Assembly (NCBI RefSeq): GCF_032191835.1
Contig: NC_083233.1
Coordinates: 51,336,001-51,400,000, forward strand
Origin: Heteronotia binoei
Lineage: Eukaryota
Length of the DNA: 64,000 bases
Direction: 5' to 3'
A program made the position numbers and the translations under genes. Below are positions 1 to 64,000 of the stretch, piece after piece (within the stretch, counting starts at the first letter, position 1; each line of letters begins with the position of its first letter). The notes beneath the pieces are model-generated. The model made no database searches. It had not been told where the DNA came from and was given only the letters and a program-made list of their open reading frames with translations.

Positions 1-397
1 TTTAAATATGTAAATCTGATCAGGCTTGAGAGTAAGGTTTCTGTGTCATAGGGGTAGTGTGAGCGAGGTCAGTTCATACTGTGCACAGCCAATCTTCTGC
101 TTCAAGGTCACAGAACTGGTTTTTCTTGGAAAGTTGAGGAAAACAAGGGTACTTCTTGAGCGGTCCTGTATTCTAAAAATATCGTTGCTTGGAGATGCTT
201 GAAGCTTGCCTTGGATTGGGCAAGGTTGGATGGCCCCTTAAGGTACTGCTGAATCCGAGACAAGTGTCCTTCTGTTTCCATAGACACAAAGGTTGTGCAT
301 CTGAGGAAGAGTTCCTTCTGGTTCTTCAAATGGTTTACAAAGCCTCTGTTCCCCTCCTTCTCCTCTGTCTTCCAGCTCATGTGATCTTTCATTTTAG

Positions 398-502
398 GAA
401 TGATGAGGTGGTCGCTGTGGCAAGTATGAATTATGATCCAATTGTCTCCAAGGTTGCTGATGTCATGGGAGTCGGAAGAGCTATCAGAAAAAGAGATGTA
501 GA
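398..502 (+). CDS. AIFM3: AIFM3 coding exon (105 nt)
   Basis: ttttag acceptor at 396-397, gtaagt donor at 503; encodes NDEVVAVASMNYDPIVSK...RDVE. Confidence 0.95.
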
Positions 503-3500
503 GTAAGTAGCCCTGGAGTTGAGGCTGTAGTTTCCCATCCTGTCGGTTCGGTTCTTTTCTCTTTGTAATGAAGGAATGAATTTGTCAACTTCTCTGATCC
601 CTTCCCCACTTTCAAAGGGTGAGAGTAAAGGCAGTGTGCTGAAATGTGCAGTCTGGCACTGAGCACAGAAGACAGCATCCTGAACATCTTGGAATTTATT
701 TTCAGTGCTGGTTTCTAGTCTGTGTACTGGTCGCCCTCCTTTTGGCAGGGCCCTGATTACAGTAATTTGAGGCACTACCTGATAAGATTGCAGGAGCCAG
801 AGTGGTGGCAGCAGGATTTCCAAAGACTGGACACAGGCATGACAGTGTCAGCAGTGCATGACAGTGACCTTGCATCTGAAAACAGGATCAGTCCAGTCCA
901 ACAGGCATATTTATCAAATCTAGCTTGAGATCAAGAGCTGCATGTCACTTAAGTTTTTCTGCCTCCCCTCATTCTCTGCACCCAAACCTCAAAACTTTTT
1001 TGTCGCTAGTAGCCAAGACAGTAGGCATGGACACCACCATGGAACTACACATCCCATAGTGCACTGCACAGTTGTCTGCTAGTGAGGCCATCCCAGTGAT
1101 TAAAATGAGGTCAAGCAATTGCTTTTAGGTGAATTTACAGAAATAGTCCTTCCCTCTGCATATTCATCCACAAATTCACTTTTCTCGGTGAAGATTTTTT
1201 TGTGTACAGATGGTACACACTACATAAAGGTTTTTGCAAGACAATAACCCAATGGGATCAAATGTCTGTCTGTGTGTGCGTGTGTGTGTGTGTGTCTGCA
1301 CCTGGAAGTCATGTCAACCTCTGGTGACTGACCCCTACTGGGGGCCTGGAGGATATTCAGAGAGGTGGCTTAATAGAGCCTGCCGTTGCCTCCTGATGGG
1401 TAGTTTAAGAACAGTCTCCCATCCAAGTACTAACCACAGTCAACCCTGTTTAGCTTCTGAGATCTGATAAGATAGGGCTTGTCTGGGCTTTCCAGGTCAG
1501 GACAATGGGATCAAATGTTGATTATCTTACTCTTCTTTCTCTCTCTTCATTTACTGCTGCAATTTAAGGCTGTCCGTCCGTTATGGAACGTACGTATATT
1601 TGAGTTGCTGCCCTGAGCCTTCTAACAATGTCAAAGTTGCAATTATTAGCAATGGAACAAACATTTGGATGTTGCCACCACCACCACCCTGGGCTGTGTA
1701 TCTACAGATAGTTGAGCATTTTGTCAGCAGGCACTAAGCTGTGCTAGCCCCTCCCCCTTTTGTCTTTAACTTCTTCACGTGCTTGGGAAGCAACTTGGGA
1801 GCAAGGTCTTACCAAAAGGGAAGAGAAAGCTACAGGATAATTTGAACCTGCCTTTCTTTCTGTGAATTGTTGGGTATGTAAAGACTTGCTTGAAAATTAG
1901 CATCTCATCCAGTCACCTAGAGTGAAGAACAGTTATCCTGATGGCCAGGTTGGTGGAGAGCAGACTCTATAAATTGGGAAAGGAGCTAGCTTTTCTCTCT
2001 CTCCATGTGTAACAAATGATGCCCATACATTGTGGGCAGGACTATTTATGTTGGCTGCTGATTTCTGTGGGCTTCTTTGGAAGACCAGGCTAAGGTAGTG
2101 CTGTATGTTAAGTCTGTTATAGCCACAGTATTGAGAAAGAACAGCAAGGCTAAGACACTCTGGAGTCCCTAATGCATGCATGTGGAACTGTGAACAAATA
2201 CTAACCCTTCAGATTCTGCTTCAGCAGAAGGCCAGTCTAGTTGGCTTTGCATTATTATCTCCATAACATCGTCAACCTGCTGCTTACAACATAGCCATGG
2301 CACTAAGGTGGGTTTCTTTCCTGAGGAGTTTCCACTCACAATGGAGACATTCCTGGGGAAGGGAGTGAGCAAAGGAAACAGGGAACAGTGGGTAGATGTG
2401 GGTAGGTGTGAGATACATATCCTTAGGCATAGGTTCATTTGGATGGAAGACGGCTGGATTAAGCCAACAGCTTCATGGAAAAGGTGATTTGGGGGAGGGA
2501 TATGAAGAAGTGTCAATGGGTAGGTGTTCTGGGAGGTAGCTCTGGGTATAAGGGTAGCAATGGAAGAGAATGTATAATGTTCAGAAGGGTTGTGGTTTCT
2601 AACATGTAGTGTCTGAGTTCTCCCAATCTGACTTTTGACAGAAATAGTCAGACATCAGGTGCAAGGCAATTTCTTACCCAAGGGTATGGAGCCCTGGCTC
2701 GGATTGGGACCATGGTGCAGCGAATGGCATCAGCCTTCTCCATGGCACCATATTTTCTGACCCAAAATGACTCTGCATGTGTTGATGGGAACTCAGAGGG
2801 TGCACATTACAAATAGTCACATGTGCTTTGACCCCAAGTGAGCAGGAGATGTTTGGGTGGCTGATGGTGGGTGGGGTAAGGAATGCTAGGATATAAGTAC
2901 CATGGAGTAGAAGTGTGAAGAGCAAGGTGAGAGAAGGCTTTGAAGGAAACAAGAAGGAGTTTGTGCTGGATAGGAAGCCAGTATAAGAAACAGAATTTAT
3001 TAGGTGACTGTTTCTAGCTGATGTATTAGCTACGGGGAAGGAGGGGGTTATAAGAAATTTGGACTCTATGGCAAGACTCCCTCTCTGCCTCTCTGGCAAG
3101 TGGCTGAGCCCCAGCCTTTTCCCTAGGGCACTGGGAAGGGTGGGAGCTGTGCATCATACAGACCTCTACCTGGCCCAGCATCTTGTTTTACAACATGGGA
3201 ATCCAAAGCCTTCTAGCTAGGTTTGTGATCCTGATTGGTAGCCTTGCCTTATGGCTTTTGGAGCCATGACACCCTAGAACAATTAGTTGTGACTTCTGTA
3301 CTAGCAAAATCGAATAAATAAATAAATTGAATGAAATAAATAAATAAAATAAAATGTGCAGATTTACCATTCTTCCAAGGATAGTTTTAGTAGACATGGT
3401 ATGAAAGAGGTTTCACTTCCCATGTTCACCACTGTTCAAACAGATTTTGCAGGCTTCTGAAAACTATACAAACCCCCTATAAAACCTGTTTAACCAGAAG

Positions 3501-3980
3501 AGAATGTTCTGCATTTTCAGATCCACCCCATGTTCTTTCATATTTTATGTGCACCAGGAGTTCCTTGTTTAGAGCTTACCATTTTTGAAACGTAATTTTC
3601 AAATGTGTAGGGGCCTGATTTGGATGGGGACTATGGCAGGTGGGAGAGGGGGCTTAAGCCTCAACCCTTCTCCTCTTTGCTGGATTCCCAACCTAAATGA
3701 ACCTAGGCTGCTGTTTGGCTCTTTGGGAACTGATATGTACTGGTGGGCAACATGTGGGTTTCCCCAGTGGAGCAAATAACTTGTCCTCAAGGGTGTTTCA
3801 GGTCAAGTAAAAGGTGTTTTAGGGTTTGTACTTCCCAACCTCTTAACAACAATTGCCAATCTCAAGCCTGAAGTTAACTTGCTGAGGGGAAAATTTGGGA
3901 GATCTGCCTACAATGAAACTCCTTTCTGTCTTTCCTATAGAACTGGAGACATGTCTTGGCTAACAGGGAAAGGCTCATAA
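398..3980 (+). CDS. AIFM3: Apoptosis-inducing factor mitochondria-associated 3, 3' end (partial; join 398-502, 1569-1589, 3941-3980)
   Basis: Spliced translation NDEVVAVASMNYDPIVSKVADVMGVGRAIRKRDVE-LSVRYGT-TGDMSWLTGKGS* matches the AIFM3 C-terminus (DEVIAVASMNYDPIVSKVAEVLASGRAIRKREVELFVLHSKTGDMSWLTGKGS); GT-AG introns, all phase 2. Upstream exons lie outside the window. Confidence 0.95.
1266..1503 (-). mobile_element. 5S rRNA-derived SINE with (CA)n tail
   Basis: Minus strand resembles the 5S internal control region (gaagctaaacagggtt...gtacttggatgggagac); 15-bp TSD aatgggatcaaatgt at 1251-1265 and 1504-1518. Confidence 0.8.
1569..1589 (+). CDS. AIFM3: AIFM3 21-nt microexon (probably alternative)
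   Basis: Long pyrimidine tract, then tgctgc and aatttaag acceptor; gtacgt donor; frame-preserving LSVRYGT at the position of human LFVLHSK. Confidence 0.8.
3941..3980 (+). CDS. AIFM3: AIFM3 last coding exon
   Basis: cctttctgtctttcctatag acceptor; TGDMSWLTGKGS then TAA. Confidence 0.95.
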
Positions 3981-5642
3981 TGACCCTGGGAAATGCTGGT
4001 TCTCTAGAGACACCACAGTAGCCAGCGGAGAGCTGCATGCCATGCACACCCCCATGACTTCGACGAATCTGGTATCTTCCTATGAACCCATCACTGGGCT
4101 GACCTCCTTCTACATCCCCTTCCAAAGGCCCACTCTTGGGAATGTACTTGACCAGATGAACCTGCACTTTAGTAGCCATAGAGTGGCTTTAAAAAGTCCT
4201 GCAAGCCAACCAGAAGGAAAAGTGGTCCCTCCGCGGAACTAACACTGTCCGATGTGTCCTTTGGAAAGCACTCCATAAATTCATCAGAGCAGTGTGGAAG
4301 AGGTGAAAATATGGGTGGTTTGCATATTTCTGAGAAAACTGTAGCATACAGATGCCAGAAAGGAGAACCCTGGGCAGAGGAAGATCTCCATGGATTACTC
4401 CCTGGCTAGCTACCTTCCACTAGCCATCCACAATCCCATCATTCCTTCTTCAGCTCCATTCCTTTTGTGGTTCCATCTCCCAGTACTTGCATGCTTTTCC
4501 TGCAGTCAGGGCAATCAACCAAGAAGTTGCTTCAGTTCCGCCAGGAGAGAGGAGGTGAGGCATCCAGCTTGATTTCATTAGCAAATGGGCTTTTCCTGCA
4601 GCAGCTTAGACTGTTACAGCATGAGAACTACAGTCACTTATTTGGCAAATGTGCTGCACCTCATGCTTTCTCCTCCTGGCCCTCTTGCCTCCCTACTTGT
4701 CTTATATCTGGGGCTATATACATGCTGCAGTGTTGCACGAGGAGCATGAAATATGGACACAGGATCCAGCTTTTTAAATTTCTCTCTCCTTTTTTAAAAG
4801 ATGAACTCATTTTTAGTTTCATAGCTATCAGATGTGCTTAATGTGTGGGCATTGCATTTTAGAATCTCTGGTTTTGGGTGGGGAGGCTGAATAACGTGTT
4901 GGTTCATTGGCAGCGGGAATAGTTTCCTTGTCATCCGAACCCCCTCAGAAATTAGGCAAACAGTGAGAAATAAGCTTAACTTTTGCATACACTCCTATGT
5001 GTCATAGAATTCAGTTTGCAGTGGGGGTTCTTCCCTCCAGCCTATGCAGCCCTGCCTGTCAAGCAGCACGGCTTCTACATCCTATGCCTCTCCAAATAAT
5101 AGTCCTCCTTGTTCCCAACCATCCTTACCCTGGGCCGTCAGCACCATTTGTGAAATCCAACAGACCCTTTTTCCAGACCACCTTGGGAGACTCAACATGA
5201 TCCTCATGGTTTGCATTTGGCACTATCCATGGCATAAAGGTGAATTTTGTGCATGGTTGGGGTATCTGAGTGTTTTCTTTTCCAAGGCACAGCTCTGGGA
5301 GAAGCAGCTGCTGAGCTTTCTCCATCTCCACATACAGGATTAGTCCATCTCAGTGCTGTGAATCTTCTGGGTGCTGACTTAACAGAGCTTTCACCATTTA
5401 CCTTGCCCAGCTGTACGACATGAACACACGTTTCAGAAGGCAGAAACCTGACAACTGCACCACTCCATCTTCATGCCACTGAATTCCTGCTTTTTATATA
5501 ACTGTGAGAGGTGCAAAGAAATAAAGACAGTATTTGCCCCACCTGCATCTCCTCTGTCCACACAATTTTCTCATGCCCCTTGCTTTATTCAGCTCCTGCA
5601 AGATTAGCTGTCTCACAATGTGCGCTCTTTTTCTAAATTGAT

Positions 5643-5648
5643 AATAAA
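5643..5648 (+). terminator. Candidate AIFM3 polyadenylation signal (AATAAA; alternative at 5520-5525)
   Basis: AATAAA followed by a GT-rich stretch (gagagtgtattgtcattgcggtggg), about 1.7 kb after the stop. Confidence 0.4.
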
Positions 5649-5994
5649 CTAATGTATGAAACCACACTTGAGAGTGTATTGTCATTGCGGTGGGCTGTCC
5701 CTAGTTTGCACTGGCCCTGCTTCTGGGTGTTTATCATCCTCTTGACTCACAAATGCATCTGATAAAGCTCCATGCTAGAAGCATCCTCTGTCCAAGGGTG
5801 GTTTGGGTAGTTCTGATTCAGTGTGCAGCCCCTCCGCTAGCTTCCTATTTCCTCCTGGATTCTCCTTTTCTTAACCATTCAGGTGTACAACTGCAATGCC
5901 AGTTTTTCAAGAGGCCATTGTGTTTCTGCTTTTAAGAATATCTCACTGCACAGAGGTTAGCAGGCTGAAACTGTTTATTGCCATGCAGTTAAAG

Positions 5995-6415
5995 CAGGGG
6001 TGTCAAACATGAAGCCTTGGGCTGGATCAGGCCCCCAGAATGCTGCTGTTAGGCTCACAAGCAAGTCTGCTTCCTTCTCCTTCTCTCTGGCTTTCTTTCT
6101 GCATTACAGCTTGCTTTGCCAGGATTTCTCAATCACACAGGAGATACAGAGCAAAGCCTCCATTGGCTGAGGTTCCTCTCTTGGGAAGGAAGGGGTGGAG
6201 AGAGAGAGAGCTTGCTTTGATACTGACCACAATATTGAAAGAGTGATATACTTTAAGCATGTTTTATTTTACTTTAAAAAAAACACATTTAATAGTTTGT
6301 GTTCTTTATAAAGTTTATATCTCCACTACCTGGTATTACATTTTATGACACACAAGGCCTGGCCTGACAGGGTCTCATTTATGGCAGATCATAACAAATG
6401 AGTTCGACACCCCTG
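5995..6415. mobile_element. Non-autonomous hAT (Charlie-like) DNA transposon
   Basis: TIRs caggggtgtcaaac / gttcgacacccctg; 8-bp TSD agttaaag / agttaaaa. Confidence 0.8.
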
Positions 6416-7493
6416 AGTTAAAAGCCTTCTCTTATGACTTTTACAATCAAGCTTCTGTTGATAAAGGCATAAATACCGAGCACGATGGGTTCCCAACCCC
6501 CTGTCAACTGGCACTCTAGCCACTCTCCTATTCAATATTTCTAGGGCTGGTCTAGCTTGTCGTTACTTGAGAAATGAGTACATGCTAGCTAGAATCCTAG
6601 CATGGCTCCATCATAAGCACTGGACTGAGCAATCATGCCTTAGCTCTTTTTCTCAGCGTAAGCAAAACATCTGCTACTTACTCCTATGCAAGTTTACTCA
6701 GAAGTAACTCCCATTTTGTGTTTAAAGGAGCCTAAGTAAATATGCATGAGAATGGAGCCTGAATCACCCAAAGGGGAATCTAACACAACTCCCACTATGC
6801 AGTTTTGTACCTTCAGTTGTGGCAGCAGCTGGGGAGATCAACTACAATTGGGTTTGCTGCTGTTTGGGTGGGGGGCCCTCTTCCTACCCCTTCTACAGCA
6901 GCCAACTGCTTAGGACCTGGACAGGTAAAGATTTCTCCATTATTTCAGGACAAAACTTTGCTAAATGTCTGCTGTTAAAGCAGGCCTGCCCCAACTTGTG
7001 GCCCACGGAACTGAATCGATTGCCCATCGCTCATGGATTGGCACCCCAGCCTCCTAAGGCTGCAAAGGCAAGGAGGTTGCCAGAAGCCTGGCAAGGGTGG
7101 GCTACATTTGACTTGCAGACTGGAAGAATCAGCAGAAAAGCCTTAGCTTGCTTTCTGTGTCTTTGGCTGCAGTCTGAGCTGCAGAAATAAGGTGATTCAT
7201 GGCAAGGAAATAAATGGAAACTATTGTTACAAAGTGGTTGAAAAGTTTGCGTCTTCCCCTTTGCACGGTGTGTTTAAAGGGAAGAAAAAGAGTGTAGTCA
7301 GCAAAGGAGGTGGCAACCTTATAAAAGAAGGGTTGTTTTCTCCTTCCTCAACCCCATTTTAATCTCTAGGCTTAACAGTGGAATGGCAGCTGTGCTGCCC
7401 AGTCAGGTAATAAAATTAGCAGGTCACTGCCTGATCCAGCTCAAGGGTGGGAGTGTGAAGAGCAGGGTGGTGGAGCCCACACCCAGCAGCACT

Positions 7494-7611
7494 ATGGCTC
7501 TGCAGACTCCTCTGCCTCCCCACCTCCGGAGGGGCTTGACGACATTCAGCGGCTCCCTTTTCATCAACAACAAGACTGGTGACTGTGGCCTGACACAAAG
7601 CTACACCCCAG
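7494..7611 (+). CDS. TMEM17B: TMEM17B-like exon 1 (coding part)
   Basis: actATGg start, gtatga donor at 7612, phase 1 compatible with exon 2; an in-frame upstream ATG exists at 7383. Confidence 0.8.
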
Positions 7612-10104
7612 GTATGAAAAGTGCCACCACCGGGATGGTCTTCCAGGGGGACTGGGGCAGGGCCACTCATGCATTCCCTCCCAAATAAAAACATGGACAT
7701 TTGTGTGTTTAAATGTTTCCATGTTACCTTTCTCCTCAATGGAGAATCAAAACAGCTTCCCATATAAAAATACTGTGTAAAGAAACAGGAGGGGGGTGGG
7801 AAGAAACAGGGCCTCTCTCTTTCTGACTTTCCTCCCAGCTCTGTGAAAAGGGCTCTTGACCAGCAGCTCAGGCTTCTAAGAGTTTACCTGCAAGAAAGGG
7901 GTGGGCCAGAAGCTCAGCTATTCCATTTCTGTTCCATTTCCTTTCCCCTTTATTATAGTTCCCCTCATTTTTCACAAGTTGGGTTGGTTGGGAGTTGGGC
8001 CATCTTGGGGTCAGGAAAAGAGCAGGGGGGAGGCTGATGCCCCTCCTCCCCTTGGAGCCATGGTCTCAATCCAAATTGGGCCTCTACAGTACATGGGAAC
8101 TTAATTTGGAGTAGCTATAGTGTGTCTAGAGAATGTATGTCTGGTTTGGCCCTCAAAGGATTAGTGCTGGATTGCACCATCCCATAGCCACAATTCCATG
8201 CTGCCAAAGACCTGCTCTGCACACTATTAATTAACTCTGCAATAGCTTAAAATAAAATTCATTTCCCCCCCAAGGAACTGTGATAAGCAGTTTAGTAACA
8301 CACACTACCTTACCAGCATTGAACTACCCGGCCCCTTTGTGTTTATGCTTGCATATTTGTATTCATTCTTCCTGGAGAGAAAAAAAAGCTGTGTCTGCTC
8401 CCCTTTCTGAGATCTGGCATCTCACATGAAATAAAATGTAATAGAATAACAGGGCACATAGCATGCTCCTTTGGGTGAGCCCATGACAACAGGAAAATTT
8501 TGCATCCCTGCAAATTATTGTCTACAGTTTTTTAAAGCCCCATTCTCGACCCTATTCATTTGTTTTTTCATTGCCTCGTGACTTTTAAAGAAAGATCAGG
8601 TTTTCCTTTTTTTTAGTACAAAATGGCTCAACTCTTAATGATACTATTTCTGTGAAATTTTTAAAATTAATCAAATCTGCCATTGTATTTGCTCCCTTTA
8701 TGTACACACTGTACCCCCCATTTTTAAATGAATAACTCTATAATTATTAACCACTTTTTAACTACTTCATTATTTTAAAAGCTCACGAAACCATTTGCCC
8801 CACTCCCACTAAGGAGATTACTTGGGCACAAATGTGATGCACATTCAGACACGCAGCCACAACCATGTTGTTCTCTGTGGGAGGGTGCAGATTCCCAGCC
8901 GCTTCCACCAGTGCCATGACTTGCACATGCATACCTTTCAGAACAGCAGGAGAGGCTGTGTTGGAGTGATGGGTTGTGCGGGCTGCACTGGCTGCCAGTG
9001 GTGTACCGAGTTCGTTACAAAGTGCTGGTTATTAGCTTTAAAGCCCTATATGGCCGAGGACCTGCCTCCTTGAGGGACCGTCTCTCCCCATATGAACCTC
9101 AGAGAGCACTGAGGTCAGCTGGAAAGAACCAGCTGAATATCCCTGGGCCAAGGGAGGCCAGATTGAAGACTACTCGGGAACGGGCCTTCTCTATCGCAGC
9201 TCCACTACTGTGGAACCAGCTCCTGGAGGAGGTGCGGGCCCTGCGGTGTTTGGACCAATTCCGCAGGGCCTGCAAGACCTTCCTCTTTAAAATGGCTCAT
9301 TCAGTTGGGATGGCTCATTCAGTTGCTGAGCCAAGATAGATTTGCTGGAAATGTTTTAGCCACTGAATTTTATAGAAGATCTGAGTTATAGCACTATAAT
9401 GTTAATTTTAATATAAGTTGATTTAATGATGGTTTTATCTAATTGTAATTATTGTGTATTATGGTTTTACTGTGTATTGTATTTACCGTATTTGCCGGTG
9501 TATAAGACGACTGGGCGTATAAGACGACCCCCCAACATTTCCACTCAAAATATAGAGTTTGTTATATACTCGCCGTATAAGACTACCCCCTCTTCCGCAC
9601 ACCATTGTACGGCTGCAGCGCGACCGCAGCGCCTCCGGCCCGCCCCTGCATCTCCCTGTGACCGGCATTAGTGCGCAAGTGTGCATGTGCGAGCTCTGCG
9701 TAGACAAGGGGCGGGCCAAAGCGCCGCTGCTTCCCGCCGAGCAGAACGGGCCGGTCACGTCGAAAAGGCTGGCACCCTTGTCTCGCTGCTGATGCTCGCC
9801 GGAGCCACGCTGATGACCCGCCGCGGCCGCGCTGGATACCACACGATACTGGACGGTATGTAGAATGAGGTGGGTGGGCATCGGGAGGCCACTATGGGCA
9901 CCGGGCGAGCATCGGAAGGCCACTATGGGCAGCTATGTCTATCCCAACTGAAGTGCACCCGGCGTATAAGACGACCCTCCCCACTTGGAGGCATGTTTTT
10001 CAGGGCAAAAAAGTAGTCTTATATGCCAGCAAATAGGGTATATGTTGTGAGCCGCCCTGAGCCTGCCTCAGCGGGGGGTGGGGGGGCAGGATATAAATAA
10101 AAAG

Positions 10105-10192
<88 letters not shown>

Positions 10193-13100
10193 GAGTGACA
10201 GCTGCAAAGTCAGCCCAAGGCAGGCACCTGGTTCTCACCACTATGGCATCTGTCTCATGCACTACTAACACTGGACACACTGTTCAGAGGGAAGTTCTCC
10301 TGCAAGTGTCTCAATGAAACTAGTTTTATTTATTTTTTTAAAATTACCTATTTTCCACATTAATATGTAGACAATATTTTGGAAAGGTGGTGTATAATAA
10401 CACCCCCCCCCCCCAGCAAACTTTCTAGAGGAAATCATTACATTCCCAACAATTCCAAAGAGTGAGCTGAAAATGGATTTGTTTTATTTCTTGATCAGGA
10501 CAGGAGGTGCTTTCCTGTTTGCCTCTGCAAATGATGCTGTATTTCAACGTCTTTTACTTCCCTTTCTGGTGTCTGGCAGAGGGACTCATGTTGGAACTTA
10601 AGGTAATGGCACACCATAGACATTAACAGTCCCTTGAGGGCTTACATGTACAGCTTCTTTTTTGGAAGGTCTTTCAATTGATGAGGGGTTTTTGCACACT
10701 GGGCATCACTGCTTTCTCCACTGAACTGGGTGAGCAACAGGGCCAATCCAAAATGCTTTCAACATTCCTCAAACATATTGTGGTCTGAGGAGTTCCTTGA
10801 GAATGTTGCAAAAGATCCTGGCAAGGCACCTCTTATATTAGATGATGCTTCACCAGCATTGCCCAAAATTTTGCTGCCACAAGTGTCTGATAGTAGTGCC
10901 AATGTGGTATAGCGGTTACAGTGTTGTTTTATGATCTGGGAGATCCAAGTCTGAATCCCTACTGTGCTATGGAAGCTTGGGCCAGTCACACACTCTCAGC
11001 CTAACCAGCTAAACAGGGGTACTGTTAAAATAAATTGGAGGAGAAGAGAATGATGTAAGCTGCTTTCGATCCCTATTGGGGAGAAAGATATGAACAAAAC
11101 CAGTCTTACAGACCGATCACAGCTGGATATGTGCAGGCTGATGGGGGTGGCTGGTTCACAGAGCTCTGCAGCCTCGCTAACAGGACTGATTTGCCCGGAT
11201 CCAGAGACTTTCATCTGGGGAAGCACAGAAGCATACAGAGCTGGGGAAGAGGAGACTATCTGCTCTGTCAAATGTTTGCACTGGTGACCTGAAATACCTC
11301 CAGAGGGTCCTCTCTCTCTCCTGGAAAACTCCAACAAGATTTCAGAATCTTCCTGTTATTTCTTTGGTTTAATAATTGAAGCATTTCTTCTTGTTTAAAT
11401 GAAGCCTGCCTTCCCATGGCTACTAGACCTTCTAAACAGGGTGCTGTACTGCCTGTGCCAGTCACTTCCAGTGATCTGAAGGATTGATGTGAGGGGAAGA
11501 ATATGCCACAAGATTCCAGATGAACATTAAAGACAAATCAGTTTTCAAGATACAAAAACCTTCATGGACTAGAGCTGAGTCTTGGTTCATGGAAGCTTAT
11601 GCTGGAATTTAAAAAACTGCTAGACTTTAATGTTCCCTAAGAATTCTGCTTATTTTTGCTTCAGCAAGTGAAGGTAGCCATTTTTCTCCGATCAGTGGTC
11701 TTTGACAGATTGTGACCCTCAGTGCAATCAAAGGGGCAGTGGAACAGCAGGGCAAGGCAACTCAGCAGGGGAGAATATTCCTTTTTAGGACAGGAAGATA
11801 TAGATACATACCTCCTTGCCAAAACTCTCCCTTGTCATCACTCTCTTCACCCATCCAGCACAGCCTGGTAGGGCCACCCTCAGTTTTCCAAAGCAGTTTG
11901 CACATCTGCAATGTAGAGTTTCTTTCCCTACTAGTGAAGTCATAATTCTGGCTCCTCCTTTTCATGTTATTGGTAATCATGTGACTTGACTTCCTGTTGC
12001 AAGCTTGTGCCGGATCCCATGCCCCTCATCTGGGGTTCAAAAGTGAGTCCTGGAACTGCAAACATTAAAGACCTAGTCGAGATTAATATACAAAGTTCTT
12101 AACTTGTATAGCAACCTTTTCATCCCTCTCTTTCTAAATCACGATCCCTTCTTACAGTATAACCTGCTGCCCGCTTACTATCAAGTTCTCCTAGTTGGTG
12201 CATACCTGATGATCATCTTATTGGAATGTTTGCGTCTCTACCTTGGATACATTGGGAACTTGCAAGAAAAGGTAAGATCCTGTGGGAGGGGAGTCCTCAT
12301 TTTGTCATCCTAGATTTCTCTAAAGAATGAAGAAATTTTGGAGTATCTCTCTGCAACTCTGTCAAAAACAGACTTCATGGCATTTTCAGGTCCAACCATG
12401 GATGCCAATGCCATTTTAAAGGTGAACTCAGTCATTTAAAAAATTCAGTGAGGGCCCAATCGTGACTCAGCATTCAAGACTGTGGGAATGGGCAGTCTTG
12501 TCCAAACACCGCCCTCCCCTTGCACCTTTTTGGGTGCCGAAACAGCCTGTTTTAAATGGCTAAGTTCAGCTTTAAAATGACATCTGCTTCCACAGATTGG
12601 ACTTGTGGACACTATAAGGTCTAGTTTGGCCCCCTATAGTACCATTCCAAGGAGAGTTACACCCTTTTAAATCCATTGAAGTCGATGGGCTTAGAAGAAT
12701 GTAACTGATTATGATGGCACTATTAACAAACACCAAACTTTTGTGTCCCTTAACCATATTAAGGGCCAAACCAATGCTTTGGTGGGGATCTGTGATTGAT
12801 TTACTTGTATTTTGTGTGTGTGTGTGCTTATACCAGGAAGTCATGACAACTTCTGGCAACCCTACTGGGGCATGGGGGATGTTCAGAGAAGTGGCTTGGT
12901 ACAGTCTTCCTCTGCCTCCCAGTTCTGATATTCCAAGGAAGTCTCCCATCCAAGTACTTGCCAGGGTTGGCCCTGCTTAGCTTCAGAGATACTCCTAAAT
13001 CGGGCTTCACTGGGCTATCCAGGTCAGGGCTGTGATTGATTTTCTGATGTAGTCTATCCTTAAAAAGTAGTCAAGGGAAGCCACTGGGATCAGAATCATG

Positions 13101-14398
13101 GTAAACACCCTCTGGAGCTATTAATTTTTTGTAGAATAATAATTTAAAATGCACTCTGGTTGCTGATTCCAAAGATGGAGGATTTCTACTGGAGGATAAA
13201 GAAAGGGAGGGAAAGGGTTACTCCTTTTTCCCCACAGCCCCAATCACACAGCTGCATTTAAAGATTCCATTACATCTCCACACCCAGGTGTCTTATTTGG
13301 AGTGATAAAAATCTTCCTTGGGTGAGCAAAGATTTTGCTTCTTAGAGACTGATTTCCCACTCACCTTACGCCGCTCTAATGTTCCTCTTCTCAGCGGGGC
13401 TTCCTTCCGATTTCACACTATCTGCCCTGGGGCTTCAGCTAGCGTCGGCTTTTTTTAGTAGGAAACTGGTTTTTAGAGGTTTCTGTTTGTGGTGCAAAAA
13501 AGCCGACGCTAGCTGCAGCCCCGAGGCAGATGGTGTGAAACCGGAAGGAAACCTCGCTGAGAAGAGGAACATTAGAGCGGCATAAGGTGAGTTGGAAATC
13601 GGTCAGAGTTTCTGGATAGAGGCTGAAAGGGGACAAGGGAGCAGAAAGTTCAGCTCCTCTCCCTCAAATACAGTTGCCTCAGAAATCCTCCCCATTCATA
13701 AAATAGTGTTAATATGTTAAAAATTACTGAACCACAGCTAGCAAACATCTTGAAATATCAGTTACTGAATTTCTAATACTGAAACCAGATTTTTCAATGA
13801 GATAATTTTGAGATAAAATATATCAGGTGCTAAATAGCTGGTGAATATTTCACAATTCAAAACTTATTCAGTGTTAACATTCACAGAGGAGAAGTCTGAG
13901 CAGCAAATTGGTTTTAGCTTTATTACAGATGCTAGTTCACTGGTGCAGTGTGGCAGGTGGCTTCTGACACCCACAAAAAGCAGAACTTTGCATGAAGGGG
14001 CTCCTCATTTTGGATATCTTCAATGTTCACCAATTCTTCTTTGATTCCTGCAGGTCCCAGAGCTTGCTGGCTTCCTCCTGCTGTCATTCCTGATAGAACT
14101 GCCTGTCCTGTTGTTCCTCCTGGCTGATGAGGACACCATCAGGCTGCCGCTGGAGACAGCCATGCATCTGATCCTCCTCCTCTTTCTCACCTCTGAGATC
14201 ACAGCTGCCTTTTTTGCACTTAAAGGGATGACCAAGCAGCTGGCCAGGCGGTTCTACCTGAAGCAATTTGAAGAGGGACCTGAAGGGCCTGGGAAGCTAC
14301 ACGGAAGCATTAGAGGCTGCCGTTGGGGAGAGGTCGGCTGGGGAAGTCTGCTGCCCATTGATCCTGAACATGCCCTGGTGTCTGCACGAGAACATTAA
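7494..14398 (+). CDS. TMEM17B: Transmembrane protein 17 paralog (TMEM17B-like ciliary transition-zone family protein), 226 aa; join 7494-7611, 10499-10602, 12158-12271, 14054-14398
   Basis: Translation MALQTPLPPHLRRGLTTFSGSLFINNKT...LPLQMMLYFNVFYFPFW...LECLRLYLGYIGNLQEKVPELAGFLLLSF matches the TMEM17 family (LQMSLYFN, RLYLGYVGNLQEKVPELAGF); internal exons of 104 and 114 nt as in TMEM17; GT-AG sites. The paralog assignment is inferred from divergence and locus. Confidence 0.88.
9486..10038. mobile_element. pogo/Tigger-like (Tc1-mariner) non-autonomous element with GC-rich interior
   Basis: TIRs ccgtatttgccggtgtataagacgac / gtagtcttatatgccagcaaataggg; TA TSD at 9484-9485 and 10039-10040; subterminal TATAAGACG repeats. 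Confidence 0.85.
10108..10188 (+). repeat. (TTA)27 microsatellite (LINE tail)
   Basis: Perfect trinucleotide run directly after the L2 3' end. Confidence 0.95.
10499..10602 (+). CDS. TMEM17B: TMEM17B-like exon 2
   Basis: ttgatcag acceptor, gtaatg donor; QEVLSCLPLQMMLYFNVFYFPFWCLAEGLMLELK. Confidence 0.92.
10900..11095 (+). mobile_element. tRNA-derived SINE (Squam2/MIR-like), degenerate
   Basis: gccaatgtggtatagcggtta...gatctgggagatccaagtctgaatccc...ttgggccagtcacacactctcagcctaacc; similar copies near 37960-38160, 51640-51830 and 56660-57070. Confidence 0.6.
12158..12271 (+). CDS. TMEM17B: TMEM17B-like exon 3
   Basis: cttcttacag acceptor, gtaaga donor; YNLLPAYY...RLYLGYIGNLQEK. Confidence 0.95.
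12803..13030 (-). mobile_element. 5S rRNA-derived SINE
   Basis: 5S-like head on the - strand (gaagctaagcaggg...gtacttggatgggagac); 12-bp TSD tgtgattgattt at 12791-12802 and 13031-13042; (CA)n tail. Confidence 0.85.
13347..13604. mobile_element. Foldback MITE with about 110-bp inverted arms
   Basis: 13347-13456 is the near-perfect reverse complement of 13496-13604; AGA flanks both sides. Confidence 0.8.
14054..14398 (+). CDS. TMEM17B: TMEM17B-like exon 4 (to stop)
   Basis: ttcctgcag acceptor; VPELAGFLLLSFLIELP...SAREH then TAA. Confidence 0.93.
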   Translation, partial: VPELAGFLLLSFLIELPVLLFLLADEDTIRLPLETAMHLILLLFLTSEITAAFFALKGMTKQLARRFYLKQFEEGPEGPGKLHGSIRGCRWGEVGWGSLLPIDPEHALVSAREH

Positions 14399-14721
14399 TG
14401 CCCAGCAAAATTTCAGCAGATACAATCAGTCAATACAGAAGGTGGACTTCATAGAGAATCTGAAAAAACCACTGAAGTATCCCATGACTCCCCTCTTTTA
14501 GCTCCCTCAATAGGAACAAAAAGTGAACTACTAAGACACAATTACTACGACATGCCAAAGAGACAGAAGTTACATTATAACTTGATAGTGATCCCCAGTA
14601 TAATTCTTGTGGGTGCCAAGGTACTTATTTCTTACTTTCCTAATGCCAAGAGCCAGTTCTGGCTTTTCGCTGCTTCACTGCATCAGGAGGTGCTTCAGAA
14701 GACGCCCCCCCCAGGAGGCAT

Positions 14722-14920
14722 CAGATGAACCTGCCTTATGCTGAATCAGAGCCTTGGTCCATCAAAGTCAGGATTGTCTACTCAGACTGGCGGCTGCTTT
14801 CTAAGGTCTCAGGCAGATATCTTTCATACCAACTACTACCTGACCCCTTTAACTGGAGATTCCAGAGGTTGAACCTGGTACCTTCTGCATGCCAAGCAGA
14901 TGCTCGGCCACTGAGCCATC
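14722..14920 (-). mobile_element. tRNA-derived SINE (Squam3-like), degenerate
   Basis: ctgccttatgctgaatcaga...ttgaacctggtaccttctgcatgccaagcagatgctc..ccactgagcc; same family as 22873-23088. Confidence 0.75.
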
Positions 14921-15570
14921 ATTCAGAAATGGCTGCCTCCATTATAGGAGGATGTTTGGCTTGCAAACTCCCAAGCATTTTGTGATGAGCCCCATCCCCA
15001 TTGGCAGCTGTTTTGTGGTGACACCCACTCAAATTTCCAAAAGTGCCTGGGAGCTTCAGAAGCTTGCCAATCTTACCTATGGTGACAAACTAACCCATTT
15101 AGCTTGGAGCTACTGATAAAAGTTCCTTTAAAAATCCACAAAATAGAAGGGCCAGCTTGAATTCAACATTTAGGAATCCCAAGTTTGTGACAAGTGACTT
15201 CTGGCAAACTTATCTAAAATTTCAAGAGGGGAGGGGGAAGAAAGAGGTGTTTATCATGCAGAGATGCTGGGTGTTCTTTTTGCAGAATTGATAAATGTTT
15301 TGTAAACAGCAGCCATGTAAGGGCCTGATTCAAATCAGGCCTATGCCACTTGTGGAAGGAAATGTAACCATTTCCCCTGCATTGTTCTCCTGACTTGAAA
15401 CTGAGCCCTAGAACTGCTGTTTGCTCCAGCGCAGAAAAAAAAATGGCAATAGACAGTGTCTATATCTTTGCACCAACAGGGTCCCAGACTCTGCAGAGGC
15501 ACTTCAAATTGCTTCCAGTTGACCCTTGATAATTGGGGCATTGTGTGTCTGCCCTCTCCAGTCTGTAGTA

Positions 15571-15609
15571 CTATGGAGCTACATTAACTGTGTCTTTTGG
15601 TGGCTTTGC
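15571..15609 (-). CDS. P2RX6: P2RX6 exon 12 (to stop)
   Basis: ctcttgtatttttgcag acceptor; [12 protein letters not shown] then TAG. Confidence 0.88.
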   Translation of the reverse strand, partial: AKPPKDTVNVAP

Positions 15610-18600
15610 CTGCAAAAATACAAGAGGGACAGTGTTAGGGTTTGGATGCTTGATTATTTCTAGGACTTCAGAAAGGCCAAGCAAATTATCACAGTCTTGT
15701 GTAACTTACAGAGGTGCAAATACCAGAAACTCATAATCTCCTTCCCCAAAGCTAGTTTCCAGGTGGGTTAGAAGCTGGAAAGTGGGAATCTCAAGTCAGT
15801 AAAAGAAGATAAGGGACTGAACTGATGGCAACAAATGGGAGAGAGGACAGTTAAGATGGACGAGAGAGGGGCTGGATCCTCATACCTGTAAAACAGCAAT
15901 TTCCATCTTTAACCCCCAAGCAAAAGGATGGAACCCAGTGAGATACAAACACACAACAGTAAGTAACATGACACCTGAGTCATATGATGGGAAGAGGAGG
16001 AGTAATTAACATGTGGAATTCACTGCCACAGGAGGTGGCAGCGGTTACAAGCATAGACAGCTTCAAGAGGGGACTGGATAAACATATGGAGCAGAGGTCC
16101 ATCAGTGGCTATTAGCCACAATGTATAGATGGAACATTTTGTCGGGCAGTGATGCTCTGTATTCTTGGTGGTTGGGGGGCAATAGTGAGAGGGCTTCTGG
16201 AGTTCTGGCCCCACCTCCTGATGGTACCTGGGTTTTGGCCACTGTGTGACACAGAGTTTTGAACTGGATGGGCCATTGGCCTGATCCAATATGGCTTTTC
16301 TTATGTTCTTATGTGCTAAAAAGTAATCTTATGCATACTTGAATAACTCCTCATTGTCTTGCTACTTCTTTTGTGTGAATGGGCAGAAGGTGCCAAGTAC
16401 ATGGCAGCAGGTCCTCTGCAACCCCCCCCCCCCAAAAAAAAGGCAGTTTATGGCACTACAGGTATGGCTCTATGAACCACTAAATGGTTGAAGACCTCTG
16501 GGCTAAGTGAAAACATGCTTACAAAATGTACAAACCTCCTGATCCATGCAGGATAGCTGTTCCTAACATGCATCCCCAACCCTACTCTTGTGTTTTGCAT
16601 GCAGACACCAGCACAAATCTGCTAGCCTGGGGGAAACAGACCATCAGCATCCCAGTGCACACATAGATCTAGGTGCAGAAGGCTGTATATTAGGGTTGCC
16701 AAGGCCAATTCAAGAAATATCTGGGGACTTTGGGGTTGGAGCCAGAAGACATTGAGGGTGGAGCCATAAGCAAAGTTGTGACAAGCACAATTGAACTCCA
16801 AAGGGAGTTCTGGCCATCACATTTAAAGGAACCGCACACCTTTTAAATGCCTTCCCAACATTAGAAACAATGAAGGATAGGGGCACCTTCTTTCAGGGCT
16901 CATAGAATTGGACCTCCTGGTCCAATAATTTTGAAACTTGGAGAGCATTTTGAGGAGAGTCATCAGATGAACATATGAAGAACATATGAACATATGAAGC
17001 TGCCTTATACTGAATCAGACCTTTGGTCCATCAAAGTCAGTATTGTCTTCTCAGACTGGCAGCGGCTCTCCAGGGTCTCAAGATGCTATGAGGAAATTTG
17101 GTGCCTCTGCCTCAAAGAACAGCCCCTCCAGAGCCCCAGTTACCCCCAGATCAATTTTCCATTATATTCTATGAGAATCGACCTCCATAGGGAATAATGA
17201 AGTGCCCAGCAGACATTCCCCACTCACCCCCAGTTTCTGACGACTCTGAAGTGGGGGACTGGCATCTCTACTCATGAGTTGTTGAACTTCCAACTTGTTC
17301 AAAGTAACACAGAGTAACCAAAGGTTCAAGTTTACCTTTCCTACTCAAAGGAGCTCTGAAAAGATTGTGCAACTAATGGAGGGTCTGGGCCGCTTTCACA
17401 GCCACTGGGAGCAGCCATGCTCTTCTGCCTACTCCCCCCCGCCCCCATTTAGCCTTAAAGATACAGACATATGATCCCAAGAGGAAGCCTTTCCAAGCAG
17501 AGTCTGAAGCCTCCAGAGGTGGAAAGGCACATAGTGGCTGTGGGGGTGGGGCTTCCTCCGACGGCCAGCTGACTGGGAGTGGGAAGGACCCTGGGAAAGC
17601 AGGAGAACCCCTGCTGGGACCTGGGGATTGGCAAGCCTACTGTATATGTAAGGAAAAGGAGAAGACTATCTGAACATCCTGCCATTCTCTGCACTGGGAC
17701 ACAGAATGTAGAAATGGTGGGTAGATGAGGATGGGGGAGTGGACTGTAATATGCTGACAAAATAAAGGTCATAAGTTTACAATGTAAGATCTTGTGGAAG
17801 ACAGAGGATTTTGCAAATGCAGCCATCTCACTTTTTAAAAAGGGCACATGACATTGTTCAGTTGTTACCTCCTCATACTTCTCACTCCGATAGAACTCTG
17901 CTTTCGTATCAAGGTACAGGAGAACCAGGTCGCAAACAACAGAGGCCTAGAAGGGTACAAACAAATGTTTACTTTCTGTGGATTGTTAAATGCAGCAATA
18001 GCTAACATTTGCAATGATGTATTTAATTGCACTACAAACTTTTTGAAATGTAATTTCTCAATAAGACAACAAATGTGCCTCAATTGGTACATGAGTCAAT
18101 GTACATGATGGCTGTGTTTGAAACACTGAAAGTGCTAAACAGCACTGATCAGGCAGGCTATAAATGCAGCCTGGTCTGGGGCAAGAAAATGTGGACCATC
18201 TTGCTTAATTTCTCTAGTGGATGTCAGCATGAGTTTTTAAAAACTCCCCTGATGAGAGATTTTCATCCCCTGCCCCCAGTTATGTCTTGTGTGCTGAGCA
18301 GCCAAGAAGAGTACTTCAGATGAGCAAGAGGTGAGCAGGGTATTTTCTCAATTTCATTGTAATGGGGTGGATCCTATAACTCTGATCCACTAGAAGTGGA
18401 GCTCTTCTCTGACAGAAAAGTTGCTGTGAATTTTAGGATCTAGCCCAATGTGTGAAGCTTTGTCTATTTCTCTCCTTCACCACTGTGTCTACATCTCAGG
18501 CACTTGCTAGGAGCAGCTCAGTAACCTCTATGTGCCTGTATGCATCTCTCTCATCCAAAAATGCAGAAAGCATCTCTTGCCCTCTCTGAGACATCTACAT

Positions 18601-21600
18601 AGCCAAGGGAGGCAACCCTTGAACCCTGGGTGAGGTTCACTTGTCCTACACTGGCCAAGGGTTTTGGGGGGGGATGGGTGGGCATACTTACAGCACCAAG
18701 AAAGGCAGCCCCTGTTCCCAAGTTGACAGCCGTGGGCACAATGCTGAATTTCCCAGCCTAAGGAAAAGGAGAGGAAAAGGAATACAAGGAGAGAAGAAGA
18801 GGCCTAGAGAGATCTATTGTGCCTGATCATAGTGAGTGGATCTACTGTGAATGCCTTTTTACCCCATTTTAGAGCTAAAAATTTGTTCTCAAGAGAGCTT
18901 ACACAAATTTAGAACTGATACCAGTGTTTCAGATGACTTGCTTTATATGCTGAAAGCCAAGTGAGGGGGTGAAGGAAGACAGGATGCAGTCCTAGATTAA
19001 GATTAATGGAGGCTGGGCATCCAACAGAGATGGAGAAAAAAAGAGAAAAAGATGAGGCTAGGATGCTTAGTGAGTTGGAGGGGAGGCTGCTGGAAACTGC
19101 TTCCAACAGATGTGCATGAAAAGAAGTGTCCCAGGAGAAGTTAACATTCAAATCAACCATGCAGACTCATGCTGACTTCCCCCAGCAGGACTCCTGCAGG
19201 GACAATTCAGGCACGTACCTGTCCATGGACAGAAATGTCAAAGCGGATACCATAGAGCTTCAGCAGGCTCCTGTAGTGCTGATTCAGCGGGTCCTGATAA
19301 TAGAAGGCTGTTCTGAAAGGAAGCAACGTTGATGAAAAATGTATCTTCATAACATGTGGAGATGGATTACACATGTAAGGGATTCATACTGCATGTATCC
19401 CTGTCAGGCCCTGTGAAGGAATGAACTTGTAAGTTCTTCCTGTTCCTTCAAGTCCCCCCCACCAGGAGAGACCAGAAAACTCTATAGTTGTCCCAAGACT
19501 CTGTGTGGCTATATCACCCCTTTTCCTTGCTTCCTGGAGTGTCAAAAACAAACTGGATAACAAACTGGATAACTGGATAACAACTGCTGCCACCAGTGAC
19601 TCTGCTAAACAGAGCTGCACATCTAGCACTCTGTATCTTCACTGCTGTTTATAGGCTCTGCTGTTTATAGGCTCTGCTTAAACAGAGCTGCACATCTAGC
19701 TCTCTGTATCTTCACTGCTGTTTATAGGCTCTGCCTGCCTGCTCCATTCATACACTAGCACATGAGTGATCTACTGCAGCCTCACAATTTCAAGCTATTG
19801 CATTCCTGGAATGGCAGTAGGTAATGCTGCCCCTCCTCATCACCACTCTTCAGATAGCAAGACCAAACAGGTATGGGGGTGCTTCCAGAGCTCAGGCTTA
19901 CAGCCTTCAAAATATAGAAATTTAATAAATGAATAAAAATAATACACATGGTCTGTTTTAGCATTCAGAAAAAATGAAAACATGCAGTCCCTTTCCCTAC
20001 ATTTGCTGTTTGCCCACACAGTTGTCAGGGATGGGGTGGGGTGTTACTTTATCAGTTCTCCTTAAAGAACACATCTAGGAGATCATCTCCTAAAAACTAG
20101 CTTCCACTGGAAAGAAAAAATCCACAACCATTAAAGAATGTTCACATTATTTTCTGATGTTGTTTGGTCACATCACCTGCCTGATCAGGTAAACTCTTAG
20201 ATAAAAGCCTATTCCCAAGCCATGGCAGAGCTGGTTCACCACCCAAAGTGCCCAAGCAGTTGCTTGGGACATCAAATTGGCAGGAGCTGTTGCCTCTCAG
20301 ACCAGTTCCATGGTGGGCTGCAAAGCCCATTTATAATTTGCCTTGGACCAGCGTGGTTGAACACATACAGTACCTCTCACCAGGGCTTTTTTGATCAAGA
20401 ATGCACAGGAACGCAGTTCCAGTTGGCTTGGTGTCAGAGGGTGTGACCTAACATGCAAATGAGTTCCTGAGGGGCTTTTTCTACAAAAAAAGCTCTGCCT
20501 CTCACTAATGTTGCTGATGTCTTAGCTTCAACAAGCTACAAAGACCCTTAACAGCTCACTTTGGAGCTAGTGGGGGCATTTGGAAAGAGAGGCCTCCCCA
20601 CTTATGTTGCTGGTTGTCTGGCAGCCAGACAACATGACATCTGTATACCACAGGGTGCCAATGCTCCCTCTAAGCTGTGGAGCCTTGTGAGCAAAAATTC
20701 TGCTTTGTGAGCTACTGGCATTAAAGTTGTAAGTGAACAATTTGGTTACTGGATAAATTAGGTTGCTCTGGGGGCCCCCTTCCTGAGTTAAGACAAAAAT
20801 GTGAGCCAGAGGCTAAAAAACTGAGCTAGCTCACATTAACAGCTTAGAAGGAACACCTCAAGGCACCTTCTCTGTGCTGTGCTTCCCAGCTCCTTGGGGT
20901 GCCAAAAAGATTGGAGCTTGGGACTTAAACTGGAATTACACAATTACACAACACTGTCTTCTGGGCTCAAGCTCTGGCACTGAAACTGGTGCTGGAGCTG
21001 AGCCCCAGCACAAATTTACACCCTGGTCCCTAACACCTTGCTGGGATCATGACAGTGAGTCTAACCCCACTCCCCACACAAAAGAACCCTGCTGTTTTTG
21101 TTTGCATAATGTCTCTCTCACCTGAAATTATATTTTTTATCCAGCAGACTGAAAGAATAGTGAGGTCTACATTCTGAGGGAGGCTGATCCAAATCACAGT
21201 TCCAGTCAATGCGCAGGCCAATGGCTCCCCCCTGTGTAGGATCAAGAACATTGACTACAAATTCCAATTGCTGTTTTGTAATCATTTTTTTTTTAATTTT
21301 TCTTGAAAACATTTTACCACACACACCCCTTCAGTCTTGCTCCCAAAATGTAGGAAAACCACAATGTGAGAAGACCCTGTTATCTCAGCAGCATGGGCAG
21401 GCTGGAACATCCTGCTGAGATACTGGGAACCCTTGAAACCATATGGGACAAAATGATTAGTTGACTGTGGAAGGAGTGTTTTTAGGTAGTCTTGTTATGA
21501 ACGCAGGCAGTGATGTGCCTCAGAGCCCTAAGAACACAAAAGTCCTCAGGTAAAAACTCCTTCACACAGCCTGAGGCCTGCTCAATTGTCACTTCCATTT

Positions 21601-24600
21601 AAACATTTAACTTCCTCGGTCCCACTCATGGAAGATAGGCCTATCAGTGGCTACTAGCCCTGATGACTAAAGGGAACCTCCACATTGAGGCAGTAAACCT
21701 CTGAATACCAGTGCCAGAAGGTGACATCAAGGGAAGGCCTCAGCCTCTATGCCCTGTTGTTGGACCACCAGAGTAAGTGGTTGGCCACTGTGTGAGACAG
21801 TATGTTGGACTAGATGGACCACCACTGGTCACATCCATGAGGGCTCTTCTTATGTTCTTATGAGCAAGCAGGTCATTGATATTTACCACATTTCCAACCC
21901 TGTAATAAACCTACCAAGAGGGCCAGATCTGCAAAATTCTCTCCAGTGGCTTTTATCATGTCATGAATACGGAAGACTGGGCAATAGGGGCTAAAGTGAG
22001 CATCGTATCTGCATCCCTTGAAGTAGGAGTCATCGGCAGTCTTTAAAGTGTTGGTCCTAAAAGAGATCCAGAAAAGAACTCATGTCTTTGAGAGATTGTT
22101 TCAGTCATTTACTGCTTGGTAAAGTGGAGAGACTTGGTGTCTGAAATAAATAGTTTCTTGTTTTCACTTCAGGGGCCTGAAAATCCTAGGCACAGACAAG
22201 AGCATCTTTTTCACAAGATGTCAAAGCAGCCGATCTCTTGTATATTATTTAGGGTTTGGCTATCATGGTATGGATTTTGTATTCCTGTTATCACTGCTTC
22301 CTTTTTTAGGACTGGTCCCAACCATTTCAGAAAGGCCTGTGCAAGAATTTAGAGTGGTCAGTCTCCCACTGTGAAGCTCTTAATGATACCCAAATCTCCT
22401 GTCTGAAAATAGTCACTTCATATTGCACCTCCCTGCTGTGCCCCTGTGCAATTTCTGTCCATTTTAATGACAATTCTTGTGTAGGAGAACTTTCAGGTTG
22501 ATCATGCCTCATGTTAATTAGTGGGAGGTACCATTTGGTTTTTCCACTCCAACCACAGAAATGTCTTGGCAAAAACATTGTGGCACCAAGAATTTAAAAA
22601 AATAGCATAAGTTTTATGAACTGGAGTCTGCTTTGTCAGGATCCTGAGCTGGCAGATGTATACATATTTTGGGGGGTGGGGGGTGGGGAGCTGTCAAGTC
22701 ACAGTCAACTTAGGACAGCCTCATAGGGGTTTGCCCCAATACAAGATAGGAACAGAGGTAGTTTACCATTGCCTAATTCTATATAATGACCCTGGATTTC
22801 CTTGCTGGTCTCCCACCCATGTACTAGCAAAGACTGACCCTGCTTAGGTTTTGAGATCTGACCAGATCAGATCATATGAACATATGAAGCTGCCTTATAC
22901 TGAATCAGACCCTTGGTCCATCAAAGTCAGTATTGTCTACTCAGACTGGCAGTGGCTCTCCAGGGTCTCAAGCTGAGATTTTTCTCACCTATTTGCCTGG
23001 ACCCTTTTAGTTGGAGATGCTGGGGATTGAACCTAGGACCTTCTGCTTACCAAGCAGATGCTCTACCACTGAGCCACCGTCCCTCCCCTAAAGTCTCAGC
23101 TATCCTGGTCAATGCAGGTAGGTAGATAGATACATGCATATATGGTTGTTAACTGAAAGTTCCAAAGGTCATGAAATGTAAGGATAGGTTACAATATTAT
23201 CAGGTAAAGTTCAAATGTGATCCAGAATAGTAACCAGACACTAGCAATGCATGATGATAGGAGGCATCGAAAACCATTTCCTGAGTTCCGCTAGACCAGG
23301 GGTGGCCAATGGTAGCTCTCCAGATGTTTTTTGCCTACAGCTCCCATCAGCCCCAGCCAGCATGGCCAATGGCTGAGGCTGACGGGAGTTGTAGGCAAAA
23401 AAACATCTGGAGAGCTACCATTGGCCACCCCGCGCTAGACTAACATAATGAAATAATAGAGCCATAGAGTTGGAAGGGACCTCCAGGGTCATCTAGTCCA
23501 ACCCCTTGTACAATGCAGGAAATTCACAAATACTCCCCCCCCCCCCACATACATCCCCAGGGATCCTTGCTCCATGTCCAGAAGATGGCAAAAACCTCCA
23601 GGATTCCTGGCCAAACAAGCCTGGAGAAAAATTGCTGACTGACTCCAAACTGGCAATCAGCATTTCCTTGGGCATGTAAGAAAGGGCCACAAGAACTAAG
23701 CATTGATGCAGCCCTTCCCACCATCCTTCTCATGATCTGCCTAATTCAAAGAATCAGCATTGCTGTCAAAAGGCTATCTAGACTGTGCTTAAAAACCTCC
23801 AAGGAAGGAGAGCCCTTCACCTCCTGAGGAAGCCTGTGTCACTGAGGAACTGCTCTGTCAGGAAGATCTGCCTAACATTTAGCCAGAAACTCATTTGATT
23901 TAATTTCAACCCACTGATTCTGGTCTGGCCTTCTGGGGCAAGAGAAAACAATTCTGCACCATCCTCTAAATGACAGCCCTTCACATACTTGATGGTGATA
24001 ATATCACCTCTCAGTCGTTTCCTCTCCAGGCTAAACATACCCAGCTCCTTCAGCCTTTCCTCTTAGGACCTGGTCTCCAGACCCCTCACCATCTTCATTG
24101 CCCTCCTCTGGACATGTTCCAGCTTGTCTGTATCCTTAAATTGTGGTGCCCAATGAATGCCTGGACTTTGCTCAAGCATCAAGAAATGTGATACATTTCT
24201 TTATTAATTCTGATTCTGCAGTTTTGTACTGAAGTTTCCTCTTTATTTATTTATTATATTTATATCCTGCCCTCTCTTATCGGGCTCAGGGCGGCTAACA
24301 ACAGTTAATAACACACAAAAATAAATATTATGGTAAAAGCATAAAAATCTTTAAAACATCTTAACATATACAGTCTTGAAGCACTTCCATTGTTCTGTTC
24401 ACTTGCTGCCTTGTAAGTCAGCAACAGTTTTGTGGAAGACTGCAATTTTGGTCTATTGGTTTCTGAGCATTAGATTTGTGCTCATATATTCTTGAGTACG
24501 GTGACTGACTTCTTTGTCCTATGTAAAGAGCAGTAAGGCACTGTTGACAGATGATGACATGCCTTTCGCATTGGTGGATGAGTGATGCTCAAACAAACTA

Positions 24601-27600
24601 TACTGGGGAGGGAGTTAAACCCTCTTCCCCCTCCTCCAGGTGGCCCTAATCTAAACTGAGACAAACTTCACCCCCTGGGCTTAGATCTGCATTTTTAGAA
24701 AGCTGGGAGGATTCAATCACTGATCTCTCCTGTGCTGTGCCCCAGATTTTCCAGGGCTTTCTGTCTCTAGCCTCAAACTGTTAAAGGATCTCTATTCTTA
24801 CCTGGAGAAATTGAACTTAGTAAAATTGACACTGTTTTTAATAAGGAGGGTAAAATTCTCTGCTTCAGCCAAGAGTGGTTTCCTAGATGGGAAACAGAAC
24901 CAACAGACCAAGTAATGGAGGAGTTCATGGTAGGAATAAGAAAATAAGACAATAAATTAAGCTACATGATCAAGAGAAAACTAAGCTATTTGCATGGATT
25001 TCTGCTCAAACATGCCCCCTCCCAGGTTCAGAAGATTTTAACTTAAAAAATGAAAGAGAACCAGCATATAGCCCATTTAACTATTGATCTGGCTTTGTGA
25101 TTCCTAAAGAGCTAACCAATCAGCTGCTTCTGAAAACAGGAAGAATCAGTTGCTCCCAAGTTTGATTCACTTTGGAAGTTTGTCCATCTGTCTAAAAAGG
25201 CATGGCTGCATATCCATGGTGATCTCAGCATGTCAGTATGTTTCTGCACTGCCCCCAGAGAGTTGAAGGTGATCAGAAAGAAGAATCACTGCTCAAGGTG
25301 TGTGTACACCTCCCATTTTTGGATTTGTACAGGGTCGGCTCTAGATTGTCTGGCATCCTAGTCAAGGCTAACTTCTGGCAACCTTCCCCCTTGCACTGAT
25401 AACATCACTGAGTCACATGGGGGACACCCAATTCAGCACCCCCAGAAGGCTGGCACCCTTAGCAATCACTTAATTTGCCTAGTGGCAGAGCCAGCCCTGC
25501 ATATGTAAGTCAGTTTTAAAGAGATGTGATGTCTTTAAGTCACTTTCTGTTCTTCTTAAAAAAGTATTGCTATCCAGATAAGGATTCTGATGGTTTGTGG
25601 CAGATTGCCGAACAGACAGCTTTCCTTAGGCAGGATGCTTAAAGTAAGAGCAAGAACTTACTGGGGCAAGGTCTGGTTTTCCACTGGACACCACCCGTAG
25701 ATTTCACAAGTGCTGTGGGAGATGTTAAAACTGACACACCTCCCTGTTTTTATCCCTGCAAGAGAACAAAACCATCTCAATGCTACTTGACTGTGTCCTT
25801 TTCATCCACCTACAAGATGGTATCCATTCATATCTTGACGCTGCATGTGACCACTGTCCCTGACCAGAGGACTAAAGGCTACTGGGAGGCTTCTCACTGC
25901 CCTATTTCTGTCAGGCAACTGTCAAGCTGAAGGTACCCTTTAAGGAAGAGGCTGGAATCAAGGAAAGGTCACAATGATGGAACCTGTGGTATTTGGAATT
26001 CTTAAGGTAGGAAAGGAAAGTAGGAAAATTATATCTGGTGCAACTGGGAGGAACTACAGGGCAAGTGTCAAAGTTGTGTGATAGATTATGGTGGGATGGG
26101 AAGAGAAGACCAAGAAGTAAAAGGATCCTATTACCGTTTCCATGGATTACTGGCTGTCCTGCAACACAGTCTGAATTCTCTCTGCAACTTCCATCAGGAA
26201 CAGAAGGATGCTACAAAAGACAGAAAAAACTCACAACACTTATTGGTGGTGGTTTATTACTTCTCCATATATTATGTAATTTCAATTTGAAACAATAATA
26301 TTGAACGTGAAAGAACATATTTCAGGACACATTTACAAGCTCCTATTACAATATGATTCAGAAACTGAACAAGTCAGGACATGTATGGTGGAATGGTCAC
26401 AAAACTTTGGGAAAGAGATTCCATTGCAGCAATGGGAAACATTATGGACAAAGGACATAAAATTAATAGCAAGCCAAACACATAGAGAACTGGTATAAAA
26501 TGTTCTTTTGATGATATATAACACCCAAAGATATTGAGAAGATGGACAAAATTTGCAAAGGACTATGTTGGAAGTGTAATCAGATAGATGGTACCTTTTA
26601 CTATATGTTGTGGTCCTGCAAAAAAAAATTAAAAATACTGGATGGAAATACATACAGAAATTCAAAACATATTAAAAATCAAATTTGTTATGTCATCAGA
26701 GACAATACTATTAGGAATTCTACCAGAGAATGTGGATAAAACAATGCATGAACTGCTCAAATATATGTTAACCGCAACAAGAGAAATATCCGCAGCTAAG
26801 TGGAAAACTGTGTGTTGCCCAGCTCTGGAGAACTGGATTAATAAGATGCAAGAACATGCAGTTATGGCAAAGTTGACAAATTATATTAATCAAAAACCAA
26901 AAGATGAATTTGAAAACAACTAGAAAGTTGTGGAGTTTTATACCATATCAACTATTATGGCTTTCCCTAAGAATTCTAAGAAAGTCTGATGTGACTCGTG
27001 TGAACAATCTTTTTCTTTGCCCCTCTGACAGAACTCCAGACAGGCAACTACTGGTAAAACCGTCTGTAGTGAAGCTTACAGTAGAGATACATATGTAATG
27101 CTGAGAGTAACAAAAGGTCATCTTATTCACTCCATTGCCACAAAGCTGGATCATTCAGGCCAACACAGCTACAAACTGAGAAGAGATAGATCAAGATGGA
27201 AGCAGTGAGCAGTGATTCATGCAATCTAGTCCAGTCCCCCTAGTCCTACCGCAAATGTTGTCAGTCTTTAAGGTGCTACTGGACTCTTACTCTTTTCTAA
27301 AGCTGAGAGGAGGTGACTGCTAGATGATACACACAGGACACGCAAGAATCGAGGAAGCCATGCATTGTTGTCAAAGGAATCCATGCACAGGTGATGCTTT
27401 ATTGCAGAATGGATGAGGGGACCTACCTCTGGACAGGATCCTTGTACTTGTTTTGGTGTAGCTATGAGATTGGTAACCAAAAAGAATACGTTTTCTCCCT
27501 AAAGCATTTTTGAAAAACACATTTTTAGTTATTATGCAAAGGTGTTAATTGGGTCTGTGTGGTTTCACCATAGCTGCTGCAGCGATACAGCACAGCAGTC

Positions 27601-29609
27601 ACAGGGCTTCCTCTGCATTTTCCCTGCCTAGGCTCCATCAGCAGCTACTTCCCCTGTCTTAAAAATTTATTATATTTTCAGGGAACTTAAAAAAACCCTG
27701 AAAATATAATAAATTGTTATAACTTATAACATCATAGCAACCTGGTTTCCTGAATCCCCAGCTTTAATTTAAAAAAAAGTCTCTATCCTCTTCCATTGCA
27801 TGAGGAAAATAACCAAAGGGACTAGAAACTTTTTTAAAACTGAGAGTTCAGAGACAAAGATAACATAATGATAAATGAAGTGCCAATGAAGTCTACCAGT
27901 GGTGGATGGGGCAGTGACTGTAGCGGGTGACTGGAGAAGGGGAAAATGGGGTTATGTGAGTGGGACCAGACAGATCTGGACTTTCTCATCCACTGGCGTG
28001 TCAGTCTGATTTTGTTTTGATCTTTCTTAAAACATTGCAGCAAAACAGGTCTGGGAAAGACTGCAGAAAAGATGGGAAAACCCCTATAGGTGCATCAAAG
28101 TGCTGTGATGTGGGGAAATGGGGGAAAAACATGCTTTCCTTTAGTGCATAAGTGACCAAAATGTTGCCACTGGACATAGTGTTGGACTGAGTTTTTTAAT
28201 TAGAATCTGTCCGCTAAGAATTCACTAAGTGGCTTTGTCAAGGATGTGGCAATTTCAAAGGGGGTTCTGTCATGAGTGGCCTCTTCAGGTGACAGATTAC
28301 TTGATCTGATTGTGGGGCAAGATCCACTGAGATGTTCTGTACACGCCCTGTTGAAATGAACCAGAGTAATGCGAGAACAATGTTAACCCAAATAAGTCAA
28401 AAGGTAATAAGAATAAAAGTTCCTGGTCCACAAACAAGTCAGTCTCCAGCTTTGGAAGCAAAACACTGATTCGAACCTGGCCTGATTTAGCCAGCCAATT
28501 TTGACACTGTCTGAGGCAGAAGCATACCTGAGGAGGTTTCACATAATCTGCCACATCCCACAACCGGTCTCCAAGCTCCTTAATGTGTGTGACCGAAATC
28601 CCTTTCAGTTTGGTGATCACAGAGATGTGAGGGTCTGCATCCTTCTCCTGGTAGCCCTTTTTGAATAGAAACACCCATCTGCAAAGCAGGAAAGACAGCG
28701 AGAAACCCACATACAGTCATATGCCAACCTACCCATGTGCCATGCCAAGATTATCTGACGGAATGGTGTGTACTTTGGAGGGCCATTTCCCAGTCAAAGA
28801 AACTTCTCAGGTTGGCTCCTCTCACTCCTCAGTAGCTTGAACATGCACAGGAAGTTGCCATATATTGAATCAAACCACTGGTCTACCATGGCCAGTATTG
28901 TTACTGACTGGCAGTGGCTCTCCAGGGTTTGAGACAGAGATCTTTCATGTCATCTACTACCAATCTTTTTTAAAAAACTGGAGATGCCAGGCATTTAAAC
29001 TGGGATCTTCTGCATGTAGAGAAGATGTTCTGTCACAAAGCCAGAGCCCCACCCTGGCTTACTCTACATGACCTGGGAGAAGCTACATAGGTCGTCATGT
29101 ATTTTCTGCTGCTGTAGCTACTTTTTTTTTTTTGCCTCAGCAGGAATCTTCACATTTCCTTCAAAAGTCACATCAGGCAAAATTCTGACAGGAATTATAA
29201 TGTCAAACTATTATTAAAAGTAAAGGAGAACCAGAAGGTAGCAACCCTAGATGTGGGTGGCATGCGTGAAGAAGTCAGGAAACTCGTGCTTCCCTCTTCC
29301 ATTCCCTCCCCTTCCTGGCTCCTTCTGCCAAAGGCTCACATACAGGAGTAGTTGAAACAATCCTGCAGGCTCAGCCACTGCTCTGGGCACTGCAGTCTGA
29401 GGAACTGCTAGCAAAGCCTGTGACTTGCAGTTTCAAGGCTGCCCATCTGCCCTTTCTACCAGCCCTTTCTCTTACCCGAGAATATAGCCCAGGATCCCCA
29501 GCTGGATCAAGCGGTGCAACACTCCGACCTTTCTGTTCCTGGTTAGCACAAACTTCTCTGTTTTATAATCCAGAAGTCCCAGGAAGACATTGCTCCAGGG
29601 ATCCTCCAT
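15571..29609 (-). CDS. P2RX6: P2X purinoceptor 6, 378 aa, 12 coding exons
   Basis: Exons (- strand) 29476-29609, 28528-28678, 27427-27498, 26135-26210, 25662-25755, 24802-24882, 21915-22056, 21122-21231, 19219-19312, 18692-18757, 17869-17946, 15571-15609 total 1137 nt; motifs [42 protein letters not shown]; ten ectodomain cysteines; short left flipper typical of P2X6. Confidence 0.96.
16004..16313 (+). mobile_element. CR1 LINE 3' end
   Basis: atgtggaattcactgccacaggaggtgg...ggcccattggcctgatccaa...ttcttatgttcttatg tail; related copies at 21625-21862 (+) and 51456-51590 (-). Confidence 0.8.
16691..17270. mobile_element. TAGGGTTGCCA-type non-autonomous DNA element containing a Squam3-like SINE 3' fragment (about 16968-17082)
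   Basis: Left TIR tagggttgcca, degenerate right end ctggcatctcta; related copy at 56035-56449; catatgaacatatgaagctgcc SINE tail inside. Confidence 0.7.
17869..17946 (-). CDS. P2RX6: P2RX6 exon 11
   Basis: [26 protein letters not shown]; 78 nt. Confidence 0.95.
18692..18757 (-). CDS. P2RX6: P2RX6 exon 10
   Basis: [22 protein letters not shown]; 66 nt. Confidence 0.95.
19219..19312 (-). CDS. P2RX6: P2RX6 exon 9
   Basis: [31 protein letters not shown]; 94 nt. Confidence 0.95.
19546..19734. repeat. Local tandem duplications (55-nt unit x2, 16-nt unit and short actggata repeats)
   Basis: aaacagagctgcacatctagc...gtttataggctctgc at 19607-19661 and 19680-19734. Confidence 0.9.
20381..20497. mobile_element. 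Small hAT MITE
   Basis: TIRs cagggctttttt / aaaaaagctctg; perfect 8-bp TSD cctctcac. Confidence 0.9.
20660..20870. mobile_element. hAT-type MITE (gttccctctaagctg family), degenerate
   Basis: gctccctctaagctg...cagcttagaaggaacac ends; inverted sister copy at about 53735-53920. Confidence 0.65.
21122..21231 (-). CDS. P2RX6: P2RX6 exon 8
   Basis: [36 protein letters not shown]; 110 nt. Confidence 0.95.
21915..22056 (-). CDS. P2RX6: P2RX6 exon 7
   Basis: [47 protein letters not shown]; 142 nt. Confidence 0.95.
22690..23115 (-). mobile_element. 5S-derived SINE interrupted by a full-length Squam3-like tRNA SINE (22873-23088)
   Basis: 5S-like body 22690-22872; tRNA SINE with A/B boxes (gtggctcagtggtagagca, ggttcaatcccc) on the - strand; 5S head resumes at 23089-23115. 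Confidence 0.8.
23297..23432. mobile_element. Palindromic hAT MITE
   Basis: About 50-bp near-perfect TIRs caggggtggccaatggtagctctccagatg...; 8-bp TSD cgctagac. Confidence 0.9.
23462..24152 (-). mobile_element. CR1 LINE 3' fragment
   Basis: [35 protein letters not shown] (CR1 ORF2 end) and ggtcccttccaactctatg tail. Confidence 0.85.
24802..24882 (-). CDS. P2RX6: P2RX6 exon 6
   Basis: [26 protein letters not shown]; 81 nt. Confidence 0.95.
25662..25755 (-). CDS. P2RX6: P2RX6 exon 5
   Basis: [30 protein letters not shown]; 94 nt. Confidence 0.95.
26135..26210 (-). CDS. P2RX6: P2RX6 exon 4
   Basis: [25 protein letters not shown]; 76 nt. Confidence 0.95.
26250..26930 (+). mobile_element. L1 LINE ORF2 C-terminal fragment (frameshifted)
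   Basis: [18 protein letters not shown] zinc-knuckle, ETILLGILP and LENWINKM segments typical of squamate L1 ORF2; AT-rich. Confidence 0.8.
27427..27498 (-). CDS. P2RX6: P2RX6 exon 3
   Basis: [24 protein letters not shown]; 72 nt. Confidence 0.95.
28528..28678 (-). CDS. P2RX6: P2RX6 exon 2
   Basis: [13 protein letters not shown]...[11 protein letters not shown]; 151 nt, cag acceptor, gtatgc donor. Confidence 0.95.
28862..29060 (-). mobile_element. tRNA-derived SINE (Squam3-like), old copy
   Basis: ttgaatcaaaccactggtc...tggcagtggctctccaggg...actggagatgccaggcatttaaactgggatcttctgcatg. Confidence 0.65.
29476..29609 (-). CDS. P2RX6: P2RX6 exon 1 (coding)
   Basis: [44 protein letters not shown]; gtaaga donor. 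Confidence 0.92.
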
Positions 29610-29789
29610 TGCTGGCTGGCTGTGAAAGACTAGCGGATGCTGACAGCAGCAGACACTGTATCTTGGCCCATTGCCCAGTAGGAGCTCAAAAGGTAAGGAG
29701 GCAGTTTTAAAAACCAAAGAAACTCAGGATGTTAACATCAGTATTGGTATCTTCCTAAGCAGCAGGGAGGGAGGGGGGAAGTAAAGTCT

Positions 29790-30015
29790 GAGGCTATGGA
29801 CAGGATTCATAGACGTTTGGAGCCTTCTACCTGCTTGTATGATCCTTGCCCCTCCTGGCTGTTTAAATCTGGCATATTGGTACCAGGGCACAGTGGTGCC
29901 AAGACCCTGGATCAGAGAAACAGTAAATGCCTCCATGAGAGAAGAGGTGGTTGTCCTTGCCTTGAAGCAGGCTGTGGTGCTCCTGCTCCTAAAGAAACCT
30001 AATTGGGACCCATGG
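29790..30015 (+). mobile_element. L2-type LINE ORF2 fragment
   Basis: VNASMREEVVVLALKQAVVLLLLKKPNWDP resembles the L2 pre-RT motif (K.A.V.P.LKKP.LDP). Confidence 0.65.
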
Positions 30016-30509
30016 TTGTGTTCTATTACTTTAATAGGTGAATTTAAAAATGTTTTGGATAGCACTTTAAATGTTCAGGTCTCATCTATTCATACAACAA
30101 CCTTACAAGGTAAGTCAATATTGTGACCTTAGGGCAATCACTTTCTTTCACTGTGATCGACCTTATGGGATTATTGAAAGGATAAAATGGGATATTCCCA
30201 TGGACTGTCGCCTCAAGTTCATTGCATGCAAATGTTAGATTCCCATTGTACAGGTGTAGCAACTAACTTTTTATTTTTTAAAAAGCTTCCCTTAATTGTG
30301 AGTGAAATTTGGTACATATACAGGCAGGGACCAACTTTACATTTGAGTTTCAAATATCAGCTTGACCACCACACCCAATTTTCCAGTGGAGGAAGAAAAA
30401 TGAAAATTACATTATAATGGGGTATCAGTCTCAAAAGGGTATGACAAGCCAGTTTATGTTCAGGACAACATACCAGTAATATCCAGTACACTACCATTAA
30501 TTTCCAGTA

Positions 30510-30805
30510 AAAGGTAAAGTTAGGCCCCTGTGCAAGCACGAGTTGTTTCCGACTCTGGGGTGACGTTGCTTTCACAACGTTTTCATGGCAGACTTTTTAC
30601 GGGATTTTACGGGTTTGCCATTGCCTTCCCCAGTCATCTACACTTTCCCCCCAGCAAGCTGGGTACTCATTTTACCGACCTTGGAAAGATGGAAGGCTGA
30701 GTCAACCTCAAGCCAGCTACCTGAACCCAGCTTCCGCCGGGATTGAACTCAGGTCGTGAGCAGAATTTAGGACTGCAGTACTGCAGCTTTACCACTCTGC
30801 ACTCT
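30510..30805 (-). mobile_element. Sauria SINE (Squam1-like)
   Basis: Minus strand ...ctgcagtactgcag...gttgactcagccttccatc...gagtacccagcttgctgg...acctttaccttt; 13-bp TSD ttaatttccagta at 30497-30509 and 30806-30818. Confidence 0.88.
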
Positions 30806-30817
30806 TTAATTTCCAGT

Positions 30818-31027
30818 ACCAGGTAGATATTAGGAAAAACTGTTTTACAGTAAAGGTTGTTCAACAGTGGAATCAGCTGGTGAGGAGGTGGTGAGCTCCC
30901 CCCCTCACTGGCAGTCTTTAAGCAGCAGCTGGACAAACCCTTGTCAGGGATGCTCTCTGGCTGATCCTGCATTGAGCAGGGGGTTGGACTAGATGGCCTA
31001 TAGGGTCCCTTCCAACGCTATTATTCA
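30818..31027 (+). mobile_element. CR1 LINE 3' end
   Basis: ggttgttcaacagtggaatcagctg...tgatcctgcattgagcagggggttggactagatggcc...ggtcccttccaac. Confidence 0.8.
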
Positions 31028-31654
31028 TTTCAAAGACAAATCCCAGCTCCATCCTCACTCCCATTTTCTAGGAGGGGTGGGGAAAGACATTAAACATGAC
31101 TTGAACATTGAAAAATCAAGAAAGTATATACGAAATGTCTCCGTCTGAGTGTTTGTTTTAATGCATCTGTTTTCAAACGCAACAAGGGAGGAAGAAAGTG
31201 CAGTTTGGAGGCTATACAAACTTTTAGGTTCTGCACTCAAGCATCCATCAGACCCAGAATACTCTTTGCAACAGTGGCCAGACAGCTGCTTTTAGGACTC
31301 CTCCCCCCGCCACTGCTGTTCAGATTGATATTATATACTGCATCTGAACATTTATCGTCACCAGATCTTATGGCACAGCTCCAGTGTCATCCTATGCAGA
31401 TTTACACCCTTCAAAGCGTATTGATTTCAAAAGGATTTAGAAGGGTGCAGCTCTGATTAGCATTGCACTCTAAAAACCTCCAAAACCCACCCTTTGTATC
31501 TAAGCTAATAGCCACACACTTCGCTCGCTTTCGTTGTCCATCAGTTAATAGGCCCCACCTTTTTAACTGCCTCCTCCAATTGGCTCCGTGAATCCTGATG
31601 CGCCCGCCCATTTTCCAAGCAGAGTCACCTCCTCCCTCTTTTTAGTGCGGCGTC

Positions 31655-31668
31655 GTTGCTATGACAGC
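31655..31668 (+). promoter_or_regulatory. RFX X-box-like motif
   Basis: GTTGCTATGACAGC versus consensus GTTGCCATGGCAAC (11/14), 30 nt upstream of the LRRC74B ATG. Confidence 0.65.
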
Positions 31669-31698
31669 CAAACAGCAGCCTCGGTCCAAGCTGCGCTG

Positions 31699-31836
31699 AT
31701 GCCGAAGCTGCTTCTATCGCCAGTGCCGGAGCAAGAGAACGACGTCGGGGGTCAGTGGCCCGGCAGCAGCAGCTCTTCTTTCGATGTCAGTCAGAGCGGC
31801 AGCAGCAGCTCCCCGGACTCTGCTGAGGGGCGAAAG
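31699..31836 (+). CDS. LRRC74B: LRRC74B putative exon 1
   Basis: MPKLLLSPVPEQENDVGG...SAEGRK, gttaga donor, phase 0 matches exon 2; lies within the promoter CpG region. Confidence 0.65.
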
Positions 31837-34800
31837 GTTAGAAAGGCCAGGCTGGAGAAAGGGATGGGGTGGCCGAGATGGCCCTGCGGAACTTTGGGAA
31901 TTGTAGTTCTTGAAAGATGAAGTGTGGCTTCCCGCAAATCTGTCCGTTCTATCCAAGCGCGTGCCTGAACATGGAGGTTCCACGGTGGGCTCTCCTGAGC
32001 AATGTAAAAGCCTGCTTTAGCATAAGAGCTACTTTGCTAGATGGAACAGGTAGGGTTGCCAAGTTTGTGCAAATACCTGGAAACTTTGGGGGTGGAGATG
32101 GGAGAGGGTGGAGTTTGGGGAGGGGAGAGACCTCAGCATGGTACAATGCCATAGAGTCCACCCTTGACACAGCCATTTTCTCCAGGGGAGTTGATCTCTG
32201 CCAGTTGGAGATCAGTTGCAAAAGCGGGAGGTCTCCAGGCCTAACCTGAAGGCTGGCAACCCTATAACTTCTGTTGATACAGCCCAAAATTGCATTTGCC
32301 TTTTTAGCCACCGCATGTTGACTCATGTTCAGCGTATGATCCACTAAGACCCCTGGATCCTTTTCGCACATACTACTGCTAAGACAAGTCTCCCCCATCC
32401 TATAACCATGGATTGGATTTTTCCTACCTAAATGCAGAACTATACATTTATCCCTGTTAAAATTCATTTTATTGGTTTTAGCCCAGTTTTCCAGCCTGTC
32501 AAGGTCATCCTGTAACCTGTTTCGGTCTTCTGAGTTTGCATCCCCTCCCAATTTAGTATCATCTGCAAATTTAATAAGCATTCCCTCTATTCCTTCATCC
32601 AAATAATTGATTAAGATGTTGAAGAAAACAGGTCCCAGGACAGATCCTTGAGGCACTCCACTTGTCACTCCTCTCCAAGAGGATGAGGAACCATTCACAA
32701 GCACTCTTTGGGTGCGATCCGTCAACCAGTTACAGATCCACCTAACGGTAACAGGATCCAAACTACATTTTACCAACTTGTCAACAAGGACAGTATGTGG
32801 AACCTTATCAAAAGCCTTATTGAAATCAAGATAAACAATGTCTACAGCATTCCCCTGATCCAGCAAGGTAATTACTTTCTCAAAAAAAGAGATCAGGTTA
32901 GTCTGACATGATTTGTTCTTGAGAAACCCATGCTGGCTCTTAGTAATCACATCCATTCTTTCTAAATGTTCCAGGACCGACTGATGATTTGTTCTAAAAC
33001 TTTTCCAGGTATAGACCAGAGGCGTCACTAGGGCAGGGCCAAGGGGGCCATTGGCCCCCCCCAGAGCATTCTCATTGGCCCCCTAGGGCTCTTTGAAGGC
33101 AGCAGGCGGCAAGCAATCACAGTCTTTATTGGCGGGAGACGCGGGGAGGCTCTTTCAAGGCAGTGGCGAAGCGAGAGAAGGCCGGGAGGGAAGAGGAAAG
33201 CGCAGCTCTCCGCAGGCAGGCATCAGAGGGCGAGCAGGCAAACCAGGGAAGGGAGGACGTTGCGAGCCAACCAGCGAGGGAAAGGAGGCTTTAGACGCGC
33301 GGGGCGCAGGAGGGAAGGGAAGGGGGCAGGCAGGCAGAGAGCGAGGGAGTCCCTCACGCAGGAGGAAAACAGGCGGCATCGGCCGCGCTCGCAGCAGCAA
33401 GAGGAGGAGCGGGTGAGGGGTAGCGCAGGAGCATTGCCGGCAGTGCGCATGAGCGCCAGTGCTGAAGACTCCGCACCGCAGGCGCTGCTGCTGGCGGCGG
33501 GGGAGGAGGGGGCAGGCGACGAGGACCCGAAGCGGGCTTCTTTCTCGCTGGTTCTCGCCAGGTGCGCTGAGCTCCCCCAGCCGCCGCTCTCGGCTAGCAA
33601 CTGGTCTTGCACAAGCCCGCGCCGCCGCCAGCGCCTTGGGAGGGACGGACTGATGGAAGAAGTAGTTTGCAGGACGAGCAGCGCCTCTCCTCAAGTTTCG
33701 GGACGGTTACCGTCCCCAAATCTTTCGGCTTCTCCAGGCGGAGGCTTCCTTTGTTCGAACGCGAGGGATTTAGCACCTCTGGGCAGCGCACGAGGACTGC
33801 TGCTCTTCCCTCCGAGTCCGGCACACTTGGCCCCAGGGTGCAACCGACTTGGCCCCAGGGTGCAACCCACGCACTTGGCCCCAGGGTGCAACCCACCCCA
33901 GTGACGCCACTGGTATAGACGTCAAGCTGATAGGTCGGTAGTTACCCGGATTGTCTTTTTTCCCCTTCTTGAAGATGGGGACAACATTTGCCCACCTCCA
34001 ATCTTCCGGCACCTCTCCTGTTCTCCAAGAATTCTTAAAAATAATAGCCAGAGGCTCAGAAATTACATCCACAAGCTCTTTTAGAACCCTTGGATGCAAT
34101 TCATCTGGCCCTGAGGACTTAGTTTCATTTAAAGAAACTAGGTGTTTATGTACTACCCCAATGCTGATCCTAGGTTGGAACTTCATACCCTCCTTATATG
34201 TTCTGTTTTTTCCATGTTGAGCAGAAGAGAAGACTGAGGAAAAGTAGGAATTGAGCAGTTCCACCCTTTCTTCATTACCCGTTACAATTTCACTTTCTTG
34301 CCCTCGCAATGGGCCTACCATGTCCTTGCTTTTTAGTTGGAGATGCTGGAGATTGAACCTGGGACCTTCTGCTTACCAAGCAGATGCTCTACCACTGAGC
34401 CACCATCCCTCCCCAGTTCTCTGATTTATTGGTGAATTATCTCCAGCATCTAGTTCTTAACAAAGACCTGCCACATGGCACTTGGAGAGAGTGAAACCAG
34501 TGGTTTTCCTCTATGTGTGCCTCCAGTGTATGGTATACTGTCTGAACACGGAGATTCCCATTTAACTATTGCAGTTGATAGCAGTCAATAGATTTCCTCC
34601 AATGACTGTATAATCTGATCCTTTTATAATCCCATTGAAACTAACAGTAATCTTCTCTTCTTGTAGCAGCAGGTTCCATATGTTAATTAATTATAGGTTA
34701 GTATGAAAAAGGATTTTCTTTTATCTGTCCTGAATTTAGTGCCAGTCAATTTCATTGAGTGACCCTGAGTTCTAATCCAATGAGAGAAGGGGAAATTTTA

Positions 34801-37800
34801 TGCATATTCCCCCTACTGTGACTTCCCCCAAATTCCCTTTAGTCAGAGGGCACTTGCTAGGAACTAACTTCCCAAGTGCTGCAGGGGCCCAGAACTATGG
34901 TGCAGGGGGGAGAGTGTCAGAGTATACAGTCATCAGACCACAGCTAGAGCTGCAATGGTTTCAGCCTTCTGTTTGTGCCATTTTTGTGGCTCTGAATGGC
35001 TCTTGGAAGGTATTATTTGTTCTGCTTAGGAATGTGCACTGTAAGGGGGAAAAATATCACAGTGGGAGTAAACATGAATAGAATTACATTGTTAAGACTG
35101 CAACCTATGTATGCATAGTCGAGAGTAAGTACCGTTAACTCAAGCCAATTTACTTAATGGGACTGACTTCTGAGCAAACATTAATGACATGGTCTGCAAA
35201 AGCCTTAAAGTATAGCAGGCTTCTTTAGCGAGCAGCTTCTGGAGCTGCAGTTCAGCAGACTGAGCAGCTATCAGATCCCTGTAGGGGTTGTTTGCAAGGG
35301 GCTGGGCCCCTCTGGAATACCAGAGATAGTCAGAAGTGCTCACTGAAATGCATCAAATGGGAACACAAACTCACACACGCTAGTCCAATCATTCTCAAAC
35401 ATTTCTAGCTCTGTGTGAAACATCCGTTTTGCTAATTTAATTTTCTTTGTTTCTTGAGAGATTTGGTAGATGAACTGCTTTGTTACATTCTTGTAGTATG
35501 TACATGAGTATGCATGTATGCATTTTTTTATTGCATGCTGTCTCAGGCTAGTCCACAGTATGTTGCTGAACCCCAGGAAGGTGAAAGCTATCATGTGGAG
35601 AAAGCAGAAGATGATTTGGAAGAGGGTGGATGTGAAGAAGAGACAAAAGAAGTTGTTGAAAGCGAGGAAGAGTGGGATACAGACCTAGAAATGGAAGGTA
35701 TTTGCAAAAGAAGTCTTGTGAGTTGAGCTGCTCATTAGTTGGACCAAGGTGATTACCCAGAGTGCTGGAAAGTAGAGGCTTTCAAAAAAGAGGTCTTCTC
35801 GTGGCAAAGCAGCAGCCTTAAATGGGTGTATGGCATGATTGGTGCATGACAGGGCTGCTGGCTGGGTGCATGGATGATTGGTGGCACTAACTGCTGGGGC
35901 CTGCTTGCCTGTCCTGACTTCCACAAAGGAGGGAGGGAGAAAGAGCAGGTGACTTACAGCTCCACTGTTAGGCTCTGCATGCACTTGGCTCACCAGGCTG
36001 TTGCAGCAGTTCCTTGCCCTCCTGGCTCTGCATGAGCCCAGGATATGACAAGGAGATGGATACAAGGCTAATGGCCTCGACACTGAAAGCCCCCTGGATT
36101 GTGTGCCAACAACCTCCAAAATCTCGATGATAGTGTACTTCTTCTTGACATGGACTTTTGTTTGTAACAGTTATATCTGGTATTGGTACGGTTACCTTGC
36201 ATGTTTTTGTTGCCTCCTGGTTCCACTAGTGAGTACTAGAATGTTCTGAACATTCTGGAGTTCTTTTTGCTGCTCTTCTTAATTTGAGTGTGGCTCATGC
36301 TTGCTGTCTATCATTTGTTTTTCTGACTACAACAGAGATGAGGGTATGTGATGTCTCGCTGTGCTTTGTGACTCTTAAGACTGTGATACCATTGGATGCA
36401 AATAGAATATCCAGATGTTAATAGGCTTGTTTTCCCAATGAATGGCTTCATGTGTTTTCTTGGGGGTCTCATCTTCTTATTTTCTTTTTCATCCTCCTCC
36501 TCTATAATTAGATTCTAAGAAGGTTTATGATCCGTCAGGAAAAGCCAAATACCTTGAGATCTGCCAAACATATGGTGTCACTCCTGTCTCTTATTTTATA
36601 CGGCACATGAAAGATTCTGAGCTGTCTCTGATGCACCATGGCCTTGGCCCAAAGGTAACAACTGGTGAAAATTCCTTTTCTTTGGCCCATCTGATGTTGC
36701 TTTCTGTCCATACAGGAACTTGTGATGGTATTTTGGAGGATTAATTAGCAGCTGTTTAATCAGATGGATGGCAAAGTGGGTCAGCTGGGAAATCCTATTT
36801 CAGTTCTTGCCTCTTCCATAACCTTTCTGAGTGGCCAGAGGCAAACTTCTACTTCATCGGTATCCCTCTCCTTCTATCTGCAGTATAACAGTAGTGCTGT
36901 TGGCTTTGTCTTACAGGGTCATTGTAAGAATTTTTAAAATAATGCATGTGAAGTATTGTGCACAGTCTGAAATGTGGCAGAAATGATCATATAGTGATGC
37001 AACTCAGATGCTGTGTGCTAAAGGAGATATTAAAATGCTAACTGAAGCTCTAACAGTGCCATCCCAAGCAAAGCTACATCCTTCTGTGGCCATTGACTCC
37101 AGTGGACTCAGAAAACTATAACTCTGCCTAGGATGAACAAAATAGGAGTCGATTGCACCTTTAAGACCAAGTCACTTAGTTTGAGCTAACTTTATAAAAT
37201 TATTTGTATGAATTGTAATGATAAAATTATTGATAAGAAACAGTATTGAAGACAAAAATGTATAATATTGTGTCATACGTTAACATATGTAAACAAATAA
37301 CCAATCCCTTAACTTTTTATAGCTGGTCCATGAATTGAAATTTAGCAAATTTAAGTAAGGTATTCAGCGACTAAGAAGGAAAAAGAAATCAAAACTGACT
37401 GTTTAAAAAAATGTGCATTGTTTCCCCATCCAAAGCTGTATAATCCCCAGAGGAAACAGCATCTATTTGATTTCAGGTTTTGGCCTGAGTCAGTAGTGGT
37501 GCTTTCAGCTGACTGCTGATGGGCGGGAGCAGTGGGGAATTAATGTCTTTGTTGGAAACGACTGGTGCTTGCACGGGAGAGCTTTCCTTTTCAGGTTGCA
37601 TCCATGAAGTTCAGAGCTTCAGTTTTTCTCTAAGAATAGTTGGGCTGGATCCAGCCAGCTTCCTCACAGAACCTTGCCTTACTTATTACAGCCTCTATCA
37701 CAAATGGCTTTTGTTGCTATGGGCTGCCCAATCCCTAGCATAGCTTTTTTAGTGGCCTCCCTTTTGCACCAGCAGAGAAGCTGACTGAATCCAATCCATG

Positions 37801-40800
37801 GGAGGTATAGAGACGGCTCCATTCTGTAGACTTCACCAGCTCTTTTGCTCATTCAAAAAGTATCTCTTACCTCTCAGGAGGATCATTCTGAGTGTCTCTC
37901 CCAGTTTGAAAATTTTCCTGCTAGTTGTTTGTGTATTTGTTTGTTATTCCCTTTTTCCTCCAAAGAGTTGAGGATTACATATGTAGTCCCTCCACAGCTC
38001 CCCACTCCCCATTTGATCTTTGTAACAATCCTGCAAGGTAGGCTGGGCTGAGAGAGAGAGTGACTGGCCCAATATCAGCCACCCATTGAGTTCCAGGGTG
38101 TAGTTGGAATTTGAATCTTGGTCTCTGCAATCCTAATTTTACACTCTTGGCACCATGGTGATGCTCTCAAGGCCAAAGTAGTGATTCTTTCCTGAGCAGC
38201 TTTTCTCTGTTGTGAAGGTAAATCAGAGACACTGTTGATTGTAACTGCACAGATGTTTAAAGGATTGCAAATTCTTCCAGTTAGCAGATGAGGAGGTAAA
38301 GCTGTTCTGGTCTGTACCACTTCAGGCTGCAGAGTGGGGTTCACAGGACTGAATGCCCTTCGCACAAAATCAGGGCTTGAATTCAGCAAGAGCTCACAGG
38401 ACCGCAGCTCCTGAACCTCCAGCCAGGGTCTGCATGCAGTGGGGAGTTCTCTCCACACTGCACACAGATCCTGGGGCATATGAGATATGCTACTGAGCTC
38501 CTGCACCTTTTTTCCCTACAAAATTATCCCTGCACAAAATTATTCCTTTCACATTGGAAGCCAGTAAGGAAGAAGCATTCCAGTGTAGGCTTTACCTGGG
38601 CATGCTAGTTTTCTCTGTTAGGACTGAGATGGGAGGATATTCCATTATGAGAACCCACCTGTATTGTCTGAAGTGGTATAGCCCAGGTGTGGGTTTACCA
38701 CCAGCAAGCCTAGACTGTTTCATCTAACATTGAACAGTATTTGCTCCTAGTTCGCTCATGTCTGCCATGTTCCCTGCTTTAGGGGGCCAAAGCTGTGGCT
38801 CTTTCTCTTGCAAGCAATACATCTGTTGTGAAGTTAAATTTAAGCGACAATTGGCTAAATGGAGATGGGACAGCTGCAGTGGCAGAGATGTTAAAGGAAA
38901 ATTGCTACATTTCAGGTATGGTCTTAATTCCATGGGTTTGAGAAGTGCTTTAGGATAGCAAAATATTAGCCACGTGGCACACACTCGAACAGATACTGAG
39001 ATGCTTTTGCATGACTTGTGGGTCCCTCTCAGCTAAGTTTCTAGAGATCTGGCTTCACAATGAAGTCTGAGCAGGCAAACATGAACAAGGCTAAGATAGG
39101 TTTTATTCTGTGTTCCATATACTCTGTGTTTTTTTGGGGGGGAGGGCTTGTGCTTGCTGTCAAAAATCTAAGAGGTACAGGAATGAGAGTAATTGGTGTA
39201 TGTGATTGAGGGACAGATGGTCTAGGAGATCAGTCACTTTGGGAGGAGGGCTCTTCAGCTGGCTTCCAATTCTGGCTAGTCAAAAAATTAACAGAACACT
39301 GTGGAAAACTAAGGAAACAAGCCTGGGTCTAGAGGAGGAGATTTTCTTTTTGGTAGGACTAAAAGCTGGTGTTCTTCTCCCACAGATGTAGATTTATCAG
39401 AGAACAGGCTGGGGGTGAAAGGGGCCAAGGCCCTGTCTGCTATGCTTCAGGAAAATGCCATGCTAGTGACCCTGAAACTCTCAGGAAATGAATTAAATGA
39501 CCAAGCGGCCAAATATCTAGCTGATGCGCTCTTGACCAACAATAAACTGGAATCTCTTGATCTAAGCCATAATGCCTTCGGGGAGTCAGCTGGTAAGAGT
39601 ATTTCTCTGACAATGGCAGGTACCTGTTGCATTAAGGGGATGGGCAGTATTTAGAAGAAGGATTTAAAGGGGGGGCGGAAGCAGTTTATGAGACAGTGAC
39701 TGTAGATGCTTCATCCGAGGCAGAGCCAGGAGCCAGGAAAATTGGAATGATGCCACCTGAGTTAGCCATCAACTGCCCCCAACTGTATTAAGAGCATTTG
39801 AAGCACTAACTGTTCTGGGTGCAAATTACCTCGGAGTGCTGTCATAACTTTAAAAACTGAAAAAAGCAATACATTTACTCTCTTATGGTTCTCGTTTATT
39901 TCTAGTGTTTGGGGTGGGGGAGGCAAGAAAATATTTCAGTGGATCATGTTGTTCCATGCATAAACCAAAGATATTTTTGTTAATTAGGAGCTTAATTAAG
40001 TTCATTTGAAAGCTAGCAACTACCTTTTTCTGCCTGAAGAAGACTTCTATGCAACTTGAAGGTTTGCCTACCCTTGCACAAACAGAAGGGAATCAAAAAA
40101 AGGGGCATGGCTTAACCTGTTTTGTTTATTTAGGGCCATGTGCTAACATTTGTCAATATTCTCTTCAGAATGCAGGTGCTGTGGTCATCTCTTTCTCCTG
40201 CACTGGATCAGCTTCATTTCTTTCCTCCTACTGTTCAGTGGCCACATCGTGCTTGTGCCTTGTGCTCCAGGGTCAGGGTCCACCTGGTCTCTCCATTTCA
40301 TGTGCTTGGCTTCTTTCATCTTACGTTTCCCTCGCTCGCTGAACAACCTTGCTGCCGGGAGACCCTCCTTTGCTCTGTGCACAGAAGGAGTCTCACCTGG
40401 CTCCTAATCAGGTGCCCCTTTCCATCTTACCTTGAAATGAGGACACAGTGAGTCAGTGGAAACCAGTGAAAGAGAGAGAGCTTGCCCAGAAAAGAGGGAG
40501 GAACAGCTCAGTGCAGGAGCAAGTTTAGTGCTAGAAGAAATGAGAGAAAAGAGGAAAAGCAAAGGTAGGACTCAGTAAAGAAAATGATCTTCTAGGTATT
40601 TCTGTTGAAATTGGGCGGAACAGCCCAGGAAAGGGAACCTACCACCATCACCGCCACCCTTTTGCCACATGCACCCTTTAAAATCATTTTAGTCCACGCC
40701 ACAATTGTGACAGTATTGCTGCTTTCTACAAACCCAAGCTTCTTGAGCTTCCAGTTCTGCACAATCAGTTGGCTTCAAGAATTTGTCCCACTGGAGCCAC

Positions 40801-43800
40801 CAGAGCCAGCCCCGGTTGTCTCATTGCCTGAGACAGGCAGATGAATCCCCTCCCTTCACTAATGATGGAGTATGAATCCATCTTCTTTGCAGACATCCTC
40901 CCATGCTCATATACAGCTCCTTCACTTCTGTAGGGCCTGGGCAAGAGAATTGCCCAGCAGATTGCATCTACCTCTCTGGCTTGGCTTGCTTTCAGGAATA
41001 CTCTGAGTTGTTTGTGCCGTCGGCACTTTTCCTGCAGCACATCCTTTCTCCTCATCTCATGTCTTCCCCTACTTCACCCCCTTTCTGTGTTGAGAACGTT
41101 GAGCAACCCTGACCTCGGCAATCAGGAAGCCTCATTCTCCTGTTGAGTTCAAATATGACTGCAACCATGCAAGTTGTAGGCAGGACACTTTGGGCATAAT
41201 TTACGGGGAGGTTTCTAAAGATCTTATCTGCCACCATGACCCCCCAAGCCTCTCTTCCGTTTTCTTTTGATCTGCAACATTTATTTTTTTCAGGTGAGGT
41301 ACTTGGAGCAGCAATAGCAGAAAATGCTGGCATGAAAGAGCTCAATCTCAGCTGGAACTGCTTCCGGGGTCATGGTGCCATTGCTGTTGCCAAAGGTTTG
41401 AAGGTAAGCACTGCATTCTTCCCATCATTTCCATCTTGCTATGTTTATCTTCATTGTGTAATTCGGTTGCAATGGCAAAACTTTATGGGGTGGGCTAGTT
41501 TGGAAGTACACAAGTGAGCTTCCCTATAGTGTGTTGGAAAGCATTGGAAGAATTCACGTTTCTAAGAGATTTCTGTAACAGAAGGTTCACTTGAGAGATT
41601 CTTGGGTAGTGGGCTCTGTGCGCAGCATTGCTAAGATTCGGATTTACAAAAGTCTTTGACAGACAAGAACCCCGTGGCGCAGAGTGTTAAAGCTGCAGTA
41701 CTGCAGTCCCAAGCTCTGCTCAGGACCTGAGTTCGATACCAGCACAAACTGGTTCAGGTAGCTGGCTTGAGGTTGACTCAGACTTCCATCCTTCCGAGGT
41801 TGGTAAAATGAGTACCCAGCTTGCTGGGGGGAAAGTGTAGATGACTGGGGAAGGTAATGGCAAACCACCCTGTAAAAAGTCTGCTGTGAAAACGTTGTGA
41901 AAGCAACATATGAACATATGAAGCTGCCTTCTACTGAATCAGACCTGTGGTCCATCAAAGTCAGTATTGTCTACTCAGACTGGCAACGACTCTCCAGGGT
42001 CTCAAGCTGAGGTTTTTCATGCCTGGACCCCAGAGTTGGAAACGACTGGTGCTTGCACAGGGGACCTTTCCTTTCCTTGTCAGATTACTTTTTGTCAGAC
42101 TAGTCAGATTTCTGGGAAATACAAAGGTGTCTTGGGGGAACTGGTTGCTACCAGGAATTCTTGAATGAAAAAGTGGTCTGAATTTGAAAACCTGTGTTGC
42201 CAAATTTTATATCCCATGGCATAAAAATTCAGTAAATTTTTTCATTCAGAAATAACTGGTAGCTGAGAATTCCATAAAAATGTCTTCGCTGAGTTTTCCA
42301 GAGATGATTTCTGAGCAGATTCTTTACTGTATCCCACCTGATATCCAAGGGCGTATCAAGTTTGACTCAACAAGGACAATGTGATCCTGACCTGGATAGC
42401 CCAGGCAAGCCTGACCTTATCAGATCTTGGAAGCCATACAGACCCGGCCCTGGCTAGTATTTGGATGGGAGACCTCCAAGGAATGCCAGGGTTTTGATGC
42501 AGAGGCAGGTGATGGCAAGCTACCTCTGAATGTCCTTTGACTTCAAGCCCCACAAGGGTCACCAGAAGTCAGCTTAACTTGATGGCAAAAAAACCCCAAC
42601 ACTTTTTTTTAAAGGACAATGTACAGGCAAAGGCAGGTACAATACCAGAAAATATGGCCTAAAGAGGAAACCCAATGAGGAGCCGGGTCCTGTGGCTTCA
42701 TTTCTGGGACTGGGTCCTGAAATTTTGAGGTGTGTGCCCCAGGAGAATACTCAGGTCTGGAGATACTGGCTTTGACTCGGTGAGCATGACCTGTTGGAAG
42801 TGTCATAACCAAAGGTGCTTTCTGTTCAAACGAGGTTGGGTAGAATCCAATGATCTGCTCAGTTTATTATTCCAAATCTCCCTTGGGTTTTGACACTTCC
42901 TTGCCACAAATGAGGAGGGCAAGTGGTCTGCCAGACACTTCTCCTGGGCAACCTCATTGAAATTAACCAGAGCTTTTCCATTTCGTTGGGGCTTGTGCAG
43001 AGCTTTGTGGCAGCCTCTGCTCATGAGTAAGCTTTTTCTCCTGTACCTGTAATGGCAACCCAGATTTGTCACTCAATGCGGCAGCTTTCCCTTGCCTCTG
43101 GTGGGTAAGGCAAGTTTGCTTTCATTTACCATGCATTACAAGGGTAGTGTCAATAGTGTCAACCAGGAAGTCTCTAGCTCTGTGTTTGCTGGCCAACATC
43201 TGCACAGTGCTTCTGGTACAGTAGCATCACTTGTTGTAAAGGTCGAGGATTGAATAAACTTTGGCTGTTCAGATTGATGCAAAGTGGTGGGATGCCACTG
43301 TCGGGATGAAGCTTGCAGTACACTACCACTCCCTTACAGTGTCATGTACTGAGCAGAGCCAGAGCCTTTCTCATAAAACAGTAAGGACTTCAAGGAGTCA
43401 AAGAGCACAGTCTTGCTATGGATGCTCAGCCCCGCAGGTCTCGCCAAAGTTTGATAAAAGCCATTTCCCTCCCCAGTGATGCCATCAGGTCTGGATCTTG
43501 GAGTGGAACACCAGGTCACCTGAAAGCAGGCTCTAGGCTTGCTTTTCAAGTATACATTCATTTCTAAAGAAGGATCTTCATAAGACTTGCTAACTTCAGT
43601 GTAAAATGAGCTAATCCCACAACTGTCCCTTCCTCTGCAGGCAAACATATTCCTTCAGGTGTTGGATCTCTCCTACAATGGCTTTGGTGACAAGGGAGCT
43701 GCTGCCTTGGGTGAGGCCCTGAAAATCAACAATGTGCTGGAAGAACTTAATGTTGGGTAATCACATTTTAATGTGTGTATGCCTCTTCTGGAGAGTTCAG

Positions 43801-46249
43801 AGTTTTTTCTCAGTACTCCTGACAACAGCCTTGTGATGTAGGCCATTATTTCTGTCCCATTACTGTATGTGGGCAGCCAAAGGGAAGGCCTCTTGACTTG
43901 CCAAAGAGACATGAGTGGACTGGGGACTGTTCAACTCACACTTATAGTCATGGCATTTTAAATGTCATGTGCGTACATTGCATAATACTGCTTTTTATTG
44001 CAGAATTTGGATATCCTTAGCAGAGAATGTTGGCTGACCCTTTACAGAAACTTTTCTACAGCATTGCCCGAGGCCAGTCATCAGCAGCTCTTCAGGGATT
44101 TCACCCTGGGAATCCTAGATCCCAATCCAACAAAATAGTTAGGGCACCTTTCCTGTGCTCAAAAACAGCCTTGTCTGCAGCAGTTGCCAGACTTGCTGAA
44201 ACAGAACTCCAAGTTGTGCATCTCTATCCTGACAGTGCAAATCAAAACTGTGCTAAAATGCAGCCCTGAGATCTGCAGCACTTGCTGCCAGGAAGAGAAA
44301 CCTGCAGAAGCAACATAGTTAATGCACTGCCATCCCTGGAGCTGTAGACCCTCAGTAGCAGATCCTGGACCTCCTAAAGCTACAGTGGCTAGTTGGTCTT
44401 CTGGAGGTTGACAAGCCACCAGACAGATAGCAGTAATGCCTACCCTCCTCTCTGATTCAAGTCATCCTTGTTCTGATTGACAATCCGGGACAATTCTTGA
44501 TTGAATTGAATGGGAGAGGCAGTTAGATGTCTGGGGAGCCATAGTTTGCTCAGATCCTCCTTCAGCCTTCTGTACATACATCTCGTAAGTGATGGGAATA
44601 GCTTAGGGAAAAGTGGGTATCTGGGTGGTGGCAGCATAGGAAACCAAGAATCTGAAGGATTCCAGATGGAACAGCTTGGTCAGACACCAGAGATCTTACT
44701 ACTTTGAACGAGTGTTGACCAGAGTGGAGTTTGGTTGTGTCAGTCATCTCCAGTCCATATGTATGGGCTGAGTTCTTGATCATCTGTGTTTCAGGCAACT
44801 TTAAGATATGGCATTTAAAAAAATAAAATTTAAACAGACCAATAGGCAAACAGCTGAAGCTTGCTCTCTCTTCTCACTTTGTTTTCAGCAATAATCGCAT
44901 TTCACTGGAAGGAGCCCTTTGCCTTGCTCTGGGCCTGAAAGAAAACAAGACTCTCAGGTGCCTCAGCGTGAGTAGCTTTTCAGAGAAGATTGGATCCTGA
45001 TACTTTGGCACAAAGAAACAAATGAATTTCCCTGTTGTGATCTGCAGGTGGCCAGAAACCCCATACAGAGTGAAGGCTGCATTAGGATTCTGAAATCCAT
45101 CCAAGCAAATCCTGGTGCTGTCTTAGAAGTTCTGGATTTTTCAGTAGGTGTTAATGGATGGAAGGGGGCAAGGTGTGGTCTGTGAATGATAGGAGAAGAG
45201 ATGGGATTAGCAAATCATCTGTTTGTACAGTGGTACTTTAGCAATGGTGGGAAAGTGTGATCCAAAAGAGAACTCATTCATGATTGTTTGTAGTTGAGAG
45301 TGATGCTATGGATGGGTTTAGCTCTTCCGAAGATATGTGATGAGTTGGTTGCTGCTGTTTCACAGAATTGATGGTTGGCTTGTAGAAGTCATTGCTTCTG
45401 CTTTGGATTAGACAGATTTGTGGAGGACTATCTACAGCTATTAGTAAATGATGGCTAAGTGGAACTGAATGCTTAGGCCACTCAGTTAAATTTGGCTGCT
45501 TCCTATAGAACCCACTTGCAAACTTACTAGAGACATCTGTCTCAAGTGCTGGAGAACTTGAACCTTGGTCTATTGCAAGAAGGCCAGTCTTATGTTCTTC
45601 CTGCCCCTCCCAAAATCTCTGTGACCTGGCACCCTCCTTTGCTATGCCTACTGCAGTTCAGTGAAAGCTCAGCCTCTTCCCTTCTCCTTGGCAAGATCAC
45701 TTTGCTTTGGGGGTCAATAAGCAACTTTGTTCTGACTTCCTTCTCTGGTGATTTCTTTTAGTCATCTGTTTTACTCCTTGGAGGTGACATTTCCACCTCC
45801 AGCCTGAAGCTGGTTTCTGTTTCATGTTGTGCTGAGTAGATGCAAGAGTGGGGACAAATACTGTTTTGTAAGAACGATCCCTGTCTCTCCCCCATCAGAA
45901 GAAATTTCTCATTGTGTCTGACCAGTTTTTCAGATGGTGCAAAAGAAAAGAAGCACCCAATTCAACCCACCAAAAAAGGAACTTTGCTGGCGATCATGGG
46001 CCCTGCCTGGACAAAAGCCACATGAGGCCTGGCACTGTAGTAAAGAGGGAGATTGGGCAAGATGATGTCTAAAATCTTGCTGGACACAACCCTTTATGTA
46101 GTAAAGCATCTTTTCTCCCTTTTCAGGAGATTGTATTGAAGCAGGATTTCACAGGCCTGTGTGATGCTGTCCAGGAAACCTTTCCAGGCCTCCAGATCAA
46201 ACACGATGGGACCAGACCCTCGTTCAGAGCAAACCAGTCCAAGATGTGA
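31699..46249 (+). CDS. LRRC74B: Leucine-rich repeat-containing protein 74B, about 431 aa, 10 coding exons
   Basis: join 31699-31836, 35547-35697, 36512-36654, 38783-38915, 39386-39592, 41294-41403, 43641-43756, 44889-44967, 45048-45143, 46127-46249 totals 1296 nt; WDTDLEME, HHGLGPKGAKA, DVDLSENRLG, LDLSHN, ANIFLQVLDLSYNGFGD, NNRIS, RNPIQSEGC and LEVLDFS match LRRC74B RI-like LRRs. Exon 1 is the least certain. Confidence 0.93.
31895..31907 (-). promoter_or_regulatory. ZNF143/THAP11-type ACTACAATTCCCA motif
   Basis: Plus strand tgggaattgtagt, the reverse complement of the motif core. Confidence 0.65.
32051..32264. mobile_element. TAGGGTTGCCA-type MITE
   Basis: TIRs tagggttgcca / tggcaacccta; family copies at 53532 (partial) and 56717-56911. 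Confidence 0.8.
32265..34320 (-). mobile_element. CR1 LINE reverse transcriptase fragment, interrupted by a hAT element
   Basis: PGPDELHPRVLKEL, KKGKKDNPGNYRPISLTSIP, QHGFLKNKSCQTNLISFF, GVPQGSVLGPVFFNI, IKFADDTKLGG and DRLQDDLDRL RT motifs; colinear across the 33017-33912 insertion. Confidence 0.95.
33017..33912. mobile_element. Non-autonomous hAT element with CpG-rich cargo (candidate Pack-TIR)
   Basis: TIRs cagaggcgtcactagg / ccccagtgacgccactg; perfect 8-bp TSD gtatagac at 33009-33016 and 33913-33920; three 21-nt subterminal repeats acttggccccagggtgcaacc. Confidence 0.92.
34330..34413 (-). mobile_element. Squam3-like SINE tRNA head
   Basis: Minus strand ggggagggatggtggctcagtggtagagcatctgcttggtaagcagaaggtcccaggttcaatc. 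Confidence 0.8.
35547..35697 (+). CDS. LRRC74B: LRRC74B exon 2 (acidic)
   Basis: tctcag acceptor, gtattt donor; ends EEEWDTDLEME. Confidence 0.9.
36512..36654 (+). CDS. LRRC74B: LRRC74B exon 3
   Basis: SKKVYDPSGKAKYLEICQTYGVTPVSYFIRHMKDSELSLMHHGLGPK. Confidence 0.93.
38783..38915 (+). CDS. LRRC74B: LRRC74B exon 4
   Basis: GAKAVALSLASNTSVVKLNLSDNWLNGDGTAAVAEMLKENCYIS. Confidence 0.93.
39386..39592 (+). CDS. LRRC74B: LRRC74B exon 5
   Basis: VDLSENRLGVKGAKALSAML...LDLSHNAFGESA. Confidence 0.95.
41294..41403 (+). CDS. LRRC74B: LRRC74B exon 6
   Basis: EVLGAAIAENAGMKELNLSWNCFRGHGAIAVAKGLK. Confidence 0.95.
41667..42078 (+). mobile_element. Sauria SINE interrupted by an antisense 5'-truncated Squam3-like fragment (about 41907-42026)
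   Basis: ccccgtggcgcagagtgttaaagctgcagtactgcag head; tail accccagagttggaaacgactggtgcttgcacagggg resumes after the catatgaacatatgaagctgcc insert. Confidence 0.85.
42383..42611 (+). mobile_element. 5S rRNA-derived SINE
   Basis: cctgacctggatagcccagg...gatcttggaagc...ggccctggctagtatttggatgggagacc; 11-bp TSD aaggacaatgt. Confidence 0.85.
43641..43756 (+). CDS. LRRC74B: LRRC74B exon 7
   Basis: ANIFLQVLDLSYNGFGDKGAAALGEALKINNVLEELNV. Confidence 0.95.
44889..44967 (+). CDS. LRRC74B: LRRC74B exon 8
   Basis: NNRISLEGALCLALGLKENKTLRCLS. Confidence 0.93.
45048..45143 (+). CDS. LRRC74B: LRRC74B exon 9
   Basis: VARNPIQSEGCIRILKSIQANPGAVLEVLDFS; preceded by an 80-nt intron. Confidence 0.93.
46127..46249 (+). 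CDS. LRRC74B: LRRC74B exon 10 (to stop)
   Basis: EIVLKQDFTGLCDAVQETFPGLQIKHDGTRPSFRANQSKM then TGA. Confidence 0.88.
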   Translation, partial: EIVLKQDFTGLCDAVQETFPGLQIKHDGTRPSFRANQSKM

Positions 46250-49200
46250 ACCCCTTCTTGGGGTCATGGAAGGTGAAGAGGCTGCTTAAACGGCATCTGA
46301 GAAGCCTCCATGCCTCTTAACCACTCACGTTGCACAGTCACCTCTGATCAAGATGTTCTTGCAGGTTTTTAGTCTATTGGAAAGCTGCTGAATCTACTGG
46401 GCCAGAGACAACAACCAGACAAAAGATGTGACACCTGCATCAAAGTCACCTCAGTTCTCTGAATGATCTGCTGTCACCTGTCTATATCCAAACACTGCAA
46501 TCCACAAGCATTCAAAATGCTTTTGGATTGCATCTTTTTCCAGTGATTCTCTGTTTTGATCCCTGTCCAAACACTGGCAGTAATGCCTCAGATACATGGA
46601 CTCTCACCCTCCTAACAAAATCCTAGACTGGAAAAAAACAGACTGTATGCTGGGAGGGAGGTGGGAGGAATTTTCCTTCATGTATGTCAGTCTTCTCTGA
46701 ACGCCACTTCAGTAAGGACAGAACAGCATGCAGCCTGAGAGACAGGTGATTGGTTCTCCTGATGTTTTATTTAGTACTAAAAGGCAGGGAAGAGGAGCGG
46801 ATTGAAATTATGGCTTTGGGGGAAGAGGATTAAGGCTTGGTTTAGAAAAAGACAACAGCCTGTGTGGCCAATAACAGGTTTGGATGGGAGAGAGTTCATT
46901 TATAGGAGGGGGGGATTCCAAATCTCCAATATGTGGTTCCCTTCTGAGGTACCACAAGAAGTTGGTATTGATGCTACCTTGTGGCAAAGTGCTAATAATT
47001 AATAAGCCCTATAGTTTGAAGGAGGAAAGACACATGCATAGGGTTACCTGATATCCTCTTCTTATTATTCCCAGTTAGTAGCAGTTATCACTGCTTAAAT
47101 AGTAGGGTTATTGAAAATGAGATTTGTCATAGAGATCACTTGTTTGAAATAGTCTGTCAGGAAACGTATCCTCTTTTTTTGCTTTTCAAAATATGGTAAC
47201 CCTACACATGCTCAAAACTTCAAGGAATCTTGGGATGGTATCTGGGTGATGAAAGCCCCAAAGATGTGTGCTTAGGGCAGCAGAAAGGGCATATCAGGGA
47301 GATTGCAAATGTGGCTAGAGCATCTGGTTCTTTTGTGCACAGAGATATATGTGGTTCAAGGAAATGTCAGTTTACACAAGAGCAGTGTCTCATCTAGTTG
47401 GGCTCCTGGGGAAAGTCCATGGGAGCAAGAGCAATTACAATAGGGTTGTGATTGTCTCTGGGTAGCAGCTGTGGCTCCCACCCCCCCCCCCCCCTTTAAG
47501 GTTTCTTGAGAAGTCCTTGAATGCTAGATGGCCCAGTGGATTCTCTGCTCTTCCCTTTCCAGTTACTAGTATGAATGATGGGAGTGGAGCCCATAATCAT
47601 GTTACAATTCCACCCCTAAGTGTGGCTGTATGCTTCTTAGCCGAGGTGGTCTGTGTATCTTGGCTTTATACATACATTGGGATGACATTGTCACAAGCAA
47701 TAAAGAGTCTCAGTTCTCCCTTGACTTATTAAAGAGGCATGCCTTGGAACATATCCTCCATCCCTTGTCTGCAAATGCTGCACTGCTCTATCCTGTATTC
47801 CCCAAAGTTTTGATAGCTAAGGGTGAAGCTGCACGGTATACTGTGTAGTCACAGGCGAATATACAAGTATGAATAAGAACTGCAAAGCAGGAGAAGGTTC
47901 CTCCTCAACTCCCCCTTCACCATTTCCCCCAATTGAAACTGGGTTTCCTGGGCTGTTTATAACCACAGTAGCAGAACAAAGATAATCTGCTTCTTCTCCC
48001 CCACCCCCTATTAATAGCAGCCCAGGTTATGCTTGTACAAAGTGTTAGCTTTTCTCATAGCTGTGGTCCTTATCTATATCCCCCCCCCGGTTGCTTTTTA
48101 ATGCTAAGTTGCATGTTGGAGGAATCAGACAACTTCCCGTTTGCTAGTGGTGATCAGGCAGCCAGTCTTCAGGAGTAGGCTGGGAGTCAGCCTCTGATCT
48201 CCTCCTAGGGGAATTTTTGCTCTGTACTCAGCTAAGATTTTTTAGGGTTGAGATCAGAAGCTGACTCTCAGGTGATCAGCTAGAAGTTGAGCTCTTCTGA
48301 TCTCTGGTCCTGGAAAAGTTGCTGCCTCCCAGATGTAGCAAGTTGGGGTGGGTAGGTGGTTCAGCTGATTTCCCCTTCTTTCCACTGTAAGCTACTGGCT
48401 TGCCCTGCAGAGAAAAGGAAAGAAACCGGCTCTTTCGCCTCTTCCTTTTTAAATGCAACTATTAAAACCACTGCTCAGAGGGTAAGAAAGAGAGATGGCC
48501 TTTTTCTTTTCTCCCTTTTGCAACATCATTGGACTTATCCTATCCACATGAGATTCTTTTATTGGTTCTGGCCCCATACTGATTTAGTTTAATTCCAATT
48601 TCCATGTACATTTTTGTGCCTTTTGTTTTCACTTCTGTTTGTCCCCTGGGTTTGTTTTGTTTCTTTTGAGACTACTTTTACCCCAGTCTCTTTCTGGAAG
48701 CCAGTTTTGAGTTGCCTTCTTCTTGATCTTAGGGATCCCTTCCAACTCAATGATTCTGTGATTCATGCATAATATTATTTTTCCCCACGCACCTCCACCC
48801 TACATTTTCATTATTTGTCTGTCATTGTCAAACCACTCCCCCACCCCCCCGGAGATGAGTGTTTTTTTGATTTTTTTTAAAAATTACAACCCTTGATATA
48901 TTCTTGTCATGATAGGTTTTGCAGGTTCTCTGCATTCCCAGCTTTCATTTAAATAAACAAGTCCCTATCCCTCACTCATGTGGAGCTATGCCTTTTTCCT
49001 TATATCACCATAAGGGATGGAGCTAAAGACTTCTTTAAAAAAACAAAAGCTGAGAATTCAGAGAACCTGCTAAACTTATCATTACAAGGTGGGACAAAAC
49101 ATCTGTGTGGAAATGTCCAGGGAAAAACTTCCCAGTGACTAAAAAATTAGTTGGCAATGGAACCAATTACATGGGCTGTGGTGGGCATCTGTCTCCTTGG

Positions 49201-52200
49201 AGGTCTTCATGCAGAGACTTGCAGGGTTTCAGCCAGAATAGGGAGGTGACATAAGAGCTGTCCATGGAAAGGAGGAGTTTGAAAAAGGACCAAAGGTTGG
49301 GAGTGGGTCGTATGACAGGGGGCTGGGCCAAAGCAGCCAAAGCACCAAAAATTCTCCTTGAAATGCAGCATGCAGGACTGTATATGGTATTCCTCATGAA
49401 GGTACAGCAGAGGGCTAAACCCATGTTCCATGTTGGACCTGTACTAATTAACTATTCTGATTGGCAAGGGGCTGCTCAGTTCTCAATGGAGGGCTTCCAC
49501 ATTTTGCAATCTGGAATGTGTAATAGTGAAAAACTCCTTTTGAAAAATGATAAAGAAGCACTGGCTTCTGAGAAATATGTTCTAGTTATTGTGGAATGTC
49601 ACTACAGCTGTGTTCTGGATTCTCCTTTAGAAAGGCCCTGTCAGAGATTTTGTTACAAAGGGAAAGTGCTGAGCTTCAAAATGGCTGCCATGACAGCTGT
49701 AAGTACCCATTAGGAAGTGATTCTTAGTTGTTGTTCTGCTGGTATTGACTTGTCCCACAAACAGCTCTTTCCATGGGCAGCCTGCAGGAAGCAAACTGTG
49801 AACAAGGGGGGAAAAAATCATAGCAACTCAGAATCAAGGAGGAACAAACCTTTATCAGTTTAGCTGGGGCGAGCCATTGCACAGAGCAGAGCGGTAGCAA
49901 GGGCAGGGAAACACTGTTACTGATGATAGCACCACCATGCCTGCTTGCAGTTCAGTGGCAGATGGAATAAGTATAAAGCAGTCTGAACACCAAGGGAAGT
50001 AGCGTGCATGAACTGGGCAGCACTCCTGGAGTCCACAGACAGTAGTTGCACAGTAGACAGACCAGCATACAATACATACTCTCCTGTGTGTGTGCATGCA
50101 TGCACACACGCACTGAAAACCAGGCTGGAGTGGCCAGACTACATCCATACTTGAGAAGAAGAAAATAAGCACAGGTTTTGGTGGTGGCTTCAGGACTTCT
50201 CTTTCAAAAGCATTGCAAGTGGGAAACCCAGATTGTCTTCAGTAATTCCACAGGAGGCTCCTTGACCTTCCTCCAACTAGCTATCCATTTCCCCCTCCCT
50301 TCAAGCTGCTTGGTCTCATTGAGCTATGAAGGTGACCATGCCCAAGGCAAACAACAGAGGGACAGTACAGCTGATAGCAGAACCAGTGTGTCATATTGTC
50401 AGATTAAAACAGGAGATTCCCATTTAAAACTCTGCTCAGCCCTGCAGCTCACTTGATCACTTTGGGCCAGTCACTTGTGCACATTCTGCCTAGCCCATTT
50501 CATAGGCTTCTTGCGAAGTTAAATATGGAGGCAGCAAAAACCACAGACACCACACTGAGCTCTGCTGAGGGAGGGATAAATATTTGTCAAATAGCTGCCT
50601 GCTGGGTCCAACTGCATAACTCGCTTAACATCTGTGCTTAAATGGAAAATCATTGTATCTGCACAAAAGTGCAACTCATATGAGTTTTCTGGCAATGGTT
50701 TGCTTTTTAAGATAAGTAATTAAGATGACATTTAGGTACTGTATGGGGGAATTGTGCTCTAATTTATGTAACTTGCAGAGCGAATGTTCAGCCACTAGCA
50801 GAGATTCATCTGAGAGCAAGGGACAAAAGAAATGGTTACGAAGGCACATAAGGGCAGGGAGGCCATCTTGGAATGCCTAAGCTAGAAGAATTGGGTGGTG
50901 TGGCCTGTGCTGCTTCAGGATATTAATATCCCTGATACATGGCAGTATAAAGCCTTTTTTTAAAAAAATCTCTGTTTTCTGCTTCATTGGTAGACTCCAA
51001 TCTCAGGCCACAAGAAATAATTCAGGGTTTTTTTGTTTGTTTTGTTTTAAAGAAAGGCTTCTATGACCCCTCTCCAAAATGAGGCAGCCAACTGCCTCAC
51101 TGTATGCTGAGCTGCTTTGGCTTTGCCTCCTTGCTGTTGACCTTACATTGGCTGTCCCTGAATGACTGCCGCTTCTCCCCCTGTGATGCAGCATAATGGC
51201 CAGTCCAAAACAGTAATTCATGCAGAGACATGGAGGTCGGGCTCATCTGAAGGCAGGCAGGTCTTAATGTACACTAACAGTAAAGCTTCTGGTATGCACC
51301 TCAGTTACATGAAGCCTGAAACAATTTTACCAGCTGTAAACCCCACCAACTTCTAACTGCTGAGGAGGAAGAAGCCATTTGGGGCTGGTAAAAATGACTA
51401 CAGGTGTTGCAGGGTAAACTGGAGGCTGTGGGAGCTGTGGGAGGCTGTTCTTCGCTAAGAACATAAGTGAAGCCATGTTGGATCAGGCCAATGGCCCATC
51501 CAGTCCAACACTCTGTGTTACACCATGGCCAAAAAACCCAGCTGCCATCAGGAGGTCCATCAGTGGGGCCAGGACACAAAAAGTCCCACCACTATTACCT
51601 AGGGTCAGGAAAGGTTGTGTGAGGATGGGAGTATCAGACATGGGCCTAGCAGACCCAACTTCAGATCCCCATGGCCAGAGAAGCTTGCTGGGTGATTTTG
51701 GACTAGTCACACTCTCTCCATCTAACCTACTTCACAGGGTTGTGAGGATAATCATGGAGAAGAACAATGTAAGCTACTTTGGATCTCCATTGGAGAGAAA
51801 GATGAGGTATAAATTAGGTAAACAAATACAAAATAATTGGTTTAATGTCTTGTGCTAGCATCTGATTTTGGAGTTCCTTGGCTTGTCTACTGCAGCACTT
51901 ACTGCTGTTTCCCTCTTAAAACTTAAGTCACAAGGGAGAGCTGCAAAAGATGCAAATTACATTTTGAGTAGAGCAGAGAATCTGAACAGGCTGGTGCCTT
52001 TGTGATGCAGCTCTGAAATGAGGGATGCACCTTGGGTGTAGAATAGGGACAAGGCATTTTAGTGCTTTGGGTAAGAAAAGCCTGGTAACACTCCTTCCAC
52101 TCAGGAATTTAGGATCTAATCCACAAGGAAATTCTCCTTGGAGGCCCCATTTAAACAAACAGGAACTGCATGGCATACTCTAGAAAGTGCCCATTCCCTT

Positions 52201-53093
52201 TAGCAGGACAGGCACAGGAAAAAGTTGTGGAAGACTGAGCCCTTCGCTTGAATGCTACTGCCCTCTGCTTGGGTACACCTGATTGAAAGTTCCTGGACAG
52301 ATCTTCTTGATTGGCTCCATCTTTATTGGCCCTTCTAATCTAGAGCCTCCAAACATTTGGGCTATTTGCTTGTGATAGAAATGGTACTTTTGGAGAAGCC
52401 ATTGTCCTTAATGTGATGGGAAAAGCCGCAATGGCTTCAATGTATGCTCAGATTCACTGAAAGTGCATCCAAACACTACCCAAAGACTGTAAGGGAGAGA
52501 AACTCAAGAGTCTGAAAATGCCCATTTTTTGTACCCTCCTCCCCCACAATTTGCCATTTTTGCTGACTTCAGACTGTATTTGTGGAGGACAGAAAAAGGA
52601 TCACCTAGCTCAGAAAAGGTTCTTGCCTAGTCATGATCTCAGCTCTCTTCTGGAGGAAGCCTATTCAGCCTGCCTTGGTATGAAATAATAGGTGCCTGCC
52701 TGCAACCACAATCCAGACCACATCTGCACAACCTAAATGGACCATTTTCCTCCAATGTTGATCAAATTCTTGTTACAGGAAGACTAAGATCCTAAAGAAA
52801 GGCAACATGAACAAGCAGGTATCACGGATATGTGGCCACAGAAGGGGAGAAACCTACAACTGATAGAAGCCCAACTCCAAGCTGGATAACAGAAGAGAAT
52901 GGGCAGCCATCTTGCAAGAGGAAGGGGGCATAAGCAAGAAACTTAAAACCATGACTCTCTGCTGCACTGAGAGTAACTGGCCGCTCTCAAAGACTTCCTG
53001 GCTGGGATGGACGAGGGCCATTTTCTCCACAGAGCAGTGGGTTGGAGGCTAGGCAGGGACGGTGGAGAGTCTCCTCTTCATAGGCTTTCCCTA

Positions 53094-53290
53094 TCATCTC
53101 TTTGCTTCTTCTTCTTCCGCTGTTTCATCCAACCCCTGAGATGGCTGCGTGGTAGGCTGAACTGTTTGGACAGTCTCTTCTAGGCTGCTGCTAGGGAAGA
53201 CCACATAGCGGGCACTGATGACGTGCCCCTGAGCCTCCCGCAGGTTCTCTTTGCTGTGCCAGATGCCATACCCAAAGTAGACCAGCAAGC
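53094..53290 (-). CDS. SLC7A4: SLC7A4 last coding exon
   Basis: [16 protein letters not shown]...EEEEAKR then TGA. Confidence 0.95.
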
Positions 53291-56200
53291 CTAAGGCAAA
53301 GAGGAACAAGAGTAAAAGCAAATCCAAACATATCACCATAGGTCAAAATCACACCACGATCCCTTTGTGCAGGCCCAGAACTAAATCATTTATGATGAGG
53401 AGCATAAAGATTGCAGGGAGAGCATAAGTTAATTTGAAACAGAAAAATCCCTGTAAATCCAATATTATTACAAATTATTAATTCGAATTTAATTTGATTT
53501 TAAGTACCAGGTGTCCAGTTGCTCCTTGGGGTAGGGTTGCCAACTCTGGGATTGAAAATTCCTGGAGCTTTGGGGAGGATGGAGTTAGAGGAAAGGAATT
53601 TAATAATTTTGTAATGATATGTCCTGTGATATCACATCCAGATCAAAGGTCAGTTCCTGCATCTCCCCTTCCTGTGAGATTCCTCTCACCAAAACTCAAC
53701 TTTTATATATTTTCCATTACATATCACGCCCCCCTAGTGTTCCCTCGAAGCTGAGTTAGTGTGAACTCTCTCGCAGTTTTTTAGCCTCCAGCTCACGATT
53801 TTTCCTTAACTCAGTAAAGGTGGCCCCAGAGGAAACTAATTTATGCAGCAGACAAATCGCTCACTCACAACTTTAATGCTAGTAGTTTATGAAGTAGAAT
53901 TTTTGCTCACAAGACTCCAAAGCTTCAATGGACCTTTGCTTTCTCCCTTCCCCGCCCCCCCCATCTTGCATCACTTGTTGGGGTTTGTATGTATGTGTTC
54001 TGTATGTCACACTAACCTTTTAGGAAGGGCTGTAGCTCAGAAGAACTTGACATACAGAAAACCCCAGGTTCAATCCCTTCTTAACTCAAAAGCTTCTGTT
54101 TGTTCGATATTGTGTCAAACCCCCTGCAACCTTTTTCTGCTTTGAGAAAAGTCCTTCATACAAGCCAGATCCTGCAGGGTGACTTCCAAGCAATGATGAA
54201 AAAACAAACCAATCAGGCGCCTGGCTGAGTGCTTCCAAGCACTGCCATCTCCCACCTCATCCCAATCCCCTGGCCTAGTTTATACTTTGGGCCATTTCCT
54301 AACTGCAGATAGGGAAAGTTCCCTCAAAATAGTGTAGCTGTCAAGTCAGATTTTCTTCCCAGTGCTCTTGTTCTCATTGCCACTGTTAAGGGGGAGAAAC
54401 AAACAAATAAAAAAGAAACAATCGAGAAAAAGTTATGCAACCAGCCAGAGAAGAATGGGTTCAGTCAATAAAGGGTTAACTGCCCAGCAGCACTGCTCTC
54501 TTCAGCTTCCCTTCCTCCTTATTTGCAGGGCAATTGCTAAAAGGCAGGTTGCACACCTCCACTGGTATTACCATGAAAGGGCTGGAGGATTTTCTTTAAA
54601 ATGAAAGCTGGGCATTCAGAGAGGAGGGGGCTGGCATATCTCTAGGAGAGCTATTCCCCTACCTGCTCTCGTTACTGCAGGCTAAGCAATGTGGCAAATA
54701 AATAAACATGTAGATATTTGTGAGTTTCCTGCACTGTGCAGGGGGTTGGACTAGATGACCTGGAGGTCCCTTCCAACTCTGATTCTATGTAAAACAGTAC
54801 AATGGGATTCCACTAGCTAGAAGGAAGCAGGAAGAGCAGCATATCAGCTCTAATGAGAGACAAAAGTAAACTACCTAGCTGACCAGGAAGTGTTTGTCAA
54901 TCATTTACTCAGATCCCAGGCTGAGACAAACTCACTGAGTTAGCATACAGAAAAAAGGCATACTGCCCAAGTGATTAAATGGCAGTCTCTCCCCGCAAGC
55001 CTGGGCTCTAGCAGCAAAGGACAAACTCTGCAGCTTGTCAGCTTAAAAGGGCACCCAGACCAGGGCTGGCTCTGCCACTAGGCAAAGCAGGTGATTGCCT
55101 AGGGTGCCAGCCTTCTGGGGGTGCCGAATTAGGTGCCCCCCATGTGACTTGGTGATGTTATCAGTGAGGGGGGGCAGAAGTTAGCCTTGCCTAGGGTGCC
55201 GGACAGTCTCGGGCCAGTCCTGACCTGGACAAAATACTATACTTCACCAAACAGGTGGCTATTGTGGAAAGTGTGTCAAGCAGGGCTACCAAGAGCCACC
55301 AAGGGCCCCCTGACCAAAGATTCCACCTGCCCCCCCAAAAAATATGACCTTGATCCAAATCATAACAAAACAAATCACTTGGCTGGCAGTTACCATGTAA
55401 CTATACTAATAAAAGAATCCTCATGTCCATCTGTCAATTTGTGGCAGGCAGGGCTTTTTTTGTAGAAAAAGCCCAGCAGAACTCATTTGCATATTAGGCC
55501 ACACCCCTGACACCAAGCCAGCTGGAACTGCATTCCTGTTTTAAAAAAGCCCTGGTAGCAGGCATAACTCATCAGGAATCTCAAAATTGGCCACCAGCTC
55601 CAGGATGATCATGGGAGTTCCAAGGCCAAAAATGAAAGGAATTGGAACATCCTGGCCAAGTTATCTTTGCAATGGAAGCCAAACAAAGNNNNNNNNNNNN
55701 NNNNNNNNNNNNNNNNNNNNNNNNNNNNNNNNNNNNNNNNNNNNNNNNNNNNNNNNNNNNNNNNNNNNNNNNNNNNNNNNNNNNNNNNNNNNNNNNNNNN
55801 NNNNNNNNNNNNNNNNNNNNNNNNNNNCCTCCCCGCCGGAGCAGGCTCAGGGCGGCTAACAGGACATGGTATATACCATGATCAGTTATACAATTCATAA
55901 AAGATACAGTTAAAATACAATTTACATAAAAATTATAAAACCATAGTAAATTAAAGGCAGATTAACATTCTGTTATCATGCATGTAAAGAGTGGAGGGAT
56001 GTGGAGGGAAGCTTTGATAGATTATAGGGAAATTATTAAGGGTGTGACAAACAGGATTGAACTCCAAAGGGAAGGCTTTTAAAGGGACTGCACACCTTTT
56101 AAATGCATTAGAAAATAATGAAGGATAGAGGCACCTTTTTGAGGGACTCATAGAATCAGACCCCCTGATCCAATATTTTTGAAACTTGGGGGGTTCTTTT

Positions 56201-59200
56201 GAGGAGAGGCACCAGATGCTGTACTGAACATTTGGTGCCTCTATCTCAAAAAACAGCACCCCCTCCCGAGCCCCAGGTATCCGCGGATTGATTCTCCATT
56301 ATATCCTATGGGAAGCATTATCCATAGAGTACAATAGAGTACCAAGCAGACATTTCCTTCCCCACCCCTGCTTTTTGATGACTCTGAAGTAGGGGGAGAA
56401 CCTCTAAACAAGGGCATCCCCTGCCCCCAATTTGGGATTGGTAATCCTAAATACTGAATATCTAAAAACATGCGATGAATATTTGATATTTGTCAACAAT
56501 TTGATATCTGAAGATTTCACTGCAGGGCATGGTTAGTAGTTGGCTATATTTTACATGTTCTGATATTGTTTTGAAAAAATATAGGCAATTTTAACTATTG
56601 ATCAAGCAAAATATCTGAATTCTTGATTTTGATGTCCAGTTTCAATTCTGGAATTGCTGGCATAGAGTATTAGACAATAATCTGAGAGACACAGGTTTGA
56701 ATCCCAACTGTGGAGGTAGGTTACCAACCTCCCAGTGGGGCCTGGAGTTCTACTGAAATTGAGGCTGATCTCTGTAATAGAGATTATTTCCTTTTGAGGA
56801 AATAGCAGCTTCAGAGTACAGGCTCTGTGGCATTACAGCCCCACTCTGCTCCCTCCCCAAGAACTTCCCCCAGAACTTCAGGAATTTTCCATGCCAGAGC
56901 TGACAGCCCTAGTATCTGCCATGGAAGCTCATTGGCCATCCATGGTCTAATCACTCTCTCTCAGCCTAATCTACCTCATAGGGTTGTTGTTTGTGTGATA
57001 AAATAGAAGGGGCTTGTAAGCCACTGTTGGTCTCCATTGGGGAGGAAATGGGTGCATAAATACATAAATAAATCCATATTTTTTAGGTTAAAATTTAAGT
57101 TGTTAAATGTGAAAATTCATCCATTGCATTTCAAGCTCTACTGTGGACATGACCATCATCATTTCAATATTCTTGTTCACAACTGAGGAGAGGAATGAAA
57201 ACAAGCTAGTCCACATTGCATTTGGTGGGTTGCCTGTGCACCCTGCCTTCTTTTCTAGAGGGGTGAGAGAAAAGAATTTCCCCCTTCCAAAGCCTCAGCA
57301 GAGTGTCCAGTGAGCTGCCTCACTCCCCTCCCCCCAAACTCCACCCAGTCCCCTCTCAACATCCATTTTCAGAAGCCAGTCCCCAACTCACCTGCAAGCA
57401 GCCAGACAGAGAAGCGCAGCCAAGTCATGTAGTTGAGTTTCAGCATGAGGTAGATGTTAAGGAGGATGCTGAGGGCTGGAGTCAGTGGTACCAGGGGGAG
57501 CTAAAAAGGAAAGGAGACCAAGATGAGATGGACAGGCTGCAACAATTCAGGGGCTTTTCAACAGGGTTTGGCTGAAAGAAGATAGAGGCCCCCGATTATT
57601 CTGAATACCTTCTCTGGAAATGCAACATTAACATTTCCCCCAGCAGAGTGGTTTTTGATGTCTGAGGGCTACTCCCCACTGCAATAGGAAACATATCTCA
57701 TTTGCTGAAGGAAAAACCTTGACAGCTGGAACACAACCAGTGAAGAAAGAAGTCAGTGGCAAGGAGTTAGTGAGGGGGCAGGCTTTCTAAGGTCATGCTA
57801 TTTCTTTCAAGGGAACTGATGCTGCTCTGCAGACTCCAAAACTAGCATCTAATTCACTGCTTACTTACTAATGAACATGGAGGCCTACTATTTCCCATGA
57901 TCAAGTTCTAGCAAAATCATGGCGTGAGACTCTGCACTCAAACAGAGCTTGTGGGAAAGCTGTCCTGTGTCTGCCTCACCAGAAACAGACTTCATGACAA
58001 AAACACATATTTCCTACAGTGGTAGCTTGAATTTGCTGCCTCAATAGGAAAAGAGAATGGAAAGGGTGGGGGTGGGGGGAACCGCAGAGTATTTAGGACA
58101 GCAGATATCTTGCAAATCCCTTATTAGGCTTTCTCCCAGTTACCTGGAATGTCTGGCTTTTCTTTTGTTGCTCGTGAACCGCAATGAGAACCAAGCTGAC
58201 GACAAAGGCCAGGCTGAACAGTATGATCAGCAAGCTGTAGCTCCAGGTGGGCAGGTGAAGCTGGTTCTTCCCAAACACCAGGATGGAGCACAAGCAGATA
58301 GCAGACACCATGAGGATGATAACAGCCACTGTGACCACCTCTCCTGGGTAGAAATCACTGAGGAAGTCCAAGTAAGGATCAAAAATGGCCTTAAGCTGTC
58401 CTGGTTCCCGCTGACTTTTAGCCTTTTCCTTGCCTACCAAGTTCAGCTTGTCAGAGAAAGATTCATACTCTTTTGGTTCACTGGCACCAATGGTCTCTGC
58501 AGATGTTGGTGGTGCATTCTCACTTTCTGAAGGTGGGTTTGGTGCTTGGGACTTGGCCCGCTGGAAGCGCAGAACAATGACGCTGGCTGCTACAAAGGTG
58601 TAGGCCAAGAGGGTGCCAATGGACAGGAACTGGACTAGGGCTTCCAAGTCAAAGATGAGGGCCAGCAAAGACATGAGAGTGCCAAACACCACAATGGCCA
58701 CCACAGGAACCTGTGTGTGTGGGTGGACACGTGAGAACACCTGGAAAAAGAGCCCATCCTCTGCCATGGCATAGACAATCCGTGGCAGAGAGAAGAGGTT
58801 GCTGAGGAGAACTGTGTTCATTGCTGGAAAGAAACAGGAGATGCACATGTTTAGAAGGACCACCCACTCACCCTTCCCTCTTCTGAGCTGCCTGAGATGA
58901 AAAGGACAAACTGTACAGTACTGTGACAGAACATAAGGGCTGCATGCTGGATCAGACTACACAGAGAAGTCCTGCACCCTCTCCCTCACGAATGGCTCAT
59001 AACAGCTTGGCCTTGTTCAGTCTTGGTGCTGAACACCCATCCGTTGGCAAGATAACTGTTGGGTCAAAGGCTTTTGTAATGTGTAAACAAAAAGGTGATA
59101 GCCTGTATTCTCTCTACGCTACAATGAGTGAGGAAGAGGAGAGGAAGAACAGCCCACAGCTTGCAGGATGGCAACAAGGGAGGGGAGATTCTGGCCTCCG

Positions 59201-60256
59201 GTGACAGTGCAGGTGATGAGAAGCTAATATAGATTTTGGGAAAGCCCAAGCCCTGGGCCTCAGCCCATACTCACCACAAATGGATCCAGCAGCCACAATG
59301 AAGCCAGCCCAAGAGTAACCCCTTTTGTAAAAGGCATCAGCTAGGGCGGAGTCAGGGTCCAAGGAGTGCCAAGGCACCATCAGTGTCAACACCATGGAAA
59401 CCAAGATGTAGGCCCCTGTGGCAAGGCCCAGTGAGATTGCAATAGCTCTGGGAACAGCTTTCTGAGGGTTCCTGGCCTCCTCGCTGGATGCAGCTATAAC
59501 ATCAAAGCCCACAAAGGCATAAAAACATGTAGCTGTCCCCGCCATGATGCCTGAGATGCCAAAGGGGGCAAATCCCCCTTCCGCTGCCCCCCAGTTTTGG
59601 GGCTTAGCCAGAATGAATCCCATCACAAGGATGAAGAGGATGACTCCCATACTGATAGCAGAGAAGACATGGTTGAGCCAAGATGAGACTCGAGCCCCAA
59701 AGGAGATGAAGGCTGTTGCTATGAGCAGTATGCCTGATGCCAAGAAGTCTGGGTAATGTGCCAGGAATGGGACACTCCAGGTGCCAACATGGGTCTCAGT
59801 GAAATTCTTGATTCTGTGATCAAAGATGGAGTCCAGGTAGCCGCTCCATGCTCTGGCGACAGCTGCCCCACCTATCATGTACTCAAGAATGACATTCCAG
59901 CCAATCAGGAAGGCCCAAATCTCACCCACAGAGATGTATGTGAACATGTATGCAGAGCCAGTCTTGGGTACATGAGCGCCAAACTCTGCATAGCAGAGAG
60001 CAGCGAGCAGTGAGGCAAAGGCAGCAATGATAAAGGAGATAACGATGGCAGGCCCTGCCGTCTCCTTGGCAACAGTACCAGTGAGCACATACAAGCCAGA
60101 GCCCACCATACCCCCAATGCCTAGCAGTGTCAAGTCAAAAGTGGTCAGGCATCGGTTGAAGGCAGTCTCCATCATGTCATCCTCCAGAGTCTTCACTCGA
60201 TTAAGCTTCTGGCAGAAGCGGGTCAGCTCTGCTGAGCGAGGCAGGCGGCTCACCAT
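53094..60256 (-). CDS. SLC7A4: Cationic amino acid transporter 4 (CAT-4), 655 aa; join 59275-60256, 58144-58823, 57392-57500, 53094-53290
   Basis: [80 protein letters not shown] and [15 protein letters not shown] match SLC7A4; GT-AG sites and phases consistent; 1968 nt. Confidence 0.97.
55061..55222. mobile_element. hAT-type MITE
   Basis: TIRs cagggctggc / gccagtcctg; internal gcctagggtgcc repeats; degenerate 8-bp TSD acccagac / acctggac. Confidence 0.7.
55449..55554. mobile_element. Small hAT MITE (same family as 20381-20497)
   Basis: TIRs cagggctttttt / aaaaaagccctg; TSD gtggcagg / gtagcagg. Confidence 0.85.
55689..55827. other. Assembly gap (139 N)
   Basis: Run of N characters in the last intron of SLC7A4. 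Confidence 0.99.
57392..57500 (-). CDS. SLC7A4: SLC7A4 third coding exon
   Basis: [36 protein letters not shown]. Confidence 0.95.
58144..58823 (-). CDS. SLC7A4: SLC7A4 second coding exon
   Basis: AMNTVLLS...KKSQTFQ; gtaact donor. Confidence 0.96.
59275..60256 (-). CDS. SLC7A4: SLC7A4 first coding exon (exon starts at 60358 including 5' UTR)
   Basis: ttgcag acceptor at 60359-60361, aagATGg start, gtgagt donor. Confidence 0.96.
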
Positions 60257-60854
60257 CTTGGTAGGAAGGTGGTGGTGGTGGTGGTGGGGTGGGGTCAGCC
60301 TGTCACCACCAACAGTAGGAAGGCAGAGCACTCTCTCCTTAGTCTTCGGCTTGAAAGTCTGCAAGGAAAAGAATAGTCACATTAATGGTCTACTTGAACT
60401 GATCCAGTTGTACCAGCATATAAACAGTGATTTGGGGCAAAAATACTGGTCAGACACCAATGAAGCAGCAAAGAAATGGAGAGAGGTGACCCTCAGCCTC
60501 CACTGAATACCTGGAAATTCAACCTGTGCTTGAGGGAAATGAACAAAACGTTCTGCTGAAGGTGCCTGTAGAACAGGTTCAGCTAAAAAGTGCTGCTAGC
60601 TGAATAGCTGTCCCTTATTTTATAGGAAGATTTTGTGAGCATGTGCTGTGACACTGGGGTGGGGCAAACGTGGAGGCATTTCTGTTCACTTAAGGTTTCA
60701 CATTTACCAGGAGCTCATGCCAGGACCCTGTTCCAATATCAAGGGTCTGTCTGGGCTTTAGTGCAATCAAGTTAAGGAATGCCTCTGAGTATACACAGAG
60801 AGGATGATTTCACTGGTCCCTCTTCAATCCAAAGCAGTGTTGACGGAAAATGCT

Positions 60855-61015
60855 TGTCAAATCAGTTTAGGGCATGAGAGAAACAGAGGTGGTTTGCCAT
60901 TGCCTTCCCTCTGTTTAGTAACCCTAGACTTCTTTGATAGTCTCCCATTCAAGTACTGACCATAGTCAACCATTCTTAGCTTCTGGGAAATTATGAGATT
61001 GAGCTAGCCTAGAAA
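60855..61015 (-). mobile_element. 5S-derived SINE, degenerate
   Basis: agaggtggtttgccattgccttcc...tagtctcccattcaagtactgac...cttagcttctggga. Confidence 0.65.
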
Positions 61016-61137
61016 TAGGGTGTAGTTTACTTTTTCTTTTTTAAGAGACCAAATAATTCAAATAAGAAAAGTTGGAAAGGAATGGTGGTGCTCACCTGGA
61101 GCTGGGCTCTGGTCTTGGGGAGGGAGAGGATGCCCAC

Positions 61138-61937
61138 TGTCACCTCCCCTCTCTTTTCTTTACCATTACATACACACCTGGAATGAAGGAGAACTCCCAA
61201 GTGTTTCACGGGGCCTAGTCCAAGAAATTTGGCAGTCCAGGAGGGTCTGTACCATGAATATCAGAGGAACCCTATGAGGCAAGCACTCTCATTTTCCTCA
61301 AGGGTTATTGTGATTATTAGAGGGTAGCTCCAGCTTGCAGGTGTTCATGATTTGGGCCTTCTTGCAGATACCATCCTTATCTCTTTCAAGGTGGTAATTG
61401 GGTAACTGTGAGAACTTGTGGTCAGTTGTATATAAGCAGATGGGAGGGGGAATTAGGAGAAGATATTAACATCTCCTGCAAAGTTTTAGCAAGAGAGATT
61501 CCTGATTGGATCCAAGAGACCACCTGGTGCCTGAGGGCAAGAGGCTATAGTAAGGGTGTAGGGCGGCCAAAAGGAAGTCATGCTAACTTTATGCTCATGC
61601 TATAATGAGCATTCTGTAATAGCTTTGATATGTTATGCTGTAACATATAGAATGTTTTTATACTACTGCTTGAATTTTATGCTGCAAGAAGATTTGCCAT
61701 CTAATATCAGGTATTTGATGTATCAGAACAGTTAGCTTCTTTATATTTTCTCTGTTACTAAGCTATAGAAACTGTACTGCATATTGAAATGTTCTTTTTA
61801 AATCCTTTAGTAAACCTTATATATTTTAAAGGCCTGTTTTGCTTGTGTACATTAAATGTGGAGGATCCACAGGGCTGGGTATTGTTCAAGGGACAAGGGG
61901 CAATAACCCAAGGGGACCCAGGGTTGGATTTTTGACA
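61138..61937 (+). mobile_element. Putative solo LTR
   Basis: TGTCA...TGACA termini, TATATAA at 61429-61435, AGTAAA at 61809-61814, 4-bp flanks ccac / gcac (3/4 match). Confidence 0.5.
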
Positions 61938-63289
61938 GCACCTCTCTCCCTATCAGTTCCATAATCACCAGAATCTTTTCCTCCTCCTTAATGCCCCATG
62001 CTCCTTCCAGGAGCTCAGGCGCTTTGAAAGCTAATTCTTGCTACTAGGGCAGGGGTCAGCAACCTATCACAGTTAAAAAACCAGTTTAAGAGCAAAATCC
62101 ACAACAAGAGATCAACAGAAAGCTAGCATAAGAAAGTGTAACTGAAAATATACAACTGAACATTGCTGATAATTGATATGGTGATCCACAAAGTTTCTGC
62201 AGCCCAACTAATGGTTGCTGCAAATTCTTTATTAGGAAAGTGGCACATATGAAGTCTCTCAACAAGCAATAAATATCCACAGGAATACCCTGTGTAATTG
62301 TTTTTGTCCACCTGCATCAATCTGGGCAGGGTTTACTCCTAAATTACTGGCCGCTGTTCACCTCTGTCATTTCCCTGTTTGTAAAGCATCTCTAAGAAGC
62401 AGTTTAGTCCCATAAAAATCTTTGCCTGCCATTTCCTTCACATTCTAGTTATTTTAGCATCTCACCTGCGCAACCCCCCTCCCCCCATATCTTAATTTAA
62501 AGAGCCTGATTTGAGCCACATTTGTCTTCTGATCCATAGGTTGCAGACCTTTGCTACTGGAGAACAGTCTCCCACATATCTTTCAATGCTGGGGAATAAG
62601 AACAGTTGCCTGCATGAGCTTTAGATACCTTTTCTTAGGGTATCATTGCCAGAAGTGCCTTTCCACACTCTGCACCACCCAGTTCTCTCTTCAACAGTTG
62701 TATGCTGTAATAATAAAGTCCTTTTTCAATGGCCTGCTCTATACGTTTAAATTATTTTTTTTAAAGGATTTGTTCAAAACTTTTTACGAAGTATGTTCTG
62801 CTTCACAAGCAGCTTGCCACTACACGGCACCTTGGATTGCAATCTGAAGAACTCTTTCCTGGGAGTAAAGCCTGCTGAATAAAATAGGCTCTACTGCAGA
62901 GTAGACCTCCTTGGGATTTCTCCTGTGTATGCATTAACATACCTAAGTACTAAAGCCAAGCCCACTGCTACCCCTTCTGAAAATTAATTTTTAAAGGCCT
63001 GGGCAAGGGGGAAGGTGAAGCTTGCAGAAGGAGAATTACAAGGCATCACATTGTAAAGATGTCATCCCACCAAGGGAATTGCCCAAGCACCTGTATCAGA
63101 AAAGGCTGCCTCTGAAAATTAATGTCACAAGTAAGATGAGTGAGATCAGCAGCTGCCCATACCCAAGTGTTCCCTGTTGTGCCTCTCATTTTGTGGACTG
63201 GTCTGCCTGCGGAAGTCAGGGAGGCTCCCATACTTCAATAATTCCGCTGAATGTGTAAAACAGAATTGTTCAGGAGAGCATTTTGTTAG

Positions 63290-63600
63290 AGGAATAAGAC
63301 TGTAGTGAAACTGGAATTGTTCAGGAGGATGCTTTTACAAAGAGACAATTACTGTTTATGGCATTGTTTATTGTGCACATTATCTTGTTCTCTATTGTTT
63401 TCAGATTTCTGTAATCCAGGTTTTGCATTTCTTAGATGCCATATACTATTTTATTGCATTGTTTCATGACAGTAGACCTGTTTTATCACACAGTTGTATT
63501 TCTTACACCATCCTCATTGCATGGTTTTAAATGCTATAATTCACCTTAGTCTCAGTGACAAATGTGGACTATAAATAAATGTGAACTATAAATAAATAAA
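63290..63600 (+). mobile_element. Old L2-like LINE 3' end with (TAAA)n tail
   Basis: AT-rich tttattgcattg...ctataaataaatgtgaactataaataaataaa terminus. Confidence 0.5.
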
Positions 63601-64000
63601 ACTCCCCAACTCATCAACATAAATTTCCTGAGGGTAGATGTTTGACCTGCAGACAACTGCAAGGAATCTCACACCAAATCCACAAAACAGACAATTATCC
63701 TGTTTTTAATCTATTTCCTCTCTCTTCTCCCTTCAAAGAGACCCATGAGTCTTTAAAAAATTGGGTCTAGGGAGCATCTGGCAAAACTGAGTGTGGGCTC
63801 CTCAATTTCTGGGTGGAGTGGGAAGAAAAATGACAAAACGACCATGTTAACTAGCTGGGGGTGAGTGCCACTATGTTTGCTGCCTTTGGCATCAAAATAT
63901 ATTGAGCTGGCTTTAGTTCTTTCAGATGGAGGTATTGTGCCTAACAGCAGGGATTATCATGGGGGGGGGGGGGCACACCCTAATAAGAAAAGGGCAATGG

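Follow-up and report, generated by a model that had tools for sequence, protein, structure and literature searches.

At positions 33017-33912 of the window, by which we mean the whole 64-kb stretch of DNA analysed, an 896-bp hAT-style insertion combines ends typical of a transposon family with an apparently foreign, low-copy, CpG-island-like interior. It is probably a Pack-type non-autonomous hAT, a kind already known in animals (Tan et al. 2021), and an ordinary but clean example of that kind. The account of its origin that we favour, with a little more confidence than doubt, is that the interior of a non-autonomous hAT was replaced by a host CpG-island 5' end and that the product then transposed into a CR1 fragment.

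Insertion site and element ends

As shown in Table 1, the element is flanked by two copies of gtatagac and bounded by terminal inverted repeats (TIRs), which begin CAGAG on the left and CAGTG on the right. The TIRs of hAT elements begin YARNG, with which both ends comply, and the flanking octamer fits not only the Ac-type pattern of target-site duplication (TSD) but also the Buster-type pattern nnnTAnnn. When the 64-kb window was searched for an exact 8-bp TSD combined with a 13-bp TIR containing at most one mismatch, this was the one pair found, and 20 shuffles yielded none, so that we rejected a chance origin of the combination. The TIR length falls within the 10-25 bp described for hAT elements, and gTatagAc conforms to the hAT consensus nTnnnnAn, of the Ac type (PMC8961557).

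Inside the left terminus lies the palindrome gggggccattggccccc (33043-33059, arms 8+1+8). The right terminus comprises the outer 89 bp and is, like the left, multi-copy in reads, and subterminal repeats are present near both element ends. Of the six + strand copies of the motif TTGGCCCC in the 64-kb window, five lie inside the terminal 66 and 89 bp, where one antisense TGGCCCC is also found. No trace of a hAT transposase, BED or hAT-dimerisation domain was detected in any frame of the element (Pfam, eight ORFs), and no cognate hAT transposase (BED + DDE + hAT dimerisation domain) was found within the 64-kb window. The earlier note had described a perfect 8-bp TSD, TIRs, a left palindrome, three right subterminal 21-mers and a lack of transposase similarity, and our direct reading of the sequence bears out this description, with the three tandem units measuring 22-26 nt each.

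The insertion interrupts a CR1-type reverse-transcriptase (RT) fragment. After deletion of the element together with one TSD copy, the minus strand reads ...NYRPISLTSIPGKVLEQII..., a CR1-type RT motif that continues over the junction. Because this deletion rejoins the CR1 motif, gtatagac is a true target-site duplication, and the restoration of CR1 upon removal of the element, as had been claimed, was recovered in the form of an uninterrupted RT motif. CR1 paralogues in four sequencing runs span 33007 to 33912 without the element, with nine letters common to both sides. We considered these joints as a possible empty allele and rejected them, because the bridging contig has 14 mismatches in 314 nt and is thus a paralogous CR1 copy.

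The CR1 fragment is adjoined by a very high-copy SINE-like repeat, whose tRNA-like head at 34338-34410 on the minus strand was recognised by ARAGORN as tRNA-Thr (GGT). This head showed the top depth of the examined stretch in all four runs, and its summed word depth in the DNA contigs of organism C (X6) was 3.97 million.

Table 1. Features of the element and of the interrupted CR1 fragment, in window coordinates.
Feature	Position	Strand	Details
Interrupted CR1-type reverse-transcriptase fragment, downstream (3') part	31949-33016	-	RVT_1, 1e-24
TSD, left copy, gtatagac	33009-33016	.	fits nTnnnnAn
Left family-type terminus	33017-33082	+	66 bp; palindrome and two CATTGGCCCCC; multi-copy; CpG o/e 0.13
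Left TIR, CAGAGGCGTCACT	33017-33029	+	13 bp
Low-copy CpG-island-like cargo	33083-33823	+	741 bp; GC 0.653, 64 CpG, o/e 0.83
Purine-rich ATG-free tract, putative promoter and 5' UTR	33083-33448	+	three 16-mers GGCTCTTTSAAGGCAG about 58 bp apart
NRF1-like TGCGCATGAGCG	33444-33455	+	11/12 to YGCGCAYGCGCR
Candidate first coding exon	33449-33561	+	first ATG, 37 codons, CAG/GTGCGC; inferred
Putative start of donor gene's intron 1	33562-33823	+	CpG o/e 0.91; inferred
Three tandem subterminal repeats (CACTTGGCCCCAGGGTGCAACC...)	33824 to ~33899	+	22-26 nt; likely transposase-binding sites
Right TIR, CAGTGGCGTCACT (minus-strand reading)	33900-33912	-	12/13 vs left TIR
TSD, right copy, gtatagac	33913-33920	.	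exact 8/8 repeat
Interrupted CR1 fragment, upstream (5') part	33921-34321	-	ends ...NYRPISLTSIP at insertion site

Composition and layout of the interior

The cargo differs sharply in CpG content from its surroundings, including the ends of the element that carries it. It holds 64 of the 561 CpGs of the window, whose overall CpG o/e is 0.17, and across cargo sub-blocks this ratio is even (0.74-0.91). The element ends are 68% GC yet CpG-poor (o/e 0.13 left, 0.30 right), so that CpG o/e shifts abruptly from 0.13 to 0.83 and then to 0.30 at the borders 33082/33083 and ~33823/33824, which are those defined by the reads. CpG islands extend over at least 200 bp with a GC content of at least 0.5 and an o/e of at least 0.6; the cargo passes these thresholds, and every 500-bp window over 33001-33601 has a GC content of at least 0.55 and an o/e of at least 0.6. 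Such a contrast would be expected of ends with a history as methylated repeat DNA around a middle recently copied from an unmethylated island.

In the first 366 nt of the cargo the + strand contains no ATG, against 3.7 expected (P=0.02), and there is a surplus of G and A before the first ATG. The NRF1-like motif was scored against the sequence YGCGCAYGCGCR, which we take to be the NRF1 consensus. The sole donor-like site in the cargo is the CAG/GTGCGC at 33561/33562, at the end of the candidate 37-codon exon; this candidate has a weak Kozak context, and no homologue of it was found in protein searches. Read as a whole, the layout suggests a promoter, 5' UTR, first coding exon, splice donor and intron start. 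A minus-strand AATAAA at 33127-33132 was rejected as a signal, being compatible with chance.

Each compositional feature reported for the interior in the earlier note was found again: the roughly 740 bp of GC- and CpG-rich sequence (33090-33820; measured GC 0.653 and CpG o/e 0.85 vs 0.17 for the window), the NRF1-like TGCGCATGAGCG, the gccgccgcc runs, and the 5' UTR-like tracts, which correspond to the purine-rich, ATG-free first part of the cargo.

Read evidence for the family and the cargo

Besides X6, the reads included the RNA raw reads X21 of organism A, with 6% of the run read, and X1, an RNA-library run of the same organism. A contig identical to the window over 158 nt makes organism A the likely source species. 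Coverage gaps in aligned contigs were given no evidential weight.

The element's 66-bp and 89-bp ends belong to a many-copy family. The depth of X21 was ~46 per strand in the left terminal bins and ~10 in the right ones, with zero over 33313-33817 in the 6% of the run; the terminal bins of X1 reached 395 and 114, and those of X6 reached 13,584 and 1,907, with the X6 interior empty except for a low-complexity purine tract. Furthermore, at exactly 33082, 92 X21 RNA reads part from the window sequence and follow a common continuation (agreement 0.95), from which it follows that most family members have another interior. A few X21 reads run past 33082 into 33083-33230, and because of these the family sequence may reach ~140 bp into what we call the cargo. 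The family continuation also matches 33554-33562 over 9 nt, where ~0.1 such matches would be expected by chance on a rough estimate; this match was not retained.

Two X1 contigs cover much of the element at depth 4-9, one at 33223-33381 (1 mismatch in 159 nt) and one at 33396-33899 (2 mismatches in 482 nt), the latter reaching from the cargo into the right terminus. Because they are near-identical to the window, the same cargo with the right terminus exists in another sample, as an allele or a second copy. The second of these contigs, apart from its 2 mismatches, lacks the 22-nt subterminal unit 33825-33846, a difference that may be allelic or mark a sister copy. We rejected the X1 coverage gap at 33111-33222 as a transcription start, since gaps prove nothing. 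The idea that the interior is rRNA spacer or some other structured RNA was likewise discarded, there being no Rfam match and no high depth in RNA or DNA runs.

Searches for a donor of the cargo found none. A blastn search of the rest of the 64-kb window (about 31-33 kb either side) found neither a donor nor a second element copy, and no second copy of the same cargo with a different TSD was seen in the reads or the window. A phmmer search with a 214-aa ORF against 1.84 billion representatives gave one weak low-complexity match. Nothing was returned by a word search that covered proteins of 118-375 aa and nothing relevant by a PDB search, and an exact look-up of five ATG-started ORFs retrieved none of them. 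Exact-pattern scans of metagenome contigs (with the terminus and then the cargo) and of viral contigs (with the terminus) also gave no match. It is the composition and layout of the cargo that point to an origin in the host.

The host locus

The element lies between two features that plausibly belong to one + strand gene. Upstream, the CpG-island-like block 31560-31900 (GC 0.59, o/e 0.70) contains an ATG-started open frame at ~31703-31838, which ends AAG/GTTAGA and encodes 45 aa without a Pfam domain; this block, 1.2 kb upstream of the element, may be where the + strand LRR gene has its true promoter and exon 1. Downstream, the exon 39313-39651 (+) encodes a ribonuclease-inhibitor-type LRR (LRR_6, 1.9e-12), to which, among solved structures, axonemal RI-like LRR proteins are closest. 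An intronic site in an LRRC74-like gene is plausible because of this exon-1-like ORF upstream and LRR exon downstream.

Two long open frames of 256 and 416 aa in 58093-60364 (-) match AA_permease_2 (5.9e-11 and 2.7e-34) and probably represent large exons of a transporter gene of the SLC7 type. SLC7A4 presumably adjoins LRRC74B in human, and with a permease gene in the window the name LRRC74B is plausible. The placement of the element in LRRC74B intron 1, as first proposed, therefore stands as regards a plausible intronic position in an LRRC74-like gene, with LRRC74B as a candidate name.

Origin of the element and alternative readings

According to the origin that we favour, ~741 bp of low-copy CpG-island DNA, unmethylated by its appearance, would have taken the place of the family's usual interior. 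The most likely route is template switching while a double-strand break or gap in a family member was being repaired. A hAT transposase acting in trans would have bound the TIRs and the TTGGCCCC-containing subterminal sites, and the chimera would subsequently have been cut and pasted into the CR1 RT fragment, creating the 8-bp duplication; of these steps, the insertion itself is shown by the sequence. The landing site would be between the CpG-rich exon-1-like block and the LRR exon of the + strand gene. The element is young, because its TSD is perfect and its CpG content undecayed. The earlier note had proposed a recent transposition of a captured host promoter, of which we retain a non-autonomous hAT, an interior that is not the family's usual one and a CpG-island/5' UTR layout; the donor was not found, and arrival by transposition is the likelier of two accounts, the other being filling of the element in place. 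The proposal would be contradicted if many copies shared one interior that stemmed from an autonomous hAT; tested indirectly through the reads, this was not seen.

Filling in place is the main rival and, in our judgement, unlikely. It supposes that an ordinary family member inserted first, leaving the TSD, and that a later internal break was repaired with copied DNA, so that the cargo itself never transposed. Most single-copy animal Pack-TIRs arise in this way (Tan et al., PMC8277862), and the lack of a second copy of the cargo with another TSD agrees with it. However, for 57% of unique, essentially single-copy Pack-TIRs the parent is found no more than 15 kb away, and in most of these cases no more than 5 kb (PMC8277862). 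Here the donor is absent within about 31-33 kb on each side, which makes filling in place less probable; the perfect TSD and undecayed CpGs additionally point to a single recent event. The second rival, that the interior is the family's own, we regard as very unlikely. The element would then descend by internal deletion from a rare autonomous hAT, of which it would keep the promoter, the 5' UTR and part of the 3' region. The need of hAT elements for up to ~150-220 bp of each end (PMC10368747), the few X21 reads that pass 33082 to ~33230 and the failure to find a donor are in line with this. Yet a transposase, BED or hAT-dimerisation domain left its mark in none of the frames, there were no protein relatives among 1.84 billion representatives beyond the one weak match, the cargo is absent or rare where the ends reach depths of thousands, and methylated transposon sequence should be CpG-depleted like the ends (0.13-0.30), not at an o/e of 0.83.

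Two further readings concern what the cargo may do. That the island has a function of its own here, serving the LRR gene from within an intron as a new alternative promoter or enhancer, seems to us rather improbable. The cargo is CpG-island-like with undecayed CpGs, its purine/GC skew and putative exon share their orientation with the host gene, and contigs of the RNA library X1 cover 33223-33899 at depth 4-9 and 34424-34827 not at all. However, youth alone accounts for the CpG content, X1 may contain DNA or pre-mRNA (a depth of 4.7 was also seen at 34929-35000) and its contigs give neither strand nor start, and 33313-33817 received zero reads in 6% of X21. We give similarly little credence to the broadest reading, in which the copying of CpG-island promoters together with the adjoining first exons is systematic in a young, many-copy hAT family of the gecko, and in which this island is unmethylated and starts transcripts in LRR intron 1. 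If a genome-wide count bore it out, the family would be a vertebrate system for the capture and scattering of promoters by DNA transposons, known at scale so far mainly from plants. A genome-wide bias of capture toward CpG islands, possibly the more interesting matter, is beyond the reach of one element.

Comparison with known systems

A survey of 100 animal genomes found 370 Pack-TIRs, among which hAT was the commonest superfamily (208/370; Tan et al. 2021, PMC8277862). What the present element offers is a clean and young case in which the borders of the cargo are sharply defined. Its closest counterpart in the comparison is Pack-hAT-N8_XT of Xenopus tropicalis, a hAT with 291 bp of CAPSL 5' UTR at three loci (PMC8277862). 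Both are non-autonomous hATs with intact ends, an 8-bp TSD and an interior of a few hundred bp that comes, here apparently, from the 5' end of a gene. For the frog element the parent gene is known and there are three copies, each with a TSD of its own, whereas here one locus was seen, and the present cargo is larger (741 bp) and resembles a promoter with a first exon and intron start.

Rice Pack-MULEs are likewise TIR elements without a transposase, and they show a preference for duplicating GC-rich pieces of genes and increase the GC content of the regions where they land; they differ in belonging to the Mutator superfamily of plants, with an 8-11-bp TSD, long TIRs and thousands of copies (PMC5861414), in contrast to the single element here. 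Maize Ds elements of the Ac/Ds system resemble it as heterogeneous non-autonomous hATs that have TIRs and some subterminal repeats in common, vary in their interiors and are mobilised in trans, but inside they mostly consist of deleted versions of Ac or of short stretches unrelated to it, without CpG islands, and their autonomous partner is known (PMC3260210). The ends of Hermes follow the same plan as those described here, with a short TIR and then a palindromic subterminal repeat pair at one end and same-sense repeats at the other, and the Hermes BED domains bind the subterminal repeats, including the palindromic pair beside the left TIR (PMC10368747). The Hermes motif is AAGT/AAGC and differs from the TTGGCCCC-type motif of this element, to which binding may be supposed by analogy.

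Other features of the window

An N run occupies 55689-55827. A second TIR-bounded element, without similarity to the hAT element, was observed at 9486-10038, with repeated GTATAAGACGACC near both ends. Its interior is also CpG-rich, and the 500-bp windows over 9501-10100 have a GC content of 0.60-0.61 and a CpG o/e of 0.85-0.98.
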